Shown here one piece after another: positions 1 through 64,000 of a stretch of DNA of 64,000 bases. Position 1 is the stretch's first letter, and every line of letters begins with the position of its first letter. The notes under the pieces were generated by a model. It saw nothing but the letters and a program-made list of their open reading frames with translations. It did not search any database and was not told the origin of the DNA. This DNA is from a bacterium (GTDB lineage: Bacteria > Patescibacteriota > Doudnabacteria > UBA920 > VMFF01). Where the stretch lies: contig JAJZOG010000014.1 in assembly GCA_021811585.1 (NCBI GenBank), positions 2,577 through 66,576 on the forward strand. The letters run 5' to 3'. The translations under genes and the position numbers were made by a program.

Positions 1-455
1 TTGACGAAATTTCAAAAAAATATATATTGCCCGAAGAAAATACTTTTGATTTTGCCTTGATGTATGTGCCTGCGGACGGCGTTTTCCATGAAATTGCCGA
101 TGACGTGGAAATTTACGAATATGCGCGCGCAAAGCGCGTGCACTTGGTTTCCCCGTCGACTTTTTATTATTTTTTGCATGTTTTGGGAATCGGGCTCCAG
201 CGCGAGCGCATCAACGAACAGGCCGAACAAATTTTAAAAATAATTCAGGGCCTGAAAAAGGATTCGGAAAAGTTCGGTTCCAATTTGGCGGTTCTCACCA
301 AGCATGTTAATAATGCCAAGCAGACGCTCGATCTTGTGGGTTCTTCGTACGAAAGAATCCACAGCAAGATAGGGGAAATGGCAGGGTTGAAATTGGAAAA
401 TAGCGGCGAAACAGGCGCGCTTGCAGCGCCGCAAACCGAGGATTTCAAAGATTAA
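1..455 (+). CDS. rmuC: DNA recombination protein RmuC, C-terminal part (5' end outside window)
   Basis: The ORF is open to the window start. The visible C-terminal half has RmuC-family conserved blocks (FDFALMYVPADGVF...VHLVSPSTF). Confidence 0.7.
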   Translation, partial: DEISKKYILPEENTFDFALMYVPADGVFHEIADDVEIYEYARAKRVHLVSPSTFYYFLHVLGIGLQRERINEQAEQILKIIQGLKKDSEKFGSNLAVLTKHVNNAKQTLDLVGSSYERIHSKIGEMAGLKLENSGETGALAAPQTEDFKD

Positions 456-494
456 GTTTAATTCTTTTTTAATTTAACTATTAAGCAAAACATT

Positions 495-1106
495 ATGGCG
501 ATCAGAAATCCTTCACAAAGAGTGGGCGTGTTCGTGGATGTGCAGAATTTATATTATTCCGCGCGCAATATTTATAATGCCCGCGTGAATTTTAATGAAA
601 TTTTAAAGGCGGCTGTGGGCGACCGCCAGCTTTTGCGCGCCAATGCTTATGTGGTGCGCGCGGACATGCCCGAGGAGCATACTTTTTTCGAGGCGCTTGA
701 TAAAGCAGGTTTCCAGGTAAAAATGAAAGACCTGCAAACTTTTTACGGCGGCGCGCAGAAAGGCGATTGGGACGTGGGAATATCTGTTGATATCATTAAA
801 CTGGTGAGCAAGCTCGATGTTGTTGTCTTGTGCACCGGGGACGGCGATTTCGTGCCGCTTATTGAATATTTGCAAATGTCCGGCTTGCTCGTGGAGGTTG
901 CGGCATTCGGCAAAAGCACATCCAGCCGCCTCAAAGAAGCTGTGGATGATTTTATCGATTTGGACGAAAATACGAAAAAATATTTAATCCCCATAAAGGG
1001 TTTTAGGATATTTCATAGGAATGGAAATGCAAACGGGAATGGGAATGGGAATGGCGCTGCCGGCGGCGAAGGTGGCTTGCCGAAAAAAGGCTTGAAAAAA
1101 TCCTAA
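495..1106 (+). CDS. NYN-domain (LabA-like) protein with C-terminal GNGNGNG repeat
   Basis: VGVFVDVQNLYYSAR...VVVLCTGDGDFVPL matches the LabA/NYN nuclease-fold motif. The (GN)n repeat at 1015-1060 bp is low-complexity. Confidence 0.65.
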   Translation: MAIRNPSQRVGVFVDVQNLYYSARNIYNARVNFNEILKAAVGDRQLLRANAYVVRADMPEEHTFFEALDKAGFQVKMKDLQTFYGGAQKGDWDVGISVDIIKLVSKLDVVVLCTGDGDFVPLIEYLQMSGLLVEVAAFGKSTSSRLKEAVDDFIDLDENTKKYLIPIKGFRIFHRNGNANGNGNGNGAAGGEGGLPKKGLKKS

Positions 1107-1107
1107 T

Positions 1108-1563
1108 TTGATGAAAGTTGTACTGGATACCAATGTTTTTATAACCGCATTTAAGGACGAGTATTCTTATCAGAAGCGGATTATAGATGAAATTATCGGC
1201 GGACGGCTTATGGCTTATGCCAACAGGCAAACTTTGCGCGAAAACCACCTTATTTTACGGCGGATGATAAATGACGGGGCGTATTTGAAGGAACTTAACA
1301 ATCTTTTTGCCAAAATAAACGTGGTGGAAAACAGGCGGCAAATTCACGCGGTCTCGGATAAGGAAGATAATAAAATTTTGGAGTCAGCCGTGGAGGCAAG
1401 GGCCGATTTTTTGATTACAGAAGACCGCGCGCTTTTGGAGCTGAATCCGTTCCGAGCGGTTAAAATTGTGGAGCCGGGCGAGTTTTGGGTTATATATGAA
1501 GAAGAAACCGGCGAAGATCCCTGGCAAAAATGGATTAAGTTCGTAAAAGGGAGCGGTAATTAA
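1108..1563 (+). CDS. PIN-domain protein (TIGR00305-like putative VapC-type nuclease)
   Basis: The N-terminal MKVVLDTNVFI plus later acidic residues (DKEDN, ITEDRAL) fit a PIN fold. The start codon is 1 nt after the NYN stop. Confidence 0.65.
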   Translation: MMKVVLDTNVFITAFKDEYSYQKRIIDEIIGGRLMAYANRQTLRENHLILRRMINDGAYLKELNNLFAKINVVENRRQIHAVSDKEDNKILESAVEARADFLITEDRALLELNPFRAVKIVEPGEFWVIYEEETGEDPWQKWIKFVKGSGN

Positions 1564-1600
1564 TAGTTGGTAGGTGGTAGTTGGTAGTTGGTAGTTTATA
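1561..1600. repeat. Heptamer tandem repeat (TTGGTAG)n, copy 1 of a 3-locus family
   Basis: ttggtaggtggtagttggtagttggtag lies directly upstream of the helicase start/RBS. Confidence 0.8.
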
Positions 1601-1620
1601 GTGGAGGGTTAATAAGTGTT

Positions 1621-4600
1621 ATGAAAAATATTGGGAAAAAGCCACTAAAAAAATTCGTGCAAGCATCGGTGCAAGAAGTTGTGCAAGCAGCTGCGCAAGC
1701 AGCCGCGCAAGAATCCGTGCCGCCTGCCCAAGCAGCCATGCACACAACTTTGGCAAACTTGAATGATGCGCAAAAAAAGGCAGTGCTTTTTGGCAGCGGC
1801 CCTTTGCTTATTGTGGCAGGCGCGGGCACTGGCAAAACAACAGTGATAACGCGCAGGATAGCGCACCTGATTTCTTCGGGCGTAAAGTCCGATGAAATTT
1901 TGGCGCTCACTTTCACGGAAAAAGCCGCGGCTGAAATGGAAGAACGCGTGGACATACTTTTGCCTTACGGATATCACGATTTGTGGATTTCAACGTTCCA
2001 TGCCTTTTGCGAACGCATTTTAAAGCAGCACGCCTTGGATATAGGCGTTTCCAACGATTTCCAGCTTTTGGATTCTGTCCAGCAAAAAATTTTAGTGCGG
2101 AAGAATTTGGAAAAATTCGACTTGGATTATTACCGGCCCCTGGGCAATCCTTCGAAATTTATCAATGAGCTTGTGAAATATTTCGGTAAGCTTAAAGACG
2201 AAGAAATTTTTCCGGAAGAATATCTGGAATATGCGCAGAAGATCAAGTTGGATAAGGATAACGCCGAATTTGACGAGGGCGAAGCGCAAAGATTGAATGA
2301 ACTTGCAAATGCCTATCACGTTTATCAAAAATTGCTGCTCGACAACAATGCGCTGGATTTTGGCGACCTTATAAACTACGCGCTGAAGCTTTTCCGCAGG
2401 CGCAAAAAAATTCTTGAATTTTATCGCGCCAAATTCAAATATATTTTGGTAGACGAATTTCAGGACACAAATTTTGCGCAATACGAGCTGATTAAGCTGC
2501 TGGCCGCGCCGAAAAATAATCTGAATGTCGTCGGCGATGACGACCAGAGCATTTATAAATTCCGCGGAGCTTCCATTTCCAACATCATGCAGTTTAAAAA
2601 AGATTTTCCAAGCGCGGCCGAAATAACGCTTGCGGAAAATTATCGTTCCACCCAGGATATTTTGGACCTTGCCTACAAATTCATCCAGCAAAATAATCCC
2701 GAGCGCCTGGAAGCGCAGCTTGGCCTGAGCAAGAAATTAATTTCACCCCTCAAGGGAAAAGGGGAAATAGCCACGCTTTCGGCGCCAACGCTCGCGGATG
2801 AAACCGAGGCGGTTGCAAAGAAAATCGAACAAATCCATAAAGAAACAGGCGCGGATTGGAACGAGTTCGCCGTGCTCGTGCGCGCCAACGACCAGGCCGA
2901 CGCGTTTATTTCCAAATTTTCCGCCAAGGGCATCCCTTACACATTTTTCGCCAACAAAGGCCTGTACAAAAAGGCATTCATCGCCGACCTTATCGCTTAC
3001 ATGCGCCTGATTATTGATCACCATGACAGCGCGAATTTATACAAGGTTCTGTGCATGGAAATTTTTAGAATCAACCATGACGATTTGGCAACCATCCTCC
3101 ATTTTGCCCGCAAAAAAACCCTCTCGCTCTACGAGGCATTGCAGGTTTCCGAAACAATCGGGGGAATAAAAAAAGAAAGCGCGGAAACAATCCGCACTTT
3201 GCTCGGCATGCTTTCCGCGCACGCCTCCCTGGCGGCGCAAAAAAGTGCCACAGAGGTTTTTGTGAAGGCGGTCCACGATTTGCAAATAGGGAACCGGTTG
3301 AACGAAGATACTTTGGAAAATTCGCAGGATAGGAAATTGCTGGAACAATTTTACCGGCGCATGGAAAAGTTTACGGCAGAAAACGCGGATAAATCCCTGA
3401 AAGCATATCTGGATAATTTGGATTTGGAAGAAGACGCCGGGGAAGAGGGCAAAATTGATTTTGATCCGAACCAAGGACCGGAAAGCGTAAAAATTTTGAC
3501 AGTACACTCTTCCAAGGGCTTGGAATTTTCTTATGTTTTTATTGTTAATTTGGTTAAGCAGCGCTTTCCAAGCATGAATAGAAAAGACAGCATTGAAATT
3601 CCCGCGCCGTTGCTTAAGGAGGCCTTGCCCGAAGGGGACGTGCATCTCCAGGAAGAACGCCGCCTTTTTTACGTGGCCATGACTCGTGCCAAGCGCGGTT
3701 TGTATTTTACTTATGCTTTGGATTACGGCGGCGCGCGCACAAAACCGCCTTCGCAATTTTTAATCGAACTCGGGCTTGTCAAAGAGCCGCAAAAAAGCGT
3801 GGAAATTCTGCGCAAAGAGCAGAGCATCGCGAGGCATTACAATTACGATCCGCACGTTTTCATGCCCAACGCGTTTTCGTATACGCAAATTTCCGATTTC
3901 AAACGCTGCCCCATGTCTTTTAAATATAAATATCTGATACATATTCCGGTCGAGGGCAGCGCCAACCAATCTTTTGGAATTACAATTCATAAAACCTTGG
4001 AAGATTTTTTGAAGAGGTATAAGGCAGGCCTGGAAATGACCCAGCTGGAATTGTTCGGCACGGCGCGCGGCAAAAATGACGGCGCGGAGTCGGCTGCCCG
4101 CAAGCTTGCGAGTGAGGAGTTGGCTGCCCGCAAGCCCGTGAACGCGGAATCGGGCGATAAAGTGGCATCTAAAATTTCCGTTGAGGGCGAGCTGTTTAAA
4201 ATTTATGAGAAAAATTGGATTGATGAATGGTATGAAACCAAAAAGCAGAAAGAAGAATTCCGGGAGCGAGGCAAGAAAATTTTGAAGAGTTTTTATGAGG
4301 AATTTGTCCAAAATCCCGTGGCGCCGAAATACATTGAGGAGAAGTTTAATTTGAAATTGGGCGAATATTTTTTTAGCGGCAAAATCGACCGTGCCGATGC
4401 CGAGGCTCAAGGCCTGGATATTGTGGATTATAAAACCGGTGCGAAAAAAGAAGAAACCAAAGAAGGCCGCCGCCAGCTTATGATTTACCAGTGGGCGGCG
4501 CAGGAATTTTTGAAAGAAAAAGTGGTTGGCCTTAAGTATTGGTACTTGTTCGATAATGTTTTTTCCGAAAGTTTTGTGGCCAGCAGCGAAGATATTGCCG

Positions 4601-4719
4601 AGCTTAAAGCAGGGCTTTTGGAGGATATCGAGGAAATTCGCCGGGCGGTTGCGCAAAATTCTTTTAAAGCGCTGGATGCTAAAATTAAGCATGACTGCAA
4701 GTTCGAGAATTTGGAATAA
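1621..4719 (+). CDS. UvrD/PcrA-type SF1 helicase fused to a C-terminal PD-(D/E)xK (RecB/AddA-like) nuclease domain
   Basis: Walker A GAGTGKTTV, motif II YILVDEFQDTN, motif III VVGDDDQSIY. The C-terminus has YTQISDFKRCP...GKIDRADAE...IVDYKTG (PD-D/ExK). The ATG at 1621 is preceded by GGAGGG; the track's alternative start at 1588 is less likely. Confidence 0.85.
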   Translation: MKNIGKKPLKKFVQASVQEVVQAAAQAAAQESVPPAQAAMHTTLANLNDAQKKAVLFGSGPLLIVAGAGTGKTTVITRRIAHLISSGVKSDEILALTFTEKAAAEMEERVDILLPYGYHDLWISTFHAFCERILKQHALDIGVSNDFQLLDSVQQKILVRKNLEKFDLDYYRPLGNPSKFINELVKYFGKLKDEEIFPEEYLEYAQKIKLDKDNAEFDEGEAQRLNELANAYHVYQKLLLDNNALDFGDLINYALKLFRRRKKILEFYRAKFKYILVDEFQDTNFAQYELIKLLAAPKNNLNVVGDDDQSIYKFRGASISNIMQFKKDFPSAAEITLAENYRSTQDILDLAYKFIQQNNPERLEAQLGLSKKLISPLKGKGEIATLSAPTLADETEAVAKKIEQIHKETGADWNEFAVLVRANDQADAFISKFSAKGIPYTFFANKGLYKKAFIADLIAYMRLIIDHHDSANLYKVLCMEIFRINHDDLATILHFARKKTLSLYEALQVSETIGGIKKESAETIRTLLGMLSAHASLAAQKSATEVFVKAVHDLQIGNRLNEDTLENSQDRKLLEQFYRRMEKFTAENADKSLKAYLDNLDLEEDAGEEGKIDFDPNQGPESVKILTVHSSKGLEFSYVFIVNLVKQRFPSMNRKDSIEIPAPLLKEALPEGDVHLQEERRLFYVAMTRAKRGLYFTYALDYGGARTKPPSQFLIELGLVKEPQKSVEILRKEQSIARHYNYDPHVFMPNAFSYTQISDFKRCPMSFKYKYLIHIPVEGSANQSFGITIHKTLEDFLKRYKAGLEMTQLELFGTARGKNDGAESAARKLASEELAARKPVNAESGDKVASKISVEGELFKIYEKNWIDEWYETKKQKEEFRERGKKILKSFYEEFVQNPVAPKYIEEKFNLKLGEYFFSGKIDRADAEAQGLDIVDYKTGAKKEETKEGRRQLMIYQWAAQEFLKEKVVGLKYWYLFDNVFSESFVASSEDIAELKAGLLEDIEEIRRAVAQNSFKALDAKIKHDCKFENLE

Positions 4720-4730
4720 GGCGGATTTTT

Positions 4731-4739
4731 ATGGTATAA
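4731..4739 (+). promoter_or_regulatory. Extended -10 promoter element (TGgTATAAT)
   Basis: tggtataat lies 5 nt after the helicase stop and precedes a GC-rich repeat-bearing leader. Confidence 0.4.
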
Positions 4740-4923
4740 TTTTTGCAAGCCGGCGACAAGCCGGCGACAAGCCGGCGGTTTGGCTCCTCGCCATGCGCCG
4801 CACTCGCCATGAGCCGCATATGAAATGCGCCATGCATGTAAAATCCGCGTGTAGCGAGGCACCGTGCATGTGAGGGCCGTATACGCAGGTGCCGTATACG
4901 CTGCGTAGAAATGGCTACCATCA

Positions 4924-5292
4924 ATGCTTGAAAACGTAAAAAGACAATTCGTGCTCCTGCTTTTGCTCTCGGTATTATTTTTATTTTGCACGATTGTCAT
5001 CATCGCGTTTGTGGATCCGTTTGCCGCGCATTGGCCGCTTATTTCGCTCTTTTATTTTTGTTTATTCCTTTTTTGTTTCAGTTTTTCCACTTTTATTTTT
5101 TATTTTCTGCGCAACAGGTTTTCAGCAGGCCTTTACAGCAAAAAAATAGGCGCCGCAGGCCGCGAAGCGTTTTTACTTTCGGTTTTCGCAATCGTTTCGC
5201 TGGCGCTGGCTTCAAAACAAATTTTGTTTTGGTGGACGGAAATGGGGCTGGCAGTTATGCTGATCACAATTGAATTATATTTTTTGATTTAA
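4924..5292 (+). CDS. Small polytopic membrane protein (hypothetical)
   Basis: Three to four hydrophobic helices, Phe/Leu-rich. Confidence 0.5.
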   Translation: MLENVKRQFVLLLLLSVLFLFCTIVIIAFVDPFAAHWPLISLFYFCLFLFCFSFSTFIFYFLRNRFSAGLYSKKIGAAGREAFLLSVFAIVSLALASKQILFWWTEMGLAVMLITIELYFLI

Positions 5293-5339
5293 TCCTTGGC
5301 GCGGTGGCGCGCGCAAAATAAAAAGTTCAAAATAAAAAT

Positions 5340-7262
5340 ATGGATGTCAACCAATTTGCTTCGGAAAAAAATTTGAAAGACGCGAGCAGCGGCAATATCG
5401 GCGCTGGCAATGGAAATATAGGCAATGGATCACAGCCGCCATCTCCGAAAATACCGGAAGAACTTGTTTTTAAAGTGATGCCCAAAGGATTTCCATTGCC
5501 AAAAATAAATTTTAAACAACCTGCGCCCGAGCCTGTGGCCATGGCCGCGCCTCATTCAACCGCGCCGGCGCCATCATCATCATTAGCATCGTCGCCATTG
5601 CCTCCGCCGCCTCCACCACCACTGCCGCCACAATCATCAGTGCCGGCGCCACAATCATCGCCGTCACCATTATCAGCGCCACGATCCTCGTCGCTACAAT
5701 CATCACCATCACAATCATTATATGGAATACCCCAAACTTTTGCGAAAAAAGCATCGCCGGTCCCACCTTTAAAATCCTTGCCAACCTCGATGCCGCCCCC
5801 AAGGGCAGCTCCAATTTCACAGGTTCAATTTTCACATGCTTCGCAGGCAGCGCAACCGCAAACTCCGCAGCTCGGGGCCGCTGGCGCACCAGCATCAAAT
5901 AATGCAGGGCAATCTCCTAATGCAGGACAATCTCCGAGTTCACTCGGCCTGCTTCAGAACGATTTTGATGCCGGCCTGTTTCAGAGCAGAATGTCCGGCA
6001 AGAAAATTTTATTTTTTGCCGGCATAGGAATTATTGTTTTGATTCTGCTGGGCAGCGGCATTTATGCCTACACGCGGCTCTCGAAAAAATCTCCGGCTCC
6101 AATTCCCGCGTCCCAAACAGCCGGTTCCGGGGAAATTCCGGGCAGCGGAAATTCACCGGGAGCAGGGTCGTCGCCAAATTCGAGTCAGACCCCGTCCGTA
6201 CAATCTCAAATACCATCTTCTTGGCTGCAAAAATATTTCGGTGAAACTGTCTGCGCAGACCAAAATGTCTGCGGCGATAATGCAGATCCTGATCACGACG
6301 GCCTCACAAATTTGGAAGAATACAAACTCGGCACTGATCCGAACAACCCCGACAGTTCTGGGAGCGGGATTGCGGATGGCGATAAGGTTCATGTTTTTAA
6401 TTTGGATCCGCTCTCGGATCACACCGCGGGCATTTTAAAATACACCGATGCAGGCGATTTAAAATATAAATATAATTCGCGTACGCACCAGCCATTCACA
6501 GCCGAAGATTTGGCGAAAATCGCAGCGAACATAAAACAATATGGGTTGCACGAACCCACAATTATGACCTTAGGACCCGATCTTGTAAATTTTTACACCA
6601 ACGGCGGCGGTGTGGCGGCGGGCGGGAATTCGAGCCCCACAGAAGAGCTTAACCGCGATACCCAGCGCGCGGACACCATCAAACAAATTAGCTTTGCTCT
6701 TATAAAATATCAACAAAGCAACGGCTCGTATCCGGATACAAATGATTTCACGACAATGATAGCAGATATCCAACCCATTCTTTCCGCAGGCCGAGCGATA
6801 AATACAACGGATCCGCTTAACACGCCCCCTTATATTTATGGCTACCAGTCCGTAAATAGCGGCGCGGATTTTAAGCTCTCTTATTTTTCCGAAACGCAGA
6901 ATCAGGAAATTGATATTGATGCCGCGGAAGCCCTGCAGGAGTACAGCAAGGATCAGGAAGACCAGCATGATGCCCAGCGGCAAAACGATTTGCAGCAAAT
7001 TGCAAATGCTTTGGAATTGTACTCGAATGACAATGCCAACCCAGCCGATCCTTCACAAAAGGTTTTTCCTTCAGAAACAAGCTGGAAAGAGGCGATTTCA
7101 AAATATCTTTCGCCAATCCCCGTTGACCCGAAAACAGACCAAGATTACACTTACACAGTTTCCCCGGACAACACACGTTTTGCGATTCAGGCGGTTTTAG
7201 AAGACCCTCCGACAGGGGACAAAGGTTATGTTTGTTCCCAGGATGGGTGTACGTATTACTAG
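5340..7262 (+). CDS. Proline-rich membrane-anchored protein with two pseudopilin-core-like repeats (hypothetical)
   Basis: It has a PPPPPPLPP tract, a single TM (ILFFAGIGIIVLILLGSGIYAYT), DPDHDGLTNLEEYKLGTDPNNPD (calcium-binding-like), and two segments resembling the GspG/pilin core (ADTIKQISFALIKYQQSNGSYP; DLQQIANALELYSNDNANP). Confidence 0.55.
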   Translation: MDVNQFASEKNLKDASSGNIGAGNGNIGNGSQPPSPKIPEELVFKVMPKGFPLPKINFKQPAPEPVAMAAPHSTAPAPSSSLASSPLPPPPPPPLPPQSSVPAPQSSPSPLSAPRSSSLQSSPSQSLYGIPQTFAKKASPVPPLKSLPTSMPPPRAAPISQVQFSHASQAAQPQTPQLGAAGAPASNNAGQSPNAGQSPSSLGLLQNDFDAGLFQSRMSGKKILFFAGIGIIVLILLGSGIYAYTRLSKKSPAPIPASQTAGSGEIPGSGNSPGAGSSPNSSQTPSVQSQIPSSWLQKYFGETVCADQNVCGDNADPDHDGLTNLEEYKLGTDPNNPDSSGSGIADGDKVHVFNLDPLSDHTAGILKYTDAGDLKYKYNSRTHQPFTAEDLAKIAANIKQYGLHEPTIMTLGPDLVNFYTNGGGVAAGGNSSPTEELNRDTQRADTIKQISFALIKYQQSNGSYPDTNDFTTMIADIQPILSAGRAINTTDPLNTPPYIYGYQSVNSGADFKLSYFSETQNQEIDIDAAEALQEYSKDQEDQHDAQRQNDLQQIANALELYSNDNANPADPSQKVFPSETSWKEAISKYLSPIPVDPKTDQDYTYTVSPDNTRFAIQAVLEDPPTGDKGYVCSQDGCTYY

Positions 7263-7441
7263 GGTTACTGGGGTCCAACCCAAACCCCCAACCTAAACCC
7301 CTGATCCAAACCCCCAATCTAAAACCCTAACCTAAAAAATAATGCACTTTTAAAGGACTTTTTCTTAACTTCTTCTTAAATACTTAATAAAAAACCCTGG
7401 ATTAGGGTTTTAGATTGGGGTATTAGGTTGGGGGTTTGGGT
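7263..7441. repeat. Long imperfect inverted repeat built from C-rich/G-rich heptamers, with a G4 motif on the + strand
   Basis: The 5' arm 7272-7330 (ccaaaccccc aacctaaacccc...) is mirrored by the 3' arm 7384-7441 (gggtttta gattggggtattaggttgggggtttgggttgg). Confidence 0.8.
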
Positions 7442-7450
7442 TGGACCCAT

Positions 7451-7819
7451 ATGCAAAATATTATTACTGCAAAAGTTTTAGAATGGCACAAGCATCCAAA
7501 CGCAGACCGTCTGCGAATAGTCAAAGTGGATGCGGGGCCAGAGCATGGAATTATAGAGCCGGTTGTGTGCGGCGCGACGAACTTTGATGTTGGCGATATT
7601 GTGGTTTTGGCGCTGCCCGGCGCGCACATAGCGCAAAATATTCACAGCGAAACGCACGAGCCATTTATTTTAGATAAAGCCGTAATTCGCGGCATCCAAA
7701 GTCAAGGGATGCTTTGTGCTGCCTTTGAATTGGGCCTTAGTAGCGAGCCGGAGCCGATTATTTTAGTACTCCCTTCTGGAACCCTTGTGGGTAGCGAGTT
7801 TCAGCCACAAATGGTATAA
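7451..7819 (+). CDS. Standalone tRNA-binding domain protein (PheT-N-terminal/CsaA/Trbp111-like OB fold)
   Basis: AKVLEWHKHPNADRLRIVKVDAG...VVCGATN...GDIVVLALPGA...QGMLCAAFELGL matches the tRNA_bind (EMAP/Myf) motif set. ATG at 7451. Confidence 0.75.
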   Translation: MQNIITAKVLEWHKHPNADRLRIVKVDAGPEHGIIEPVVCGATNFDVGDIVVLALPGAHIAQNIHSETHEPFILDKAVIRGIQSQGMLCAAFELGLSSEPEPIILVLPSGTLVGSEFQPQMV

Positions 7820-7871
7820 TTTTAAATTGTAACCTGGCCAACATCAGCCAACACCAACTCACGGCACCCAT

Positions 7872-9009
7872 ATGAACATCACTATTACCTCGGATAAAGA
7901 AAAGCAACTCAAAGAAACCCTCCAAAGCAAAACAGATTTTCAGAGCCAGCGCATCAGGCGCTATTTAAAGATGCCCGATCTCTCGCGCACGCCCGGCAGT
8001 CCCATTTATGAGCTTGCCCAGCGCATCACCAACCTCCATGAATTTAAAAATTTCGATATCATAGAAGTGCCTGAAATCGTCCCCGCGGACATTAGTTTTG
8101 ACCTTTTCGATTTTCCGCCGGACCATCCGGTGCGCAGCCCTTCGGACACATATTATATTGATCCCCAAAATATTCTCCGCACCCACACAACAGTAATGTG
8201 GTATTACTACCTCATGAATGAGGATATAAAAAAGCGCATCGCCGCAGGCGAGGCGGTTGGTTCGCTTTGCTACGGCAAAGTTTTTCGCAAAGACGAAATT
8301 GATCGCCGGCACATGAATATTTTTCATCAAATGGACGGCTGGTATCTTTGCCGCAAAGATGAAAAAATCATCACAACAACGGATTTGCAAAACGTGCTCG
8401 CAAAAAATCGCGCAAGCGGTTTTCGGTCCCGACATAAAATACCGTTTCAACGAGGATAAATTTCCTTATACTGATCCGTCGCTTGAAATGGAAATTGATA
8501 TTGACGGCAATTGGATAGAGGTCTTGGGCAGCGGCGTTGTTAAGGGGAGCGTTTTGGAAAAATTGGGAGTGGATTCGTCCAAATACAACGGCTGGGCATT
8601 TGGCTTTGGCTTGGAGCGCCTGGCAATTGTGAGTATGGCTTTGCCGGATATCCGTTTATTATGGTCTGAGGACGAGCGTGTTAAGCGCCAGCTAAAGTTG
8701 GGAAAAAAATTCCAGGAAGTGAGCAAATTCCCGCCGATTACGCGCGACATTTCATTTGTGGTCGGCAAGGATTTTGTGCCCAATAATTATTTTGATTTGA
8801 TCCGGGAAATCGGCGGCGATCTTGTGGAAGAAGTGGAGCTTTTGGATAAATATGAAAATGCCGCGAAGTTCGGTCCGGATAAAATCAGTTATACATACCG
8901 CGTGGTTTACCGCAGCCCGGAACGCACGCTTAAGAGTGAAGAAATAGATCCGTTGCAGGACAAACTTTATAACGAAACAAAAACGCAATATCAAGCGGAA
9001 TTGAGATAG
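7872..9009 (+). CDS. pheS: Phenylalanyl-tRNA synthetase alpha-type catalytic core fused to C-terminal FDX-ACB domain; interrupted by a 1-nt frameshift in an A6 run (~8402-8407)
   Basis: Class II motifs are present: HPVRSPSDTYY, LRTHTT, FRKDEIDRRHMNIFHQMDG (frame 0), then FPYTDPSLEMEI...GWAFGFGLERLAI (frame +1). The C-terminus FPPITRDISFVVGKD... is FDX-ACB-like. Assuming A7 instead of A6 gives a continuous ...VLAKKIAQAVFGPD... Confidence 0.75.
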
Positions 9010-9146
9010 GAATTGTTCTTTTGGAATGAACTAATCCTTACTAAATTAAGATAGGGATATTTTAGTTTACTTTCGCTTGTTTTTTTGCTAAAATACAGAT
9101 AGTTATAATGTGCTTGAAAAGCCCATTTTGAGCGAAAATAGCTCTA

Positions 9147-9224
9147 TTTTTGGCAGGGGAATCACCGCTGCTTCCGGCAGGGGAATCACCTTCGATTCCA
9201 GCAGAGGGATCACCTCTGATTCCG
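9147..9224 (+). repeat. 3 x 24-nt tandem repeat in the gyrB 5' leader
   Basis: ggcaggggaatcaccgctgcttcc / ggcaggggaatcaccttcgattcc / agcagagggatcacctctgattcc. Confidence 0.8.
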
Positions 9225-9293
9225 GCCATGGTTTCGCAGATTTTTTCATTTCATTTTTTCGTCTCATTTTCACCTAATTTTTCATCCAATTTA

Positions 9294-11450
9294 ATGCCCA
9301 AATCAATCCAAAAAAATTCAAAAGGAGATAATCGGAAAAAATCAGCCGGCAATGCGCCGGCATCCAAATCCTCTTACGGCGCGGAACAAATAACTGTGCT
9401 GGAAGGCCTTGATCCTGTCCGCAAACGTCCGGGAATGTATATTGGCTCCACGGGTGAAGCGGGGTTGCATCATTTAATTTGGGAAGTTGTGGATAACTCT
9501 GTTGATGAGGCCATGGCAGGATATGCCAGTAAAATTGAAGTGATTTTGCAGAAAGATGGCGGGTGCACTGTTATTGATAACGGCCGCGGCATTCCCGTTG
9601 ACATTCACAAGCAAACCAAAAAATCCGCTCTTGAAACGGTTATGACTGTTTTGCACGCTGGCGGAAAATTCGGCGGAGAAGCGTCCGGCTACAAGGTTTC
9701 GGGCGGCTTGCACGGAGTTGGCGTTAGCGTTGTAAATGCGCTTTCCACGGACATGATTACGCAAGTGCGCCGAGACGGAAAAATTTACGAACAGCATTTC
9801 AAGATAGGAAAGCCGCAGGGCAAAGTGAAGGAAATCGGCAAAATTGCTGCAAACGACCAGTACAAAAGCGGAACGAAACAGACGTTCTATCCGGACGTTT
9901 CGATTTTTTCAGCAACCGAATTTAAATTAAAAACAGTGCTCGAGCATTTGCGCTCGCAAGCGTATTTGACGCGCGGCTTGCATTTCAAAATCACGGACGA
10001 GCGCGACTCTCTGACATATCAATATTATTTTGAGGGCGGAATAATTTCGTACATCAAGCAAATCAATCGCAAAAAAAAGGCCAAGCACGATCCTATTTAC
10101 ATAAATAAAACGGTTGATGAAATTATGGTTGAAATTGCTGTGCAGTACACGGACGATTTCGATGAAACGGTTTTGGCATACGCGAATAATGAATATAATC
10201 CCGAAGGCGGCATGCACGTGACCGGTTTTCGCACCGCGCTGACCCGTTCCATAAACAATTACGCGGCCAAGAACGGATTTGTAAAAGAAAGCGATAAGCT
10301 TACCGGCGAAGATATGCGCGAAGGCCTGACTGCGATAATTTCCGTGAAGCTGCCGAACCCGCAGTTCGAAGGCCAGACAAAAGCAAAGCTCGGCAATCCC
10401 GAAGTGCGCACTGCAGTGGAATCGGTTGTCGGCGGGGCGCTTGAAATTTATTTTGAAGAACATCCCGGCGACGCTTCCAAAATAATGGAAAAGGTAATTT
10501 TGGCGTCAAAGGCGCGCCTTGCCGCGCGCGCCGCGCGCGAATCCGTTATCCGCAAGGGCATTTTGGAAGGTTTGGCTTTGCCCGGAAAATTGGCAGATTG
10601 TTCGGAAAAGGATCCGAGCGCGTGCGAGATATATATTGTGGAAGGCGATAGCGCCGGTGGCACGGCAAAACAGGGTCGCGACAGAAAATACCAGGCAATT
10701 TTGCCGCTGCGCGGAAAAATTTTGAACGTTGAGCGCGCGCGGCTGGATCGCATGCTTGGCAGCGAGCAAATCAAGAATTTGGTTATTGCCATGGGCGCCG
10801 GAGTGGGCGAGCAGTTTGACATTGAAAAGATGCGCTACCATCGCTTGATAATCATGACTGATGCCGATGTTGACGGCGCGCACATCCGCACTTTGCTTTT
10901 GACTTTGTTTTACAGATATTTCCCCGAAGTGATTCGTCGCGGCTATTTGTACATTGCCCAGCCGCCGCTTTTCCGCGTGCAAGTTGGCAAACAATTCCAA
11001 TACGCGTTTTCGGAAAGCGAGCGCGATGAAATTTTGGAGGATTTGCTTGCGGAGCGCGAAGCCGGGAAAAAATTAAAAGAAAAAGGCAAGGGCAAAAAAG
11101 GCGAAGCAGGGCGAAGCCCGGAAGGACCGAAGTTGGATGAAACCGGCGAAGCGGATAGCACTTCCTCACCGGCAGAGCAAGTTGGCGAAGATGGCGCTCC
11201 TGCCGGAACTGCGGTCGAAGAGGGCAAAAAAGGATACAGCGTTCAGCGCTACAAAGGCCTTGGCGAGATGAATGCCGAGCAGTTGTGGGAGACAACCATG
11301 AATCCTGAAAACCGCGTGATTGTCAGGGTACAAATTGATGATGCGGAAAAGGCTTCCGAGGTTTTTGAAACATTAATGGGCGACGAGGTTGCGCCGCGCA
11401 AGCGCTTCATCCAAACGCACGCGAAATCGGTGAAAAATCTTGATGTCTAG
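9294..11450 (+). CDS. gyrB: DNA gyrase subunit B
   Basis: VLEGLDPVRKRPGMYIGST, HHLIWEVVDNSVDEA, and Toprim EGDSAGG. The ATG at 9294 gives a normal N-terminus; the track's upstream TTG start runs through the leader repeats. A low-complexity insertion (KEKGKGKKGEAG...EEGKKG) precedes the C-terminal YKGLGEM. Confidence 0.9.
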   Translation: MPKSIQKNSKGDNRKKSAGNAPASKSSYGAEQITVLEGLDPVRKRPGMYIGSTGEAGLHHLIWEVVDNSVDEAMAGYASKIEVILQKDGGCTVIDNGRGIPVDIHKQTKKSALETVMTVLHAGGKFGGEASGYKVSGGLHGVGVSVVNALSTDMITQVRRDGKIYEQHFKIGKPQGKVKEIGKIAANDQYKSGTKQTFYPDVSIFSATEFKLKTVLEHLRSQAYLTRGLHFKITDERDSLTYQYYFEGGIISYIKQINRKKKAKHDPIYINKTVDEIMVEIAVQYTDDFDETVLAYANNEYNPEGGMHVTGFRTALTRSINNYAAKNGFVKESDKLTGEDMREGLTAIISVKLPNPQFEGQTKAKLGNPEVRTAVESVVGGALEIYFEEHPGDASKIMEKVILASKARLAARAARESVIRKGILEGLALPGKLADCSEKDPSACEIYIVEGDSAGGTAKQGRDRKYQAILPLRGKILNVERARLDRMLGSEQIKNLVIAMGAGVGEQFDIEKMRYHRLIIMTDADVDGAHIRTLLLTLFYRYFPEVIRRGYLYIAQPPLFRVQVGKQFQYAFSESERDEILEDLLAEREAGKKLKEKGKGKKGEAGRSPEGPKLDETGEADSTSSPAEQVGEDGAPAGTAVEEGKKGYSVQRYKGLGEMNAEQLWETTMNPENRVIVRVQIDDAEKASEVFETLMGDEVAPRKRFIQTHAKSVKNLDV

Positions 11451-11554
11451 GCGAATCTTCTGTAAAAATTTGCAATTTGCCGCCAATGCATCCGCGAAGA
11501 TTCACAGCTTGCCTTCTTTTTTGAGCTGTGTTATAATTCCCTCGGAAATAAAAA

Positions 11555-11580
11555 AGGCCCAAAGGCCTTTTAAAAAAGCC
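11555..11580. terminator. Bidirectional rho-independent terminator (A-run, hairpin, T-run)
   Basis: aaaaaaggcccaaaggccttttaaaaaa. Confidence 0.6.
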
Positions 11581-11722
11581 CAAAAATTTTGAGATTTTTG
11601 AAATTTCGCGAATTTGAAATCCCGCGAATTGAGATTTTCAAAATCCCGATTTTCAAAATCCCGAGAATTTTGAAAAGAATTTTGAAAGTCAAACTTATTA
11701 TAAAAAATTATTAAAGACAAAC

Positions 11723-11908
11723 ATGGCAAAAATCATCCAGTTTTTTGTGGACGTTAAGAATGAACTTTTAAAAGTTGTCTGGCCTTCAAAAGGCGACACT
11801 TTAAAATATACCGCCATTGTGATTGTTTTCTCCGCTGTCATGGCCGCGATTTTGTCGGCGGCGGATTACGGTCTCCTCCAGGTTTTGGAAAAATTTATTA
11901 ACAGATAA
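11723..11908 (+). CDS. secE: Preprotein translocase subunit SecE
   Basis: 61 aa with a single TM and the SecE C-terminal pattern. Canonical position upstream of nusG. Confidence 0.8.
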   Translation: MAKIIQFFVDVKNELLKVVWPSKGDTLKYTAIVIVFSAVMAAILSAADYGLLQVLEKFINR

Positions 11909-11963
11909 ATACTGCGCCAAGCGCTTCGGCGCAAAGCCGGTGAGATTCTTCAAAAAATAAACT

Positions 11964-12509
11964 ATGCCGCGACAGCAGGTAACAGGAGAAAAACATTGGT
12001 ATGTTCTGCATACCTATTCGGGATACGAGGATAGCGTTGCTTTCAATTTGAAGCAGCGCATTGAATCCATGGGCATGCAGGATAAAATTTTTGATGTCAT
12101 CGTGCCCAAAGAAAAGAAAATTAAAATCCGCGAAGGAAAAAGGACCACGGTTGAAGAAAAAATTTTTCCCGGATATGTCTTGGTTGAGATGATTGTAACG
12201 GATGATTCATGGTATGTGGTGCGCAACACCCCTAATGTTACCGGTTTCGTGGGTTCCGGCACCGTGCCTACTCCGATTTCCGAAGATGAGATTAAGGCCT
12301 TGCAAAAGCGCATGGGCGTAGAAGAACCCAAATACAAAATTGATTTTGCAATAAACGATTTGGTGCGCATTACCGACGGCCCGTTCAAGGATTACGAAGG
12401 CAAGGTTTCCGAGATTGACGAGCAAAAAGGCAAGGTCAAGGTTTTGGTTTCTATTTTCGGAAGAGAAACCCCGGTTGAGCTCGATTTTTTACAAGTGAAA
12501 AAATCATAA
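11964..12509 (+). CDS. nusG: Transcription termination/antitermination factor NusG
   Basis: N-terminal NGN domain (WYVLHTYSGYE), KOW motif (FPGYVLVEM), C-terminal IDFAINDLVRITDGPF. Confidence 0.9.
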   Translation: MPRQQVTGEKHWYVLHTYSGYEDSVAFNLKQRIESMGMQDKIFDVIVPKEKKIKIREGKRTTVEEKIFPGYVLVEMIVTDDSWYVVRNTPNVTGFVGSGTVPTPISEDEIKALQKRMGVEEPKYKIDFAINDLVRITDGPFKDYEGKVSEIDEQKGKVKVLVSIFGRETPVELDFLQVKKS

Positions 12510-12631
12510 TTTAATTAATAGCCGAAAGGCGAAGAGAAAGGATGGTTGACGGCTCTGCAGCCGCCTCGCCGAATCGTAGGACGAGTCCCGACAAAATCCG
12601 GGCGAATGCAATTCGGTTACCATGCAAGACA

Positions 12632-13057
12632 ATGGCAAAAAAAGTAAAAACCATAATTAAGATCCAGCTTCCTGCCGGCAAAGCAACGCCTGCGCCGCCT
12701 GTCGGTACTGCGCTCGGCCCGCACGGCATTAATATCGGCGAATTTACGAAACAGTTTAATGAGAAAACCGCGCCAATGGGCGACCTGATTATTCCCGCCG
12801 AAATTACTATTTTTGAAGACCGCAGTTTCAGCTTTATTTTAAAGACACCCCCTGCTTCCATATTAATAATGAAAGCGATCGGTTTGGAAAAGGGTTCTGC
12901 AAACCCTCTTAAAAATAAAGTCGGCAAGATTACCCGGGCAAAAGTGCGCGAAATTGCCGAAAAGAAAATGCCTGATTTGAACGCAACCAGCATTGAAGCC
13001 GCGGAAAAAATCGTTGCCGGAACAGCCAGATCAATGGGCGTGGAAGTTGTGGATTAA
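12632..13057 (+). CDS. rplK: 50S ribosomal protein L11
   Basis: [35 protein letters not shown]... The ATG at 12632 is the likely start; the track's upstream extension is unlikely. Confidence 0.9.
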
Positions 13058-13160
13058 TAAGATTAAGTTTAAATAATAATTAATTGTGGGAGAGCGAAAG
13101 CTCGCAAAACCACTAAGTTTAATCCGCTTGGGTTTGTAAGAGCGGATCAAAGGACGAAAA

Positions 13161-13844
13161 ATGCCGAATATTTCAAAAAGGCAAAAAAATAATTTAACTT
13201 TGCTGGAGAAAGACAAAATCTATTTTCCGGAAGAGGCCATTGAGATGGCCAAAAAAACAGCTAACACCAAATTCAGGGCTTCCATTGAAGTGCATGTGCG
13301 CTTGGGTATTGATCCGAAGCAGAGCGATCAGGGCGTGCGCGGATCTGTCCGTTTGCCTGCGGGCACGGGAAAATCCAAAAAAATTGCCGCTTTTGTAACC
13401 GAGGCAAAAGAAAAAGAAGCCAGAGCCGCTGGCGCTGAACTTGTGGGCGGCGAGGATTTGGTGAAAAAAATAAAGGAAACCGGCAAAACAGATTTTGATA
13501 TTGCGGTCGCCGAACCCGCGATGATGAAAAATTTGGCGCAGGTTGCCAAAATTTTAGGCCAAAGGGGATTAATGCCAAACCCTAAAACAGGAACCGTTTC
13601 CGAACATGTTGGCGCCGCGATTAAGGAAATCGCAGCCGGAAAAGTGGAATTTAAAAACGACGATTCCGGGAATTTGCATCAGATAATAGGCAAAGCGGAT
13701 TTTGACACCGAAAAATTGATGCAGAATTTCCGCGCCTTTGTTGACGCGGTTAATGCCGCAAAGCCGGCATCGGTTAAAAAACAGTTTGTTTTGGGCATCA
13801 GCGTGAATGCCACAATGGGGCCCGGAATAAAAGTTAAGATTTAA
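13161..13844 (+). CDS. rplA: 50S ribosomal protein L1
   Basis: L1 family blocks (VHVRLGIDPKQSDQ, VRLPAGTGK). Follows rplK as expected. Confidence 0.9.
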   Translation: MPNISKRQKNNLTLLEKDKIYFPEEAIEMAKKTANTKFRASIEVHVRLGIDPKQSDQGVRGSVRLPAGTGKSKKIAAFVTEAKEKEARAAGAELVGGEDLVKKIKETGKTDFDIAVAEPAMMKNLAQVAKILGQRGLMPNPKTGTVSEHVGAAIKEIAAGKVEFKNDDSGNLHQIIGKADFDTEKLMQNFRAFVDAVNAAKPASVKKQFVLGISVNATMGPGIKVKI

Positions 13845-13864
13845 GGAATAATTAATTTCCGCTT

Positions 13865-14455
13865 ATGATTCTTTCCGACAAAGACATAAAAAAAGCGCTC
13901 CAAGAAGGCAGGATATCCGTGGACCCTCTTTTCCCGGATGCAATCCAGCCGGCTTCCGTGGACCTGCATCTTGGCAATGAGTTCTTAATTTTCAAAAGCA
14001 CTTCCAATGTTTGCATAGATGTAAAGGAACCGCTGGATAATTCCATGGAAAAAGTAATTATTGATAAGGACCGCCCGTTTATTTTGCATCCGGCTGAATT
14101 TGCGTTGGGATTAACTTATGAAACGGTTGGAGTGGCCGCCGATATGGTCGGGCGGCTTGAGGGCAAAAGCTCGCTTGGCAGAATCGGCTTGATTATCCAC
14201 GCGACAGCCGGCTATATTGACCCGGGCAATAAATTGAAAGTGACTTTGGAATTGCATAATATCGCAACCTTGCCGATCAAGCTTTATTACAAAATGCCCA
14301 TTGCACAAATGTCTTTCACGCCGCTTTCTTCGCCGGCGGAAACCCCGTACGGTGCGGAAAAACTGGGAAGCAAATATTACGGCGCGACAACTCCGCAGGC
14401 ATCCCAGTACTATAAAAATTTTATAAATAATAAATGGGAAGAATTCCGGGGCTGA
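13865..14455 (+). CDS. dcd: dCTP deaminase
   Basis: MILSDKDIKKAL...ISVDPLF...QPASVDLHLGNEF, typical of Dcd/dUTPase-superfamily enzymes. Confidence 0.85.
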   Translation: MILSDKDIKKALQEGRISVDPLFPDAIQPASVDLHLGNEFLIFKSTSNVCIDVKEPLDNSMEKVIIDKDRPFILHPAEFALGLTYETVGVAADMVGRLEGKSSLGRIGLIIHATAGYIDPGNKLKVTLELHNIATLPIKLYYKMPIAQMSFTPLSSPAETPYGAEKLGSKYYGATTPQASQYYKNFINNKWEEFRG

Positions 14456-14536
14456 TTTAAGCCGTGGAATTTTTTCTTTGGCGTCAAAAGCACAGCGCCA
14501 AAAACGCAGCGCCAAAAGCGCGGGGCAAAAACATCA

Positions 14537-14986
14537 ATGAAATCCGCCCAAGCAAAAATTACAAAATTATACTCCGGCGTCGAAACGCCGAAATACCACA
14601 GCGAAGAAGCCACCGGTTTTGATATTGCTTCCGCGGAGGACATTATTATAAAACCCGGCGAAACCCCGCTCATTAAAACCGGGCTTATTATTGAAGCGCC
14701 TGAAGGCCACTTTATACTTTTGGCGGCGCGCAGCAGTTTGCCCGTGAAAAAAGGGCTCATGCTTGCCAATGGCGTGGGAATTTTAGATAGGGATTTTTGC
14801 GGGCCAGACGATGAAATAAAAATTCAAGTTTATAATTTCACGAATCGCGACGTTGCGGTTTCAAAAGGCGAGCGCATTGCCCAGGGCATTTGCATCCCGG
14901 TAACCAGGGCGCAATTTCTTGAGGCGGAAAAAATAAAATCAGCTTCCCGCGGCAGCCACGGATCCACAGGGGGATACAATGCATAA
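14537..14986 (+). CDS. dut: dUTP diphosphatase (dUTPase)
   Basis: GFDIAS, ARSSL, GVGILDRDFCG, and C-terminal RGSHGSTGGY match dUTPase motifs 1-5. Confidence 0.9.
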   Translation: MKSAQAKITKLYSGVETPKYHSEEATGFDIASAEDIIIKPGETPLIKTGLIIEAPEGHFILLAARSSLPVKKGLMLANGVGILDRDFCGPDDEIKIQVYNFTNRDVAVSKGERIAQGICIPVTRAQFLEAEKIKSASRGSHGSTGGYNA

Positions 14987-15533
14987 GACGGCGGTTCTGG
15001 GCCTGGCCGGCGAATTCCTTTCCGGCAAATCCACTGCCGCGGCTTTTTACGTTCAAAAATTCGGCGCGAAAAAATTACGTTTTTCAACGGTCCTTGACGA
15101 TATTTTAGGGATTTTGGCTTTGCCCATAACGCGCGATAACGAGCAAAAGCTGGCTCTTTGCCTGCGCGAAGTTTTTGGCGAAGCCGTCATTGCGGAAACG
15201 CTTGTAAAATCCGTGGAATCATCCAAGCGCGGCGTCTTCATCGTGGACGGCTTGCGCAAATATGAAGAGATAACCGTGCTCAAGAGATTGCCGAATTTTA
15301 AGCTCATATATATAGAATCTTCTCTGCAGAAAAGGTTCGCGCGCTTGCAGGGCAGGGATGAAAAGCAGGGCGAAAAGATTTTAACTTTGGAGCAATTTGC
15401 CAAAAGCCACGAGCACGAATCGGACAAGGATGTCCCAAAGCTTAAACAGTATGCGAATTTTGTAATTGATAATGACGGTACGCAAGAAGCCTTGGAACAA
15501 AAATTGACGCAGGCATTAACAGAATCGTTATGA
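14979..15533 (+). CDS. P-loop nucleotide kinase, phage T4 Dnk-like deoxynucleoside-monophosphate kinase (paralog 1)
   Basis: P-loop GLAGEFLSGKST. C-terminal VIDNDGTQEALEQKL resembles T4 Dnk ...ITNDGSLEELFSKI. It overlaps the dut stop (ATGCATAA), suggesting translational coupling. Confidence 0.5.
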   Translation: MHKTAVLGLAGEFLSGKSTAAAFYVQKFGAKKLRFSTVLDDILGILALPITRDNEQKLALCLREVFGEAVIAETLVKSVESSKRGVFIVDGLRKYEEITVLKRLPNFKLIYIESSLQKRFARLQGRDEKQGEKILTLEQFAKSHEHESDKDVPKLKQYANFVIDNDGTQEALEQKLTQALTESL

Positions 15534-16075
15534 AAGTAATAGGAATTATCGGCCCGAAAGCTGCAGGCAAAGAAACAGTGGCAAAATATTTGCACCGCAA
15601 GCTGGGCGGTGCGGTTTACACGCATTCACAGATCTTGGACCAGGTTTTGGATGTTTTGAAAATTCCTAAAACGCGCGACAATGAAATTAAGCTGGTAAAT
15701 TTGAGAAAAATTTTCGGGCCCAGGGTTTTGCCGGATGCCTTGAATAAAAAAATCCGGGACGATGCGCCCAAATATGCCTTTGTAACCGGAATTAGGTTCA
15801 CCAGCGAATATGAAAATATCCGTTCCTTCGAAAAAAATAAAATAATTTATGTTGACGCCCCAATGGAAGCCAGGTACCAAAGGCACCTTGAACGCAAGGA
15901 GAAAGCGGACGACAGCAGCATCAGCTTTGTGAAATTTTCGGAAATGGAAAATGCGGAAACCGAGATTTATATCAGGGAACTTGGCGTCCAGGCGGATTTT
16001 CGGATCGACAACAGCGGTTTGCTTGAGGATTTATATAAAAAGATAGATAATATAATTGAAGAGATATGCCGATAA
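15530..16075 (+). CDS. P-loop nucleotide kinase, T4 Dnk-like (paralog 2)
   Basis: P-loop GIIGPKAAGKET; C-terminal RIDNSGLLEDLYKKI. Same length and architecture as paralog 1. ATGA overlap with the upstream gene. Confidence 0.5.
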   Translation: MKVIGIIGPKAAGKETVAKYLHRKLGGAVYTHSQILDQVLDVLKIPKTRDNEIKLVNLRKIFGPRVLPDALNKKIRDDAPKYAFVTGIRFTSEYENIRSFEKNKIIYVDAPMEARYQRHLERKEKADDSSISFVKFSEMENAETEIYIRELGVQADFRIDNSGLLEDLYKKIDNIIEEICR

Positions 16076-16815
16076 TAAAAAAACCGAAAAATAAAAAAGC
16101 GAAAAACAGGGGAGCGTTTATTGTCATGGACGGCACTGACGGCTCTGGGAAAAGAACGCAAACCGAACTTTTAATGCAGACCTTGCGGTTTGAGGGGTAT
16201 GATTGCGAGGCCATAAGCTTTCCGCAATACGGGCAAAAATCAGCGGGCCTTGTTGAGGAATATTTGAATGGAAAATACGGCAAAACAGGCCCGTATGTGA
16301 GTTCTATTTTTTATGCGGCAGACCGTTTTGATGCCAGCTTTAAAATCCGCAAATGGCTGGAAGACGGCAAGATCGTGATTTCCGACAGATATGTGACGGC
16401 AAATGCCGGACATCAGGGCGGAAAAATTTCAAGCCAGGCGGAGCGCATAAAATATTTCAAATGGCTTGATAATCTTGAGTACAATATTTTTCAGATCCCC
16501 AAGCCCGATTTGAACATAATTCTGCACATGCCCGCAAAAATGGCGCAAAAGCTGATTGGCTTAAAGCCGAAGGAAACCAGGACGTATATTACGGGCAAAT
16601 CAAAAAAAGATTTGCACGAGGGGGATTTAAAGCATTTAAAAAACGCGGAAAAGGTCTTTATGGAAATCGCGCAGCTTTTTCCGAATACAAAAATGGTTAC
16701 TTGCGTGGAAGAAGGCAAACTTTTAACGCCGCAGCAGATTCATAATAAAATTTGGAACCTGGTGCGCAGAATTGCGCTTGCCAGAAACGAAAAAGCCGTT
16801 GTAGTAAGCCGCTAG
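16066..16815 (+). CDS. tmk: Thymidylate kinase
   Basis: FIVMDGTDGSGKRTQ P-loop, DRY-like lid region. It overlaps the upstream kinase by 10 nt; an alternative start at Met20 is possible. Confidence 0.85.
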   Translation: MPIIKKPKNKKAKNRGAFIVMDGTDGSGKRTQTELLMQTLRFEGYDCEAISFPQYGQKSAGLVEEYLNGKYGKTGPYVSSIFYAADRFDASFKIRKWLEDGKIVISDRYVTANAGHQGGKISSQAERIKYFKWLDNLEYNIFQIPKPDLNIILHMPAKMAQKLIGLKPKETRTYITGKSKKDLHEGDLKHLKNAEKVFMEIAQLFPNTKMVTCVEEGKLLTPQQIHNKIWNLVRRIALARNEKAVVVSR

Positions 16816-16818
16816 AAC

Positions 16819-16920
16819 CCTCTATCAACTGCCAACTATTAACTACCAACTATTAACTACCAACTACTAACTACTATCTATCAACCTATTAACTACCAAC
16901 TACTATCTACCAACTACCAC
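16819..16920. repeat. Heptamer tandem repeat (CTACCAA / CTATCAA)n, copy 2 (inverse orientation)
   Basis: ...ctatcaactgccaactattaactaccaactattaactaccaactactaactactatctatcaacc... directly upstream of the thyX ATG. Confidence 0.8.
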
Positions 16921-16922
16921 CT

Positions 16923-18641
16923 ATGTTTACAGACGAAGAAAAAAATATTTTACAAAAATATGTAACCTCGGCCGAAGACAATGTTTTCGCGATCAAGGGT
17001 TTAAGTGGAATCGTCGGCGCGGTTTATGCGAGATATTCGCGCGCAAAAGGCGGTTTCCGCGAAACTTTGCTTAAGGAATTTGTCCAAGAGGGAAATATTG
17101 ATCCAAAGCACGCGGACGAATTGATTGCGCGCGTTTTAGTGGCTTACGGCGACGATAGCGTCGGCGAGCTTGAGGGGGCGCATGTTTCCTTTGAGAAGAT
17201 TTCAATTCTTTCGACAAAGGAAATTGAAGACCACCGCATCGGCGGATCGCCGATAGAGCAATCCACGCGCTATGTTTTTTACGATCAAAAAGACGACAGC
17301 GGCAGTTGGTTGTATTACAGAGGCGCGGAGCTTGCCGAAAATCCTAAATTCGGAAAGCAATACTTGCAAACCATGGATTTTATTTTCCAAACATACGCGG
17401 ATTTGGTTGAGCCCATGAGGAATTATTTTATGGCTTTAAAGCCCTTGGAATCGGCTGAATATGATATTAACGGCGACGGCGCCAAGGAAAAATGGTCGGA
17501 TCTTACAAATGAAAAAGACCAGAAAGCTTTTAAAATCACTTATAATGCGGATTTAAGAACAAAGGCCTGCGATACGCTGCGCGCGCTTTTGCCTCTTTCA
17601 ACTTTCACGAATGTCGGCATGTTTGGCAACGGCAGATTTTTTCAGACAGTAATTACGCATTTGCTGAGCCAGGACATGCCTGAATTCAAAGGCATAGGCG
17701 AAAAAGCGCTTGCGGCGCTTTCGGAAGTGATTCCGCAATATGTGCGCCGCGCGAAGAGGAACGAATATGATGCGGGCATAAGGCAGGCAATGTATGGGCT
17801 TGCAGGCGAGGTTTTCGGGGATGAAATTGGAAAGCCGCCCGCCTTGCCGCATTACGAACTTTTGGACAAAGGTGAGCGCTTTATAGTTCGTAAATTTGAT
17901 GAAATCCGCAAATCCAAGCCGCAGGCAGGCGAGGCCGATATTCTAACCGAGGCAATGCAGTATGCCGATGATTTGCGCGAGATGGCTAACATTATTTATC
18001 CTTTTTCGGGGCTTTCCATGAACGCATTGATGGATAAAATTTCGAAAATGAATGATGCGCAAAAAGAAAAAATCATCAAAACATATATTGGCGAACGAAA
18101 AACCAGGCGCGACCGTCCGGGGCGCGGATTGGAAAGCGGCTATGAATATAATTTTGATTTGGTCACGAACTGGGGCGTCTATAAGGATTTGATGCGCCAC
18201 AGAATAAATAGCCAACAGCGGCAATTATTTACGACCAAAATCGGTTTTTACATGCCAGAGGAATTGGTTAATGCCGGGCTTGAGGAAAAAGCGCTCGAAT
18301 GCGTGAGCAAAGCAGGCGCTTTGTACGATTTAATCGCTGAGCAGGATCGCGTTTTGGCGCAGTACGCTGTTTTGCACGGGCATTATGTGCGCTGGAGCAT
18401 GTCCTTTAATGATCGCGAAGCCATTCATATGCTGGAACTGCGTTCTACTCCGCAAGGCCACCCTAATTACCGCCTGGCGGCGCAAGCCATGCATAAATTA
18501 ATTGAGCAACGAAGCAAGTGGCGCGCGGAAATAATGAGTTTCGTTGACCATAATGATTATTATTGGTCGCGGGGAGATTCCGAGGCAAAGCAAAGGGTTA
18601 AAGAAAAAGAGTTGGACGAGCAATTTAAGCCCAAGCCCTAA
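16923..18641 (+). CDS. thyX: FAD-dependent thymidylate synthase ThyX, apparent tandem-duplicated (pseudo-dimeric) form
   Basis: Two ThyX signature-like motifs are present: DHRIGGSPIEQSTRY in the N-terminal half and MRHRINSQQRQ in the C-terminal half. At 572 aa it is about twice the canonical ThyX length. It sits in the dTMP pathway operon. Confidence 0.6.
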   Translation: MFTDEEKNILQKYVTSAEDNVFAIKGLSGIVGAVYARYSRAKGGFRETLLKEFVQEGNIDPKHADELIARVLVAYGDDSVGELEGAHVSFEKISILSTKEIEDHRIGGSPIEQSTRYVFYDQKDDSGSWLYYRGAELAENPKFGKQYLQTMDFIFQTYADLVEPMRNYFMALKPLESAEYDINGDGAKEKWSDLTNEKDQKAFKITYNADLRTKACDTLRALLPLSTFTNVGMFGNGRFFQTVITHLLSQDMPEFKGIGEKALAALSEVIPQYVRRAKRNEYDAGIRQAMYGLAGEVFGDEIGKPPALPHYELLDKGERFIVRKFDEIRKSKPQAGEADILTEAMQYADDLREMANIIYPFSGLSMNALMDKISKMNDAQKEKIIKTYIGERKTRRDRPGRGLESGYEYNFDLVTNWGVYKDLMRHRINSQQRQLFTTKIGFYMPEELVNAGLEEKALECVSKAGALYDLIAEQDRVLAQYAVLHGHYVRWSMSFNDREAIHMLELRSTPQGHPNYRLAAQAMHKLIEQRSKWRAEIMSFVDHNDYYWSRGDSEAKQRVKEKELDEQFKPKP

Positions 18642-18665
18642 TCTGCCCGCGGCGCGGAAATAAAA

Positions 18666-19773
18666 ATGCACGAACTGCTAAAAAAGATAAAAAATTTAAT
18701 GATAGACGTTTCCGGCCTAAAGGAGCGTCTTTGAGCTTGCTGCAAAGAAAGAAAAATTAGCGCGCCTTGAGCGCGAAATGCAGGCGCCGGATTTCTGGAG
18801 CGATCAAAACGCGGCGCGGCAAAAATCCGAGGAGCATAATAATTTAAAGTCAATCGTGGATTTTTGGGATGGGCTTCAAAAGGAAATTGAAGAGCTTTTT
18901 GAAATCGCATCCCAAGCGGAAAAAGGCGCCAAAACCGGAGCTGTGTCCGGTTCTGATTTGGATTTTTTGGAGAATGCTTACAAGGCGCTTGAAAAAAAAT
19001 ATCTGGACGCGAGAATCCAGGCGTTTTTTTCCGGAAAATACGACGACCATAGCGCAATTTTGTCAGTACACGCCGGCGCCGGTGGAAGCGATGCCCAGGA
19101 CTGGGCGGAGATGCTCCTGCGCATGTACACGCGTTTTGCGGAAAGAAAAAATTTCAAAACAGAAATACTTGAAATTTCACGCGGCGCCGAAGCGGGGATA
19201 AAGAGCGCGGTAATGGAGATCCGCGGCCCAAATGCTTACGGCTATCTGAAAAGCGAAGCAGGCGTGCACCGCCTTGTCCGGCTTTCTGAATTTAACCCTG
19301 CGCATACGCGCGAAACGTCTTTTGCTCTTGTGGAGGTTTTGCCGATTTTGCATCAAGAAGAAGAGCTCAAACTTAATCCCCAGGATTTGAAAATTGAAAC
19401 ATCCACCGCATCGGGCCATGGCGGCCAAAGCGTGAATACTACGTATTCCGCGGTTCGCATCACGCACATACCCACAGGCATAAAGGTCTCAATACAAAAC
19501 GAGCGCAGCCAGCACCAGAACCGCGAGAAAGCCATGGAAATTTTGCACGCCAAATTACTCGCGCTTGAAGAGATAAGAAAACAAAAAGAAAAACAGGAAA
19601 TTCGCGGGGAATTCCACAGCCCGGAATGGGGCAACCAGATTCGCAGTTATGTTTTGCATCCGTACAAAATGGTAAAAGATCACCGCTCGGGATTCGAGAC
19701 AAGCGATCCGGAAAACGTTTTGAACGGCAATCTCGACGATTTTATTGAAAATTATTTGGAAAACAGAATATAA
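18666..19773 (+). CDS. prfB: Peptide chain release factor 2 with programmed +1 ribosomal frameshift (join 18666..18731, 18733..19773)
   Basis: ORF1 is MHELLKKIKNLMIDVSGLKERL, ending at the in-frame UGA inside AAGGAG-CGU-CUU-UGA-G. The +1 frame continues ELAAKKEKLARLEREMQAPDFW... and contains GGQ and the RF2-type C-terminus QIRSYVLHPYKMVKDHRSG. Confidence 0.9.
18720..18737 (+). promoter_or_regulatory. RF2 autoregulatory +1 frameshift site (internal SD AAGGAG, spacer CGU, slippery CUU UGA G)
   Basis: Its geometry matches E. coli prfB (AGGGGG UAU CUU UGA C). Confidence 0.85.
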
Positions 19774-19813
19774 TCTTCCAACATCTGTCTTCTTGTGTTA
19801 TACTCAAATAGCC

Positions 19814-20506
19814 ATGATTCGATTCGAAAACGTTACGAAAATTTACGGAAACAAAAAGGCGCTGGATCGCGTGAATTTGGAGATTAACCACGGTGAATTT
19901 ATTTCTCTTGTCGGACAATCAGGAGCCGGGAAATCAACCTTGCTCAAGCTTATTTTTGGCGAGGAAAAATTGGATGGCGGCAGAATTTTGATCGATGATG
20001 TGGATATCGCAACCATTTCCGAAGGCGATATTCCTTTTTTGCGCCGCAAAATCGGAGTCGTTTTCCAGGATATGCGCCTTTTGCAGCGCAAAACCGCTTT
20101 TGAGAACGTTGCGTTTGCAATGGAAGTCGCGGGATATATGCGCGAAAAAATAGAAAAAGACGTGCCTAGGATTTTGGAAATCGTCGGCATTCTGGACCAG
20201 ATGCACAGTTTCCCGCATGAAATGTCAGGAGGGGAAAAACAGCGGGTGGCAATCGCACGCGCGCTCGCGCATAAGCCCATTCTTCTTTTGGCAGACGAGC
20301 CCACAGGCAATTTGGATGAAATTAACGGCTATGAAATTTTGGATTTGCTGCAAAAAATAAATAATCTTGGCACAACTGTTATTTTGGCGACCCATGCCCG
20401 GGATTTGGTCAATAAAATTCGCAAGCGCGTTGTGACAATGGAAAAGGGCAAAATTGTTTTGGAGCAGGAAAAAGGCCGCTATCAGCTTGTGCCGGATTCG
20501 ATTTAA
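19814..20506 (+). CDS. ftsE: Cell division ATP-binding protein FtsE
   Basis: ABC ATPase motifs GQSGAGKST, LSGGEKQRVAIARAL, LLLADEPTGNLD. ATG at 19814; upstream of ftsX. Confidence 0.85.
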   Translation: MIRFENVTKIYGNKKALDRVNLEINHGEFISLVGQSGAGKSTLLKLIFGEEKLDGGRILIDDVDIATISEGDIPFLRRKIGVVFQDMRLLQRKTAFENVAFAMEVAGYMREKIEKDVPRILEIVGILDQMHSFPHEMSGGEKQRVAIARALAHKPILLLADEPTGNLDEINGYEILDLLQKINNLGTTVILATHARDLVNKIRKRVVTMEKGKIVLEQEKGRYQLVPDSI

Positions 20507-20534
20507 ATTTTCAAGGCAATTTTTTGAAAATAAT

Positions 20535-21449
20535 ATGGAATCAATCACACTCATCAGAATAATAAAAACCAGCTGGACCAATTTTTGGAGAAATATCCTG
20601 CTTTCAACAGCAGCGACTTTGGTTATGGCCACAACGCTCACCATTCTGACAGTAACTTTCCTGATATACAGCTTAACAAACGTTACGGCGCACAGCATTC
20701 AACAGAAAGTCGATGTTAGCGCATACATGAAAAGCCAGGTTTCCGAGACCCAGATTTTGGCGGTAAAAGATGAAATTTCAAACATACCGAATGTTGAGGA
20801 AGTGCAATATATTTCAGCTGCCCAGGCACTGCAGAATTTTAAACAAAAACACGCCCAAGACCAACTTATCCAAGAATCGCTTTCAGAGCTGGATTCCAAT
20901 CCTTTGCCGGCAACTTTGGATATAAAGGCGAAAAACCTGAGTGATTATCCTGCCATTGCGCAGGCGTTAAGCGACCCGAAATATCAGCAATATATTGCCA
21001 GCGTCAATTTTGAAGATAATAGGCCTGTTATCGAAAAGCTTTCCAAGATTTTAAGGATAACCAGGGAAGCCGGGATTGCCCTTGCCATTGTTTTCGGGCT
21101 GATTGCGGTGCTTGTAATTTTTAATACCATCCGCCTGACAATTTATAATCGCAAAGAAGAAGTGGAAATTATGAAGCTGGTTGGCGCGACGAATTGGTAC
21201 ATCCGTTGGCCGTTCATAATTGAAAGCGTATTTTACGGAATTACTGCCAGCGTCATTACGCTTTTGCTCATGATTCCAGTGTTTCAGTATGCTTTGCCGA
21301 AAGTCGGCGGATACCTTGGAATTTCCGGAAGCGCGCAAAGCATTTTGCCTTTTGGAATAGGGCTCCTTTTTGTTTGGCAATTGGCAATCGCCCTGATTCT
21401 GGGGATTTTTTCGAGCTTGTTTGCCATACGAAAGTATTTGAAGGTTTAA
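20535..21449 (+). CDS. ftsX: Cell division permease FtsX
   Basis: N-terminal TM, periplasmic domain, 3 C-terminal TMs, MKLVGAT motif. Follows ftsE. Confidence 0.8.
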   Translation: MESITLIRIIKTSWTNFWRNILLSTAATLVMATTLTILTVTFLIYSLTNVTAHSIQQKVDVSAYMKSQVSETQILAVKDEISNIPNVEEVQYISAAQALQNFKQKHAQDQLIQESLSELDSNPLPATLDIKAKNLSDYPAIAQALSDPKYQQYIASVNFEDNRPVIEKLSKILRITREAGIALAIVFGLIAVLVIFNTIRLTIYNRKEEVEIMKLVGATNWYIRWPFIIESVFYGITASVITLLLMIPVFQYALPKVGGYLGISGSAQSILPFGIGLLFVWQLAIALILGIFSSLFAIRKYLKV

Positions 21450-21498
21450 GCCGCGCGGAATTTGCAAAAAAGTGGGCGCTTGGTATATAATAGAAAAG

Positions 21499-21525
21499 AG
21501 CCAACCTCTCGTTTCGGGAGGTTTT
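21499..21525 (+). terminator. Rho-independent terminator after ftsX
   Basis: ccaacctctcgtttcgggaggtttt hairpin plus T-tract. Confidence 0.6.
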
Positions 21526-21527
21526 AT

Positions 21528-21640
21528 GTTTAGTGATTGATAGTTAGTAGTTAATAGTTGATAGTTGATAGTTAATAGTTAGTAGAACTACCAACTACCA
21601 ACTACCAACTACCAACTACCAACTACCATTTACCGCCTAC
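21528..21640. repeat. Heptamer repeat locus 3: (TAGTTGA/TAGTTAA)n arm followed by (AACTACC)6 arm, forming an imperfect inverted repeat
   Basis: tagttaatagttgatagttgatagttaatagttagtag ... aactaccaactaccaactaccaactaccaactacca. The arms are complementary with G-U wobbles only when read on the minus strand. Directly upstream of rplI. Confidence 0.8.
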
Positions 21641-21648
21641 CAATTTAC

Positions 21649-22095
21649 ATGCGAATTATTTTTCTAAAAGATTGTCCCGGTCAGGGCAGAAAAGGCGAGG
21701 TCAAAGATATTAGCGACGGTTATGCTAAAAATTTTTTGATACCAAAAGGATTTGCAGTGCTCGCCACTCCTTCACTTGTTAGCAAACTGGAAAACGAAAA
21801 ACGCGCACAAGCGGAAAAAGAACGCAGAATTTTGGAAGAGCACGCGAAATTAAAGGATGAATTGGATAGGCGGACATTCACAATTGCCGTGAAAACAGGG
21901 GATAAGGATCAGATTTACGGTTCTGTCCACGAAAAAGACGTCTCAGCGGCAATAAAAGGGAAAACCGGTTATGAATTTGAAAAAAATCAGATTGTTCTTC
22001 CCGGGCACATAAAAGAACTCGGTGAATATACAATAGAAATCCGTCTCGCGGGGAATATTATTGCGCGCCCCAAAATAAAATTAATAAAAATTTAA
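21649..22095 (+). CDS. rplI: 50S ribosomal protein L9
   Basis: MRIIFLKDCPGQGRKGEVKDISDGYAKNFLIPKGFA is the L9 N-domain signature. Confidence 0.9.
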   Translation: MRIIFLKDCPGQGRKGEVKDISDGYAKNFLIPKGFAVLATPSLVSKLENEKRAQAEKERRILEEHAKLKDELDRRTFTIAVKTGDKDQIYGSVHEKDVSAAIKGKTGYEFEKNQIVLPGHIKELGEYTIEIRLAGNIIARPKIKLIKI

Positions 22096-22112
22096 TTATT
22101 TTCAGGAATTCA

Positions 22113-23852
22113 ATGGCAAAGAAAAAGTCAAAAAAAAAGGAACCAAGGCCACAGAAAGCAACAAAATTTATTTTTATTTCCGGAGGCGTGATTTCGGGAA
22201 TAGGCAAGGGGATTACATCTGCCTCCATTTCCGCGATTTTAAAATCAAAGGGTTTTACGGTTGCGCCTGTTAAAATTGATATGTATTTGAATCAAGATGC
22301 AGGAACCATACGCCCGCAGGAGCACGGCGAGGTTTTTGTTACGGACGATGGCATTGAAACCGATCAGGATCTCGGCCATTATGAGCGTTTTACCGGTGAA
22401 AATTTAAGCCGCGCCAATTACATCACCACCGGCCAAATTTACGCCGAGGTTTTGCGCAAAGAACGCGCTTTCGAATATGACGGAGAAGATGTTGAAGCCA
22501 TTCCCCACGTAACCAATGAAATCCTCAGGCGCATAACGCTGGCAGGCAGAAAAGCGGATATTGCCATTGTGGAACTTGGCGGCACTGTTGGCGAATACCA
22601 GAATGCGATTTTTTTTGAGGCCAGCAGAATTCTAAAATTGCGGCATCCCGGAGATGTTTTGCATGTGCACGTTGCTTATTTGCCCATACCGTCGTACCTT
22701 GGCGAAATGAAATCAAAGCCGGTTCAGCAATCAGTGCGCATGCTCAATTCCATGGGCATTGAGCCGGATATTATTGTCGGACGTTCGGAAATTCCCATGG
22801 ACGACAAACGCAAGGAAAGAGTCGCGTTATTTTGCAACGTGGATAAAAAAGCCGTGCTTTCCAATCCCGATGTGCGCAGCATTTATGAAGTGCCTGTAAT
22901 TTTAAATCAGCAGAGTGCCGGGGAAATTATTTTGGAAAAATTGGGCTTGGAAAAGCGCAATAAAGATATGCACGAATGGAAAATCTTACTGCGCCAAATA
23001 AGCAATCCCAAACATGAAATCAAAATCGCGGTGGTTGGAAAATATTTCGGCACCGGAAATTTTGAGCTTGCCGATTCTTATGTCTCGGTTATTGAGGCGA
23101 TTAAGCATGCCGGCTGGGCATGTAAAGCAAATATAAAATTGTCTTGGGTGGACAGCTTGAAAGTAGAGGAGTCGGGCGCGAAAAAAGTTTTGAGCGGATA
23201 TGAGGGGATTATTGTGCCCGGCGGTTTTGGCAGCCGCGGCACCGAAGGCATGATAGCGGCAATCCGCTACGCGCGCGAAAATAACATTCCATATCTCGGG
23301 CTTTGCTATGGCATGCAAATGGCGGCCATAGAATTTGCCCGCAATGTTTTGAAAATGCGCGGCGCCAATACCACTGAAATTGATTTGAAGGCCAAATTCC
23401 CGATTGTCCACATTATGCCTGACCAGGAGAAAAAACTTCTCAGCCGCGATTATGGCGCTTCCATGCGCTTGGGCGCCTGGCAATGCGTTTTGAAAAAGGG
23501 GAGTTTGGCGGAAAAACTATACGGCACGAGGCGCATTTCGGAAAGGCACAGGCACCGCTATGAATTTAATAATAAATTTCGCGCTGTTTTTGAAAAAGCC
23601 GGGTTGGTGTTTTCAGGCGCTTCTCCTGACGGCAAATTGGCGGAGGTTTTGGAATTGCCGTCTCATCCGTTTTTCATGGGTTCGCAATTTCACCCCGAAT
23701 TTAAATCCCGCCCGTTTGCCCCGCATCCGCTGTTCAAAGGTTTTATAGGAGCGATCTTAAAATTGCGCAAGGAAAAAGAAAAACAAATGCAAACACAAGA
23801 GCAAAAAGCGGCTGAGGCGGAAACGATAAAGGTGGCAGCCCCGGCCAAATAA
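22113..23852 (+). CDS. pyrG: CTP synthase
   Basis: KFIFISGGVISGIGKGITSASI plus the C-terminal glutamine amidotransferase domain (GLCYGMQ, HRYEFN). Confidence 0.9.
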   Translation: MAKKKSKKKEPRPQKATKFIFISGGVISGIGKGITSASISAILKSKGFTVAPVKIDMYLNQDAGTIRPQEHGEVFVTDDGIETDQDLGHYERFTGENLSRANYITTGQIYAEVLRKERAFEYDGEDVEAIPHVTNEILRRITLAGRKADIAIVELGGTVGEYQNAIFFEASRILKLRHPGDVLHVHVAYLPIPSYLGEMKSKPVQQSVRMLNSMGIEPDIIVGRSEIPMDDKRKERVALFCNVDKKAVLSNPDVRSIYEVPVILNQQSAGEIILEKLGLEKRNKDMHEWKILLRQISNPKHEIKIAVVGKYFGTGNFELADSYVSVIEAIKHAGWACKANIKLSWVDSLKVEESGAKKVLSGYEGIIVPGGFGSRGTEGMIAAIRYARENNIPYLGLCYGMQMAAIEFARNVLKMRGANTTEIDLKAKFPIVHIMPDQEKKLLSRDYGASMRLGAWQCVLKKGSLAEKLYGTRRISERHRHRYEFNNKFRAVFEKAGLVFSGASPDGKLAEVLELPSHPFFMGSQFHPEFKSRPFAPHPLFKGFIGAILKLRKEKEKQMQTQEQKAAEAETIKVAAPAK

Positions 23853-23868
23853 ATTCATAGGAAAATTA

Positions 23869-23903
23869 AAGACCTTCCGATACTATTGGAAGGTCTTTTT
23901 TGA
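23869..23903. terminator. Bidirectional rho-independent terminator between convergent pyrG and the small minus-strand ORF
   Basis: aaagaccttccgatactattggaaggtctttttt. Confidence 0.7.
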
Positions 23904-23908
23904 TTTAG

Positions 23909-24052
23909 TTATTTTTGCACGTATCCGATATATTTAATATTGCTCTGTTGGCATTCCCTGTCATCAACATGGCAGAGTTTGCCGTCTTGCGTTTCCGCGG
24001 CCCTCCGATCATAGATTGGCTGCCCGCAGGTGTCGCATATTGGCTGTTGCAT
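23909..24052 (-). CDS. Small (47 aa) Cys-containing protein missing from the ORF track: MQQPICDTCGQPIYDRRAAETQDGKLCHVDDRECQQSNIKYIGYVQK
   Basis: ATG is preceded by AGGAGG (spacer 4 nt). A near-consensus sigma70 promoter (TTGCCA-16-TATAAT) lies ~25 nt upstream of the SD. It ends at the shared terminator. Four Cys (CxxC...Cx6C) suggest a metal-binding ribbon. Confidence 0.45.
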   Translation of the reverse strand: MQQPICDTCGQPIYDRRAAETQDGKLCHVDDRECQQSNIKYIGYVQK

Positions 24053-24078
24053 GCAACCTCCTTTTGTTTTGAATTGGA

Positions 24079-24106
24079 ATTATATCATTAAATAAAAATT
24101 TGGCAA
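24079..24106 (-). promoter_or_regulatory. Sigma70-type promoter (-35 TTGCCA, 16-nt spacer, -10 TATAAT) for the small minus-strand ORF
   Basis: Minus-strand reading: ttgccaaatttttatttaatgatataat. Confidence 0.5.
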
Positions 24107-24146
24107 AAAAACCCGCCCATTTCTGAGCGGTTTTTTATTGCGAGTT

Positions 24147-24425
24147 TTATTTTTCCAAGACGTTCACGATTCGCGTTTTGCGCAAATTTCCGTTGAAACG
24201 CCGGATTTTTTTTGTGCTGAATTTTACAAAACCGTTTGCGGTTGCGTAAAGGGTGCTGTCTGACCCTGCGCGCACGTTTACTCCCGGCCTGAATTTACTT
24301 CCGTGCTGGCGCACTATGATATTTCCTGTCTGCACTTTCTGTCCGCCGAAAAGTTTTACTCCAAGACGTTTGGAAACGCTGTCACGACCCAGCGAAGTCG
24401 ATCCGCCTGCTTTCTTATGTGCCAT
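24147..24425 (-). CDS. rpmA: 50S ribosomal protein L27
   Basis: [16 protein letters not shown]...GNIIVRQHG is the L27 signature. Confidence 0.9.
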
Positions 24426-24441
24426 AAGTGGTAATTAATGA

Positions 24442-25704
24442 TTAATTTTTTATTACGAATATTTCCCTTGCGACAATTTGATCTTTGCGATCATAAATTA
24501 TTGAATGCCTTTCGGTTTCTTTTATGAATGGCGCAATTTTGCGCACTGCTGTTGGGAAAAGATCTTCAATAGTGTAGCCCAAATTCGATATGAAGTCAAT
24601 CTGCGGAAACAAAATATATTCTCTAAAATTTTTCTTGTATGCCGGCATGGAAAATACGATTTTTGACCCTTTTTCAAGGATTTTCTTGAATTCCTCAAGT
24701 GCTTTGGCCCACATATGGCTTATTTGCTCAAAATTTGCGTTTATTTCGCTGATTTTAGGCAGTTCAGCGTACAATGGCCCCAAATACCCCTCGCTTACAA
24801 TAGAATCAATTTTTTTGCCTTTAAATGGCTCGGAAACTGCCTCAGCAGAGCTAAGTTCCAGGGCATATTTTCCGGGCGCGATTTTGTACCTATTTCTAAA
24901 CCATTCCAAATTCGCCTCAGCGCCCCTTATTGCTGTTTTGCTTATATCAGAACCCAGCGCTTTATAGCCAAGAAGAATCGCTTCTTGAAGAATGGTGCCT
25001 GCGCCGCAAAAAGGATCTAAAATGGTTTTGCCTTTGGGAAGTTCCGCAAGGTTAACCATTATTTGTGCAACTTTCGGCGGCAGCATGCCTTGCTTTTCGT
25101 CCCGCATCGGACGCTGATAATCACGCCTGCCATAGTCCTCAAAATCCTGGACGCAAAGTGTTTTGCCGACATATACGTGAATAGGGGAGGCAATGGCGCA
25201 AATAGATGCGCCTTTCTGTAAAATTTGGTTCTTGGTTATTGCAACCGAAGAAAGCGCCAGGGAATTAAATTCCGGAAAAACCGCGCGCAAACTGATCCCT
25301 TGGTTTTGCAGGCCTTTTTTTATGAACATGCCCAGGCGCCTGGGCTCCCCAAATGCCTGGATTTTTTTATCCAGAAGAAAAACGCTTATGCCAAACTGTT
25401 TTTTGCCGGAATAATCCTTGAAATAATCTTTTTTTAATTTGCTGGGAGTAAAATAGTTTTGAAGGGCAAAATTAATAGAGTCCTTTTCGCGCTTTTTTAT
25501 AACATCAATAATTTTGACAATTTGAATTGTGCCGCCAAGCTCTTTTTGCAGTTTTTCAAAATCAAGCGGCTGTTCGGTTTCGATTATTACCGCTTCTTCA
25601 GATGCCTCCAGGATTTTAGAGGGGACGTTACCGCGCTTCAAAACCGCAACTATTTCAGCCAGCGACAGCGTGTAAACCCTCCCTAAAATTAATGCGTAAA
25701 TCAT
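24442..25704 (-). CDS. Putative THUMP-domain RNA (guanine-N2/adenine-N6) methyltransferase (Trm11/TrmN/RlmL-like)
   Basis: The SAM-MTase motif I ILDPFCGAGTIL is characteristic of the THUMP-linked N2G MTases. Confidence 0.6.
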   Translation of the reverse strand: MIYALILGRVYTLSLAEIVAVLKRGNVPSKILEASEEAVIIETEQPLDFEKLQKELGGTIQIVKIIDVIKKREKDSINFALQNYFTPSKLKKDYFKDYSGKKQFGISVFLLDKKIQAFGEPRRLGMFIKKGLQNQGISLRAVFPEFNSLALSSVAITKNQILQKGASICAIASPIHVYVGKTLCVQDFEDYGRRDYQRPMRDEKQGMLPPKVAQIMVNLAELPKGKTILDPFCGAGTILQEAILLGYKALGSDISKTAIRGAEANLEWFRNRYKIAPGKYALELSSAEAVSEPFKGKKIDSIVSEGYLGPLYAELPKISEINANFEQISHMWAKALEEFKKILEKGSKIVFSMPAYKKNFREYILFPQIDFISNLGYTIEDLFPTAVRKIAPFIKETERHSIIYDRKDQIVAREIFVIKN

Positions 25705-25738
25705 CCTATTAGTTTTTAACCATTAACTATAAAAAAAT

Positions 25739-26149
25739 ATGGGTTTCAATGAGAAATTTGTTCAAAATAAAAACAAGATAATTGCTGGCTTACTAATGGT
25801 GGCAATATTTTGCTTCGGCTTGTTTATCGGGCTTGCACAATCGCGCGCAACACAAAATAATTCTACTACTTCCCAGGCGCCTAAGCAACACTTGGCGGCT
25901 CCTGGTTTGGAAAAGGGGATTGCCGGGGTTTGTGCGGTAAAAGGAAAATTTCGCAAGCGCGGTGGCAAAAAAATTTATTATGTGCAGGCAGACAGTCCTT
26001 TTAAGCGTTTAAAGGGTGCTACCTGTTTTAAGGATGAGCAAAGCGCGAGGGCTGCCGGATATGAAAAATACCAGCGCGGAAGCAGACCTTCGAATGCGGA
26101 TAATACAAGTACTGATAATACAAGCAATGGGGGCGGCGCGGGCATTTAA
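25739..26149 (+). CDS. Membrane-anchored small protein with a 'sunset'-like C-terminal domain (hypothetical)
   Basis: N-terminal TM; GKKIYYVQADSPFKRLKGATCFKDEQSARAAGYEK resembles the IYH.PG..Y..I....C.F.S...A.AAGYR pattern. Confidence 0.45.
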   Translation: MGFNEKFVQNKNKIIAGLLMVAIFCFGLFIGLAQSRATQNNSTTSQAPKQHLAAPGLEKGIAGVCAVKGKFRKRGGKKIYYVQADSPFKRLKGATCFKDEQSARAAGYEKYQRGSRPSNADNTSTDNTSNGGGAGI

Positions 26150-26196
26150 AATCCTAACCGAGCAACGAATCAGCAAAAATATGGTAAAATTATGAT

Positions 26197-27438
26197 ATGT
26201 TTGAGACAAAGAAAATAAGAAAAACCGTTTATTTGGATTATGCGGCAACCACCTACGTTGATCCGAAAGTCGTTTCGGCCATGCAGCCGTATTTTTCCAA
26301 GGAATTTGGAAACCCATCCAGCTTATATGCCCTTGGCAGGAATGGGAAGCAAGCTGTTGGCGATTCCAGAGAAAAAATCGCGCGCATTTTGAATTGCCGG
26401 CCCGGTGAAATTATTTTTACCGCCGGCGGTACGGAATCCGTGAACATGGCGATTTTTGGCGCTGTAAATTATTCTTATCGGCAAAAGGGAGCGGCGCCGC
26501 ACATAATTACAAATAAAGCGGAACATCATGCGGTGTTGAGAAGTTTTGAGGAATTGGAGCGCCGCGGCGTTTCTTGCACTTATCTGGACGTGGATGGCGA
26601 GGGGTTTGTTGCTCCTGAAAAAATCATCGCTGCGATCCGCCCGGAAACAGTATTAGTGAGTGTAATGTATGCAAACAACGAGATCGGTACAATACAGCTG
26701 ATTGCGGAAATATCAAAACAGATCCAAAAAACAAACAAAGAGCGCGAGATTCGGGGGATGCCGCGAATTTTATTTCATAGCGACGCTTGCCAGGCGGCAG
26801 GATGTTTGGATCTTAATGTTCAAAAATTAGGCGTGGATTTTCTCAGTTTAAATGCCAGTAAAATTTACGGGCCCAAACAAATGGGGTTGCTTTATAAAAA
26901 ATCCGGAGCCAGTGTTGCACCTTTAATTTTTGGCGGGGGACAGGAAAGCGGTTTGCGTTCGGGAACTGAAAATGTTGCGGGTATCGTGGGTTTTGCCAGG
27001 GCTTTGGAGATTGCGGCTGAAATGAAAATTAAGGCAAATAAGCGGGAAAGGAATTTGCGCAATTATTTTATTGAGAAAGCATTAAATACCGTTGATGGGC
27101 TTGCGCTAAATGGCCCTGATATTAAAATCGACAGTGAAACCTCTCAGCGTCGTTTGCCGAACAATATAAATTTGTCTGTGGATGGCGTTGAGGGAGAAGC
27201 TTTGATGCTTTATTTGGACGCTTTTAATGTTTCGGTTTCAACCGGTTCGGCTTGTAGTACAGCGGAAGCTGATCCCTCGCACGTGCTTATGGCAATTGGA
27301 AAAACCAGGGAGCAGGCAGCTTCAAGTATTAGGATTACTTTAGGCAGAAAGACAAGCAAAAGGGATTTGAATTATGTGCTCAAAGTGATTCCGGAATTGG
27401 TTCAGGTTTTACGGCAAACTTCAAAAGCACTAAGCTAA
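26197..27438 (+). CDS. iscS: Cysteine desulfurase (NifS/IscS family, class V aminotransferase)
   Basis: YLDYAATT, TAGGTESVN, PLP-Lys region SLNASKIYGPK, active-site Cys in SVSTGSACS. Confidence 0.85.
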   Translation: MFETKKIRKTVYLDYAATTYVDPKVVSAMQPYFSKEFGNPSSLYALGRNGKQAVGDSREKIARILNCRPGEIIFTAGGTESVNMAIFGAVNYSYRQKGAAPHIITNKAEHHAVLRSFEELERRGVSCTYLDVDGEGFVAPEKIIAAIRPETVLVSVMYANNEIGTIQLIAEISKQIQKTNKEREIRGMPRILFHSDACQAAGCLDLNVQKLGVDFLSLNASKIYGPKQMGLLYKKSGASVAPLIFGGGQESGLRSGTENVAGIVGFARALEIAAEMKIKANKRERNLRNYFIEKALNTVDGLALNGPDIKIDSETSQRRLPNNINLSVDGVEGEALMLYLDAFNVSVSTGSACSTAEADPSHVLMAIGKTREQAASSIRITLGRKTSKRDLNYVLKVIPELVQVLRQTSKALS

Positions 27439-27528
27439 TCTATTCGTATCATAAAATAAAATCTGAATCACAAAAACTGAAAGTGCCAAAAAGTGCTAAA
27501 ATGAATTTGGAGGGAGAAAAATAGAATT

Positions 27529-28875
27529 ATGAAAAAGAAATTTTATATTTGGGCGAGTATTTTTGCGGGCATAGTGGTTATTGCGGCGATTTTATTAATT
27601 ATTGCGGCAAGGCACCAAAACATGCAAAGTGGGGGCAATGGTTTTTTATCAGCGCCCAAAATAGCGAAATTGCAGCCAAACGCCTTTGGAAAACTTAATG
27701 CCAGCACAACGGAACAGGGCAATGGGCAGGGTGCATTGGCAGCGGCAGCAGGTACGCCGGTTTCAAGCACAAACGCACAAAACGAAAGTGTCGCAGCTGC
27801 TGCCGGAACCGCGGGTGCGGGAATTGCCCAGAGATTAATTCCGTACCGTCCATATGAATATGTTTATGCGGGAGGGGAGTTGCCGAAAATTCCGAAGCAG
27901 ATGAATGTTTATGAGAGGAATCTATTGGCAAACAATAACAATACGGGAGAAGGGATGATTGGGGTTTTAAATAATTTGGGTTTTGGCCTTGCGGATTTAA
28001 CAAGTTTCAAAAACGCGGGAATCAATTCATTTACAATAACCCAAGATCAGCCATACGGATACGCTATAACCGTAAGTGTTCCGGACCAGAGCGTAAGCGT
28101 AAATATAAATTGGCAGGAATGGCCGCATCCGTCTCCGATACTGGGAGCAAATCCATTGGCAAGCAACAGCAGGGCATCTATTCCCAATGACGATAAAATT
28201 CTCGCGGATGCAAACGCATTTTTAAAAGAGCATAATATTAACGTTAACTTGTACGGCTCTCCCGAGGTTTTAAAAAATTCTTGGCCGCCAATTATGTCTC
28301 CTCAGGGCAGCGCATCTCAGGAGAACAGCGCGTCTCAGGGTAAATCCGCGGGTGCGCCAGGCATGCCATATTATCGGCCGCAGTCAGCTGAAGTTGTTTA
28401 TCCGTTGAAGATTGACGGAGGTGAAGTCTACATGCAGGGTGGAAATAAAACCGGCTTGACGGTCAGCTATGATTTTGCTTCCGGGAAAGTGAGTGGCGTC
28501 CAGGGATTGGATTCTCAAAATTATAAGGGTTCGCTTTATGGTCTTGAGACTGATGCCCAAAAAATTATTGCTCAGGCCTTGGGCAGTAACGGGACACCAA
28601 ACAAAAATGTCCAATCGCTAAAAATTGATTTGGGCACGCCATTCTTGACGTACGAACAGATGTGGAATTACACAAATTACCAAAATAATGAAATTTTTGT
28701 GCCAAGCTTGGTTTTCCCGGTGCAAAACGCGCCGCAGGGATATTATGGGCCCAAGTTTGTGCTGGTGGCATTGCCAGAAGATATTTTTAAAAACTCCGGC
28801 ATTAATAAAGTAATTGAACCAATGGCGCCGGGTTTTTCTCCGGCGGCGCAAGGTGCTGCATCGCCAAACAATTAG
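27529..28875 (+). CDS. Secreted/anchored hypothetical protein (N-terminal TM, 448 aa)
   Basis: Signal-anchor MKKKFYIWASIFAGIVVIAAILLIIAA; no recognizable catalytic motifs. Confidence 0.5.
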   Translation: MKKKFYIWASIFAGIVVIAAILLIIAARHQNMQSGGNGFLSAPKIAKLQPNAFGKLNASTTEQGNGQGALAAAAGTPVSSTNAQNESVAAAAGTAGAGIAQRLIPYRPYEYVYAGGELPKIPKQMNVYERNLLANNNNTGEGMIGVLNNLGFGLADLTSFKNAGINSFTITQDQPYGYAITVSVPDQSVSVNINWQEWPHPSPILGANPLASNSRASIPNDDKILADANAFLKEHNINVNLYGSPEVLKNSWPPIMSPQGSASQENSASQGKSAGAPGMPYYRPQSAEVVYPLKIDGGEVYMQGGNKTGLTVSYDFASGKVSGVQGLDSQNYKGSLYGLETDAQKIIAQALGSNGTPNKNVQSLKIDLGTPFLTYEQMWNYTNYQNNEIFVPSLVFPVQNAPQGYYGPKFVLVALPEDIFKNSGINKVIEPMAPGFSPAAQGAASPNN

Positions 28876-29022
28876 GGCGGGAGATGCTTAGGGGACGATA
28901 GAAAATAAAATATTCTTCGCGTCTTCTAATGTATCTTATGCGACACGTACATTGGTTGCATTTATTATCATCAAAGTTCGCGGGGGTCAAAGCTTTACAG
29001 GGTCAAAAGGAAAACGGCAATG

Positions 29023-30069
29023 CTAGCCGTTTTCATTTGATGCTGTCCATTGCGCGTGTATATGATAATCCGGGCGGCCCACGCAGGTATTTATATCTTT
29101 TTGGGCTTTAGGGCCGTTTAAATCAGTTAAATCAAGAACTAAAAATTGATGTTGGGAAACGCCCGGTAAATTACATTCAACCGCTGCTAGTAATAAGCCG
29201 TTGTTTTGGAGTTTTTGGAGAATTGCCGGTATTTGGTCCTTGCTTGATGGTACGAAATCAACGGCCTCACCGGCATAATGCGGATCATTTTGAGAAGCGT
29301 GGTGGCCGCTTGTGATAGAAGTTACGGATACTCTTAGATTATTGTTTGCTACTTCAATAAGCCCCTTAATCAAATTATCATCAATTGATGTTGTTCCTGC
29401 ATCGCATATTTTGCCCGGGCCGTCATATTGCGCGTCTTGGCCGGCTGCGATTGCCGACAAATTTAGCAGCGGCCCGTTTGGCGGGCAATCCGTGCCAGGC
29501 GCTAAAAGTATTTTACCCTCGCTTGCCAACTTTAAAAGCGCTTTTGCATTATCTTGGGTGCCCGCATCAGGAGCATTTGCCGCGACTTGCGGCGTTGTCG
29601 GTATAGTGCAATTATTGGCATCGCAATTTATGGGCGCAAGAGGTTCTACATTTATATTCGTGAGGTTGGGGTCAATGGTATTTAGGAATATATAAGATCC
29701 AAAAAGAATTACCAGCCCGAAAATCGTTGATCTTATGAATTCCTTGCCTTTTTCTTGTTTGCCGCTCATGTACATGTAACCGGCAAGCACAAACATCAGC
29801 ACTGCCACAAAACTGCCAATGCTGATTGCGAATATATAAACATTATTTAAGCACCTGGCAAAATTATATTGGGAAGTGTTACTGCTGTTGTCAGGAGTGC
29901 AAATCATGTCAAAGGTGTTTGAGGAGCTCGAATTCGGGCCTGATGGCGATGATCCCGAGGCAAAAGCCCGCGGTGTCAGGGATGTTATGAGGAAAGCTGA
30001 ATAAAATAAGGTAATGATTGCAAAGAGCAAAAGAGCTAATTTTTTTTCTGAATTTTTTATTTTTTTCAT
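29023..30069 (-). CDS. Membrane protein with C-terminal LAS/M15-like zinc-peptidase motif (putative peptidoglycan peptidase)
   Basis: Two TMs; SGHHASQNDPHYAGEAVDF resembles the H-x6-D ... H-x2-G-x-A-x-D zinc site of VanX/M15 peptidases. Adjacent to the M23 peptidase gene. Confidence 0.4.
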   Translation of the reverse strand: MKKIKNSEKKLALLLFAIITLFYSAFLITSLTPRAFASGSSPSGPNSSSSNTFDMICTPDNSSNTSQYNFARCLNNVYIFAISIGSFVAVLMFVLAGYMYMSGKQEKGKEFIRSTIFGLVILFGSYIFLNTIDPNLTNINVEPLAPINCDANNCTIPTTPQVAANAPDAGTQDNAKALLKLASEGKILLAPGTDCPPNGPLLNLSAIAAGQDAQYDGPGKICDAGTTSIDDNLIKGLIEVANNNLRVSVTSITSGHHASQNDPHYAGEAVDFVPSSKDQIPAILQKLQNNGLLLAAVECNLPGVSQHQFLVLDLTDLNGPKAQKDINTCVGRPDYHIHAQWTASNENG

Positions 30070-30124
30070 TTTATTAATAATAGTTTAGCAAATTTTTGGG
30101 AAAATCGGCAATAAACACATGAAA

Positions 30125-31468
30125 TTATGAATTTAAGAAATCCAGAGGATTATAGGAGTGGCCATATGGCACTTGGTATGGACCGTATTTGTTTTGGTAT
30201 TTTCCGGGCGCAATTCCAAAGCTCGAGGCGTCAAAAACGCTAAAATGCAAATGAAATCCCCGCTCAGGCCCGTAAAGAATGCGCGTCGTGTTCCCGGTGT
30301 TGCCTTCAAATCCAATTAAGTCCCCTTGTTTTACATTTTGTCCCGGCGTCACAATAAACGACATTAAATGTCCATATAAAGTAATAATCTGGCTGTTTTC
30401 TATTGCAATATTATGTTTGATTGCCACCCAATTTCCATAAGCCGCCTGCCCTGTTCCTGTCGCCTGCACCACCCCATCGGCAGCAGCATAAATTGGGCAT
30501 CCGGGCGGGCCGGCAATATCAACTCCATTATGAAAATCATAACCCAAAGCAGTGAACCCGGTGTTGCCGTATCCTTGGGTTATTATTCCTTGAAGCGGCC
30601 AAGCCAAAATGCCGCGTATGGGCGCAATGTTGCCGCCTTTTGCCATTGCTTGCTGGTTTAAATCCCCTATTTCTTGTGCGATTTCATTTTCTTCTGCTTG
30701 CGCGTTATTTAAAAGAACTTTGAATTTGTATTCCTGGCCTTTTGTGTCTGCAAGCAAGGCAACCTTTTGGGCTTTCTGGTCGCTTAAGCTCTGGTTGGCT
30801 CCTGTTAGCTGGGTTTTTAATTCGTTTAATTTTGCCAGCCGTTCGTGTAAATTTTGGTTATCGCTTTCCAGGTCAGCTTGCAATTTTTTTACGCCTATGA
30901 GAATATTATAAACTTTATTTTGAAGCGAGTGCGTGTATTGGATTTGATTGAGAAAATCCGAAAAATTGGAGGTGCCTAATTCCAGTTGAACTTGGGAGAG
31001 ATTGTCGTCTTTGTCGAGATTCACCAGCAAGTCCGCAAGCGTTTGTTTTTCCTGGGCAGCTTGCGCGGTTTTATCCGCGATTTGCTTTTGCACCGCTGCT
31101 ATTTGCAGGGCGTCATTATTTATATTTGTTTGGGTTGCCTGGAGCTGCAGTTCTGTTTCCTGCATTTCCAAATCATAAAGATTTATTTCGTTGCGCAAAT
31201 CCGCCTGCTGCTGCAATTTCTGAACCACTTGGTTTTGCAATTGGCCGATTTGTTGGTTTAATTGGCTGATCTGTGCCAGTTGTGATTGGCTGGGTTTTTT
31301 ATCTTGCGCCTGGGGTGCAATTCCCGGAAGATTTGAGCTCGCATGTAAAAAATGCCGCGGCACAACCAGGGCCGCGGTGATTCCTAAAATACAGAGAAAT
31401 AAGCTCCCTATCAAAATAAAAGAGGCGGCAGTAGAAATTTTTATTTTATTTTTGTTTCCAAACCGCAT
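30125..31468 (-). CDS. Coiled-coil M23 peptidase (EnvC/NlpD-like murein endopeptidase)
   Basis: N-terminal TM and a long Q/L-rich coiled coil. The C-terminal LytM domain has GYDFHNGVDIAG...GHLMS...GQNVKQGDLIGFEGNTG and HLHFSV. Confidence 0.8.
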   Translation of the reverse strand: MRFGNKNKIKISTAASFILIGSLFLCILGITAALVVPRHFLHASSNLPGIAPQAQDKKPSQSQLAQISQLNQQIGQLQNQVVQKLQQQADLRNEINLYDLEMQETELQLQATQTNINNDALQIAAVQKQIADKTAQAAQEKQTLADLLVNLDKDDNLSQVQLELGTSNFSDFLNQIQYTHSLQNKVYNILIGVKKLQADLESDNQNLHERLAKLNELKTQLTGANQSLSDQKAQKVALLADTKGQEYKFKVLLNNAQAEENEIAQEIGDLNQQAMAKGGNIAPIRGILAWPLQGIITQGYGNTGFTALGYDFHNGVDIAGPPGCPIYAAADGVVQATGTGQAAYGNWVAIKHNIAIENSQIITLYGHLMSFIVTPGQNVKQGDLIGFEGNTGNTTRILYGPERGFHLHFSVFDASSFGIAPGKYQNKYGPYQVPYGHSYNPLDFLNS

Positions 31469-31509
31469 ATTTTAAATCATTATACCATAAAATATGCGGA
31501 ATAAGAAAT

Positions 31510-33033
31510 TTATTCCAAAAATTTAATGGCCGCGCGCAATCTTGCGATAATTTCCTGCTTTCCGTAAACGCGGCACAATGCCGAAGCAATTTCAAAAGGC
31601 CCGGGAGATGCCTCAAGCCCGGATAATGCGGTTCTTAGCGGCCAAAGCACCGGGCCGTTTTCCAGGTTGTTTTCAGAGATAAATTGTTTAATTTTTGCTT
31701 CCAGGGTTTGTGCGGAGGCGAATTCTTTTTCATCCAAGTTTTCGAGAAATTCACAAACTGCCTGTAAATTTTTTTTAGTTTGCTCGAGGTTTGATTTTTT
31801 CCATATTAAAATTTGCGGGTTGTATTGCGGCCGGCTGAAAAAGTATTTTACCCTCTCCCCTATCTCCGAGAGTTTTTTGAGCCGTTCCTGTTCCAGTTTC
31901 ACTATGGATTCAATCGCTTCCTGGCTCAGCGCGTTTCCGTTTGCCGCCTTATAGCCGTTTTTATCCTTGGCAACCAAGCCGGCTTTTTCCAGGTATGGAA
32001 TAGTTTTTCGAGTGAGTTCGGGCAGGTCCATTTTTCTTATATACATGCCGTTCAGCCAATCGAGCTTTTCGACATCAAAGACAGCTCCCGCGCGGTTCAC
32101 TTTTTCAAAACTGAACTGCGCGGAAAGCTCGTCTATGGAAAAAAGCTCCTGGTCTGTTTTCGGGTTCCAGCCCAGCAAGGCCACAAAGTTTATGAGCGCT
32201 TCTTTTAAATATCCTTTTTTGAGATAATCTTCTACGGCAACATCTCCTTGGCGCTTGGAAAGCTTTGACCTGTCTTTGTTTAATATTAGCGGCAGGTGTG
32301 CGAATTTGGGAGGATCCCAGTTAAAGACCTTGTAAAGCAGCAAATGTTTGGGCGTGGACGGTATCCATTCTTCTCCGCGGATCACATGCGTAATTTGCAT
32401 AAGATGGTCGTCCACGACAACGCTGAGGTGGTAAGTCGGGAACCCGTCGGATTTCATAAGCACCTGGTCGTCCAAAGTTTTCGTATCAATTACAATTTCC
32501 TTATAAACCAAATCCTTCACAATCACTTGCGAATTTTCCGGTATTGCCTGGCGGATCACATAAGGCAAACCTTGTTTTAGGTTTGATTGCACTTGGGTTT
32601 GAGAAAGATAGCGGCATTTCTTGTCGTATTGGGGCGCAATTTTCATGGCTTCTTGCTGTTTGCGCAAATCCGCAAGGCGCCTCTCGTCGCAAAAGCAATA
32701 ATAAGCATGCCCTGTTTTAATAAGTTCTTGAGCGTACTCTTTGTAAATTTCCCTGCGTTTGGATTGCTGGTACGGGCCGAATTCTCCCTTATCAATAAGC
32801 CGTCCGTTTTGCACATCCACGCCTTCATTGTAATCCAGCCCCATGTCGTGCATGAGAAAAATTATTTTTTCGATGGCCCCTTCTATAAATCTTGCCTGGT
32901 CCGTATCTTCTATTCTTAAAACAAAGTCGCCTTTGTTTTGCCTGGAAAAGAGATAGCAGAAAAGCGCGGTTCTAAGTGAACCGATGTGCATGTATCCTGT
33001 TGGGCTTGGCGCAAAACGCGTTTTAACTTTCAT
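31510..33033 (-). CDS. gltX: Glutamyl-tRNA synthetase
   Basis: HIGS motif (PSPTGYMHIGSLRTALF), KMSKS-like KLSKRQG, RIEDTDQAR. Confidence 0.9.
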   Translation of the reverse strand: MKVKTRFAPSPTGYMHIGSLRTALFCYLFSRQNKGDFVLRIEDTDQARFIEGAIEKIIFLMHDMGLDYNEGVDVQNGRLIDKGEFGPYQQSKRREIYKEYAQELIKTGHAYYCFCDERRLADLRKQQEAMKIAPQYDKKCRYLSQTQVQSNLKQGLPYVIRQAIPENSQVIVKDLVYKEIVIDTKTLDDQVLMKSDGFPTYHLSVVVDDHLMQITHVIRGEEWIPSTPKHLLLYKVFNWDPPKFAHLPLILNKDRSKLSKRQGDVAVEDYLKKGYLKEALINFVALLGWNPKTDQELFSIDELSAQFSFEKVNRAGAVFDVEKLDWLNGMYIRKMDLPELTRKTIPYLEKAGLVAKDKNGYKAANGNALSQEAIESIVKLEQERLKKLSEIGERVKYFFSRPQYNPQILIWKKSNLEQTKKNLQAVCEFLENLDEKEFASAQTLEAKIKQFISENNLENGPVLWPLRTALSGLEASPGPFEIASALCRVYGKQEIIARLRAAIKFLE

Positions 33034-34325
33034 TTTTTCAATTCCTTGAATTTTTCCATTGCCAATTTAAACATTGGCAGGCGGGCTTTGTAAATTTTAT
33101 TTTCTATTTCTTCCGTAGTAAACCATTTGTAGTCGCTAAATTCCCTTTGGTCCAATTTTATGTCTTTGTCTTCGCCGGTAAATTTCAGGAAAAAAATTGT
33201 CTGCCGCTGGCCCCGGGTTTTCGTATATCTGCTGAAGAATTTTTCCCTGGCGAGATTCCAGTTATATTCGTAGGCCTTTTCCATTTTTCCGATTATTTCA
33301 AATTTATCCGTTCCCAGCCCTTCTTTCATTTCGCGCAGGACCGCTTTTTCCGGCATCTCCCCTCTCTCAATTCCGCCCTGCGGAATTTGCCAATGTTCTG
33401 TGCCGGGGAAATCCATGTTTTGCTTTTCCACCGATCTGTGCGCGAGCAGAATTTTATTTTCTCGGTTAATTATAACACTTGCGGCGTTTTCCCGGAATGG
33501 CATGTTGGCAAATACTTTGTAACGCAGTGCGCCGTTCAGAAAACCCAAGGTGGCGTGGAATATTCTTGTTGCCCTTTTCGGCTGGGTTAAAAGCCGGTAA
33601 AGCCATTCAAAGCCGGCTGAGCGGATAAATTTCGGTGCAAACCTCTTCTTGCCCGCGACATAATCAAAAGTTCCCCCAAGGCCAATCGCCACAGTGGCGG
33701 CGAACTTATTTTTGTTCTCGTAAATCCATCGCTCCTGCTTTTCAGGGCCATAAGCAACCATAAGGATATCGCATTTCGCGTTATTTATTTTTTCTATTAC
33801 AGAGAGGTCCGAAGGTCCGCGGTTTGAATATCCGGCTATTTTGATTTTTGGAAATTTTTTACGGAGTTTTTCGGCAACCGCTTCGGGAGTATCCCCGAAA
33901 CCTCCGAGCAGGAATATGCTATATCCGTTTTCACTTGCCAGCGCCGCAAGGTCCCAGAAAAAATCCGAGCCCGAGATTTTTTCAGGCACAATAATTTTTA
34001 TTAATTTTTTATTAAATATTGCCGCAAATCCTGTGCGGAAAATCTGCCAAAATGCCTGTATTATTTTGAGATAATAATTTTTTAATGTCAGCGGCATATA
34101 AAGATAATAAGATAGCCACAAGACAGATATGCCGTCAGGCAAGGCATAATCCGCGCTATTTAATATTTCTTTAAATTCCTGGTCAAAATAGGTTTTATGG
34201 AAAAACTCGGAATATGGCGTAACAATAAAGGTTTTTTCGCGCTTTTCCAGCCGTTTTTTTATCTCGGCAAGAATTTGAGCCCTGGTCTCGGTATTTATTT
34301 TTAGGCCCAAAAGATCGGTTTTCAT
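33030..34325 (-). CDS. Fusion of WecG/TagA/CpsF-family glycosyltransferase (N-terminal) and NUDIX hydrolase (C-terminal)
   Basis: The N-terminal 260 aa match the GT26 (WecB/TagA) pattern (VAYGPEKQERWI). The C-terminus has the Nudix box GGIERGEMPEKAVLREMKEGLG. 4-nt overlap with gltX. Confidence 0.65.
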   Translation of the reverse strand: MKTDLLGLKINTETRAQILAEIKKRLEKREKTFIVTPYSEFFHKTYFDQEFKEILNSADYALPDGISVLWLSYYLYMPLTLKNYYLKIIQAFWQIFRTGFAAIFNKKLIKIIVPEKISGSDFFWDLAALASENGYSIFLLGGFGDTPEAVAEKLRKKFPKIKIAGYSNRGPSDLSVIEKINNAKCDILMVAYGPEKQERWIYENKNKFAATVAIGLGGTFDYVAGKKRFAPKFIRSAGFEWLYRLLTQPKRATRIFHATLGFLNGALRYKVFANMPFRENAASVIINRENKILLAHRSVEKQNMDFPGTEHWQIPQGGIERGEMPEKAVLREMKEGLGTDKFEIIGKMEKAYEYNWNLAREKFFSRYTKTRGQRQTIFFLKFTGEDKDIKLDQREFSDYKWFTTEEIENKIYKARLPMFKLAMEKFKELKK

Positions 34326-34381
34326 GGCTGAATTTTAACATTTTTAATGGAAATAAACCATTTTTCGGGGTATAATGAGTT

Positions 34382-34675
34382 ATGCAGATAAGCGAAGAAT
34401 TTAAAAATAGATTTAATAAAAAGGGAAAGTCGCGATATTTGCACTCTGCAAATCACGTGCTCGCGGATGAACTTAGCCGTAAATTCAATGAAACCAAGCG
34501 TTTCGGGTTTTATTTGAGGATGGCGGAAAAATACGATCACAATTTGTTGCGCAGAATTGCCGGCGAGGTTTTGGAAACAAATGCAAAAAAACCTGGCGCA
34601 TTGTTTGCTTACTTGGCAAAGGCAGAAGGATTGAGATTAAAAAATGATTCTAAAAATAGCCACATATCCCAATAA
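34382..34675 (+). CDS. Small helical hypothetical protein (97 aa), possibly leaderless
   Basis: TATAAT lies 7 nt upstream of the ATG; 32-nt overlap with def; no known motifs. Confidence 0.3.
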   Translation: MQISEEFKNRFNKKGKSRYLHSANHVLADELSRKFNETKRFGFYLRMAEKYDHNLLRRIAGEVLETNAKKPGALFAYLAKAEGLRLKNDSKNSHISQ

Positions 34676-35126
34676 AATTTTAGAAACTCCATGCGAAGAG
34701 GTTGGGTTTCCCGTTCCGGATGCGGTTAGGCAGCTTATTAAAAATATGCTTGAAACCGTGCGCGATGCCAACGGCATTGGTTTGGCGGCTCCGCAAGTTA
34801 ATAAAAATTTAAGGATTATTGTCGTAAATTTGGAATACGCGGGAATCCCCGCTTTCGCGCTTATTAATCCCAAGGTGGCTTGGTCTTCTAAAAAAACAAC
34901 TGAAATGGAAGAGGGATGCCTTTCCATACCCGGTGTTTTCGGCATGGTTGAACGTCCGGAAAAAATCACTTTTAGCGGACAGGATATCAATGGCAAAATT
35001 ATTACAGCGCGATGCGGAGGCATTCTCTCTAAAGTTGTCCAGCACGAGATTGACCACACCAACGGCATCCTTATTTTGGAAAAAATAAAAAAATACACCC
35101 AAGGTAAGGAGCTGCTTAAGAAATGA
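34644..35126 (+). CDS. def: Peptide deformylase
   Basis: GIGLAAPQV, EGCLSIPG, QHEIDHTNG metal-binding motifs. Confidence 0.9.
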   Translation: MILKIATYPNKILETPCEEVGFPVPDAVRQLIKNMLETVRDANGIGLAAPQVNKNLRIIVVNLEYAGIPAFALINPKVAWSSKKTTEMEEGCLSIPGVFGMVERPEKITFSGQDINGKIITARCGGILSKVVQHEIDHTNGILILEKIKKYTQGKELLKK

Positions 35127-35659
35127 AATTTGCACGCGACATTTTGTTAATCAGCATTGAAGCAACCGGGCCGAACCCGGAAAAGGATTTCCCTCTCCAA
35201 ATCGGAGCCGTCCTTTTGGACAAGGACAATCTTTTGGAAAAGGCGTATTTCAACAGCTATATCCGTTTTCCGTTTTCGCAGGCAACCAATTTTCATATTG
35301 TGCAAACCTTGGGCATTTCAAAGGAACAATGGATTAATTCGCCGAATGTAAAAACGGTTTTGGCTGATTTTATCAGCAAGTTTCCATATAATGTCACTAT
35401 TGCCACGCACAACACCATTAATGTGAATTTTCTTCAGCGGGCCTTTAAGCTTGCTGATATGCCTTATGAATACGATTACCATATTATGGAAATTTGGACT
35501 TTGGGGTATTTTTATCTTTCGAAATTGAACAGCAGGAAAATTCCGACAGCCGAAACCCTCGGGCAATATTTCAACATTCGGCGTGAAAAAGAGCACGATG
35601 CGTTCGCAAATTGCCGTTTCATGGAGGAAATTTTTAAACAGCTTGTAAAGGCAATTTAG
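35123..35659 (+). CDS. DEDD-family 3'-5' exonuclease (DnaQ/oligoribonuclease-like)
   Basis: Exo I ILLISIEATG (D-x-E), Exo II HNTINVNF, Exo III EHDAFANC (H-x4-D). 4-nt overlap with def. Confidence 0.7.
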   Translation: MKFARDILLISIEATGPNPEKDFPLQIGAVLLDKDNLLEKAYFNSYIRFPFSQATNFHIVQTLGISKEQWINSPNVKTVLADFISKFPYNVTIATHNTINVNFLQRAFKLADMPYEYDYHIMEIWTLGYFYLSKLNSRKIPTAETLGQYFNIRREKEHDAFANCRFMEEIFKQLVKAI

Positions 35660-36628
35660 ATGCTATTCAAAAAAATTAAAAAAAAGGCAAGAATAATTTT
35701 CTTCGGCACCTCAGATTTTTCCGCGCGCATTTTGGAGAGTATCGCGGCAGAACACGAAGTCGCTGAGGTTATCACCCAGCCGGACAAGCCGGTTGGCAGG
35801 GATCACGAGCTTACCGCAAGCCACGTTGCCGCTGTTGCGGGAAAATTGGGCTTGGAAACCAGGAAGCCGGAAAAGCTCAAGGACAACCAAAAATTTGATG
35901 CGCACTTGCGCAGTTTGCAGCCGGATTTGTTCATAGTTGCAGCATACGGAAAAATAATCCCCGCAGAATTTTTGAAAATACCGCGCCTGGGATCTCTAAA
36001 CGTGCATCCTTCGCTCCTGCCAAAATACCGGGGGCCATCCCCAATCCAAGCCGCGCTTGTAAATCGCGAGAGGCGCACGGGCGTTACCATTATTTTAATG
36101 GATGAAAAGATGGATCACGGCCCTATTGTCTGCCAAAAATCGGCGTTTATTAAGACCTATGAATTTTACCGCACCCTGGAACAACGGCTTTGTGAGATTT
36201 CCAAAAAATTGCTTTTAAAAGCCATCAATCAGGCAATTAAAGGAAAGATGCGGCCAAAGCCGCAAAACGAAAACAAAGCCACTTATTGCCGCCTGCTCAG
36301 TCGCGAAGACGGCAAGATTGATTGGTCAATGGAAGTCGAAGATATTTTCAGCCGCTTTCGCGCTTATTTGGGCTGGCCGGAGATTTGGACAATTTTCGAA
36401 GGCAAGCGCCTAATAATAAAAAGCTGCGAACCGTTTTATGATATTTTTGATAAAGAAGACGGCCGGCATCCCGGCCTGGTTGTCGAACGCAATGAAAAAA
36501 TTTGCATTGCCTGCGGAAAATACAAGCTGGAAATTTTTGAGATTCAATTGGAAGGCAAGAGCACTGTCACGGTCCGCAGTTTCTTAAACGGTCATAAAGA
36601 TTTTTTGGGAGCTGTCCTGCCCAGCTGA
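35660..36628 (+). CDS. fmt: Methionyl-tRNA formyltransferase
   Basis: IIFFGTSDFS, SLNVHPSLLPKYRGPSPIQ (formyltransferase SLLP motif), C-terminal Fmt domain. Confidence 0.9.
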   Translation: MLFKKIKKKARIIFFGTSDFSARILESIAAEHEVAEVITQPDKPVGRDHELTASHVAAVAGKLGLETRKPEKLKDNQKFDAHLRSLQPDLFIVAAYGKIIPAEFLKIPRLGSLNVHPSLLPKYRGPSPIQAALVNRERRTGVTIILMDEKMDHGPIVCQKSAFIKTYEFYRTLEQRLCEISKKLLLKAINQAIKGKMRPKPQNENKATYCRLLSREDGKIDWSMEVEDIFSRFRAYLGWPEIWTIFEGKRLIIKSCEPFYDIFDKEDGRHPGLVVERNEKICIACGKYKLEIFEIQLEGKSTVTVRSFLNGHKDFLGAVLPS

Positions 36629-36650
36629 TTGCGCTGTTTTCGCTGCCGAT

Positions 36651-38054
36651 TTAATTGGAATTCATGGCCGCAATTTCGGAATCATACTGGTGTTTTATAT
36701 TCATGACATTGTCGCCGTAAAAGGCGTAGCGCAGGTCAACGTGGCCCGCGAAATAATCCATTGCCGCCGCCCATTCGGAATTTTCATTTCCGGCAACAGC
36801 CCCGTCTGATTTCAATAACAGCGCCGCGGCCACGAAGGAATCCTTCAGGTCCCAGGGATTGGCGGGGTTATCCCCTGTTATCGCGCTTACATCAGCGCGG
36901 TGCGCCATCCATGTCGAAGGGATAAACTGCGCCGGTCCCATTGCTCCGCCCCAGCCGATTTGCCTGCCCCAGCGGTACATTGGGCATGAAACCGGAGTTG
37001 TGTTTGTGTCCATCCCGAGTTCCTGCGTAATTTGCACAAAAGGTTTTTGGTCGCGATACGGATTCATGATAACTTTCCAGCTTTTTGAAGGCGGGTCGCC
37101 CGCGCGGTTGCATGTTCCAACATTTCGGCCGAGGTTTGATTCCTGAGTCAAAATGGCGAGCAAAAAGGACGGCTCGATTCCCGTCAGGCCCGAGACCTGT
37201 TTTGCCATATCAACGGCTTGCCCGAAAGTTAATTGCTGGCTTGTCCCGGTTAACTGGTAAATTTGGTTGCGTATTTGCGCTGCTTGCGCCTGCGTGTTTG
37301 AGATCATCGCCTCGTAATTTGCTTCCCTGCCTTTGGTTTTGCCCAGGATATAATTTTGCTGTGAAATATTATCCGAGAGGGAAGAATTTTGCAGTGCTTC
37401 TATTGCCAGAAGATTATTTTGGTCGTTTTGCTGTTGTTGAAGTTCGGATTGTTGCGTTACCAAGTTTTGTTTCAGCGAATTAGTTTGCGTCACAAGGCCG
37501 TCCAGCTCGGAGCTAAGCTGGTTTAAATTATCCTGGTCATTCAAATATCCAGCAAGGCCTCCGCTGGACAAAAGAGATTCGACAATTGGCTTGGAATCCT
37601 TTTCATAAATGGTTGCCAGTATGCCGGACATATCTGTTTGCAGGCGCAAAATTTTATTGTCATCCGTCTGTATTTGCGCGCTGACCACGGACATTTGGCT
37701 TTGCAAATCATCCAGTAATATCGTTGTACTTTGAATTTGAAGCTGGAGTTTGTCGCGCTGGTAGTTAAGTTCCTCAACCTTTGCATTTAAAGTTTGTTTT
37801 TGCGCTTCTGTTTGCGCCAGCTGCTGGTTATACCCGGAGATTTGGTTTTCCAATTGCTGAAGTTGTTGTTCCAGAGCCGCTTTTTGCTGTTCAATGGATG
37901 TCTGTCCGGAGGTATTGGAGGATACATCAGCCCAAACCCGATGCATGTTGGCGGGATAAATAGCAGCTAAAATTATTACGCCAAGCGCTAAAATTTTGAC
38001 TGATTTTTTCATTTTTCTGTTGGCGTCCGCTGTATTATTTAAGGAGAGAATCAA
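36651..38054 (-). CDS. Coiled-coil lytic transglycosylase-like protein (SLT/MltB-type C-terminal domain)
   Basis: Signal peptide, Q-rich coiled coil, then ILTQESNLGRNVG...GAMGPAQFIPSTW matching the lytic transglycosylase catalytic E-S and GxMQFxP blocks. Confidence 0.7.
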   Translation of the reverse strand: MILSLNNTADANRKMKKSVKILALGVIILAAIYPANMHRVWADVSSNTSGQTSIEQQKAALEQQLQQLENQISGYNQQLAQTEAQKQTLNAKVEELNYQRDKLQLQIQSTTILLDDLQSQMSVVSAQIQTDDNKILRLQTDMSGILATIYEKDSKPIVESLLSSGGLAGYLNDQDNLNQLSSELDGLVTQTNSLKQNLVTQQSELQQQQNDQNNLLAIEALQNSSLSDNISQQNYILGKTKGREANYEAMISNTQAQAAQIRNQIYQLTGTSQQLTFGQAVDMAKQVSGLTGIEPSFLLAILTQESNLGRNVGTCNRAGDPPSKSWKVIMNPYRDQKPFVQITQELGMDTNTTPVSCPMYRWGRQIGWGGAMGPAQFIPSTWMAHRADVSAITGDNPANPWDLKDSFVAAALLLKSDGAVAGNENSEWAAAMDYFAGHVDLRYAFYGDNVMNIKHQYDSEIAAMNSN

Positions 38055-38697
38055 TTTGGGATTTTAAATTTTGGTATGAAATTACTCCCGGCTCTTTTTT
38101 GCCGTTCAAGAAAAAGGTCGGTGTTTCGTCAACTCCAAGGCCGAGCCCGTCATCTTCGTCTTTTTCAAGCACTGATTGGTATTTTTCGCTCTCCACATCC
38201 GACTTAAATTTATTAACGTCCAGCCCGAGAGTTTGTGCATATCCGGTGAAATCCGGCAAAGGGTCGGATGCTTCTGCCCAAGTGTTTTGAGTTTGGTAAA
38301 GCATGTCGTGCATTTGCCAAAATTTGCCCTGGGCCGCCGCGGCTTCTGCCGCCTCCGCGGATTCCAAAGCATTCGGATGGATGGTATAAAGCGGGAAATT
38401 CCTGAAAACAAAATTAAAATTTGGATTGTTTTTGTAATCGTTTAAAATTTGTTTTAATATCGGGTATGCCTCGCCGCATGCCGGGCATTGGTAATCCCCG
38501 AATTCAACAAGCTGGACTTTGGCGCTCGGGCTTCCTGTCATGTGGGCGTCTTTGGGAATAAGCACAGGGTTTGCCGCCGGGGTTGGCTTAAACGACGAGG
38601 AGGTTTGCTGCACCGAATGGTCGTTTGCCGCCAAAAATATTCCGGCACCCACTATTGCTGCCGCGATAATTATCATTATAAGGACTTCTTTTTTCAT
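38035..38697 (-). CDS. DsbA/BdbD-like thiol:disulfide oxidoreductase (membrane-anchored thioredoxin fold)
   Basis: The active site sits in EFGDYQCPACGEAY (CPAC). N-terminal TM. Confidence 0.8.
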   Translation of the reverse strand: MKKEVLIMIIIAAAIVGAGIFLAANDHSVQQTSSSFKPTPAANPVLIPKDAHMTGSPSAKVQLVEFGDYQCPACGEAYPILKQILNDYKNNPNFNFVFRNFPLYTIHPNALESAEAAEAAAAQGKFWQMHDMLYQTQNTWAEASDPLPDFTGYAQTLGLDVNKFKSDVESEKYQSVLEKDEDDGLGLGVDETPTFFLNGKKEPGVISYQNLKSQIDSLLK

Positions 38698-39125
38698 AAG
38701 TTGTTGCCTTCGCGCGCGGTATTTTTATACCAGAGCATTAATATTGTAATTGAAATGAAAGCCAGTAGCGAAAGAAAAGGAATATTTATGAAGCCAAAAA
38801 AATTAAAATATTTGGCCGTGCAAGAAACGCCGAAAGTGCAAGGGGCAAGCTTTTCGGGAATAACGTTTATGTTTAAGAGGAAATGGTAAAGCGCCACCAG
38901 CGCGCCAATAACGGACAACGGCAAGACATATACCCAGACAGCCGTGTCTTTTTTGAGGATGCCGACAGCCAGGATAGCTACAAGCGGGTACATCAAAATT
39001 CTTTGGTACCAGCACAAAATGCAGGGTGCAAACCCTAGGACATTGCTGAAGAATAAACTTCCCAGCATGGCAACAAGGGCTATTGACCAGGCAATATAGA
39101 GAATTGTTTGCTTGGGAATTTTCAT
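38694..39125 (-). CDS. DsbB/BdbC-like disulfide bond formation protein B
   Basis: Four TMs; FAPCILCWYQRILMYP matches the BdbC CxxC motif. 4-nt overlap with dsbA-like. Confidence 0.75.
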   Translation of the reverse strand: MKIPKQTILYIAWSIALVAMLGSLFFSNVLGFAPCILCWYQRILMYPLVAILAVGILKKDTAVWVYVLPLSVIGALVALYHFLLNINVIPEKLAPCTFGVSCTAKYFNFFGFINIPFLSLLAFISITILMLWYKNTAREGNNL

Positions 39126-39160
39126 TGATTAAAGTCCGATAAGTGCTTGGTCAGAAAAAA

Positions 39161-39709
39161 TCAGGAGTTGAAAGCATTGCCCGGCTTCCATGGCGTGCCC
39201 AGGTACGGCAAAACATACTTATCAAGCCCATACCATCCGGCTATCCTCCAGGCGAGAATCAAAAATAATTGCAGAACCAAGAGCAATGGATTTGTGCTCA
39301 CTGTCCCGGCAAAAAGATAATTTAAATTCATGAATGCGCCGAAGAACGCGGCAATCCCGGCGAAAAGCCCCACTATTAAAGCAATGCCAACCAGGAGTTC
39401 GCCGTACGTTATCACGTAGGAGAACGCCGCTGCGTGGGGAATTACAAAATGCGAGAGGAATGCGCCGTACCATCCCGCGACATCGGCGTGCGCACCGGCT
39501 GTTTTTGACAATGCCCCGGAGGCAAAACCTTTTATTGCCAGGCCGGCTTGTGAGCCAACCCAAACAGGGCTTTTTAATTTTTCCCAGGCAGCGCTAAGCC
39601 ACTGCCAGCCCACATATATCCTGATAATCAGCCAAAGCCATGCAATTTTTGTATCCGCGAAAAGAAAGCGGCTTAGCTTTGGCTCGGGTATTTGTATTTC
39701 CTGCGACAT
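39161..39709 (-). CDS. DoxX-family membrane protein
   Basis: IRIYVGWQWLSAAWEKL and a four-TM topology typical of DoxX/TQO small subunit. Confidence 0.6.
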   Translation of the reverse strand: MSQEIQIPEPKLSRFLFADTKIAWLWLIIRIYVGWQWLSAAWEKLKSPVWVGSQAGLAIKGFASGALSKTAGAHADVAGWYGAFLSHFVIPHAAAFSYVITYGELLVGIALIVGLFAGIAAFFGAFMNLNYLFAGTVSTNPLLLVLQLFLILAWRIAGWYGLDKYVLPYLGTPWKPGNAFNS

Positions 39710-39806
39710 ATTTTTGTTTTAATGATTTATTAATTTTTAGTGCTTTGTCATTTTGGAACGAAAATATTATAACATGCCCGCAATTTTAATGCGATGTTCA
39801 AAATTT

Positions 39807-40433
39807 TTACGCAATGTTTAAAAGCTGTACCGGCTCGTCAATGATAAAATCCGGCTTGTTTTGCATTAGCGCGCCGCGAGAATTCAGCCCCCAAGTGACG
39901 CAGGCAATGGCCATATTTTCTTTTCTGGCAGCTTCTATGTCGCGAATTTCATCCGCAACAAAGAGTGTTTGCGCGGCATCAAGGCCGTTTTCTTTTAATA
40001 ATTTGTGTAATGTTTTTGATTTTCCGAAGACGCCGCTGCCGCAGAATATGCCGTCAAAAAAACGTCCCAGGTTTTTTTGTGAGATAAATGTTTCGACGTT
40101 CTCTTTTGAATTTGAACTCGCTAAAAAAATTTTTAAACCCTTATTTTTCAATTCGCTTAAGGTTTCCGGAATTCCCGGGAAAATTTTTAAATCCATCAGT
40201 TGCTTACGCAAGCCGTTCCTGATTTCCAAAGCCACTTTGGGGATTTGGTAAAATTTTACGCCCAATTTTTTGATTGCGCTTCTTGGCGCCATGCTTCTCA
40301 GCGCGAGCTGATTTTCGCGCGTAATCATGTTAAACCCTTTTTTTTCGGCAATGCCGTTATAGATATGCGCGCCGGCTTCTATGGTATTTGCAAGCGTACC
40401 GTCAAAATCAAAAATGACAGCAAGGTATTTCAT
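39807..40433 (-). CDS. HAD-IA family hydrolase (phosphatase)
   Basis: Motif I VIFDFDGTLANT; motif III/IV ...LFVADEIRDIEAA. Confidence 0.75.
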   Translation of the reverse strand: MKYLAVIFDFDGTLANTIEAGAHIYNGIAEKKGFNMITRENQLALRSMAPRSAIKKLGVKFYQIPKVALEIRNGLRKQLMDLKIFPGIPETLSELKNKGLKIFLASSNSKENVETFISQKNLGRFFDGIFCGSGVFGKSKTLHKLLKENGLDAAQTLFVADEIRDIEAARKENMAIACVTWGLNSRGALMQNKPDFIIDEPVQLLNIA

Positions 40434-41194
40434 CTTTTTTTCTCCGCAACAGCCCGGCGCACGTCAATAAAATCTTTTGTGAACGGCTTGTTCAGTAAAA
40501 GCATGCTTAAATAATTTAAAGCATAACGCATTGCCATCGTGAGCCTGCCTTCCTGCTGTATCCGGCGGGCAGAGGCGTAAATGGGCATTTTTAAAGTGAA
40601 GCGCACGTCGCCCACTTTAGAAAGGCGCCTGGCTAAATCAGTGTCTTCGCCGTAAAAAGCAATATCCCGGTTAAACCCGCCTATTTTTTCGAGCGCGCTG
40701 CGCCGCACCACGCAATTTCCGCCTTGCAGAAGGGATCCGAATTTGAAAAATCTGCTGAGATGATACGAAAGCATCCCCATTTTGTAAAAAAACTTTATGC
40801 CCAAATTCGTTATCCGGCCGAGTTCGTAAAAAATTTGGGGTCCCGAAAGCCCTGCCAGATTTTTGTTCCTGAATTCCTTGAGCACAAATTCTATCCAGTT
40901 TTCGGTTAGAATGGTGTCCGCATCAATATTGGCAATCAGTTCTCCGTTGGAATTTTCAAATCCTGCTTGCCTGGCAAAGGTCAAACTTTTTCGGTTTTCG
41001 CGCACAACTTTAACGCCCTTGAAATTTTGTGCCACTTGCGCAGTGCCATCTGTGCTGGCATTGTCAACGACTATAATTTCAAAATCCTTGCCTTGCTTTA
41101 GTCCCGCTTTTGCGGCCATTTTAAATACCGAAGCCAGGCATTTTGGCAGATAAAGTTTTTCGTTATAGGCAGGTATTATGAAGCTTATTTTCAT
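40430..41194 (-). CDS. Family 2 glycosyltransferase
   Basis: IIPAYNE, VVDNASTDGT, DAD (NIDADT) motifs. Confidence 0.8.
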   Translation of the reverse strand: MKISFIIPAYNEKLYLPKCLASVFKMAAKAGLKQGKDFEIIVVDNASTDGTAQVAQNFKGVKVVRENRKSLTFARQAGFENSNGELIANIDADTILTENWIEFVLKEFRNKNLAGLSGPQIFYELGRITNLGIKFFYKMGMLSYHLSRFFKFGSLLQGGNCVVRRSALEKIGGFNRDIAFYGEDTDLARRLSKVGDVRFTLKMPIYASARRIQQEGRLTMAMRYALNYLSMLLLNKPFTKDFIDVRRAVAEKKR

Positions 41195-41672
41195 GCAGCG
41201 GTGTTTTCAGTTAATGTCTTGACTAAATATTTTGATATTTTTGCGGAGTCATCCGCGAAAACGAAGCTTGCGGCAACTTTTTCTCCTTGGAGCACCTTTG
41301 GCAGCCAAAATTTATCATCCGGCCACATTTCCGCGAAAGGCAGTTTTGTTTTTTCAAACCATTGCGGCCTCATTTCTTCGCTCTCAGCCGGCTCCCCTGC
41401 CCAGGCGTTTACTAAAAAAACATGGACACGTTGCCCCACGCAGGGTTGGATTCGTTGCTGAGGTCCAAGTATCCCATATCGCGCAGGTCCCTGCCATTGA
41501 CATTCACGCCAATCTCTTCGAAAATTTCGCGCACCGCCGCATCTTCGACACTTTCTCCTTCCTGGACTTTTCCTCCGCAACCGTTCCACCGTCCTGCCCC
41601 AAACCCTCTTTTTTTCATTGCCAGTAAAATTTTATCCTTTTGCACAAGGAAACAAAGCGTTGTTGTTTTCAT
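41191..41672 (-). CDS. NUDIX hydrolase (MutT-like), interrupted by a 1-nt frameshift in a T7/A7 homopolymer (~41413-41420)
   Basis: N-terminal frame: GGKVQEGESVEDAAVREIFEEIGV (Nudix box). C-terminal frame: VHVFLVNAWAGEP...WFEKTKLPFAEMWPDDKFWLPKVLQG. Assuming T8 instead of T7 restores a continuous ...SMFFLVNAWAGEP... Confidence 0.65.
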
Positions 41673-41683
41673 GGGCCTGTTTT

Positions 41684-42205
41684 TTATTTAACAGTTTCTT
41701 TTTGGTACGCTTTGCGCGTGGCTTCCAGTTCTTGCATTGCTCTCTCTTTTCCGGAGAAACCTTTTACTTCAACCTTTTGATTTTGCAAAATTTTATAAGT
41801 TTCGAAGAAATTTTGGATTTCCTTCAAGACATGCCCCGGCAAGTCCTCCAGGGATTGCACGTCTGCGAAGCGCGGATCTTCCGTTGGCACGGCAATAATT
41901 TTATTGTCAATTTCTCCTTTATCAACCATTTCCATAAAGCCGATCGCGCGCCCCGTGGCAACTGTGCCGGGCACAAGCGGGTTTGTGGAGAAAAGCAAAA
42001 CATCCGCGTGATCGCCGTCAAGCGCGCGGGTTTCCGGAATAAAACCGTAATTTGCGGGATAGCTGTAGGAGCTGAAAAGCACGCGGTCCAATTTTATAAC
42101 ATCCAGCTTTTCGTCATATTCATATTTGTCCTGGCTGCCTTTGGCAATTTCTATAACAACGTTAAAACAATCTGTTTCTCCAAAAGGAAGTGTTTTTATG
42201 CTCAT
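41684..42205 (-). CDS. ppa: Inorganic pyrophosphatase (family I)
   Basis: NVVIEIAKGSQDKYEYD, DGDHADVLL, GEIDNKIIAVP. Confidence 0.9.
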   Translation of the reverse strand: MSIKTLPFGETDCFNVVIEIAKGSQDKYEYDEKLDVIKLDRVLFSSYSYPANYGFIPETRALDGDHADVLLFSTNPLVPGTVATGRAIGFMEMVDKGEIDNKIIAVPTEDPRFADVQSLEDLPGHVLKEIQNFFETYKILQNQKVEVKGFSGKERAMQELEATRKAYQKETVK

Positions 42206-42232
42206 TTTATGGGCCTTTTATAAATAACCGGT

Positions 42233-42712
42233 TTAATAATTCTTAAACCCATTATACCACAAATATTCATGCCAAGTAAGCGCAACAACTATCGCGTCCA
42301 GCGCCGTTAAAAGCAGAAGCCCAAAAGAATGAGTATGCGAATATTTATACATTTGGTAAATTCCGAAGCCGGTGAAAACCGCAATGGCAGCCGGGTATGC
42401 CCAGATCCTGTTCCAATAGAGGTTGATAACCAGGAAAATTTTTATGATGCCGTGCGAAAGCAGAAAAATTCCGGCAAAAATGAGCGCGCCATGCGAGATG
42501 TGCGCCGCCTGGCCCAAAAAATAATTCGCAATTTTGTCGCGCGGATCCGTGGATAATTCGTGTTGTGTGAGGGCGCGAATGCCGGTGTTGATTGTTGAGG
42601 GCTGAATGAAAAAAGCCAATGCCCCGCCGATAATTTCCAGCAAGCCGTCCAGCCCCTTAAAAAAAATTCCTATCTCAAAAAGCAGGTGCCAATATTTTTC
42701 GGGAATTTTCAT
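42233..42712 (-). CDS. DUF2127-like integral membrane protein (hypothetical)
   Basis: Four predicted TMs; GLDGLLEIIGGALAFF pattern. Confidence 0.5.
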   Translation of the reverse strand: MKIPEKYWHLLFEIGIFFKGLDGLLEIIGGALAFFIQPSTINTGIRALTQHELSTDPRDKIANYFLGQAAHISHGALIFAGIFLLSHGIIKIFLVINLYWNRIWAYPAAIAVFTGFGIYQMYKYSHTHSFGLLLLTALDAIVVALTWHEYLWYNGFKNY

Positions 42713-42747
42713 TTGAAATCCTCGATGATGCCCAAGGTTATTTTTTA

Positions 42748-43305
42748 TTATTCGATTTTGTTAAAAGTATAAAGTTTAAGGTCATGGATCGGAATTTTAT
42801 ATCGCTCCAGGAGGATTTTTCCCGGAGAATCAAATACGTCTTTTGCGTAATCCAAACCCAGCATGGCTGCCACGTTTTTTATTTCATTTTCAGAATCGCC
42901 TTCCAGCTCCACGTATGTCGGCACTTGCGGCCAAGTATCTATATCTGCCGCAACGCCCTTAAGAATAAACGTGTGCCTTTTCTTTTCTTGGTTGCGCAAG
43001 ATACTAAAACCGACGCGTTTCATAAATTCTCTGCCCTTTTCAAAATCATCAATCTTCAGCTCCACCTCTTCCGTACCGTCAATTGTATGCTTTCGCCGGT
43101 TTTTGTAAATCAGCAATATGACATTTTTCGTTTTGCGGATTTTCATGAAATTATTGCCGGCAGGATCATTCGGCCTGCGCCCTATTATTTCCGTAAAAAT
43201 ATCTTCGCCCAAATCTTCCGCTCCAAGGTCGCGCAAGCGCTTTTTTAAATCATCTTCGTTAATTTCCAAAAACCTGGCTTCTATTTCAATAAAATTCTTT
43301 GGCAT
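42748..43305 (-). CDS. CYTH-domain protein (triphosphate tunnel metalloenzyme, class IV adenylyl cyclase/triphosphatase-like)
   Basis: N-terminal IEIEARFL (ExExK signature) and further acidic-strand pattern. Confidence 0.65.
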   Translation of the reverse strand: MPKNFIEIEARFLEINEDDLKKRLRDLGAEDLGEDIFTEIIGRRPNDPAGNNFMKIRKTKNVILLIYKNRRKHTIDGTEEVELKIDDFEKGREFMKRVGFSILRNQEKKRHTFILKGVAADIDTWPQVPTYVELEGDSENEIKNVAAMLGLDYAKDVFDSPGKILLERYKIPIHDLKLYTFNKIE

Positions 43306-43405
43306 CTATTTTTTATTACATAAAGCTTTTATAGCATAAAACAAACCGGCGCCAAGGGCAACCTTATTAAGGTTCCCTTGCGCCGGTGAAATAGAATTGC
43401 GATGG

Positions 43406-44035
43406 TTATCGTGCTGCCGCCACTTTTGTTGTTGTCGCGGCGGCTTTAGCAGTCGCGAAAGCGAGAGCATTTTGGATTCGAATTGCCCTCTCAATTCGTT
43501 CCAGTGTATGCTGCGGCGAGGTCGCGAATTGCAACAGATCCCTGGTCCGGTAATCCATTAATCCCTGTCGAACCATGTCCATCATCAAAATTTTGATGGG
43601 ATTGAAAAATCCTGCTGTATTTAGCGCACATAGTGGTTTGGGCTTTGCATGCAGCCCAAGCTGGCACCATGCGGCGAATTCGAACATCTCGTCCAAGGTG
43701 CCAAAACCACCTGGCAAAGCAATGGCCGCATCAGCGGCCTCATACATTCGCTGTTTGCGTGTGTGGATGTCATCCACAACCTCGATCGGGATTTCGGAAT
43801 TAAAATTTCTCCCGACCAATTCGACGATTTTTTTAGGAATTATCGCTTTAATTTCCCCGCCGCGTTCTTTTGCGGCGTTGGAAACAGCCCCCATCAATCC
43901 CAAAGACCCCCCTCCATATACAAGGAGGATTTTTTCTTCCGCGAGGAGATATCCCAGCTCTTTCGCGTGTTGCATAAATTCCGGGTCATGCCCGGCCTTT
44001 GAGCCGGAAAACACGACAACTGATTTTGTCAGCAT
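43406..44035 (-). CDS. LOG-family nucleotide 5'-monophosphate N-glycosidase (TIGR00730)
   Basis: VVVFSGSKAG, VYGGGSLGLMGAV, PGGFGTLDEMFE. Confidence 0.8.
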   Translation of the reverse strand: MLTKSVVVFSGSKAGHDPEFMQHAKELGYLLAEEKILLVYGGGSLGLMGAVSNAAKERGGEIKAIIPKKIVELVGRNFNSEIPIEVVDDIHTRKQRMYEAADAAIALPGGFGTLDEMFEFAAWCQLGLHAKPKPLCALNTAGFFNPIKILMMDMVRQGLMDYRTRDLLQFATSPQHTLERIERAIRIQNALAFATAKAAATTTKVAAAR

Positions 44036-44077
44036 TCTTTCCCCCTTTGTTTTGAAAGATTTATTATCTTATACTTT

Positions 44078-45196
44078 TTAGATGTTTTTGTCCACCATTT
44101 GCATATTTGCCTGCTCTGCGCCGAAGCCAAGAATTTTTTGATAAATTTTTTCATAACCGTCTGCCATTTTTTGAGCGTTAAAATTTCCGAGCGCATACCT
44201 CCGGCAATAAGCGCGGTCTATTGTGCCGAGATTGTCGAATGCCATAAGCATTTCGTCCAAATCTTGAACAACAAAACCGGTTTTTCCGTTTTGAATTATT
44301 TCCGGGGCAGAACCCCTGTTAAATGCCAAAACAGGGCAGCCGCATGCCATGGCTTCGACAAGCGTCAGTCCGAATGGTTCGCGCCAGGTGGCAGGATGCA
44401 AAAGAGCGGCTGCCTTGCTCATTAGCCGGTTGCGGGTTTGTTCATTAACTTCGCCTATCCAGCGGATTTGGCGCGAAAGCCACGGCTCCACGTATTCGTG
44501 GAAATACGGCTTGTCAATCGCATCCAGTTTGGCGGCAATAATCAGAGGCATGTCCAAAATTTGCGCCGCTTCAATGGCAATATGCACACCTTTTTCAATG
44601 GAAATCCTGCCCACGAATAAAAGATATCCGTCGTGAGTTTCCGAAAAAGGGTAGATCTCCATATTCAGCCCGTTATAAACAGTGCCTATGTAATTAAGGT
44701 TTGGGGCTGTTTGGCTTTGCGATTTAGAAATAGTAATAAGATACGGTTTGCGCAGGGTGCTGAAAATTTGCCTGGCTTCGGGCGTGAGCGGGCCGTGCAG
44801 GGTCATAACAACCGGCGTTTGCGATAAGTTTGCGGTTGCGACGCTTAGATAGGCATTGTGGTCGTGGATAATATCAAAATCCTTTTGCATTTGGTAAGCG
44901 TTGCCAATGTTCAGAAGCGTCCAGATATTGGAACCGTAAATATCTCGGACCCGGGCTTCGCGTATGCTTTTAGGGTAAATTGATTTCAGGAGCGCTGAGG
45001 TTTTAGAGTCCCCGCTTGCAAAGAGCGTAACATCGTGCCCGCGCCGCATAAGTTCTTCTGTCAAAGCGTGTACAACGCGCTCTGTACCGCCGTATCTTTT
45101 TGGCGGGACACGCTCAATTATGGGTGCTATTTGCGCGATTCTCATGCCGAAAACATATAAAAAAAAATGCTTTTCGGCAATTTGCATTTTGTTCAA
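44078..45196 (-). CDS. Family 4 (GT-B) glycosyltransferase
   Basis: N-terminal GGTERVV pattern; C-terminal EPFGLTLVEAMACGCPV (E-x7-E). Confidence 0.8.
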   Translation of the reverse strand: MNKMQIAEKHFFLYVFGMRIAQIAPIIERVPPKRYGGTERVVHALTEELMRRGHDVTLFASGDSKTSALLKSIYPKSIREARVRDIYGSNIWTLLNIGNAYQMQKDFDIIHDHNAYLSVATANLSQTPVVMTLHGPLTPEARQIFSTLRKPYLITISKSQSQTAPNLNYIGTVYNGLNMEIYPFSETHDGYLLFVGRISIEKGVHIAIEAAQILDMPLIIAAKLDAIDKPYFHEYVEPWLSRQIRWIGEVNEQTRNRLMSKAAALLHPATWREPFGLTLVEAMACGCPVLAFNRGSAPEIIQNGKTGFVVQDLDEMLMAFDNLGTIDRAYCRRYALGNFNAQKMADGYEKIYQKILGFGAEQANMQMVDKNI

Positions 45197-45226
45197 AAAC
45201 GGTTTTGCGGTGCGCGGAACGATTTT

Positions 45227-45649
45227 TTATAGTTGGGCTGAAAATTCCATCTGTAATTTTCCGAGCGCCTCTTTGGCGAATTTATCCATGTCCGGCATAG
45301 CCAAAAGCTCGTCCATTGAAAACCATTTGAAATTTTTATGCTCTTCGTCGATTTGCGGGTCCCCTTCTGTTTGGCCAAGATATGTAAGGCGCACCACGTG
45401 CTTATCCGGTTTCATAATATCTTGCGCGCAAATTAACCTCGGCTCGCTTTTTAATACTAGCTTTGTCTCTTCGAAAATTTCTCGTTCCAGGTTTGCCATC
45501 AGCGGCGTTTCGGGATTAATTCTTCCGCCGACAATGTCCCATTTTTCGGTTTTTGAAATCTCTGGGTATTTTTCCAAATTTCTTTCCAAAAGCAAAAATT
45601 TGCCCTCGTGATTTTTCAGAAAAATTTTAACCCCGACCTGCAGCAGCAT
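45227..45649 (-). CDS. NUDIX hydrolase
   Basis: Nudix box GGRINPETPLMANLEREIFEETKL. Confidence 0.75.
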   Translation of the reverse strand: MLLQVGVKIFLKNHEGKFLLLERNLEKYPEISKTEKWDIVGGRINPETPLMANLEREIFEETKLVLKSEPRLICAQDIMKPDKHVVRLTYLGQTEGDPQIDEEHKNFKWFSMDELLAMPDMDKFAKEALGKLQMEFSAQL

Positions 45650-46030
45650 TTAATTTCCTTCCAATCTTTTTTCCGCCATTTTTATATATTGCCTGGGATC
45701 GCCGGAATACTTTTGCAGCAAATCCGGGAAAGCGCCAAGCGCCAAAGTTTGTTCTTTTTCGCGGAAATCCGGATATTTATCCAAAAGTGTATAATATTTT
45801 GACAAGGCATTGACATACTCATTAACGAGATTATACCTTTCCTCGGTGCGAGGCGCTCTTTCCAAAAACCCGGGGTCAATAACAGTGGCTAAATTCCTTG
45901 TGATATGGCTGATGCTTGTTTGCGACGGGGCGCGGGATAAAACCTTTTTCTTGGCTGTTTCGGCGCGGGCTATCAATTCTCGCCATTGCTCCGGCGATAT
46001 TTCCTGAATAATGGATTCCGCTGGTTTCAT
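45650..46030 (-). CDS. Hypothetical helical protein (126 aa)
   Basis: Reasonable ORF, co-directional and contiguous with its neighbours; no motif recognized. Confidence 0.4.
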   Translation of the reverse strand: MKPAESIIQEISPEQWRELIARAETAKKKVLSRAPSQTSISHITRNLATVIDPGFLERAPRTEERYNLVNEYVNALSKYYTLLDKYPDFREKEQTLALGAFPDLLQKYSGDPRQYIKMAEKRLEGN

Positions 46031-46034
46031 AAAA

Positions 46035-46403
46035 TTATTTTAATTGGTCGTACTTTGTTGCAACCCCGAATGCTTTTTCAACAGGATATTTGGCTGCGTT
46101 TTTCTTGATTTTTTCTTTGATGGCAGCGGCAACATCAATGCCCGTCGAATTGGCAAAAACCAAGCTGAACATGACGACGTCCGCCAATTCTTCCTCTATT
46201 TTTTTGCGCGATTCCGGATTATCCAGCGCGCTTTGGGATTTTTCAGGGTTCATCCAAAGGAAATTCTCCAAGAGTTCCCCCGCTTCAATGCTGATGGCTT
46301 CGGAAACATCTTTTGGCGTATGGAATTGCTTCCAGTTTCTCTCATCCCTAAATTTGAGAAGCATATTTTTAATTTCCTGGATCGTGGTTTTATCGTCGTT
46401 CAT
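46035..46403 (-). CDS. MazG-type nucleoside triphosphate pyrophosphohydrolase (all-alpha NTP-PPase)
   Basis: EAGELLENFLW and EELADVVMF metal-binding helices. Confidence 0.75.
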   Translation of the reverse strand: MNDDKTTIQEIKNMLLKFRDERNWKQFHTPKDVSEAISIEAGELLENFLWMNPEKSQSALDNPESRKKIEEELADVVMFSLVFANSTGIDVAAAIKEKIKKNAAKYPVEKAFGVATKYDQLK

Positions 46404-46415
46404 AAATTTATTTAT

Positions 46416-46685
46416 TTATTCTTCTGAGGAATCTTCAGGGACATCGCCCTGGCTCCAATATTCTTTTAAATATTTTTTTATCCAGTCGTTAATAAGCGCC
46501 TCCCGCTTCGCGGTGTCTGCCTCGGCTTTTATTGGTTCGAGCTCGCGCACCACCTCATCATAGCCGTAATTAACGCCTACAAAATCTACAAATTTCTGAT
46601 TATACCAGCTGCTCCCGAGAATTTCCCTTATTTGTTGATGATAAGTTTCAAGTTCTGCCTCCGGATTTCTGATTTCAAATACCAT
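46416..46685 (-). CDS. Hypothetical small acidic protein (89 aa)
   Basis: ORF with good context; no motif recognized. Confidence 0.35.
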   Translation of the reverse strand: MVFEIRNPEAELETYHQQIREILGSSWYNQKFVDFVGVNYGYDEVVRELEPIKAEADTAKREALINDWIKKYLKEYWSQGDVPEDSSEE

Positions 46686-46874
46686 AAAATTTAAGTTATT
46701 TAATGCTATATAAGGATTATATCAAAAAATTGCCTGTAGTGCATGATATTGCCAATATTCAACTTTTTTTATTGTTTTAGTTAACAGGTGTCACCCTGGC
46801 GTTATGGTGGTGGCGCAGCATGGTATTAATCCCCGCCTATATAAAAAATTCCCAATTTGGTCTATACTTAGCTA

Positions 46875-48134
46875 ATGAATACAGAAAATACATTTAATGG
46901 CTTGGGTATTGCGCCCAAGATCATGGACATTCTCCAAGACCACGGTTTCCGGTTTCCAACTCCCATCCAACAGCAATCAATACCAGCGGGCTTATCGGGG
47001 AAGGATGTCATCGGCATTGCTCAAACAGGCACTGGAAAAACCTTGGCATTCGGCATCCCCATGCTTCAGCGCTTGGTGATAACCAAATCAAAGGGATTAA
47101 TCCTTGTTCCCACCAGAGAATTGGCAATGCAGGTAAACGAGGCCTTAAAGCAGCTTGGCAAATCCCTGGGCTTAAAAACCGCTGTGATAATAGGCGGAGC
47201 ATCCATGGGCCGCCAGCTTTTGGCGTTAAGGCAAAATCCCCACATAATTATTGCCACTCCCGGCCGGCTTATTGATATTTTACAGGAAAAAAAAGTTGAT
47301 ATTTCACAAGTTGGAGTTTTGGTTTTGGATGAAGCTGACCGCATGTTGGACATGGGTTTTGCGCCGCAGCTGAAAAAAATTATTTTCTTTCTTCCAAAAA
47401 AGCGCCAAACAATGCTGTTCTCCGCGACCATGGATGATGAAATAACAAAAATAGCTGGCGCATTCCTGGAGCTGCCGGTGCGCATAGAGGTTGCGCCATC
47501 AGGCACAACCGCAGCGCAAGTGACTCAGGAAATTGTGATGGTGAGAAAAGAAGATAAGATGGATCTGCTGAGGCAAACCCTTCGCCAGTATAATGGCAGC
47601 ACTTTAATTTTTTCAAGAACAAAGCATGGGGCAAAAAAAATTGCACATGTGTTGAAAGCAGAAGGATTAGCCAGCGCGGAAATCCATTCAAACCGCTCGC
47701 TTAATCAGCGCCTGGAAGCGCTGCAGGGTTTTAAAATCGGAAAATACAGAATTTTGGTGGCAACGGATATTGCAGCGCGCGGCATTGATGTTACCAATAT
47801 TGAGCTGGTAATTAATTATGATTTGCCGGAGCAGGCCTCGGATTATGTCCATCGCATTGGCAGAACGGCGCGCGCCGGGAAAAGCGGCCATGCGATTTCA
47901 TTCGCTACTTATGACCAGCAATCAGATATCCGCGCCATTGAGCGGCTCATAAAAAAGGCATTGCCCATAAAACATTCGGAACAGTCCAAGGTAATGCCCA
48001 GAATGCCTCGGATGAATGCGGCGCCGAGCCGGACAATAAAAAAATTCGGCGGTTCCGCAAGGCGGGGCCATAGAAAATTTAGATACGGCGAGCATCAGCG
48101 GAGGAAAAATTTTCCCCAAGACCGCGCTTTTTAG
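46875..48134 (+). CDS. DEAD-box ATP-dependent RNA helicase
   Basis: Q-motif (GFRFPTPIQQQ), AQTGTGKT, PTRELA, VLDEADRMLDMGF, SAT, HRIGRTARAGKSG. Confidence 0.9.
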   Translation: MNTENTFNGLGIAPKIMDILQDHGFRFPTPIQQQSIPAGLSGKDVIGIAQTGTGKTLAFGIPMLQRLVITKSKGLILVPTRELAMQVNEALKQLGKSLGLKTAVIIGGASMGRQLLALRQNPHIIIATPGRLIDILQEKKVDISQVGVLVLDEADRMLDMGFAPQLKKIIFFLPKKRQTMLFSATMDDEITKIAGAFLELPVRIEVAPSGTTAAQVTQEIVMVRKEDKMDLLRQTLRQYNGSTLIFSRTKHGAKKIAHVLKAEGLASAEIHSNRSLNQRLEALQGFKIGKYRILVATDIAARGIDVTNIELVINYDLPEQASDYVHRIGRTARAGKSGHAISFATYDQQSDIRAIERLIKKALPIKHSEQSKVMPRMPRMNAAPSRTIKKFGGSARRGHRKFRYGEHQRRKNFPQDRAF

Positions 48135-48165
48135 AAACCTGTCGGCCGTCTTTTAATGGCGCATG

Positions 48166-48558
48166 TCAGACATTCTGTTGCAAGAAAGATACCAATTCAT
48201 CTAAAGGCCTTTTTGTATCATCCCAGAAGTGAGTTTTAATGCCCACTGAGCGCGCGCTCTGTACCGCCTCTGGATCATGTTCGAAATATACCAAATTTTC
48301 CGGATGAAGATTAAAATGCTCGAGCATCTTCCTGTAATACTCGGGATTACTCTTTTCAGGATTATGCTTGAGAGTAAAAACTTCATAAGGCATTTTATCT
48401 AATCCAAAATCCCTAAACTGTTCATCGTTTGCTCCGGTTAAAATTATTTTCCTGTTAGGGAATTTATCAAGTATCTCCTGCATTTCTTTAAATATCGTAA
48501 ACCCATGCTCGGATTTTATTACAAAGGTGTGAGCCGCATCCACTAAAATAGTTTTCAT
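48166..48558 (-). CDS. HAD-like hydrolase (short form, hypothetical)
   Basis: MKTILVDAAHTF...LTGANDEQ...FEHDPEAVQSARSVGIKTHFW resembles the HAD C-terminal motifs. Confidence 0.45.
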   Translation of the reverse strand: MKTILVDAAHTFVIKSEHGFTIFKEMQEILDKFPNRKIILTGANDEQFRDFGLDKMPYEVFTLKHNPEKSNPEYYRKMLEHFNLHPENLVYFEHDPEAVQSARSVGIKTHFWDDTKRPLDELVSFLQQNV

Positions 48559-48849
48559 ATATTAATATCGAAATTCATTTAACTCTGGCTCTTTTTAGTT
48601 AGCCTATATTATATTAACGACTTGCCGCAGCAATACTTAAATTCTTTTATGCTTCTTTCGCGACATATTACGCATTTATATATAAACGACTTTTCCCTGA
48701 AAAATTTTAAATACCTTTGGAAAGTCTTTTCTGTTCTTACATTTTTTATGATTCTAATCCTCATATTTATAAAACTAGTTGATCGGCTATTTTTTTCCTT
48801 GTTTCCAGATCCGTTAACTAGAGTTCGACGGTGTCAGAAACCTGTGATT

Positions 48850-48924
48850 TGGCTGGGATGGTAGGATTCGAACCTACGAATGACGGATTCAGAGTCCGTT
48901 GCCTTACCACTTGGCTACATCCCA
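48850..48924 (-). tRNA. tRNA-Gln (anticodon CUG), CCA encoded
   Basis: A 75-nt cloverleaf: UGGGAUG-UA-GCC-AAGUGGUAA-GGC-A-ACGGA-CUCUGAA-UCCGU-CAUUC-GUAGG-UUCGAAU-CCUAC-CAUCCCA-G-CCA. The U1:A72 pair and G73 match the tRNA-Gln identity set. It is near-identical in architecture to E. coli tRNA-Gln. Confidence 0.9.
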
Positions 48925-49528
48925 ATAAATTTATTTTTTGAGTGGCTCGCCTTTATCTGTGGCGGCCTTTCTTTTTGCCGGCCGCATCCGGTTTTTCTGC
49001 TGCGGTTTTTCTGCTGCGGTTTTTGTATGAAGTGCACATATTCCGTGCAAACTTTTGCTTAACCTACCTAATTTCTAATTGATTTTAACAAAAAACCGGA
49101 GTTTTTACAAATGCGAATTGGACTTTTGACTTATTGCACAAAGCCGCGCGGCAGTTAATATATGGCTGATAATCGCATTTTAAAACTCTTTTGCGGGTGA
49201 ATTTTAAAACTCTTCGCAGAGAGTTTTAATTTTGCACAAGCCAAGAGTTTTAACTTTTCACCAGCAGAGAGTTTTAATTTTGCCTCTGCTATTTTTTCAA
49301 CAAATTATAGAAACTTTCAATATGGCTGTCAGTGCCGCAATAAAAAATATGCGACGTAAGGTTTACGCAATATTGCGGATTTTTATGAATGAAATTATAC
49401 TTCGGCAAAAACCAAAATAAAAAACCAAGAACCCCAAGAATAATTATATAAAAGATGTATTTTATGAGACGGAACATTTTGACTTATTATTTTAGTTTTT
49501 CGTTTTACTTATGCCGGGAGCCGCTATT

Positions 49529-49771
49529 TTATTTGCGACCCCCGGTTCTGCGCGCTTTGGTGCGATGCATGAAATATACCGCAATCCCGACGCCAACAGG
49601 CGCAATAATTATGCCGCCCGGTGCAAAGAAAAAAACAATCGCAATTGCGGCCACAATCATTTTTATGCGCAGGTTTCCGTTTTTCCATGCCACGCGCCCG
49701 AAACGGCGTGTTTTTTTAACCTCTCTCCCCGCTCTTGCGCCGGCTGTTTTTGCCAACGTAATTGGACCCAT
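49529..49771 (-). CDS. Small basic membrane protein (80 aa, hypothetical)
   Basis: ATG preceded by AGGAGGTGG. The C-terminal helical hairpin IVAAIAIVFFFAPGGIIIAPVGVGIAVYF. It lies downstream of mnmA in a region with few other genes. Confidence 0.35.
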   Translation of the reverse strand: MGPITLAKTAGARAGREVKKTRRFGRVAWKNGNLRIKMIVAAIAIVFFFAPGGIIIAPVGVGIAVYFMHRTKARRTGGRK

Positions 49772-49804
49772 AACCACCTCCTGCCATTTTCTCAGTCGCC
49801 TAAA

Positions 49805-50881
49805 TTATACTATAACGCCGCCGCCCAAACAAATTTTCCCCTTGTACATAACCAAGCTTTGGCCTGCCGCAACCGCACGCTGAGGAGAAAAAAAACGTAC
49901 GTGATATTTGCCCTCTTGACCGCTTTCGCGCAATTCCAAACCTATTGGCTGTTGCTGGTGCCTGAACCGTCCGCGGCATTTTAAGGGCGATGTGCCCGGG
50001 CGCGAAATCCAATTTACGGCGCTAATTTCAATTTCGTTTTTAAGCAATTCGCTATGTTCCGGATTTTTGCTGACCACTAATGTGTTTGTTTGCAATTCTT
50101 TGCGTACCACGTAATATGGCCCGGATCCGCCGACGCCAATCCCCTGCCTTTGTCCCAAAGTGTAATACGCGGCGCCCTGGTGTTCGCCGATTTTGTCGCC
50201 CGAAGTAATTTCGACTATCGGCCCTTTTTTTGGCGCGATTTTCTGCTGCAGGAATTTATCCAATTCTACTTTTCCTACAAAGCACAAGCCCATGCTTTCT
50301 TTGCGTCCGGCATTTGGCAGCCCGAATTTGCGCGCCATTGCGCGCACCTCGGATTTTAAATATCCGCCTATTGGGAACAAAATATGCTTGAGCTGCTCCG
50401 GCTGTAAATTATAAATAAAATATGTTTGATCTTTGAATTCATCTTTTGCCCGCAAAAGGCATCTGTTTTTTATCCGTGCATAATGGCCGGTTGCCAGAAA
50501 ATCGAAGCCCATTTGCATGGCGCGCTCGTACAAGAGTTTGAATTTTATTTCTTTGTTGCACATGACGTCCGGGTTGGGCGTGCGGCCGGCGGCATATTCG
50601 TTGAAGAAATATTCCATAACTTTTTGCGAATATTCTTTTTCAAAATCAAAGGTGTGCAGCGGAATGCGCAAATGCGCGGCAACTTGCAAAGCACTGCGTC
50701 TGTCCTCGAGCCATGGGCATTCGTTGGAAATCAGGCCTTGGTTTGAGGTCCAGTTTTTCATAAAAACAGCTTCAACTTTATACCCTTTTTTCAAGAGCAA
50801 AGCAGCGCTCACGGCGGAATCAACGCCGCCGGAAAGCGCCACAAGGACTTTTTGCTTATTCTGCAAATAATTTTTCAACAT
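49805..50881 (-). CDS. mnmA: tRNA-specific 2-thiouridylase MnmA
   Basis: PP-loop VALSGGVDSAV, catalytic Cys region, C-terminal MnmA domain. Confidence 0.9.
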   Translation of the reverse strand: MLKNYLQNKQKVLVALSGGVDSAVSAALLLKKGYKVEAVFMKNWTSNQGLISNECPWLEDRRSALQVAAHLRIPLHTFDFEKEYSQKVMEYFFNEYAAGRTPNPDVMCNKEIKFKLLYERAMQMGFDFLATGHYARIKNRCLLRAKDEFKDQTYFIYNLQPEQLKHILFPIGGYLKSEVRAMARKFGLPNAGRKESMGLCFVGKVELDKFLQQKIAPKKGPIVEITSGDKIGEHQGAAYYTLGQRQGIGVGGSGPYYVVRKELQTNTLVVSKNPEHSELLKNEIEISAVNWISRPGTSPLKCRGRFRHQQQPIGLELRESGQEGKYHVRFFSPQRAVAAGQSLVMYKGKICLGGGVIV

Positions 50882-51857
50882 TCTTGTTTAGGAAATCCTC
50901 AAAACTTATTCTTGGGTTTGCGTTTTTTTCCCGGCCAAACCCCTGATATAAATTGTAAATCCGTTCGCGCAGCAAATCTTTTTCATATAAATTGAAATAT
51001 TCTTTCAGCCGCGTTTTAAATTCGCGAAGCGTTTTTACGTTCATGTCGGTGAGCCGTTTTTTGGTATCCGGTTCTTGGCTTAATATTTTCGAAAATTGCG
51101 TTTCATCCATGGAGGCCGTCGCGCGTTCCATATCTTCAAAAGTGGGCAATTTCTTATGGTCGGCAAAAAAATCATTATAGGTTCTGATCAGTTCTTCATT
51201 TAAAATTGAGTATCCGGAATTGCCGTATAAGCTTTTTAATTTGATGCCCGCCAGCTCGAGTATTTTTTCTTCGGATATTTTTCCGCGCAGTTTTTCTGTC
51301 AGCGGATTTATAATGGCATGGAGAAATTCATGCCTGGAATTCTCAAAATTTCCTGTGCGGGCGACAATAATTCCTGTACTGCTGACGTAAAAAGACATTC
51401 CGCCGTGATTTTGCGCCAGGATTGTGTCGCCGGGCATTATTTCGATTTGAGAAGGTATGGTTTTTGGATCAGGGCCGAAAAATGAAATTGTCTCGGCGAT
51501 TTTTTCGCGCAATTGCGGAAGGTGTTCTGCCCACCACGAGATTTTCGAAAGAGGCGGTTCGTGCGTTCCTGCTTTTTGCCATCCCGCGTAGCTGTTTTGG
51601 ATTCGTTCAAAAATTTCCCCGGCATTTTTAACATGCGGTTTTTCGCGTTTTATCAGCGAAAAAATTTGCTCTTTCCATTCGGGGTGGCCCAATAAAAGCG
51701 CAAGATTAAAAATTGCTTCTTCATCCCCGACTTCGGCATAAGCCGGCAATTGTCCTGTTATAAACGCCAAAGAATTTTCCCAGCCCGCCTGTAGTTCCGG
51801 GATCTGAACTGCTTCGGATTCTTGCGCGGTTTTTTCACGATTTATTTCCCCGCGCAT
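50856..51857 (-). CDS. Hypothetical protein with HExxH motif (putative metallohydrolase), 333 aa
   Basis: SRHEFLHAIINP contains HEFLH. Translationally coupled: 1-nt gap to the upstream ATPase gene, overlap with mnmA. Confidence 0.45.
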   Translation of the reverse strand: MRGEINREKTAQESEAVQIPELQAGWENSLAFITGQLPAYAEVGDEEAIFNLALLLGHPEWKEQIFSLIKREKPHVKNAGEIFERIQNSYAGWQKAGTHEPPLSKISWWAEHLPQLREKIAETISFFGPDPKTIPSQIEIMPGDTILAQNHGGMSFYVSSTGIIVARTGNFENSRHEFLHAIINPLTEKLRGKISEEKILELAGIKLKSLYGNSGYSILNEELIRTYNDFFADHKKLPTFEDMERATASMDETQFSKILSQEPDTKKRLTDMNVKTLREFKTRLKEYFNLYEKDLLRERIYNLYQGFGREKNANPRISFEDFLNKNVEKLFAE

Positions 51858-51858
51858 A

Positions 51859-53820
51859 TTATTCCGAAGTTATTTTGTGCGATTCCCCGGGTTTTAAAAT
51901 TTTTTTATGTTGCTGGCCGTGATTATTCCTGTCCTGAGCGCTGTTTCCCGTGCTCAAACTTTTTGCCAGGGTATTTGCCAAACCGGCGGCCAGGTTTTGT
52001 GATTTTTGCCGGTTCATTTTAGCAGCTGTTTCCCAAATGGCATTATCTTTTTTTGCCATTGGCCTGGCGGGGTGGTTCGCAAAATGGTTTCCAGAATGGT
52101 TATTTGAATGCATGTTCCTGGTTTGGCCGGTATTATTTTTGCCGTAGGAATTGTGCGGCTGGGGGCTGCGCGCATTATGTGTTTGGAAATTATTCGGCCG
52201 GGGATTGTATTGGGAATTATATTGCCGGGATGCATGCGGTTCGATGTTTTCGTATTTTGTTTTTTGCGCTTCCTTTGGTTCCCGGCCAGGTTCCTTTGTT
52301 TCCTTGTCTGCTTCTGTATTTGTTTTTTTGCCTGCTGTATTCGTTTCCCAGTCTGGTGCTGCGTTCGATTGTTGTGCCGCCATATTTTGCGCCGCACTGC
52401 TGGAGACCGTTTTTTCCATTTCAGCCGGCGCTTGTGGCGCAACCGCTGTTTCCACTTCTTCTTCGCCCTCCTGGCGCGCGCCGCTGGCAATTACAGCGGC
52501 TTGTTCGTGATATTCCTGCCCCATCCAGCGCAATATTTTATCTTCAACTTCAGCAACGGGATTTGCATATCTTTCCCGTGAGATGCGAATTACTTTGTCC
52601 GTATTGGCTATTTTTCTGTGGGTTTCCGGCGCCAAGGTTGTGGCCGTAAAAGGGTCGGAAGCCACGCCGTTAATCATTAATTTTAGAATGATGTGATGTT
52701 TGGGCAGATTCACCAGATCGTTTTCCGTAAATTGCGGCGCAAATTCTTTTTCTAAAAATTCCGAATCAGCCGCGCCCACGCGAAAAGTGACGATTGTCCC
52801 GACGTTGCCGAAAACCGCGTCGCGCACTTTTGTGCTTCTGCCGTCGCTGCCTGTGAGCTGGCCGATATATTGATGCCCGATTGTGAGGTTCAGGCGGTAT
52901 TTGCGCGCCTCGGAAAGTATTGTGGCAAATGATTCCGTGGCAAAATTTTGGAATTCGTCGACGTACAAAAAGAAATCGTGGCGTTCCTGCTCGCTGATAT
53001 CGACGCGCGAAAGCGCGGCCAGCTGGAGCTTGGTGATAAGCATGGCGCCGAGCAAATCGGAATTGTCCTCGCCGATGCGCCCTTTGGCAAGATTCATTAA
53101 GATTATTTTTTTGTTGTCCATGAGCGAACGCAAATCAATGGTGCTTTTCGGCTGGCCGACAATGTTGCGTATAATTCCAGATGAAAGGAATTGCCCGACT
53201 TTATTTTGGATTGGCGCAATGGATTCCATGCGGTATTTTTCGTTCCAATTCGCGAATTCATCCACCCAGAAGGATTTGACCATCGGGTCTTTGATATTGT
53301 CGACAATCCGTTTGCGGTATTTTTTGTCTATCAGCATTCGGGAAATTCCGAGCAGGGTGTTGCCGGGAGAATCCAAAAGCGCGAGTATGGCGTTATTTAA
53401 GATATATTCCATGCGCGCGGACCATAAATTAGCCCAAATTTTTGTGAACACGCCCATAAGCCCCGAAGCAACCAGATGCTTGTAATTCGGGTCAACCGCT
53501 TCCAAAATATTAAAAGCAATCGGAAATTCCCTGTCAGCGGGATTGAAATAAACCACGTCGTTCACGCGGCTTGAAGGCACGTAATCCAAAATTTTCTCAA
53601 CTGAATCCCCGTGCGGATCCACAAACGCCAAGCCGTTGCCGTTCGCTATGTCTTGGATAATCATGTTTTCCATGAGCGTTGTTTTGCCCATGCCGGTTTT
53701 TCCGATGATATACATGTGCCGGCGCCGGTCTTCGCGCTTTATGCCAAACGGCACTTCCTTGTGGCGGAAGTTTGTCTTGGCGAAAATTGTGATGTCGTTG
53801 TTATCCTGTTCTGCGTCCAT
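51859..53820 (-). CDS. TraD/TrwB/VirD4-type coupling-protein-like P-loop ATPase lacking N-terminal TM segments, with long disordered Q/N/K-rich C-terminal tail
   Basis: Walker A IIGKTGMGKTT; LAFVDPHGDS, YFNPADRE and FNILEA blocks, in spacing, match F-TraD/TrwB. Walker B-like FFLYVDEFQNF. Residues ~430-653 are low complexity. Confidence 0.6.
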   Translation of the reverse strand: MDAEQDNNDITIFAKTNFRHKEVPFGIKREDRRRHMYIIGKTGMGKTTLMENMIIQDIANGNGLAFVDPHGDSVEKILDYVPSSRVNDVVYFNPADREFPIAFNILEAVDPNYKHLVASGLMGVFTKIWANLWSARMEYILNNAILALLDSPGNTLLGISRMLIDKKYRKRIVDNIKDPMVKSFWVDEFANWNEKYRMESIAPIQNKVGQFLSSGIIRNIVGQPKSTIDLRSLMDNKKIILMNLAKGRIGEDNSDLLGAMLITKLQLAALSRVDISEQERHDFFLYVDEFQNFATESFATILSEARKYRLNLTIGHQYIGQLTGSDGRSTKVRDAVFGNVGTIVTFRVGAADSEFLEKEFAPQFTENDLVNLPKHHIILKLMINGVASDPFTATTLAPETHRKIANTDKVIRISRERYANPVAEVEDKILRWMGQEYHEQAAVIASGARQEGEEEVETAVAPQAPAEMEKTVSSSAAQNMAAQQSNAAPDWETNTAGKKTNTEADKETKEPGREPKEAQKTKYENIEPHASRQYNSQYNPRPNNFQTHNARSPQPHNSYGKNNTGQTRNMHSNNHSGNHFANHPARPMAKKDNAIWETAAKMNRQKSQNLAAGLANTLAKSLSTGNSAQDRNNHGQQHKKILKPGESHKITSE

Positions 53821-53867
53821 AATTTAAGTATACCCCCAAATTGAATTTTGCGCTTGCGGAATTTAGT

Positions 53868-55142
53868 TTAGCCGGCAACAGGCAAATTTGCAGGTGGCTG
53901 GCCTTTTTTGACTTCAATTCTTTCAACAGGCGGAGTTGTCGTTGTTGCCAGAGGAAAATGAAAAAGCGTTGTAAGTTCTTCGGCATTTAGGACCACGGGA
54001 TCAGCGCCAATCCACATGTCGCGGTTCGCAAAGCCTTCTATAAAGCGTTCTTTTCTTTTGGCAATTACCCAATCAACAAACGGCTGTTCCAGGGTTTGGA
54101 AAACCTTATATGAATAACCTGTCCAAATTTTCATGTTGGGCTTGAGATTGTTCGTTGTGATGCCTGAAAATTGGCGGAACGCGCCGACAATTCCCGTTTT
54201 TTTAGTGTTGTCCATTTTATCTTTCGGCGCAATATATAAACTGCGGATTTTGGTTCCCCAGCCAACCTTGGACATTTTTGTTTCAACAGCAAGCAGCGTG
54301 CGTTTTTCGCCTTCCGTGAGCTTTTGCACTGCCGCAATTCTTTCTTCCTCTTTTTTTACCGACGTTTTGCCTGTAAAAAAATTTATAAACTTTCCAAAAG
54401 CGCCGATTTTTTCCTCGGGCTTTACCCCTTTGAATGCATTCACCGTTTCTTGCGCGTGCGGCTGCCAGGCGGAATCTTTCATTGGCAGTATGTCAATTTG
54501 CACTGCCATAAGTTCGTGCGGTTCGGCTTTTGAAAGCGCTTCCAGGAGCCCTGCCAGAGGATCTAGAATTTTGTTTTCCGAAATCGGATGCTCGAAGTCC
54601 TTATAGGTTTTAATTGGGTAGGCATAATCTCTAAGCATACCCCATTCAGTGCCCCATAAATCCCAAGAGCTTTTTTCAGGGTCCCATTTTTTGAGATGTT
54701 CCATGTAATCATGCACCTCTGTAATTTCAGCGCTCGGAAATTGCGCGTAAAAAGCGCTTTCAACGAGATTTACGTATTTGTCCGGAACGCGCATGATGTA
54801 TGATATTTTTCCGCCTAAGCTCACGATTTCCAGTGAAAACCAAAGCTGCAGTTGCCCTTCCAGGTATTTGCCGGCCCAGGTAATTGTGCTTTCGAGCGCA
54901 TGCAGCTGCGCGAAAATCTGCTCGACAGCAAGCAAGCTCTGGAGATTTTCTTTTTCCACCTTGATGTGCAGAAATTTCCAAGTTATGCCCTTAAGGTAGC
55001 GCCCATTAATGGCCATCATATAAATTTGAAATGCCAGCCAGAGCGCCAGCAGCCCGAAAATCACCCAGCCGCCGTGCACAAAGACAAACCACGCTTCAGA
55101 AAACGTGGCTAGCGAAGCGTTTATTGTGGAAGACCAAATCAT
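53868..55142 (-). CDS. Membrane protein (2 N-terminal TMs + ~350-aa soluble domain), partner of the TraD-like ATPase (hypothetical)
   Basis: The N-terminal TMs are FVFVHGGWVIFGLLALWLAF...; same strand and operon. Confidence 0.5.
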   Translation of the reverse strand: MIWSSTINASLATFSEAWFVFVHGGWVIFGLLALWLAFQIYMMAINGRYLKGITWKFLHIKVEKENLQSLLAVEQIFAQLHALESTITWAGKYLEGQLQLWFSLEIVSLGGKISYIMRVPDKYVNLVESAFYAQFPSAEITEVHDYMEHLKKWDPEKSSWDLWGTEWGMLRDYAYPIKTYKDFEHPISENKILDPLAGLLEALSKAEPHELMAVQIDILPMKDSAWQPHAQETVNAFKGVKPEEKIGAFGKFINFFTGKTSVKKEEERIAAVQKLTEGEKRTLLAVETKMSKVGWGTKIRSLYIAPKDKMDNTKKTGIVGAFRQFSGITTNNLKPNMKIWTGYSYKVFQTLEQPFVDWVIAKRKERFIEGFANRDMWIGADPVVLNAEELTTLFHFPLATTTTPPVERIEVKKGQPPANLPVAG

Positions 55143-55145
55143 GTG

Positions 55146-56270
55146 TTACTTTCCCGCCAAAGCGTATTTGTTTTTGTTTACTTTGGTGAACAATTTTCTA
55201 TTCGAAAGCGCGGCCAGCACGGTGTTTCTCTTTACCAGCCGTTTTTTAAGCACGGCATCTATAATCTGGTCGCGGTTAAGAGGCTCTTTTGCCGTTTTGA
55301 GGATCTCTGCAATAACATCAGCGACAATGCCTTTTTGATAGCCCCATTCAGTGAGGGCGTAAATTCCCCTGCCAACCAGGACAAAACGCGGGTCTTTTAT
55401 GAGTTCATTATGGACTGTTTCTTTGTGCGCCACTCGCTTATCAAAGCCGTATTTATTTATAAGCTCCGTGATGGCGGAATAATGTTCCGGCTTTTTGTGG
55501 TGCTTCATGACAACATAGGCCTTATCGCCAACATCGCGTGGCTTAATTTCCTGCCAATTTGCCAGGCCGTATTCCTCGAACGGATTTTTCTCTATTTCCC
55601 TACTGAGGTTTAAATAAGTGCGCAGGACTTTTTCATTTACCTGCATTTCATTATCGCGATAAATATCCGTCTGCTTCAGTTTCTCTATAAGCTCCAATTC
55701 ATGCACCGGCTTTCCTTCTTTTTTCAAAATGCCCTTCGCAGTTTCTATAATATTTTTGAAAAATTCGTGGTTGTAATTTACGGAAGCCCAGGCATTGTGC
55801 ATGAACTCGTTTTCTTTCACTTCCAAAAGCTCTTCCGCAATATTAAGCAGGAAGAGGATGGAGCGCCGCTCTTCTTCGGTTGCTTCGGAGCTGAGCATTT
55901 TTATAAGCTCCATTTCTTTTATAATTTTTCCGCAATCCGAAATTATGCTCACCAATATTTTAATGGCTTCGGCAAGCTCGTGGTCAGCCAATTGCGCGCG
56001 CAAAAATTTAAGCGATTCTTTTTCTATTTGGCGGACGCGTTCGCGCGTTAGCCCGTGCTCCTTGCCTATTGCTTCCAATGTTTTTGCCGTAAAACCAAGC
56101 AATCCGAAACGTTTTGCGAGGATCATTTTATCCCGTTCTTTGAGTAAATCCAGTATTTTGCCGGCAGCCAGTGTTGGTTCGAAATTTTGCAATGAAACGC
56201 TGTGTTGCGCATTTATGATCTTATCCAGGATGCCCGGAATTTGCTTATTGTTTCCGTCAGTTTTTTCCAT
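55146..56270 (-). CDS. Sigma-70 region-4-type HTH protein with C-terminal winged-helix-like domain (putative DNA-binding/regulatory protein)
   Basis: DKMILAKRFGLLGFTAKTLEAIGKEHGLTRERVRQIEKESLKFLR matches sigma-70 region 4.2. There are no regions 2/3, so it is not a complete sigma factor. Confidence 0.5.
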   Translation of the reverse strand: MEKTDGNNKQIPGILDKIINAQHSVSLQNFEPTLAAGKILDLLKERDKMILAKRFGLLGFTAKTLEAIGKEHGLTRERVRQIEKESLKFLRAQLADHELAEAIKILVSIISDCGKIIKEMELIKMLSSEATEEERRSILFLLNIAEELLEVKENEFMHNAWASVNYNHEFFKNIIETAKGILKKEGKPVHELELIEKLKQTDIYRDNEMQVNEKVLRTYLNLSREIEKNPFEEYGLANWQEIKPRDVGDKAYVVMKHHKKPEHYSAITELINKYGFDKRVAHKETVHNELIKDPRFVLVGRGIYALTEWGYQKGIVADVIAEILKTAKEPLNRDQIIDAVLKKRLVKRNTVLAALSNRKLFTKVNKNKYALAGK

Positions 56271-56394
56271 ATCGGTATAGTATCATAAATGATTATGGAT
56301 GTCAAATCTGTACAATACAACATGTGTTCCAGAGCAATAAACTGTTAAAATTTTAATAAAATAATGCTTGAAAATTTCTTAATTCAGGTTTTCT

Positions 56395-56431
56395 AAAAAA
56401 ATTAAGCCACCTAATTTTTTTAGGCGGCTTA
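56395..56431 (-). terminator. Rho-independent terminator downstream of secF
   Basis: Minus-strand reading: taagccgcctaaaaaaattaggtggctta followed by a T-run. Confidence 0.6.
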
Positions 56432-56453
56432 ATAATTTTATTACATTGTGCGG

Positions 56454-57362
56454 CTATGCCCTGGTTTTTGCCGTCTTTGCACTGGACCATCTTTGCCAGA
56501 GCACTAAAATCGGACTGGCTATGAAAATTGAAGAATACGTGCCTGCGATTATGCCGATGAACAGCGCCAGCACAAAATATTTTATTGTAGCGCCTCCGAA
56601 CAGCAGCAGCGCAAGCAAAACAAATAGAACGGTTAATGAAGTGTTCAAGGATCTCACCACGGTCTGGTTGATGCTGTGGTTAACAATAAATTCAATTGGC
56701 TGGCCTGCCTCAACTTTTAGATTTTCACGGATTCTGTCGAAAACAACAATGGTATCGTGAACCGAAAATCCGAGAACAGTGAGCAAAGCCGTAACAAACA
56801 AGCTGTCCACCTCAACTCCCAGAAAATGCCCGAGAATCGAAAAAATTCCGGCAACAACGAACAAATCGTGCAAAAGCGCGACAATCGCAGACCACCCGAA
56901 TTTCCAGGAAGTAATGGGTTTGGTTACTTTGCGAAAAGCGTAAGCAATGTAAAAAACAATTCCAAAGGCCACTAGTATAAGTTCATAAACTGCCTTGGAT
57001 TTTAATTCCTGGCCGATCGAGGGCCCGATTGATGTGTAGGAAATTTCGTTAAAATCTCCTACTGCCTTTTTCAAATCCGTATCTATTTTATCGTGCTCGG
57101 TTTTGTCGATGGGCTTGGTTTCAATAATTACTTCGTTTGTGCCCGCTTGCTGGACTTTGAAGCCGCCGATGTTTTCGGAACTTAAAACGGTTTGGATTTT
57201 TGCATAATCCGGCGCGTGCGAAAACTGCAGTTGGGCTTCAGTGCCACCTGTAAAATCAATACCCAACTTGAGGCCGAAAACAGAAAGTGAAATAATTCCG
57301 GCGAGGAGAATTATGCCCGAGACAGCGAACCAAAATTTATAATGTTTGATGATGTTTAACAT
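56454..57362 (-). CDS. secF: Protein-export membrane protein SecF
   Basis: LGIDFTGGTEAQLQF and 6 TMs. The ATG at 57362 is preferred; the track's GTG at 57407 would overlap secD. Confidence 0.85.
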   Translation of the reverse strand: MLNIIKHYKFWFAVSGIILLAGIISLSVFGLKLGIDFTGGTEAQLQFSHAPDYAKIQTVLSSENIGGFKVQQAGTNEVIIETKPIDKTEHDKIDTDLKKAVGDFNEISYTSIGPSIGQELKSKAVYELILVAFGIVFYIAYAFRKVTKPITSWKFGWSAIVALLHDLFVVAGIFSILGHFLGVEVDSLFVTALLTVLGFSVHDTIVVFDRIRENLKVEAGQPIEFIVNHSINQTVVRSLNTSLTVLFVLLALLLFGGATIKYFVLALFIGIIAGTYSSIFIASPILVLWQRWSSAKTAKTRA

Positions 57363-57366
57363 AAAT

Positions 57367-58866
57367 TTAGGAAATTTTTTCTTCTGTTCCTTGCGCAATA
57401 TCCGCACTCTTTTTTTTCTTCGAAGCGCCGAAAAGCCACGGATGCGTTAAAATGTTATGGCCCACAAACATGTGCAAGAAGGTTTCGGTTACAGTAATTG
57501 CCGTGAACAGAGAAATAATAATGCCGATTGCCAAAGTCACTGCAAAGCTTTTGATTTCAGGAGTTCCGAAAATGTAAAGTATCAAAGTTGTGATTAAGCT
57601 TGAAGCATTGGAATCGCGGATTGAAGGCCAGGCGCGCTTAAAGCCGTCGTCCAGTGCCAATTGCACGTCTTTGCCCAGGCGAAGCTCCTCTTTGGTGCGT
57701 TCAAAAATCAAAATATTGGCATCAACAGCCATGCCTATGGAAAGAATGAAGCCCGCAATGCCTGCCAAGGTTAGCGTAACAGGGTTCAGCCCCCCGGCAA
57801 ACATTAGGATAAAATATGCGAGAATTGCGAGAAGCCCGAAAATCCAGCTTGTGGTTAAGGCAAGTATGAAGAAAATACCAACTAAAATTACCGCTGTAAT
57901 GGAAATTCCGATTTTAAACACAGCGAAAGCCACGAGCCCGTAAATTACAAGCGCCAAAGCAGCAAGCAGGCCCGGAAACCTGTAATACGCAATCATAAAA
58001 ATTATAATCAAAATAAGGCCTATGATTCCCGCTATAATGCTTTTTTGTATTGAACTTTGCCCGAGCGTTGCGCCGATGGTCTGCTGGGAAACAAGATGGA
58101 TGGGCACTGGAAGCGCGCCGGAATTAAGGCGGGTTGCAAGCTGTTTTGCCTGATCCACAGTGAAATTGCCTGTAATTACAGCTTGCCCGTTGGTAATTGG
58201 AACCTGGACCGTTGGGGTTGAAAGCGGACTGCCGTCAAGAAAAATTGCCACCGGCTTGCCGACGTTCTGGGTGGTAATCTGCGAGAAAAGCTTTGTTCCT
58301 TCTGAATTAAATTGCAATAAAATTTCCGGCTGGCCTGTCTGGGGATCAAACTGCACGCTGGCGCTGCTTAAATCTTTGCCTGTGAGATCAGTCGGCAGCC
58401 ATTGCGAATTTAAGCTGATGTTCGCCTGCCCGCTGCTATTTACTGTTGCCGAAGGATTTGGATTTTGCGTGCGAAATTCTAAAAACGGCGTTTGCCCGAT
58501 AACTTGAATGGCCTGGTTCACATCCGTAATACCAGGGAGTTCAACTACAATTTGATTTGTGCCGCTGGTTTCCACAAGCGGTTCCTGTACGCCAAAATTA
58601 AAAATCCGGCGCTCAATAACAGAGCGCGCAGAATCCATCGCTGCGCCTCGTTTTGAAGGAGCGATGTTTGAAAGGTCGCCTTGATATGTCAGGCGGCTGC
58701 CGCCCTTAAGATCCAGGCCCAAGCGGGTTTGAAATTGCTTGGTGTAATTAATGCGGATATTATGCAGATCGATTTTGCTGCCGCTTGGTAAATCAATATA
58801 AAGTGCAAAAGCGGCAAGCAATAGTATAAAAATAAAGGTCAGGTAGAGCCGTAATTTTTTTTTCAT
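57367..58866 (-). CDS. secD: Protein-export membrane protein SecD
   Basis: LGLDLKGGSRLTYQ, a large periplasmic domain, C-terminal 5-TM bundle. Confidence 0.9.
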   Translation of the reverse strand: MKKKLRLYLTFIFILLLAAFALYIDLPSGSKIDLHNIRINYTKQFQTRLGLDLKGGSRLTYQGDLSNIAPSKRGAAMDSARSVIERRIFNFGVQEPLVETSGTNQIVVELPGITDVNQAIQVIGQTPFLEFRTQNPNPSATVNSSGQANISLNSQWLPTDLTGKDLSSASVQFDPQTGQPEILLQFNSEGTKLFSQITTQNVGKPVAIFLDGSPLSTPTVQVPITNGQAVITGNFTVDQAKQLATRLNSGALPVPIHLVSQQTIGATLGQSSIQKSIIAGIIGLILIIIFMIAYYRFPGLLAALALVIYGLVAFAVFKIGISITAVILVGIFFILALTTSWIFGLLAILAYFILMFAGGLNPVTLTLAGIAGFILSIGMAVDANILIFERTKEELRLGKDVQLALDDGFKRAWPSIRDSNASSLITTLILYIFGTPEIKSFAVTLAIGIIISLFTAITVTETFLHMFVGHNILTHPWLFGASKKKKSADIAQGTEEKIS

Positions 58867-58962
58867 GAAAACCGATAATTAGGTTAAATGTTTGAAATGT
58901 TCTTTTAAAGACGGTTTTTAGAACTGCTTTAATTTTAAAGGGTTTTCGCAAAACAGGCAAGT

Positions 58963-59259
58963 TTAATGTTCGTGCGCATGGCTGTGCCCGTGGTCGCTGT
59001 CTTTGCCTTCTGCCTTATTTTTTTCCTCAATTTTTTGTATTTCCTCGTTAATTTTTTTGGAATATTCTTTCATTTTTGCGCTGTCTCCGGTTAGCGCTTC
59101 AGCCAATTTTTTTGGATCAATGCCTAAAATAATTCCCAATGCCAGGACATGAGAGGAAACGGAATAAACCCTGTAATCAATGTCCTGGACATGCATGGCA
59201 AGATCATAGAGCATTTGTTCATTTTTGCTTGGCATTTTTTTCTTGAAATCATTGGGCAT
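58963..59259 (-). CDS. Hypothetical small protein with His-rich C-terminus (DSDHGHSHAHEH)
   Basis: ORF between secA and secD on the same strand; possible metal-binding tail. Confidence 0.4.
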   Translation of the reverse strand: MPNDFKKKMPSKNEQMLYDLAMHVQDIDYRVYSVSSHVLALGIILGIDPKKLAEALTGDSAKMKEYSKKINEEIQKIEEKNKAEGKDSDHGHSHAHEH

Positions 59260-59312
59260 GGTGTTTCCTTTGCTTGATTAAATTTAATATTGACCTACAC
59301 TGGCGGTCTTTC

Positions 59313-62042
59313 TTATGCATTTTTTCCGTGGCATTTTTTGAATTTTTTTCCGGAACCGCATGGGCACGGCTCGTTGCGGCCAATGCCTTGGAAACGTGGA
59401 TCGTTTGTGGATCCATTTTGGGAAACAGGCGCAGCTGTCCCGCCTGCAATTTGCGTGGCATTTTGAGCGGCCTGCTGAATGGGTGTTGCTTGCTGGAAAA
59501 TAATCCCCGCCTTATATATTGTCCGTGCAATATTGCTCTCTATTTGTGCCACAGCGCTTTTGAAAAGCGTGAATCCTTCGCGTTTGTATTCTACAAGCGG
59601 GTCGCGCTGGCCATAACCCCGAAGCGCCACGCTGTCGCGCAGGTGATCCATGGTATCAAGGTGTTCCATCCAGATAGTGTCCAAACTTTGCAAACAAACC
59701 ATTTTTTCCAATTGCCGCATTATGCTTGGCGCGCCTGCCGGCGTTTGCGCCTCGATTTGTTTTTCTTTTTCTGCATATCTTTTTTTTGCGATTTCTTTGG
59801 CATAATCGATTATGGCAAGTTCGCTATCGCCTGCTTGCGCCTCCAAGCGCACGATTTCCGCGGCTTCATCGGTGCTTACCGGAAAAATCGCGTTCAAGTT
59901 TTCCACGAGTTTTGAAATTTCTTTTTGATCTGATCCATTCCCCTCTTCGGTCAGGAAATAGCCCTTCACCGCATTTTCAATTTCATCATCAACCAGCCCT
60001 AAAATTTCTTCTTTCAAATTTGCATCCGGCTCAAGCCAGCGCCTGCGCCTGCCGTAAATTACTTCACGCTGCCTGTTCATGACATCGTCGTATTCCAAAA
60101 CATGCTTGCGGGTGTCGAAGTTTATTCCTTCTATCTTTTTTTGCGCTTGTTCAATGGATTTGGAAACAATTTTGTGTTCAATCGGCTGGTCCTCGGGGAT
60201 GCCAAGCCGTTCCATAAGCGTTTTCAGGCGGTCGCCGCCGAAGAGGCGCATAAGATCATCTTCCACTGAAACGTAGAATTGCGAAGATCCCGGGTCGCCC
60301 TGGCGCCCGCTTCTTCCGCGCAGCTGGTTGTCTATGCGGCGCGATTCGTGCCGCTCTGTACCCAGAATGTGCAAACCGCCCGCCACGCGCACTGTTTCGG
60401 CTTCATCAGGATCAACGGGATTGCCTCCAAGCAAAATATCCACGCCTCTGCCGGCAATGTTTGTCGCCACTGTTATTGCTCCGGGACGGCCTGCCTGGGA
60501 AATAATATGCGCTTCGCGCTCGTGGTTTTTTGCGTTTAAAAGTTCAAACGTCAGGCCTGCGCGCTTCAAATGTTCTGCCAACAGCTCGTTTTTTTGGATT
60601 GAAACCGTGCCGATTAAAATCGGCTGCCCTTTTTTGTGCCGCTCCGCGACATCGCGGACAATTGCTTCAAATTTGCCTTTTTCGCTTTTATAAATAAGAT
60701 CAGGCCTGTCTTCGCGTACCATAGGCCTGTTCGTGGGTATGACCACGACATCAAGCCCGTAAATGCTGTAAAATTCTTCTTTTTCTGTTTCCGCTGTTCC
60801 TGTCATGCCCGCAAGCTTTTCATACATCCTGAAAAGGTTTTGGAAAGTGATGGTTGCCAGGGTCTTGCTTTCTTGCTGGATTTTGACGTTTTCTTTTGCT
60901 TCAATTGCCTGATGGAGGCCGTCGGAATATCTCCTGCCGAACATTAGGCGGCCCGTGAATTCATCCACAATTATTATTTCGCCGTCGCGAAGGACATAGT
61001 CGCGGTCTTTTTTGAAAAGCTCTTTGGCGCGGAGCGCTTGCTCCAAATGGTGCACGGTTGCAATCCCGGCTTGTTCATAGATGTTTTCAACTCCCAGGGC
61101 TTTTTCCAGCTTGGAAATTCCTTCCTCATTCAAAGAAACTGCCTTGTGTTTTTCATCCACTTCATAATCCTGTTCCGGGGAAAGGGTCTCCACAAGTTTG
61201 GCGAAATGGTAATATTTTTCAGTTGGATCTGTATCGGGTGCGGAAATAATAAGGGGCGTGCGCGCTTCGTCTATCAAAATGCTGTCCACTTCATCCACAA
61301 TGGCAAAATGCAGGCCTCGTTGGGACATCTGCATAAGATCCGAAACCATGTTATCGCGCAGGTAATCAAAACCAAATTCGTTGTTCGTGCCGTAAGTGAT
61401 GTCAGCCGCATACGCTTCCCCGCGCGAGACGGGCCGCATATGCTTAACATCCAAAATAAAACCTTGCGTCCCTTCTGCCCCTTCGGCAATAAGGCCGGAT
61501 TGGTCTTGTTCCGGTTGGAATTCGGGATCATACATATAAGATTTTTCATGCTGTATGGAGGCAACAGAAAGCCCGAGGGCGTGATAAATCGGGCCCATCA
61601 GCGAAGTTTGCCAGCGAGCCAGGTAATCGTTTACCGTGACAAGGTGCGTACCTCTGCCGGTGAGGGCGTTTAACGCCAGCGCCAAGGTCGCTGTCAGGGT
61701 TTTGCCTTCGCCGGTTTTCATTTCTGCAATTTGCCCGCGGTGTAAAACAAAGCCGCCCACAAGCTGGACGTCAAAATGCCGCTGGCCAATGGCGCGCCTG
61801 GCGGCTTCCCGGACCGCCGCAAAAACGTCGTAGATTATGCTGTCCAGGATTTTTTGCTGTTCTTCAATTTCAAGGCCGCGCAATTCCTCTTTCCATTTAG
61901 CTGCTTTTGCTTTTAATTCCTCATCCGAGAGCGCCTTATAAGCCGATTCAAGATCATTAACTTTTTTAATCTCGTCGCTGAATTTGGAAAGTATCTTATC
62001 GCTTTTTTGCTTGGAGCCGAATATGTTTAAAAAAAATGCCAT
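59313..62042 (-). CDS. secA: Preprotein translocase ATPase SecA
   Basis: DEAD-motor motifs, preprotein cross-linking domain, and a C-terminal zinc finger CPCGSGKKFKKCHG. Confidence 0.95.
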   Translation of the reverse strand: MAFFLNIFGSKQKSDKILSKFSDEIKKVNDLESAYKALSDEELKAKAAKWKEELRGLEIEEQQKILDSIIYDVFAAVREAARRAIGQRHFDVQLVGGFVLHRGQIAEMKTGEGKTLTATLALALNALTGRGTHLVTVNDYLARWQTSLMGPIYHALGLSVASIQHEKSYMYDPEFQPEQDQSGLIAEGAEGTQGFILDVKHMRPVSRGEAYAADITYGTNNEFGFDYLRDNMVSDLMQMSQRGLHFAIVDEVDSILIDEARTPLIISAPDTDPTEKYYHFAKLVETLSPEQDYEVDEKHKAVSLNEEGISKLEKALGVENIYEQAGIATVHHLEQALRAKELFKKDRDYVLRDGEIIIVDEFTGRLMFGRRYSDGLHQAIEAKENVKIQQESKTLATITFQNLFRMYEKLAGMTGTAETEKEEFYSIYGLDVVVIPTNRPMVREDRPDLIYKSEKGKFEAIVRDVAERHKKGQPILIGTVSIQKNELLAEHLKRAGLTFELLNAKNHEREAHIISQAGRPGAITVATNIAGRGVDILLGGNPVDPDEAETVRVAGGLHILGTERHESRRIDNQLRGRSGRQGDPGSSQFYVSVEDDLMRLFGGDRLKTLMERLGIPEDQPIEHKIVSKSIEQAQKKIEGINFDTRKHVLEYDDVMNRQREVIYGRRRRWLEPDANLKEEILGLVDDEIENAVKGYFLTEEGNGSDQKEISKLVENLNAIFPVSTDEAAEIVRLEAQAGDSELAIIDYAKEIAKKRYAEKEKQIEAQTPAGAPSIMRQLEKMVCLQSLDTIWMEHLDTMDHLRDSVALRGYGQRDPLVEYKREGFTLFKSAVAQIESNIARTIYKAGIIFQQATPIQQAAQNATQIAGGTAAPVSQNGSTNDPRFQGIGRNEPCPCGSGKKFKKCHGKNA

Positions 62043-62245
62043 ATTAAAGATTAATTGCCGGTGAATATTAATTGCTGTAAATTATGAGCTGCCGGTTGCA
62101 TTTAATTATACTTTTTTTGCGCGTTAATTTCAAGGTTCAGGGATTAAGTATGTCTTAACTCGACACAAGCAAATTTTGGTCTTGAAACTTGTGCCTTGTT
62201 TTTCAAGCTAATTACGGTAATACCTTGCGCGCATGCGCCGCGAAA

Positions 62246-62578
62246 TTAGCGCCCTTTTCGTTGTGAACCGAGCTTTTTGCGCAACGCAATCCGCTTATCC
62301 TTGTGCTTTAGAAGCTGTTCTTTGATTTTGGGGATGCACAAATCAATGGCTTCAAGAAAATCGCTTCCGCGAGCTTCCGCGAACATTTCCGATTTGGGAT
62401 TAATTGTAATTTCTACGTGGCATTTTGCTCCTGATTTATCTTTTCCGTAATCCATTTCGACGTGAACCGAGTTTTCCTCGCGCAAATATTTCATTAGCGG
62501 AGCAAGTTTTTTGTTGAGATAATCTGAAGTTGATGGGTTTGGTTCCGATTCCGCAAACTTGATGTTTATTGAGGGCAT
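62246..62578 (-). CDS. hpf: Ribosome hibernation promoting factor / RaiA (YfiA) family
   Basis: 110 aa with the beta-alpha-beta-beta-beta-alpha pattern (INIKFAESEPNPSTSDYLNKKL...VHVEMDYGK...CHVEITI...DLCIPKIKEQLLKHKDKR). Canonical position upstream of secA. Confidence 0.75.
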   Translation of the reverse strand: MPSINIKFAESEPNPSTSDYLNKKLAPLMKYLREENSVHVEMDYGKDKSGAKCHVEITINPKSEMFAEARGSDFLEAIDLCIPKIKEQLLKHKDKRIALRKKLGSQRKGR

Positions 62579-62606
62579 GTTTTGTTAAATTAATTTTATC
62601 TAAATC

Positions 62607-63548
62607 TTATCCTAACAGTTCTTTAATTTTGGAAACATATTCTTGGGCGGCGCGCCTGCCTTCCAAATACATTGTTTTAAAATTTCCGGAATCGATTTTG
62701 CCGTATTTTTTTACTCCGGGATCAAGCAGCAAATCGCAATCCCACTGTTCGGGCTTTTTCTTCTCCAAAATTGCGTAATCCATGGCTTTGCTTAGAACCG
62801 TTGCCATTCGCGGCGCCTTAATTTCATTAATGCTGTAGCCGCCGTCTCTTTCCCTTACCATGCCCGCTTTAATCTTGCCTGCAATGGAATTTATTTTTTT
62901 GAAAGGCCGCGCCACGAAATTATATCCTCTTTTAACGCTCAATAAATAGGGATTTATCACAGCGCGCGAAGCAGCAAGATCTATCCCCATAACAGTGTCG
63001 TGTCCGAACCTTCTTGCAGCCGCCACTGGCACGATGCTAAAAATTCCGCCGTCAACCAATATCCTGTCGCCCCAGACAACGGGTTCAAAAATTCCCGGAA
63101 CCGAGCAAGATGCTTTGATTGCGCGGAAAATATTTCCCATGGAAAGCTCGACGCTTTCACCGCGGATAATATCGGAAGCCACCAAAGTTACGGGTATGTT
63201 CAGGTCTTCAAAATTTTCAACTCCCAGCATTTGTTCAAAAAGATCTTTTGTTTTATCAAAATTAAACAGTCCCCCTTTAAAACTCGGTTCCAAAAAATTG
63301 TAGATTTCCCGGGATGTAAGAGAAAAATAAAGTTTTTTCAGGTTCTGAAGCTTTTCTGCTGCAAAAGCGCAGGCAACGAAAGACGCGCTGCTGCAAGCCG
63401 CAATGGAATCTATTCTGATTCCGTTTTCCTGCAGGACTTCAAGAATCCCTATGTATGTGATCGCGCGGCCCGCGCATCCCGAAAGAGCCAAAGAAAAAGT
63501 TTTTTTCTGCTTGAATCTTTTTTTCCGCTCAGCGCTCAGGGTTTGCAT
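62607..63548 (-). CDS. Patatin-like phospholipase with non-canonical nucleophile elbow
   Basis: The oxyanion region ALSGCAGRAITYIG and catalytic-Asp DGG (ILVDGGIFS) are present. AACSSASF replaces the usual G-x-S-x-G. The start at Met29 of the track ORF is preferred. Confidence 0.6.
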   Translation of the reverse strand: MQTLSAERKKRFKQKKTFSLALSGCAGRAITYIGILEVLQENGIRIDSIAACSSASFVACAFAAEKLQNLKKLYFSLTSREIYNFLEPSFKGGLFNFDKTKDLFEQMLGVENFEDLNIPVTLVASDIIRGESVELSMGNIFRAIKASCSVPGIFEPVVWGDRILVDGGIFSIVPVAAARRFGHDTVMGIDLAASRAVINPYLLSVKRGYNFVARPFKKINSIAGKIKAGMVRERDGGYSINEIKAPRMATVLSKAMDYAILEKKKPEQWDCDLLLDPGVKKYGKIDSGNFKTMYLEGRRAAQEYVSKIKELLG

Positions 63549-64000
63549 AATTTGTATATTTCCGCGGCGATTCTTTCCGCCGCATTTTCGGGCATTATTT
63601 TTCCGATGTTCTCCGAAAGTTCCCGCTGCCATTGTCCATCATATAGTAATTTTTTAATAATTGAAAGCAGCTTCTCGCCATCAAGGCCCTTTTGTCCTAA
63701 AACAATGGCGGCGCCCGCTTGTTCCAGGGCCTGCGCATTTTTTTCCTGGTGGCTGTCGGGCATGGGAATGATTATGGCTGGTTTTCGCACGGCCGCCAGT
63801 TCCGATATTGTTCCCATTCCCGCCCTGCATATGACGATATTCGATACGGCATATGCTTCTTGTATGTTTTCCACAATTCCAAATTGCCTGTAGTGCGGGT
63901 TTTGGAAATTTAGGCCTTTGTTTTTCCCCGTGGATTGTATGATTTCCGCAAATGTTATTAATTGCGGCAAGGCCTGTAAAATTACGGAGTTAAGGGCTGC
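63536..64000 (-). CDS. murG: MurG (UDP-GlcNAc:lipid I GlcNAc transferase), C-terminal part; 5' end beyond window
   Basis: IVICRAGMGTISELAAVRKPAIIIPMPDSHQEKNAQALEQAGAA is the MurG C-domain signature. The ORF is open to the window edge. Confidence 0.8.
   Translation of the reverse strand, partial: AALNSVILQALPQLITFAEIIQSTGKNKGLNFQNPHYRQFGIVENIQEAYAVSNIVICRAGMGTISELAAVRKPAIIIPMPDSHQEKNAQALEQAGAAIVLGQKGLDGEKLLSIIKKLLYDGQWQRELSENIGKIMPENAAERIAAEIYKLCKP

Follow-up and report, generated by a model that had tools for sequence, protein, structure and literature searches.

What two paralogous P-loop kinases contribute to a set of thymidylate-synthesis genes is the question raised by positions 13865–18641 of the window (the whole stretch of DNA analysed, 64,000 nt, from an ultra-small bacterium of the Patescibacteria), where six co-oriented genes, with ORF coordinates that we were able to confirm, place kinA and kinB between dut and tmk (Table 1). 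The original prediction regarded the pair as T4-Dnk-like deoxynucleoside monophosphate (dNMP) kinases, possibly derived from phage and unusual for a cell.

The thymidylate gene cluster

The identities first assigned to the four pathway genes are confirmed by scores above the curated family cut-offs (92.8 bits for TIGR02274, dCTP_deam; 102.55 bits for TIGR00576; 27 bits for PF02223, Thymidylate_kin; 24.8 bits for PF02511, Thy1). Tmk scores 105.7 bits against NF005923 and 62.8 bits against TIGR00041, both under the respective cut-offs. A gene caller placed the start of tmk at 16126; we prefer the ATG at 16066, because the later start loses both the conserved 'RGAFIV' first strand and a Lys-rich N-terminus, the latter being seen also in the Tmk of locus L005. 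The PF02511 match of ThyX is split over two stretches, TIGR02170 is matched at just 36 bits and no PDB sequence match was found at E ≤ 0.01; a ThyX of equal length occurs in loci L002, L003 and L008.

Table 1. Genes of the cluster, with window coordinates and best-scoring families
Gene	Coordinates	Strand	Product	Family match
dcd	13865..14455	+	dCTP deaminase, dCTP to dUTP, 196 aa	TIGR02274 189.3 bits, PF22769 140.6 bits
dut	14537..14986	+	dUTP diphosphatase, dUTP to dUMP, 149 aa	TIGR00576 117.7 bits, PF00692 88.9 bits
kinA	14979..15533	+	P-loop NMP-kinase-fold protein, 184 aa, 'main/A' type of the Patescibacteria family	
kinB	15530..16075	+	kinA paralogue, putative kinase, 181 aa, 'B' type	
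tmk	16066..16815	+	dTMP kinase, 249 aa from ATG 16066	PF02223 67.5 bits
thyX	16923..18641	+	long-form flavin-dependent thymidylate synthase, dUMP to dTMP, 572 aa	PF02511 117 bits

The dcd gene starts 20 nt after the end of rplA and is separated from dut by 81 nt. The overlaps of 4–10 nt predicted for the central junctions were borne out: dut and kinA share 8 nt and kinA and kinB share 4 nt (ATGA), both read directly from the sequence, and kinB and tmk share 10 nt, provided that tmk starts at 16066; a gap of 107 nt then precedes thyX. No plus-strand terminator-like sites were found between the cluster genes and, together with the spacing, this suggests that they are co-transcribed. The route from dCTP through dUTP, dUMP and dTMP to dTDP is encoded as proposed; however, the cluster ends at dTDP, rather than at the dTTP originally claimed, because it contains no NDP kinase gene.

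Fold and active site of the two kinases

KinA and KinB are indeed paralogous, being 31% identical over 177 residues (E 2e-27). Their AF2 models (pLDDT 90.3 and 90.4, respectively) combine a core like that of adenylate kinase with a helical, NMP-binding subdomain and a short LID rich in arginines. In KinA, the P-loop GEFLSGKST is accompanied by a DGLR motif and by LID arginines R119, R122 and R126; the corresponding elements in KinB are GPKAAGKET, TGIRF and R115, R118 and R122. Thus, the GxxxxGK[ST] P-loop ascribed to both proteins is present in KinA, whereas in KinB, the P-loop Lys is followed by Glu rather than Ser or Thr; moreover, TGIR replaces the usual 'DGxR' in KinB, such that the Asp is missing. 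An acidic residue also follows the Lys in T4 Dnk (GVKRSGKDT), which is an active enzyme, and GK[DE]T is, therefore, common to this protein and KinB. The residues kept across 165 representatives, and in both KinA and KinB, comprise the P-loop G/K, R49, N51, R59, G87–R89, R115, R118, R122, F136 and N161; the full catalytic set of an NMP kinase, namely the P-loop Lys and six arginines, is maintained family-wide.

Archaeal, cellular and phage relatives

The closest solved structure is not that of T4 Dnk but that of SSO1041/UPF0200 from Sulfolobus solfataricus, which is both the top sequence match over the full length (97.5 bits, profile E 7.7e-27) and, as its AMP complex (PDB code: 3LW7), the top Foldseek match, with TM values of 0.76 for KinA and 0.80 for KinB. 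This 'AdkA-like' protein (3LW7 and 3H0K) resembles the window kinases in its length of ~180 aa, its DGVR motif, its LID arginines and a C-terminal ADYIITND block, and both match NF006226/PRK08356 under cut-off (NF006226 is matched at 65.6 bits by KinA, under its cut-off, and at 62.8 bits by KinB). It differs in being archaeal, in being only ~22% identical and in having no known thymidylate-cluster context. Judging by N-terminal similarity to the TK1334 primer sequence, SSO1041 would belong to arCOG01045 with Thermococcus TK1334 and TK2192, an archaeal group that likewise has two paralogues per genome (PMC6650551). The nearest characterised relatives of the family remain remote and, as a counterpoint to a dNMP role, the ligand with which SSO1041, the best structural match, was crystallised is a ribonucleotide.

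The PDB fold matches that follow SSO1041 are AK1/AK5, UMP/CMP kinase and CoaE. The first two (2C95, 2BWJ and 1UKE) have the same core, NMP-binding and LID architecture (TM 0.6–0.73) with a similar arginine set, and the family profile matches AK1 over its full length (E about 1e-7); nevertheless, identity is only ~15–20%, the NMP-site motifs (TRxNE and LRxxFG) are different, and neither KinA nor KinB reaches Pfam ADK or Cytidylate_kin (16.8 against a cut-off of 26 for the latter). In public records, family members are called either "AAA family ATPase" or "dephospho-CoA kinase", JGI using the latter name for many of them. We consider it extremely improbable that this name describes their function. 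CoaE (2IF2 and 2GRJ) does share the P-loop, a C-terminal 'ADxVIDNxGxxEEL' block and the fold (TM 0.55–0.68), PDB CoaE is matched at E 2e-8 and PF01121 is weakly matched in 50 of 148 members; however, the window kinases miss all CoaE cut-offs (PF01121, 14.8 and 16.7 bits against 27; TIGR00152, 20 against 65.55), CoA biosynthesis is never the context of family loci, and the archaeal relatives TK1334 and TK2192 had no dephospho-CoA kinase activity when assayed (PMC6650551).

An affinity to Dnk is nonetheless apparent. The phage dNMP-kinase family phrog_139, which includes T4 Dnk (222.6 bits) and Blue_005 of Bacillus phage Deep Blue (189.7 bits), is matched by KinA (E 3.4e-13, full length), by KinB (E 3e-18) and, with E values down to 8.8e-30, by each of the 148 diverse members of the family; Pfam DNMK (PF21448), the top specific family, is matched in 78 of the 148. 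What stands of the proposed likeness is this remote kinship, as the kinases are not of the T4-Dnk type: KinB reaches 24.8 bits against the DNMK cut-off of 27.1, and over the P-loop only, and KinA gives no match. T4 Dnk (1DEK) is a protein of 241 aa with a large insertion that is absent from the window kinases (181–184 aa), and it can be aligned with them only at the P-loop and in short segments of the core and C-terminus (hhalign, 41 columns, 72% probability); it was not among the top 50 Foldseek matches of either model. The C-terminal blocks FVIDNDGTQEALEQKL (KinA) and FRIDNSGLLEDLYKKI (KinB) do resemble the T4 Dnk C-terminus LVITNDGSLEELFSKI, but the resemblance extends to CoaE 2IF2 and SSO1041, and is not Dnk-specific. 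Blue_005, a short form, gives a full-length profile match (hhalign against the family: 99% probability, E 6e-18, 166 columns), and its gene sits between thyA and DHFR, a context like that of the cellular genes.

That the pair consists of recently acquired, broad-specificity phage kinases, as first proposed, would accord with the phrog_139 and DNMK matches, with the resemblance of the KinB GKET P-loop and of the C-terminal block to T4 Dnk, and with the setting of the phage homologue. There is also a precedent in the dNMPK of Pseudomonas putida, a phage-derived enzyme that supplies thymidylate kinase activity for dNTP synthesis, such that a cellular genome depends on a Dnk-like kinase (PMC10653934). 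However, that protein is T4-Dnk-like, its gene is carried by a genomic island and it stands in for a tmk that is disrupted, whereas the window has an intact, canonical tmk next to the two kinases. Moreover, kinA and kinB are chromosomal, the IMG/VR search returned no close viral relative, and the only matches among GenBank phages were 10 Bacillus phage records with at most 33% identity. The family itself is very large (about 11,000 representatives of 50%-identity clusters) and syntenic with ribosomal and other core genes across Patescibacteria, so it is hardly unusual for a cell, and we regard a recent phage origin as very doubtful. The Patescibacteria family is best explained as the counterpart in bacteria of the orphan UPF0200 proteins of archaea, and as a distant cellular relative of the phage dNMP kinases.

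Genomic context and proposed function

The kinA–kinB–tmk triad recurs in all eight related loci examined, which argues that the arrangement is not due to chance, with flanks that vary between dcd-dut...thyX and dcd/folA-thyA...HD-Nudix. Two cluster designs can be distinguished, dcd-dut-K-K-tmk-thyX and dCMP deaminase-K-thyA-DHFR-dut-tmk (K, kinase), the second being found in other Patescibacteria with a single family member per cluster. Among 79 metagenome loci, a dCMP deaminase gene lies within 400 nt of the kinase in 32, often directly upstream of it and in some cases overlapping; other neighbours are dut (14), thyA (7), thyX (7) and tmk (5), and a pathway gene is carried by 34 of the 36 closer loci. 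This context argues for a role in pyrimidine deoxynucleotide metabolism, although it is compatible with kinases that act on dCMP, on a broad range of dNMPs, on CMP/UMP as ribonucleotides, on deoxynucleosides or on NDPs. On balance, we favour the view that KinA and KinB feed pyrimidine dNTP synthesis as active (d)NMP kinases, with dCMP as the most plausible substrate.

It is rather unlikely that one or both are instead housekeeping (d)CMP/UMP kinases that replace Cmk in the manner of the eukaryotic UMP-CMP kinase, their clustering reflecting pyrimidine metabolism in general. UMP/CMP kinase (1UKE, TM 0.73) is second to SSO1041 among the fold matches of KinB, AMP is bound in the SSO1041 crystal, a co-oriented pyrG (CTP synthase) follows 3.4 kb downstream, as also in L002 and L003, and the gene for a tandem-fused homologue (P0154) adjoins one for a PyrH-like amino-acid kinase; yet the recurrent neighbours are deoxynucleotide-specific (dCMP/dCTP deaminase, dUTPase, thymidylate synthase, DHFR and Tmk), the significant specific family matches are to phage deoxynucleotide kinases, and the Cytidylate_kin scores stay far under the cut-off. 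Adenylate kinase has an NDP-kinase side activity, and the NDP-to-NTP phosphorylations are the sole steps missing from the cluster, so one paralogue might phosphorylate dCMP and the other dNDPs (dCDP to dCTP and dTDP to dTTP), giving a dTTP route without Ndk. Indeed, in the first 12 loci, dCTP deaminase clusters had two kinases and dCMP deaminase clusters one; however, the wider sample breaks this pattern (two to three kinase copies accompany a dCMP deaminase in L028, L030 and L031), both paralogues carry the same NMP-kinase arginine set and no NDP kinase is known among the homologues, such that this division of labour appears quite improbable.

We give equally little credence to KinA and KinB being non-catalytic partners that sense dC nucleotides, present them to the deaminase or dUTPase, or scaffold a dNTP-synthetase complex. 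KinA matches the N-terminal, kinase-like domain found in the anti-phage dCTP deaminase (PADLOC dCTPase, E 1.8e-11 over 5–176; NF041025, E 7.9e-8), whereas KinB has no PADLOC match; in that protein, the domain is functionally coupled to a zinc cytosine deaminase, a coupling that the CPR genes mirror by adjacency, and defence is lost when the nucleotide-binding motif is mutated (bioRxiv 10.1101/2021.04.26.441389). A kinase–dUTPase fusion (P0095) also exists. Against this, the P-loop Lys and six arginines are kept throughout the family, and the lineage of the window retains both kinases, although it lacks the zinc deaminase; furthermore, the window kinases stand alone, without a deaminase domain, in a core-gene neighbourhood rather than a defence island.

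As active (d)NMP kinases, KinA and KinB would use ATP to phosphorylate dNMPs, most likely dCMP and perhaps others outside the range of Tmk; with a canonical tmk already in the cluster, they would be superfluous for phosphorylating dTMP. An NDP kinase whose gene lies outside the cluster would convert the resulting dCDP to dCTP, from which Dcd would yield dUTP, Dut dUMP, ThyX dTMP and Tmk dTDP. In a neighbour-joining tree without support values, A-type and B-type sequences each form a monophyletic clade, and L028, L030 and L031 each pair a B-like with a main-type copy (30–35% identity); kinA and kinB are best explained as two old paralogue types, 'main/A' and 'B', that lie side by side in other lineages too. 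A heteromer of the two is possible, but, given that the types recur adjacently elsewhere, the favoured reading is that they may have divided substrate specificity between them.

Organization of the thymidylate cluster

The six consecutive plus-strand open reading frames of the original prediction lie where it had placed them (see table), and four of the six clear curated thresholds. Direct reading of the junctions likewise confirms the overlaps that had been described: 8 nt between dut and kinA, 4 nt (ATGA) between kinA and kinB, and 10 nt between kinB and tmk, provided that the ATG of the latter is the one at 16066. In a public gene call, tmk begins at 16126; we retained 16066, because the downstream start would remove the first β-strand, 'RGAFIV', ahead of the DGxDGSGK P-loop, and because the Lys-rich N-terminal extension is also found in the orthologue of L005, a locus from another contig. 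The sequence GGGGGA lies upstream of the kinA ATG. Spacers of 20, 81 and 107 nt separate rplA from dcd, dcd from dut and tmk from thyX, respectively; a consensus scan, which constitutes weak evidence, found no plus-strand terminator-like site between the cluster genes, and Rfam and tRNA scans detected nothing in or near the cluster. Judging from this layout, co-transcription from dcd to thyX is plausible. The cluster had been proposed to encode a complete route to dTTP; its end point, however, is dTDP only.

The dcd–dut spacer holds repeated GCGCCAAAA-like units (ggcgtcaaaagcacagcgccaaaaacgcagcgccaaaagcgcgg) with no Rfam match. The thyX-like product is a long form, over twice as long as the Pfam Thy1 domain model (191 positions); it presents two Pfam Thy1 stretches, scores only 36 bits against TIGR02170 and matches no PDB sequence at E ≤ 0.01. 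Its length is kept (566–572 aa) in loci L002, L003 and L008; an internal duplication is not supported, the two halves having no detectable BLASTP similarity. Immediately downstream, prfB (RF2) has a classical programmed +1 frameshift: ORF0 runs from ATG 18666 to CTT (18729–31) and then TGA (18732–34), with an SD-like AAGGAG at 18720–25, and the +1 frame from GAG 18733 joins the listed ORF (18778–19773) in frame, such that the true start of prfB is 25 nt after thyX. The slippery context is CTT TGA G, as opposed to the usual CTT TGA C. Another pyrimidine-metabolism gene, pyrG (CTP synthase), lies 3.4 kb downstream on the same strand, past prfB-ftsE-ftsX-rplI, in an order also seen in L002 and L003. 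Elsewhere in the window, gyrB carries a charged low-complexity insert (KKLKEKGKGKKGEAGRSPEGPKLDETGEADSTSSPAEQVGEDGAPAGTAVEEGKKG) directly ahead of the QRYKGLGEM motif, and its ORF has a long, TTG-started upstream extension unused by gene callers. A TrwB/VirD4-like coupling protein (PF10412, DUF87) is encoded in a run of minus-strand genes and possibly belongs to a type IV secretion or conjugation-like system of Patescibacteria.

Coordinates of the cluster genes, of other features of the window and of features in loci from other contigs
Feature	Sequence	Coordinates	Strand	Remarks
gyrB	window	9150-11450	+	
dcd	window	13865-14455	+	TIGR02274 189 bits, cut-off 92.8
dcd-dut spacer	window	14456-14536		
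dut	window	14537-14986	+	TIGR00576 117.7 bits, cut-off 102.55
kinA	window	14979-15533	+	184 aa
kinB	window	15530-16075	+	181 aa
tmk	window	16066-16815	+	PF02223 67.5 bits, cut-off 27
thyX-like	window	16923-18641	+	572 aa; PF02511 117 bits, cut-off 24.8
prfB	window	18666-19773	+	
pyrG	window	22113-23852	+	
TrwB/VirD4-like	window	51859-53820	-	
Swapped thymidylate-synthase layout	L005	2205-4391 and 6257-7260	- and +	same in L006, L009
P0095, kinase-dUTPase fusion	L012	102-1232		376 aa
P0154, kinase-kinase fusion	L013	5001-6188		395 aa

Family assignment, fold and active site of the kinases

The paralogy of the two kinases is clear (31% identity over 177 residues, E 2e-27), and no other N-terminal P-loop kinase was found in the 64-kb window. 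The GxxxxGK[ST] P-loop that had been ascribed to both holds only in part, since kinB reads GPKAAGKET, with a Glu, and not Ser/Thr, after the Lys. At gathering score, neither kinase is assigned to a specific Pfam or NCBIfam family: the Pfam matches are to the generic AAA_17 and AAA_18, of which only that of kinB to AAA_17 (28.2 bits, cut-off 27) clears its score. Both match NF006226 (PRK08356, an archaeal 'hypothetical protein') over their full length, but at 65.6 bits (kinA) and 62.8 bits (kinB) they stay short of the equivalog cut-off of 189; SSO1041 of Sulfolobus (PDB 3LW7/3H0K, 'AdkA-like'), an orphan archaeal kinase of UPF0200, itself scores only 69.2 bits. SSO1041 is also the sole clear full-length relative in the PDB, at E 8e-8 and 2e-6 by single-sequence phmmer, 7.6e-17 with a 27-sequence profile and 7.7e-27 with a 148-sequence profile; with the last of these, CoaE (2e-8), adenylate kinase 1 (1e-7) and T4 Dnk (1DEK; 2.5e-6) lie far behind. 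Both proteins have full-length homology and a common fold with SSO1041, and the orphan archaeal members of UPF0200 are their closest relatives.

The dephospho-CoA kinase (CoaE) family of Pfam is matched by 50 of 148 family members (best E 2e-8); the window kinases themselves stay below its cut-offs, with 14.8 and 16.7 bits against PF01121 (cut-off 27) and 20 against TIGR00152 (cut-off 65.55). Cmk is matched by kinB only, likewise below the cut-offs (PF02224 16.8 bits, cut-off 26; TIGR00017 15.7; TIGR02173 18.6). Kinship with the deoxynucleoside monophosphate kinases of phages, as implied by the description 'T4-Dnk-like', is real and remote. The phrog_139 profile ('deoxynucleoside monophosphate kinase') is matched by kinA over its full length (E 3.4e-13, 50.7 bits), by kinB (E 3e-18, 67.3 bits) and by all 148 diverse family members (best E 8.8e-30), and the family profile aligns with Blue_005 of Bacillus phage Deep Blue over 166 columns (99% probability, E 6e-18). 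Bona fide phrog_139 members score far higher, however: 222.6 bits for T4 Dnk and 189.7 bits for the short Blue_005. Membership of the T4 type itself did not stand. Against Pfam DNMK (PF21448), kinB reaches 24.8 bits over residues 2–38 only, that is, the P-loop, below the cut-off of 27.1, and kinA has no match, although 78/148 members match at E ≤ 1e-3 (best 4e-14); neither aligns over the full length of the 241-aa T4 Dnk with its middle insertion. The match to T4 Dnk comprises the P-loop (residues 1–40) and the C-terminal block 'DLVITNDGSLEELFSKIKNTLK'; one short segment of the core is gained with a deeper HMM, and hhalign of the family with T4 Dnk covers only 41 columns at 72% probability. 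The C-terminal block singled out in the original prediction exists, but it is carried equally by CoaE ('ADYVIDNSGSIEETYKQV') and SSO1041 ('ADYIITNDSNYEEFKRR'), and it therefore marks a wider group, as opposed to Dnk. Nonetheless, because the kinship through phrog_139, Blue_005 and DNMK is real, these kinases are not devoid of Dnk affinity.

A recent derivation from phage is not borne out, as no close relative was found in IMG/VR, scanned with kinA and with a B-type alignment (A and B being the paralogue types represented by kinA and kinB), and the kinases are common across Patescibacteria. In GenBank phages, only 10 Bacillus phage records were matched; the Blue_005 gene is flanked there by thymidylate synthase and DHFR. 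An exhaustive profile search returned 11,026 representatives of 50%-identity clusters at E ≤ 1e-3, 3,508 at ≤ 1e-10 and 404 at ≤ 1e-30; the length is 175–195 aa in almost every case. Where a source is named, it is Candidatus Doudna-, Magasanik-, Buchanan- or Komeilibacteria or 'Patescibacteria group bacterium'. These members go under 'dephospho-CoA kinase' (JGI), 'hypothetical protein' or 'AAA family ATPase', and none of them bears a nucleotide kinase label. The dephospho-CoA kinase label is apparently wrong, and the window kinases are best described as an uncharacterized variant among the NMP/dNMP kinases.

The AlphaFold2 models (pLDDT 90.4 and 90.3, pTM 0.85) have the SSO1041–AMP complex as their top Foldseek match in the PDB, with TM 0.80 for kinB and 0.76 for kinA. 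UMP/CMP kinase (0.73) and CoaE come next for kinB; in the kinA search the next places go to AK1/AK5 and UMP/CMP kinase, and CoaE and shikimate kinase rank lower. For both, 1DEK is outside the top 50 matches. Among viral models, the best TM is 0.77–0.83, and numerous proteins of giant viruses and phages that are named dNMP kinase lie at 0.67–0.77. Both proteins possess the hallmarks of the NMP kinase fold: the Walker A Lys, an NMP-binding subdomain, a 'GxR' arginine that follows strand 3 and a LID with arginines. The residues K14/K17, R49/R52, R59/R63 and R89/R93 (kinB/kinA numbering), together with the LID arginines R115, R118 and R122 of kinB (R119, R122 and R126 of kinA), are conserved in at least 90% of 148–165 members. 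Over 165 representatives, the P-loop Gly/Lys, S33, R49, N51, R59, F62-G63, G87-R89, the same LID arginines, F136, E145, A155 and N161 are conserved. The P-loop Lys and all six arginines are kept in both kinA and kinB, a pattern characteristic of active NMP kinases. In the B type, Thr takes the place of the Asp of 'DGxR', and the P-loop Lys is usually followed by Glu or Asp; the GKDT of T4 Dnk, an enzyme of proven activity, is analogous to the B-type P-loop.

Gene neighbourhoods and the two paralogue types

All eight related loci examined carry the kinA-kinB-tmk triad, with kinB identity down to 45%. Five loci have the design of the window, dcd-dut-K-K-tmk (K being a family kinase) and then thyX, except in L004, where the contig does not extend beyond tmk. 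L005, L006 and L009 lack dut and thyX; there, the opposite strand carries folA (DHFR), thyA and a further gene in the interval from dcd to kinA, and tmk is followed by an HD-domain protein (hydrolase) and a further gene. The short contig of L007 covers only folA-thyA and the triad. The type of thymidylate synthase changes and the kinases stay: it is a wholesale swap around an unchanged kinA-kinB-tmk core. In other Patescibacteria, a second design with a single family kinase is seen, dCMP deaminase-K-thyA-DHFR-dut-tmk-gatB, in which genes often abut or overlap. A metagenome survey returned 80 loci, 79 with a family kinase. Within 400 nt of the kinase, zinc dCMP deaminase occurs in 32/79 loci, usually directly upstream, dut in 14, thyA and thyX in seven each and tmk in five. 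Among the 36 loci with 41% or more identity to the query subfamily, 34 have one or more thymidylate-pathway genes; many of the remaining contigs span only 1–2 kb. P0095, on a contig of only 1.3 kb, fuses a kinase to a dUTPase; it is not a read-through of the window arrangement, because its gene order is the opposite.

A neighbour-joining tree without support values recovers both types as monophyletic, A with 15 members and B with 27, and not as sister clades; it is star-like, with most of the other members lying at equal distances from the two. Outside the lineage of the window, L028, L030 and L031 each have a B-like copy with the GIRF motif and a main-type (A) copy, at 30–35% identity. As these pairs diverge as much as kinA does from kinB, the duplication is old, and the recurrence of A and B types together favours a division of function between them. 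The kinA/kinB junction is a 4-nt overlap in the window and in L005, an 8-nt overlap in L003 and a 1-nt gap in L002, a conserved tight coupling that is compatible with a putative heteromer. The tandem fusion P0154, which adjoins a PyrH-like amino-acid-kinase gene, was considered as an A+B fusion and rejected, because its halves are each other's nearest neighbours; it represents an independent duplication, which shows only that duplication recurs and provides no evidence for an A–B heterodimer. A sequential scheme was also considered, in which two kinases, for dCMP and dCDP, would accompany dCTP deaminase and one would accompany dCMP deaminase. This held in the first 12 loci; it was rejected on account of L028, L030 and L031, which have dCMP deaminase and two to three kinases. 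With the failure of the copy-number correlation on wider sampling, an NDP-kinase role for one paralogue lost its only specific support. The metagenome loci L028, L030 and L031, which have a zinc dCMP deaminase and, in L031, also dcd, are good material for telling the paralogue roles apart.

Proposed function and significance

The NMP-kinase fold, the conservation of the catalytic residues, the homology to established dNMP kinases and the recurrent setting among deoxypyrimidine genes are shown; for the mechanism, it can be proposed that ATP would bind at the P-loop, the phosphate of the acceptor (d)NMP would be clamped by R49/R59 of the helical subdomain and R89 (kinB numbering), and the LID arginines would close over the transferred phosphate. 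The most economical substrate prediction is dCMP: Tmk already covers dTMP, the encoded route is entered at dCMP/dCTP, and the dCTP/dTTP branch point would come under the control of a dCMP kinase encoded beside a dCMP deaminase. The evidence agrees equally well with a wider dNMP range that kinA and kinB would divide between them. Considerably more speculative, and in our estimation improbable, is a reading in which the A and B types would form a dedicated Patescibacteria dNMP-phosphorylating system, with divided specificities or as an obligate heterodimer, coupled physically and functionally to dCMP/dCTP deamination as a cellular analogue of the T4 dNTP-synthetase complex, the same activity explaining, by homology, the arCOG01045 kinases TK1334, TK2192 and SSO1041.

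There is precedent in Pseudomonas putida for a cell relying on a Dnk-like kinase (PMC10653934), although that enzyme is T4-like, island-borne and stands in for a broken tmk. The kinase-like domain of the anti-phage dCTP deaminases is also matched by kinA (PADLOC E 1.8e-11; NF041025 E 7.9e-8, 31.6 bits). In the defence proteins, this domain is essential for defence and forms one protein with a zinc cytosine deaminase (bioRxiv 10.1101/2021.04.26.441389); kinA has no deaminase domain and misses the NF041025 cut-off of 400 bits, and the PADLOC match is to kinA alone, so that membership of that family is not supported. Among the archaeal relatives, the Thermococcus CoaE homologues TK1334 and TK2192 have no dephospho-CoA kinase activity, and the function of their nearly universal archaeal group, arCOG01045, was left open by Shimosaka et al. 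(PMC6650551). SSO1041 probably belongs to this group, given its N-terminal similarity to TK1334. Literature on UPF0200, SSO1041, arCOG01045 and CPR dNMP kinases yielded no functional characterization.

Patescibacteria cannot synthesize nucleotides de novo, and their dNTP pools are rebuilt from scavenged material. The conserved, unannotated kinase of their thymidylate clusters is for this reason likely to be a missing step of dNTP salvage. The family is common in these organisms and is not exceptional; the unusual phage capture originally envisaged is not borne out, and the value of the observation lies in the gene context, which provides a concrete and cheaply testable functional hypothesis for a mis-annotated family. 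The dNMP-kinase hypothesis extends to the archaeal relatives, which have been shown not to be dephospho-CoA kinases (PMC6650551), and it may inform the role of the essential kinase-like domain in the anti-phage dCTP deaminases.

Follow-up and report, generated by a model that had tools for sequence, protein, structure and literature searches.

Simple repeats with a heptanucleotide unit are over-represented in bacterial intergenic DNA, and polymerase slippage has been proposed as their origin (Mrazek 2007, as cited in PMC4692102). The closest known system to the element described below is that of the TAACTGA repeats, reported by MacGregor from marine Beggiatoaceae, Cyanobacteria and Bacteroidetes (PMC4679880). 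These are tandem arrays of 7-nt units, one heptamer being dominant in each genome and present at many loci (scores to hundreds of sets per genome); most of them end one to a few nucleotides before a start codon devoid of a ribosome-binding site, in a fixed orientation. Operons for ribosomal proteins are among their locations, and a rare case of an inverted pair is on record (PMC4679880). The GGGAATC/GGGGAYT repeats of Xanthomonas and Nostoc are similarly intergenic, lie near gene ends, occur in some cases as inverted pairs and vary between close species (Rehm et al. 2015, PMC4692102); the inverted pairs could form stem-loops or cruciforms, and the repeats form G-quadruplexes (PMC4692102). For heptamer repeats near start codons or promoters in Nostoc, regulatory effects have been reported, by a mechanism left unresolved in that study (bioRxiv 10.1101/2022.06.06.494920).

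The element investigated here lies between the leader hairpin and the start codon of rplI in the genome of an uncultured patescibacterium (CPR), within a 64-kb stretch of DNA that was analysed as a whole and is referred to below as the window. It is made up of two abutting and opposed arrays of the heptamer TAGTTRR. In the reading that we prefer, and to which we assign a probability of roughly 60%, the arrays were most likely expanded by slippage at this position, and the long hairpin which they can form is a by-product. The element is real and non-random, and is best read as a start-codon-proximal intergenic heptanucleotide repeat array, a kind of repeat that is already known.

With the TAACTGA repeats the arrays have in common a start-proximal end in a preferred orientation (at thyX and rplI, and in 15 versus 0 of the matches listed in the survey described below), the lack of a ribosome-binding site (at thyX and rplI), an AACT core oriented in the same way toward the start codon (TTAACTA/TAACTAT versus TAACTGA), one stop-rich and one open strand, and an overlapping phyletic spread. 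They differ in the host, which belongs to the Patescibacteria (CPR), and in their units (CCAACTA, TTAACTA, CTAACTA and TCAACTA, that is, YYAACTA); in array length, 6-14 units here and mostly 2-6 in the TAACTGA repeats; and in the start-facing strand, which is free of stop codons and of G here but stop-rich in MacGregor's repeats. The 64-kb window holds three loci, the third of which (locus 3, upstream of rplI) is a tight inverted pair with a helix of ~45-55 bp, a further difference from the TAACTGA repeats. Since the unit sequence differs, the arrays are not a strict member of the TAACTGA family. They also resemble the cyanobacterial STRR (Mazel 1990 and Mrazek 2007, via PMC4692102), as intergenic, dispersed heptanucleotide arrays that have lineage-specific units and change in length and sequence from one close relative to the next, and differ from the STRR and the other over-represented heptamers in unit sequence. 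In line with a repeat of the STRR type, TRF found a period of 7 and at least three copies at all loci in the window, the three loci are dispersed in non-coding DNA, and in relatives neither the rplI nor the thyX junction has an array. The TAGTTRR/YYAACTA units have at most GG and no G-runs of three or more; a G-quadruplex was rejected on this ground, and the G-quadruplex mechanism of the GGGAATC repeats therefore does not apply. No earlier description of such arrays in CPR bacteria, or of the start/stop orientation rule presented below, was found in a non-exhaustive search of the literature, and we know of no CPR example of STRR-type heptameric repeats.

Anatomy of the rplI leader

The genes in this part of the window are ordered tmk, thyX, prfB, ftsE, ftsX, rplI and pyrG, and the ftsX stop codon is at 21449. 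The region that follows contains these features:

21462-21491, + strand: promoter-like sequence of the rplI(-pyrG) unit, -35 TTGCAA, 18 nt, -10 TATAAT (consensus scan, 10/12 match)
21492-21530, + strand: conserved rplI leader, with AGAAAAGAGCC, an A-tract, the hairpin CCTCTCG-TTT-CGGGAGG (21503-21523) and a U-tract
21527-21585, + strand: arm A, two degenerate units, then six TAGTTRR units, then TAG; C-free and stop-rich on the + strand
21586-21627, + strand: core of arm B, a perfect (AACTACC)x6, the reverse complement of TAGTTGG
21628-21648, + strand: outer degenerate units of arm B, ATTTACC GCCTACC AATTTAC, which reach the rplI ATG and contain no Shine-Dalgarno sequence
21649-22095, + strand: rplI (ribosomal protein L9), Pfam Ribosomal_L9_N/C; pyrG is 17 nt further on

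The two-arm repeat, including (AACTACC)x6, is present as the initial annotation described it, and its heptamer family is far above chance. Arm A opens with the degenerate units TGTTTAG and TGATTGA (21527-21540), and its core (21541-21585) is composed of TAGTTAG, TAGTTAA, TAGTTGA, TAGTTGA, TAGTTAA, TAGTTAG and a final TAG; it contains no C in 58 nt, and arm B with its degenerate tail has a single G in 63 nt. Both arrays were detected by TRF with a period of 7 (6.6 and 8.3 copies), and a period of 21 was detected at 21537-21580. Arm A is a mixture of AA, GA and AG units and arm B is homogeneously GG. The units are more degenerate toward the outer ends of the arrays, and the perfect sixfold repetition in arm B suggests a recent homogeneous expansion. 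Two other kinds of element were considered and rejected at this locus: iterons or an origin, for which there are no supporting features, and a CRISPR-like array, as there are no spacers.

It had also been stated that the repeat lies right after the ftsX terminator. This placement has to be revised, as the promoter (21462-21491) separates the ftsX stop codon from the hairpin at 21503-21523, which is the sole terminator-like site flagged by the scan, and the whole block is conserved upstream of rplI. Ten homologous rplI loci were recovered, with RplI proteins at most 69% identical to that of the window; among 5.8 billion clustered proteins none was closer than the nearest of these, at 69%. All ten relatives carry, upstream of rplI, the block CTTGMG-N17-TATAAT/TATACT, AGAAAAGAGCC, A-tract, CCUCUC-loop-GAGAGG and U-tract, and both the sequence of the hairpin and its fold (-10 to -15 kcal/mol, compared by single-sequence folds) are kept in 10/10. 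In one of them (L004) a gene is inserted after ftsX and ftsX has a terminator of its own; the leader block remains with rplI. Since the hairpin travels with rplI in the relatives, it is part of the rplI leader, and since the array is downstream of the conserved promoter and leader, it lies inside the probable rplI(-pyrG) 5' UTR. A mini-ORF, MFSD* (21527-21541), which has as its Shine-Dalgarno sequence the GGGAGG of the leader hairpin, is not conserved in the relatives. A metagenome scan for the leader (GAAAAGAGCC..CCTCTC..GAGG) yielded 115 matches in 113 stretches, 111 of them due to chance and four of them true leaders. The window matches contig k141_107112 of ENA ERZ27237454. Several of the L9 homologues come from records assigned to Patescibacteria or Candidatus Doudnabacteria, and proteins identical to RplI and ThyX are also present on contigs of other assemblies.

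The heptamer family in the window and at homologous loci

The family pattern TAGTTRRTAGTTRR has 26 two-unit matches in the 64-kb window, versus 0.08 expected by chance. As proposed in the initial annotation, the repeat upstream of rplI belongs to a family: 25 of the 26 matches are at three loci (1564-1602, 16822-16923 and 21541-21625), all of them intergenic, the exception being a match with one mismatch at 25716. The other two loci are:

1564-1605, + strand: locus 1, TAGTTGG-type units that begin where a PIN-domain gene ends, with nothing between them and its stop codon; TRF 4.7 copies
16816-16922, + strand: locus 2, ~14 units that fill the whole tmk-thyX junction and abut the thyX ATG; TRF 14.4 copies

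Locus 1 is followed by a GGAGG Shine-Dalgarno sequence and then by the ATG of a UvrD-like helicase at 1621. At locus 2 the units (CTACCAA, CTATTAA, CTACTAA and others) are in the opposite orientation to locus 1, there is one G in 107 nt, 85% of the array is predicted to be unpaired, and no Shine-Dalgarno sequence precedes the thyX ATG. This single-orientation array (16822-16922) mixes GG, AA, AG and GA at unit positions 6-7. Loci 1 and 2 differ in length and have no partner arm. Slippage by itself does not account for a single heptamer family recurring at three places within 64 kb, which points to sequence-specific dispersal or to selection.

The relatives provide a picture of these junctions without the repeat. 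No heptamers are found between the leader and the rplI ATG at any of the ten homologous loci. The distance from the -10 box to the rplI ATG is 63-77 nt in eight of the ten; L196 has 93 nt, L128 has 150 nt and the window has 163 nt, and in the window the extra ~100 nt are wholly derived from heptamers. Similarly, the tmk-thyX gap contains 107 nt of repeat in the window versus 1-10 nt in relatives, the start of thyX (ATGTTTACAGA) being conserved. In ~65 kb of sequence from seven relatives we found no TAGTTnn tandem of two or more units; the 64-kb window has five arrays. The arrays are specific to this lineage, in which they expanded into junctions that were once short. As the array is missing from every homologue, there is no covariation to test.

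Orientation of the arrays and translation

The pattern TAGTTRR x3.7 was surveyed in one genome per species, which returned at least 120 stretches from Cyanobacteria, Bacteroidota, Ignavibacteria, Parcubacteria, Patescibacteria and others; the set is a pattern-defined sample of the TAGTT heptamer only, and its ORF calls are mechanical. Among the matches listed, the ATG of an ORF of at least 150 aa was found within 15 nt of the array at 15 loci in the nnAACTA sense and at none in the TAGTTnn sense (p 6e-5); within 30 nt, the same count was 25 versus 5. Where a long ORF ends and an array begins within the next 15 nt, the array was TAGTT-sense in 26 cases and AACTA-sense in four of the matches listed; the stop codons contained in the TAGTT arrays themselves bias this test in part. 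Inverted pairs within 150 nt were TAGTT-first in five cases and AACTA-first in none, again among the matches listed; two further TAGTT-first pairs are that of Parcubacteria L052, identified by eye, and the rplI locus of the window. Pfam domains were detected in 17 of 20 ORFs downstream of arrays, mostly beginning within the first ~10 residues, and the start-codon calls are therefore credible. These ORFs include atpG (in two cyanobacterial genera), nusA, ftsX, asd, recG and msrA, and display no functional theme.

In this sample the arrays follow an orientation rule, with nnAACTA as the sense strand before start codons, TAGTTnn as the sense strand after stop codons, and TAGTT first in inverted pairs. 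All three loci of the window conform to it. At locus 1 a TAGTT-sense array comes right behind a stop codon, locus 2 is AACTA-sense and runs into the thyX ATG, and locus 3 is TAGTT-first, with its AACTA arm adjoining the rplI ATG. The neighbour of arm A is the leader hairpin and not the stop codon of ftsX, and the stop-codon side of the rule is not obviously applicable to it. The composition of the two strands offers a rationale for the rule: the TAGTTnn strand has stop codons in all frames and would therefore be safe after a gene, and the nnAACUA strand, being G-free, has neither AUG, GUG nor UUG codons, nor purine runs that resemble a Shine-Dalgarno sequence, nor self-structure, and would therefore be safe before a start codon. 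The rule would then reflect which orientation the ends of genes tolerate. In the scheme that we prefer, TAGTTRR would be the dominant heptanucleotide simple-sequence repeat of this genome, as judged from the 64-kb window, and its arrays would grow by replication slippage; two such arrays within one spacer would face each other TAGTT-first and would automatically be able to pair.

At rplI the arrays are probably transcribed as part of the rplI(-pyrG) 5' UTR. Shine-Dalgarno sequences are rare in this genome, and most start codons are preceded either by A/T-rich, G-depleted sequence or by TATAAT 6-11 nt upstream, the latter arrangement being one that suggests putative leaderless mRNAs. G-poor, CA-rich direct-repeat leaders such as TMV omega and CA multimers, which are unstructured and located 5' of the AUG, support Shine-Dalgarno-independent initiation. 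They are viral or synthetic, unlike genomic simple repeats, and the likeness of YYAACUA to them, as a G-free, C/A-rich repeat, is one of analogy. The G-free (AACUACC)n tract would be compatible with initiation of this kind and may be a standby site for it. Arm A is expected to pair with arm B in the mRNA, and the last ~21 nt together with the AUG would be about as accessible as they are without arm A. In the predicted fold of the full rplI leader, arm B is 20% unpaired. The accessibility of the AUG region comes to 0.53 when arm A is present and to 0.57 when it is left out; as arm A barely alters it, the hairpin is not predicted to be strongly regulatory.

Folding of the inverted pair and rival explanations

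Both strands of the inverted pair fold far better than shuffled sequences, and the minus strand folds better, as the initial annotation led one to expect. In the minimum-free-energy folds, from which the pair counts were taken, the + RNA reaches -38.5 kcal/mol (z -6.8 versus shuffles) with 44 pairs, and the - RNA -61.6 kcal/mol (z -11.8 versus shuffles) with 55 pairs, ten of which are G·U; the fold of the single-stranded DNA is at -18.7 kcal/mol (z -5.6). The helix of the - RNA has no internal loops in its core, and its arms abut with a 5-nt loop. The earlier claim of a G-U compensation that works only as RNA from one strand is thus borne out with regard to the asymmetry; the word 'only' was an overstatement because the + strand also folds strongly. 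The asymmetry itself follows from the purine ambiguity at unit positions 6-7 and from the pure GG of arm B. When a TAGTTRR arm faces the complement of TAGTTGG, the + strand allows only G-C or A·C at these positions, and the - strand only G-C or G·U. Since purines are mixed in the same way in the partnerless array at 16822-16922, the ten wobbles amount to one difference in composition and not to ten compensations, and which strand gains from the G·U pattern is a coin flip. In the five to six inverted pairs of other taxa (L033, L052, L055, L073 and L123) the mismatches are not transitions and there is no wobble pattern. The best reading is that arrays of one family met head to head, and that both the long hairpin and the G·U pattern on one strand arose from this as by-products. 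An intrinsic terminator was considered for the heptamer stem and rejected, the stem being A/U-rich with no U-tract on either strand.

These observations bear directly on the suggestion that the locus encodes a structured antisense RNA, a putative minus-strand transcript with a near-perfect G·U helix of ~55 bp that would act as an sRNA or as an antisense to the rplI leader. The stability of the modelled minus-strand fold (-61.6 kcal/mol, z -11.8, ten G·U pairs, a core free of internal loops) is what such an RNA would display, and leftward transcription could end at the leader hairpin, which has an A-tract upstream of it. The G·U asymmetry, however, is explained by purine degeneracy and a pure-GG arm, the other inverted pairs of the TAGTT repeat do not show it, and the array is missing from the homologous loci in all ten relatives. 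The sole minus-strand promoter-like site (21684-21655), which might drive such a transcript, is a weak 9/12 match, and with six promoter-like sites the scanned region does not clearly exceed its shuffles (mean 2.7 ± 2.0). At the gathering threshold Rfam reported one tRNA and nothing else in the whole window, and a permissive scan of 21400-21720 returned only generic hairpin matches resembling miRNA precursors, well below threshold and not a real family match. We consider such an antisense RNA highly improbable, and this part of the initial annotation is not upheld; its alternative, in which the heptamer array is taken as the unit, is the one that the evidence favours. An explanation on the sense strand, which is unlikely but of more weight, is that the stem between arms A and B was selected as a cis-regulatory hairpin, either as a stabiliser of the mRNA or as a means of sequestering the G-free (AACUACC)n tract on which ribosomes would load; the A·C mismatches would make the stem meltable, for instance by temperature, S1, a cold-shock protein or L9. 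The + strand fold (-38.5 kcal/mol, z -6.8), the low proportion of unpaired bases in arm B (20% in the full predicted leader) and the position of the element downstream of a conserved promoter and leader, where it is probably transcribed, are all consistent with a hairpin of this kind, and translational regulation was proposed by MacGregor for the TAACTGA repeats (PMC4679880). Moreover, inverted pairs with the AACTA arm adjoining an ATG recur in L052, L123, L033 and L055, and such recurrence in unrelated phyla could mean that a hairpin is selected instead of two arrays arising independently. The same hairpin is, however, missing from 10/10 homologous loci, its predicted effect on AUG accessibility is small (0.53 versus 0.57 without arm A), loci 1 and 2 have no partner arm, and the compositions of the two arms resemble independent expansions.

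A broader and quite unlikely possibility is that YYAACUA arrays constitute a widespread module for Shine-Dalgarno-independent initiation or regulation which is read by a trans-acting factor, the TAGTTRR arm being an anti-enhancer that tunes L9/PyrG. Were this true, the factor could be S1, a cold-shock protein or another RNA-binding protein, acting in phyla that largely lack Shine-Dalgarno sequences, including the CPR; the orientation rule would be a functional footprint and not a sign of tolerance, and the rplI hairpin would be mismatched and hence switchable. A function of the arrays as DNA, either as a platform of multiple protein-binding sites or as a palindrome that extrudes as a cruciform and affects transcription or replication, is very unlikely. 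Heptad repeats are known as protein-binding arrays, as in the TTTTGAT heptads bound in the ctxAB promoter and the heptameric direct repeats bound by SARP/LAL regulators (bioRxiv 10.1101/2021.05.14.444153, 10.1101/2022.06.06.494920), and a single genome-specific heptamer at three loci, the fold of the single-stranded DNA (-18.7 kcal/mol) and a spacing of three units per 21 bp, or about two helical turns (compare the TRF period of 21 at 21537-21580), would fit such a role. The arrays, however, are not placed ahead of promoters: that of locus 3 is downstream of the conserved promoter, and that of locus 2 is inside an operon junction. The orientation rule refers to start and stop codons, landmarks at the level of the mRNA, and no candidate binding protein was identified. 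Improbable in the extreme is the insertion upstream of rplI of a MITE- or REP-like miniature mobile element with the heptamer arrays as its terminal inverted repeats. The palindromic architecture and the presence of an insertion relative to the relatives are as such an element would have them, but no unique sequence lies between the arms, which meet at a 5-nt loop, no target-site duplication was noted on reading the flanks of the array, and no repeated full-length copies are present in the window, where loci 1 and 2 each run in one orientation and differ in length. In addition, the units become more degenerate outward, as expected of arrays growing in place.

Taken together, the analysis removes a false lead at the rplI locus, where the one-strand G·U pattern is a matter of repeat composition and not evidence of an RNA gene. 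The more useful by-products are the orientation rule, which holds across phyla, and the conserved rplI leader. Start-codon-proximal heptamer arrays, previously described from Beggiatoaceae, Cyanobacteria, Bacteroidetes and Xanthomonas, are hereby extended to the Patescibacteria. If the orientation rule is one of tolerance, it shows selection shaping where simple repeats grow in compact genomes, as in the ~100-nt repeat that splits a formerly tight tmk-thyX junction and the repeat that doubles the rplI leader. If it is functional, it bears on how ribosomes are recruited in bacteria with few Shine-Dalgarno sequences.

The conserved leader of rplI

The promoter-proximal part of the rplI leader is conserved upstream of rplI, with pyrG as the next gene, both in the window and in ten relatives (in L125, L126, L128, L140, L158, L177 and L196 as well as the three listed here).

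Window 21462-21530: promoter-proximal rplI leader
L002 9896-9975, L003 8290-8355, L004 9895-9975: rplI leader in three relatives
Window 21527-21541: mini-ORF ATG TTT AGT GAT TGA (MFSD*)

Its parts follow one another in the order -35/-10 boxes, AGAAAAGAGCC, A-tract, CCUCUC/GAGAGG hairpin and U-tract, and AGAAAAGAGCC is invariant across this CPR clade. The hairpin has a predicted folding energy of -10 to -15 kcal/mol; its loop is free to vary, and its innermost pair alternates between G-C and C-G from locus to locus. The leader has no Rfam entry. It could act as an attenuator or as a 5' stabiliser. Its pyrimidine-rich 5' arm and the pyrG gene downstream are reminiscent of the CTP-sensing attenuator of Bacillus subtilis pyrG (PMC7039003), but the initially transcribed sequence is not the same.

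In the leader hairpin the 3' arm reads GGGAGG; the mini-ORF begins 4 nt past it and ends in a stop codon that overlaps the first degenerate heptamers. As it is not conserved in the relatives' rplI loci, it is probably fortuitous.

Heptamer arrays in other taxa

A scan of a genome collection placed heptamer arrays (TAGTTRR/YYAACTA) beside genes of other taxa.

L019 3329-3377 (Coleofasciculaceae MAG): nnAACTA array near atpG
L043 1027-1074 (Chroococcidiopsis FACHB-1243): nnAACTA array near atpG
L033 3700-3880 (Lepagella muris): inverted heptamer pair between divergent genes

In the two cyanobacterial genera the arrays precede atpG (ATP synthase gamma) at 17-18 nt, with unit variants that differ between them (CTAACTA vs CCAACTA). 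The presence of heptamers at this orthologous operon junction suggests either persistence or recurrent seeding. In Lepagella muris the start codon of each divergent gene is preceded by an arm that is AACTA-sense for that gene, and a separate small hairpin occupies the centre of the pair.

Gene starts and the prfB frameshift

A Shine-Dalgarno sequence is present at few of the window genes, and a TATAAT-like box lies 6-11 nt upstream of the ATG at many of them (examples at 30125-31468, 34382, 51859-53820 and 55146-56270); the regions from -30 to -1 contain 43% A and just 16% G. The position of the box suggests that leaderless mRNAs are frequent in this genome. The seeming 136-nt gap ahead of the 331-aa prfB ORF is due to the classic programmed +1 frameshift of this gene; the site, which reads AGGAGCGT CTT TGA G, lies around 18722-18737 (within 18666-18780).

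Other repeats of the window

A second low-complexity inverted repeat was observed at 7264-7447, its arms ~65 nt apart.

7264-7336: C-rich arm with units of the types CCAACCC, AAACCCC and CCTAAAC
7400-7447: G-rich arm, runs of GGG to GGGGG
14481-14532: degenerate 14-mer array, GCGCCAAAAACGCA x3.8, in the dcd-dut junction
11583-11687, 48989-49024, 49216-49283: further short tandem repeat clusters, 9-24-nt units

The G-rich arm adjoins the ATG (7451) of a tRNA-binding-domain gene, and its G-runs could form a G-quadruplex. A similar CCCTAAC/CCCCAAAC array stands beside heptamers in a Parcubacteria stretch (L053, 900-940). The dcd-dut junction measures 81 nt in the window vs 1-27 nt in L002-L004, and the 14-mer array is a further repeat expansion at an operon junction immediately upstream of a start codon. 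The remaining clusters, which include a 24-mer x2.8 in a 664-nt gap near tRNA-Gln, lie within or near gaps separating mechanically called ORFs. The spacers of this genome are generally repeat-rich.
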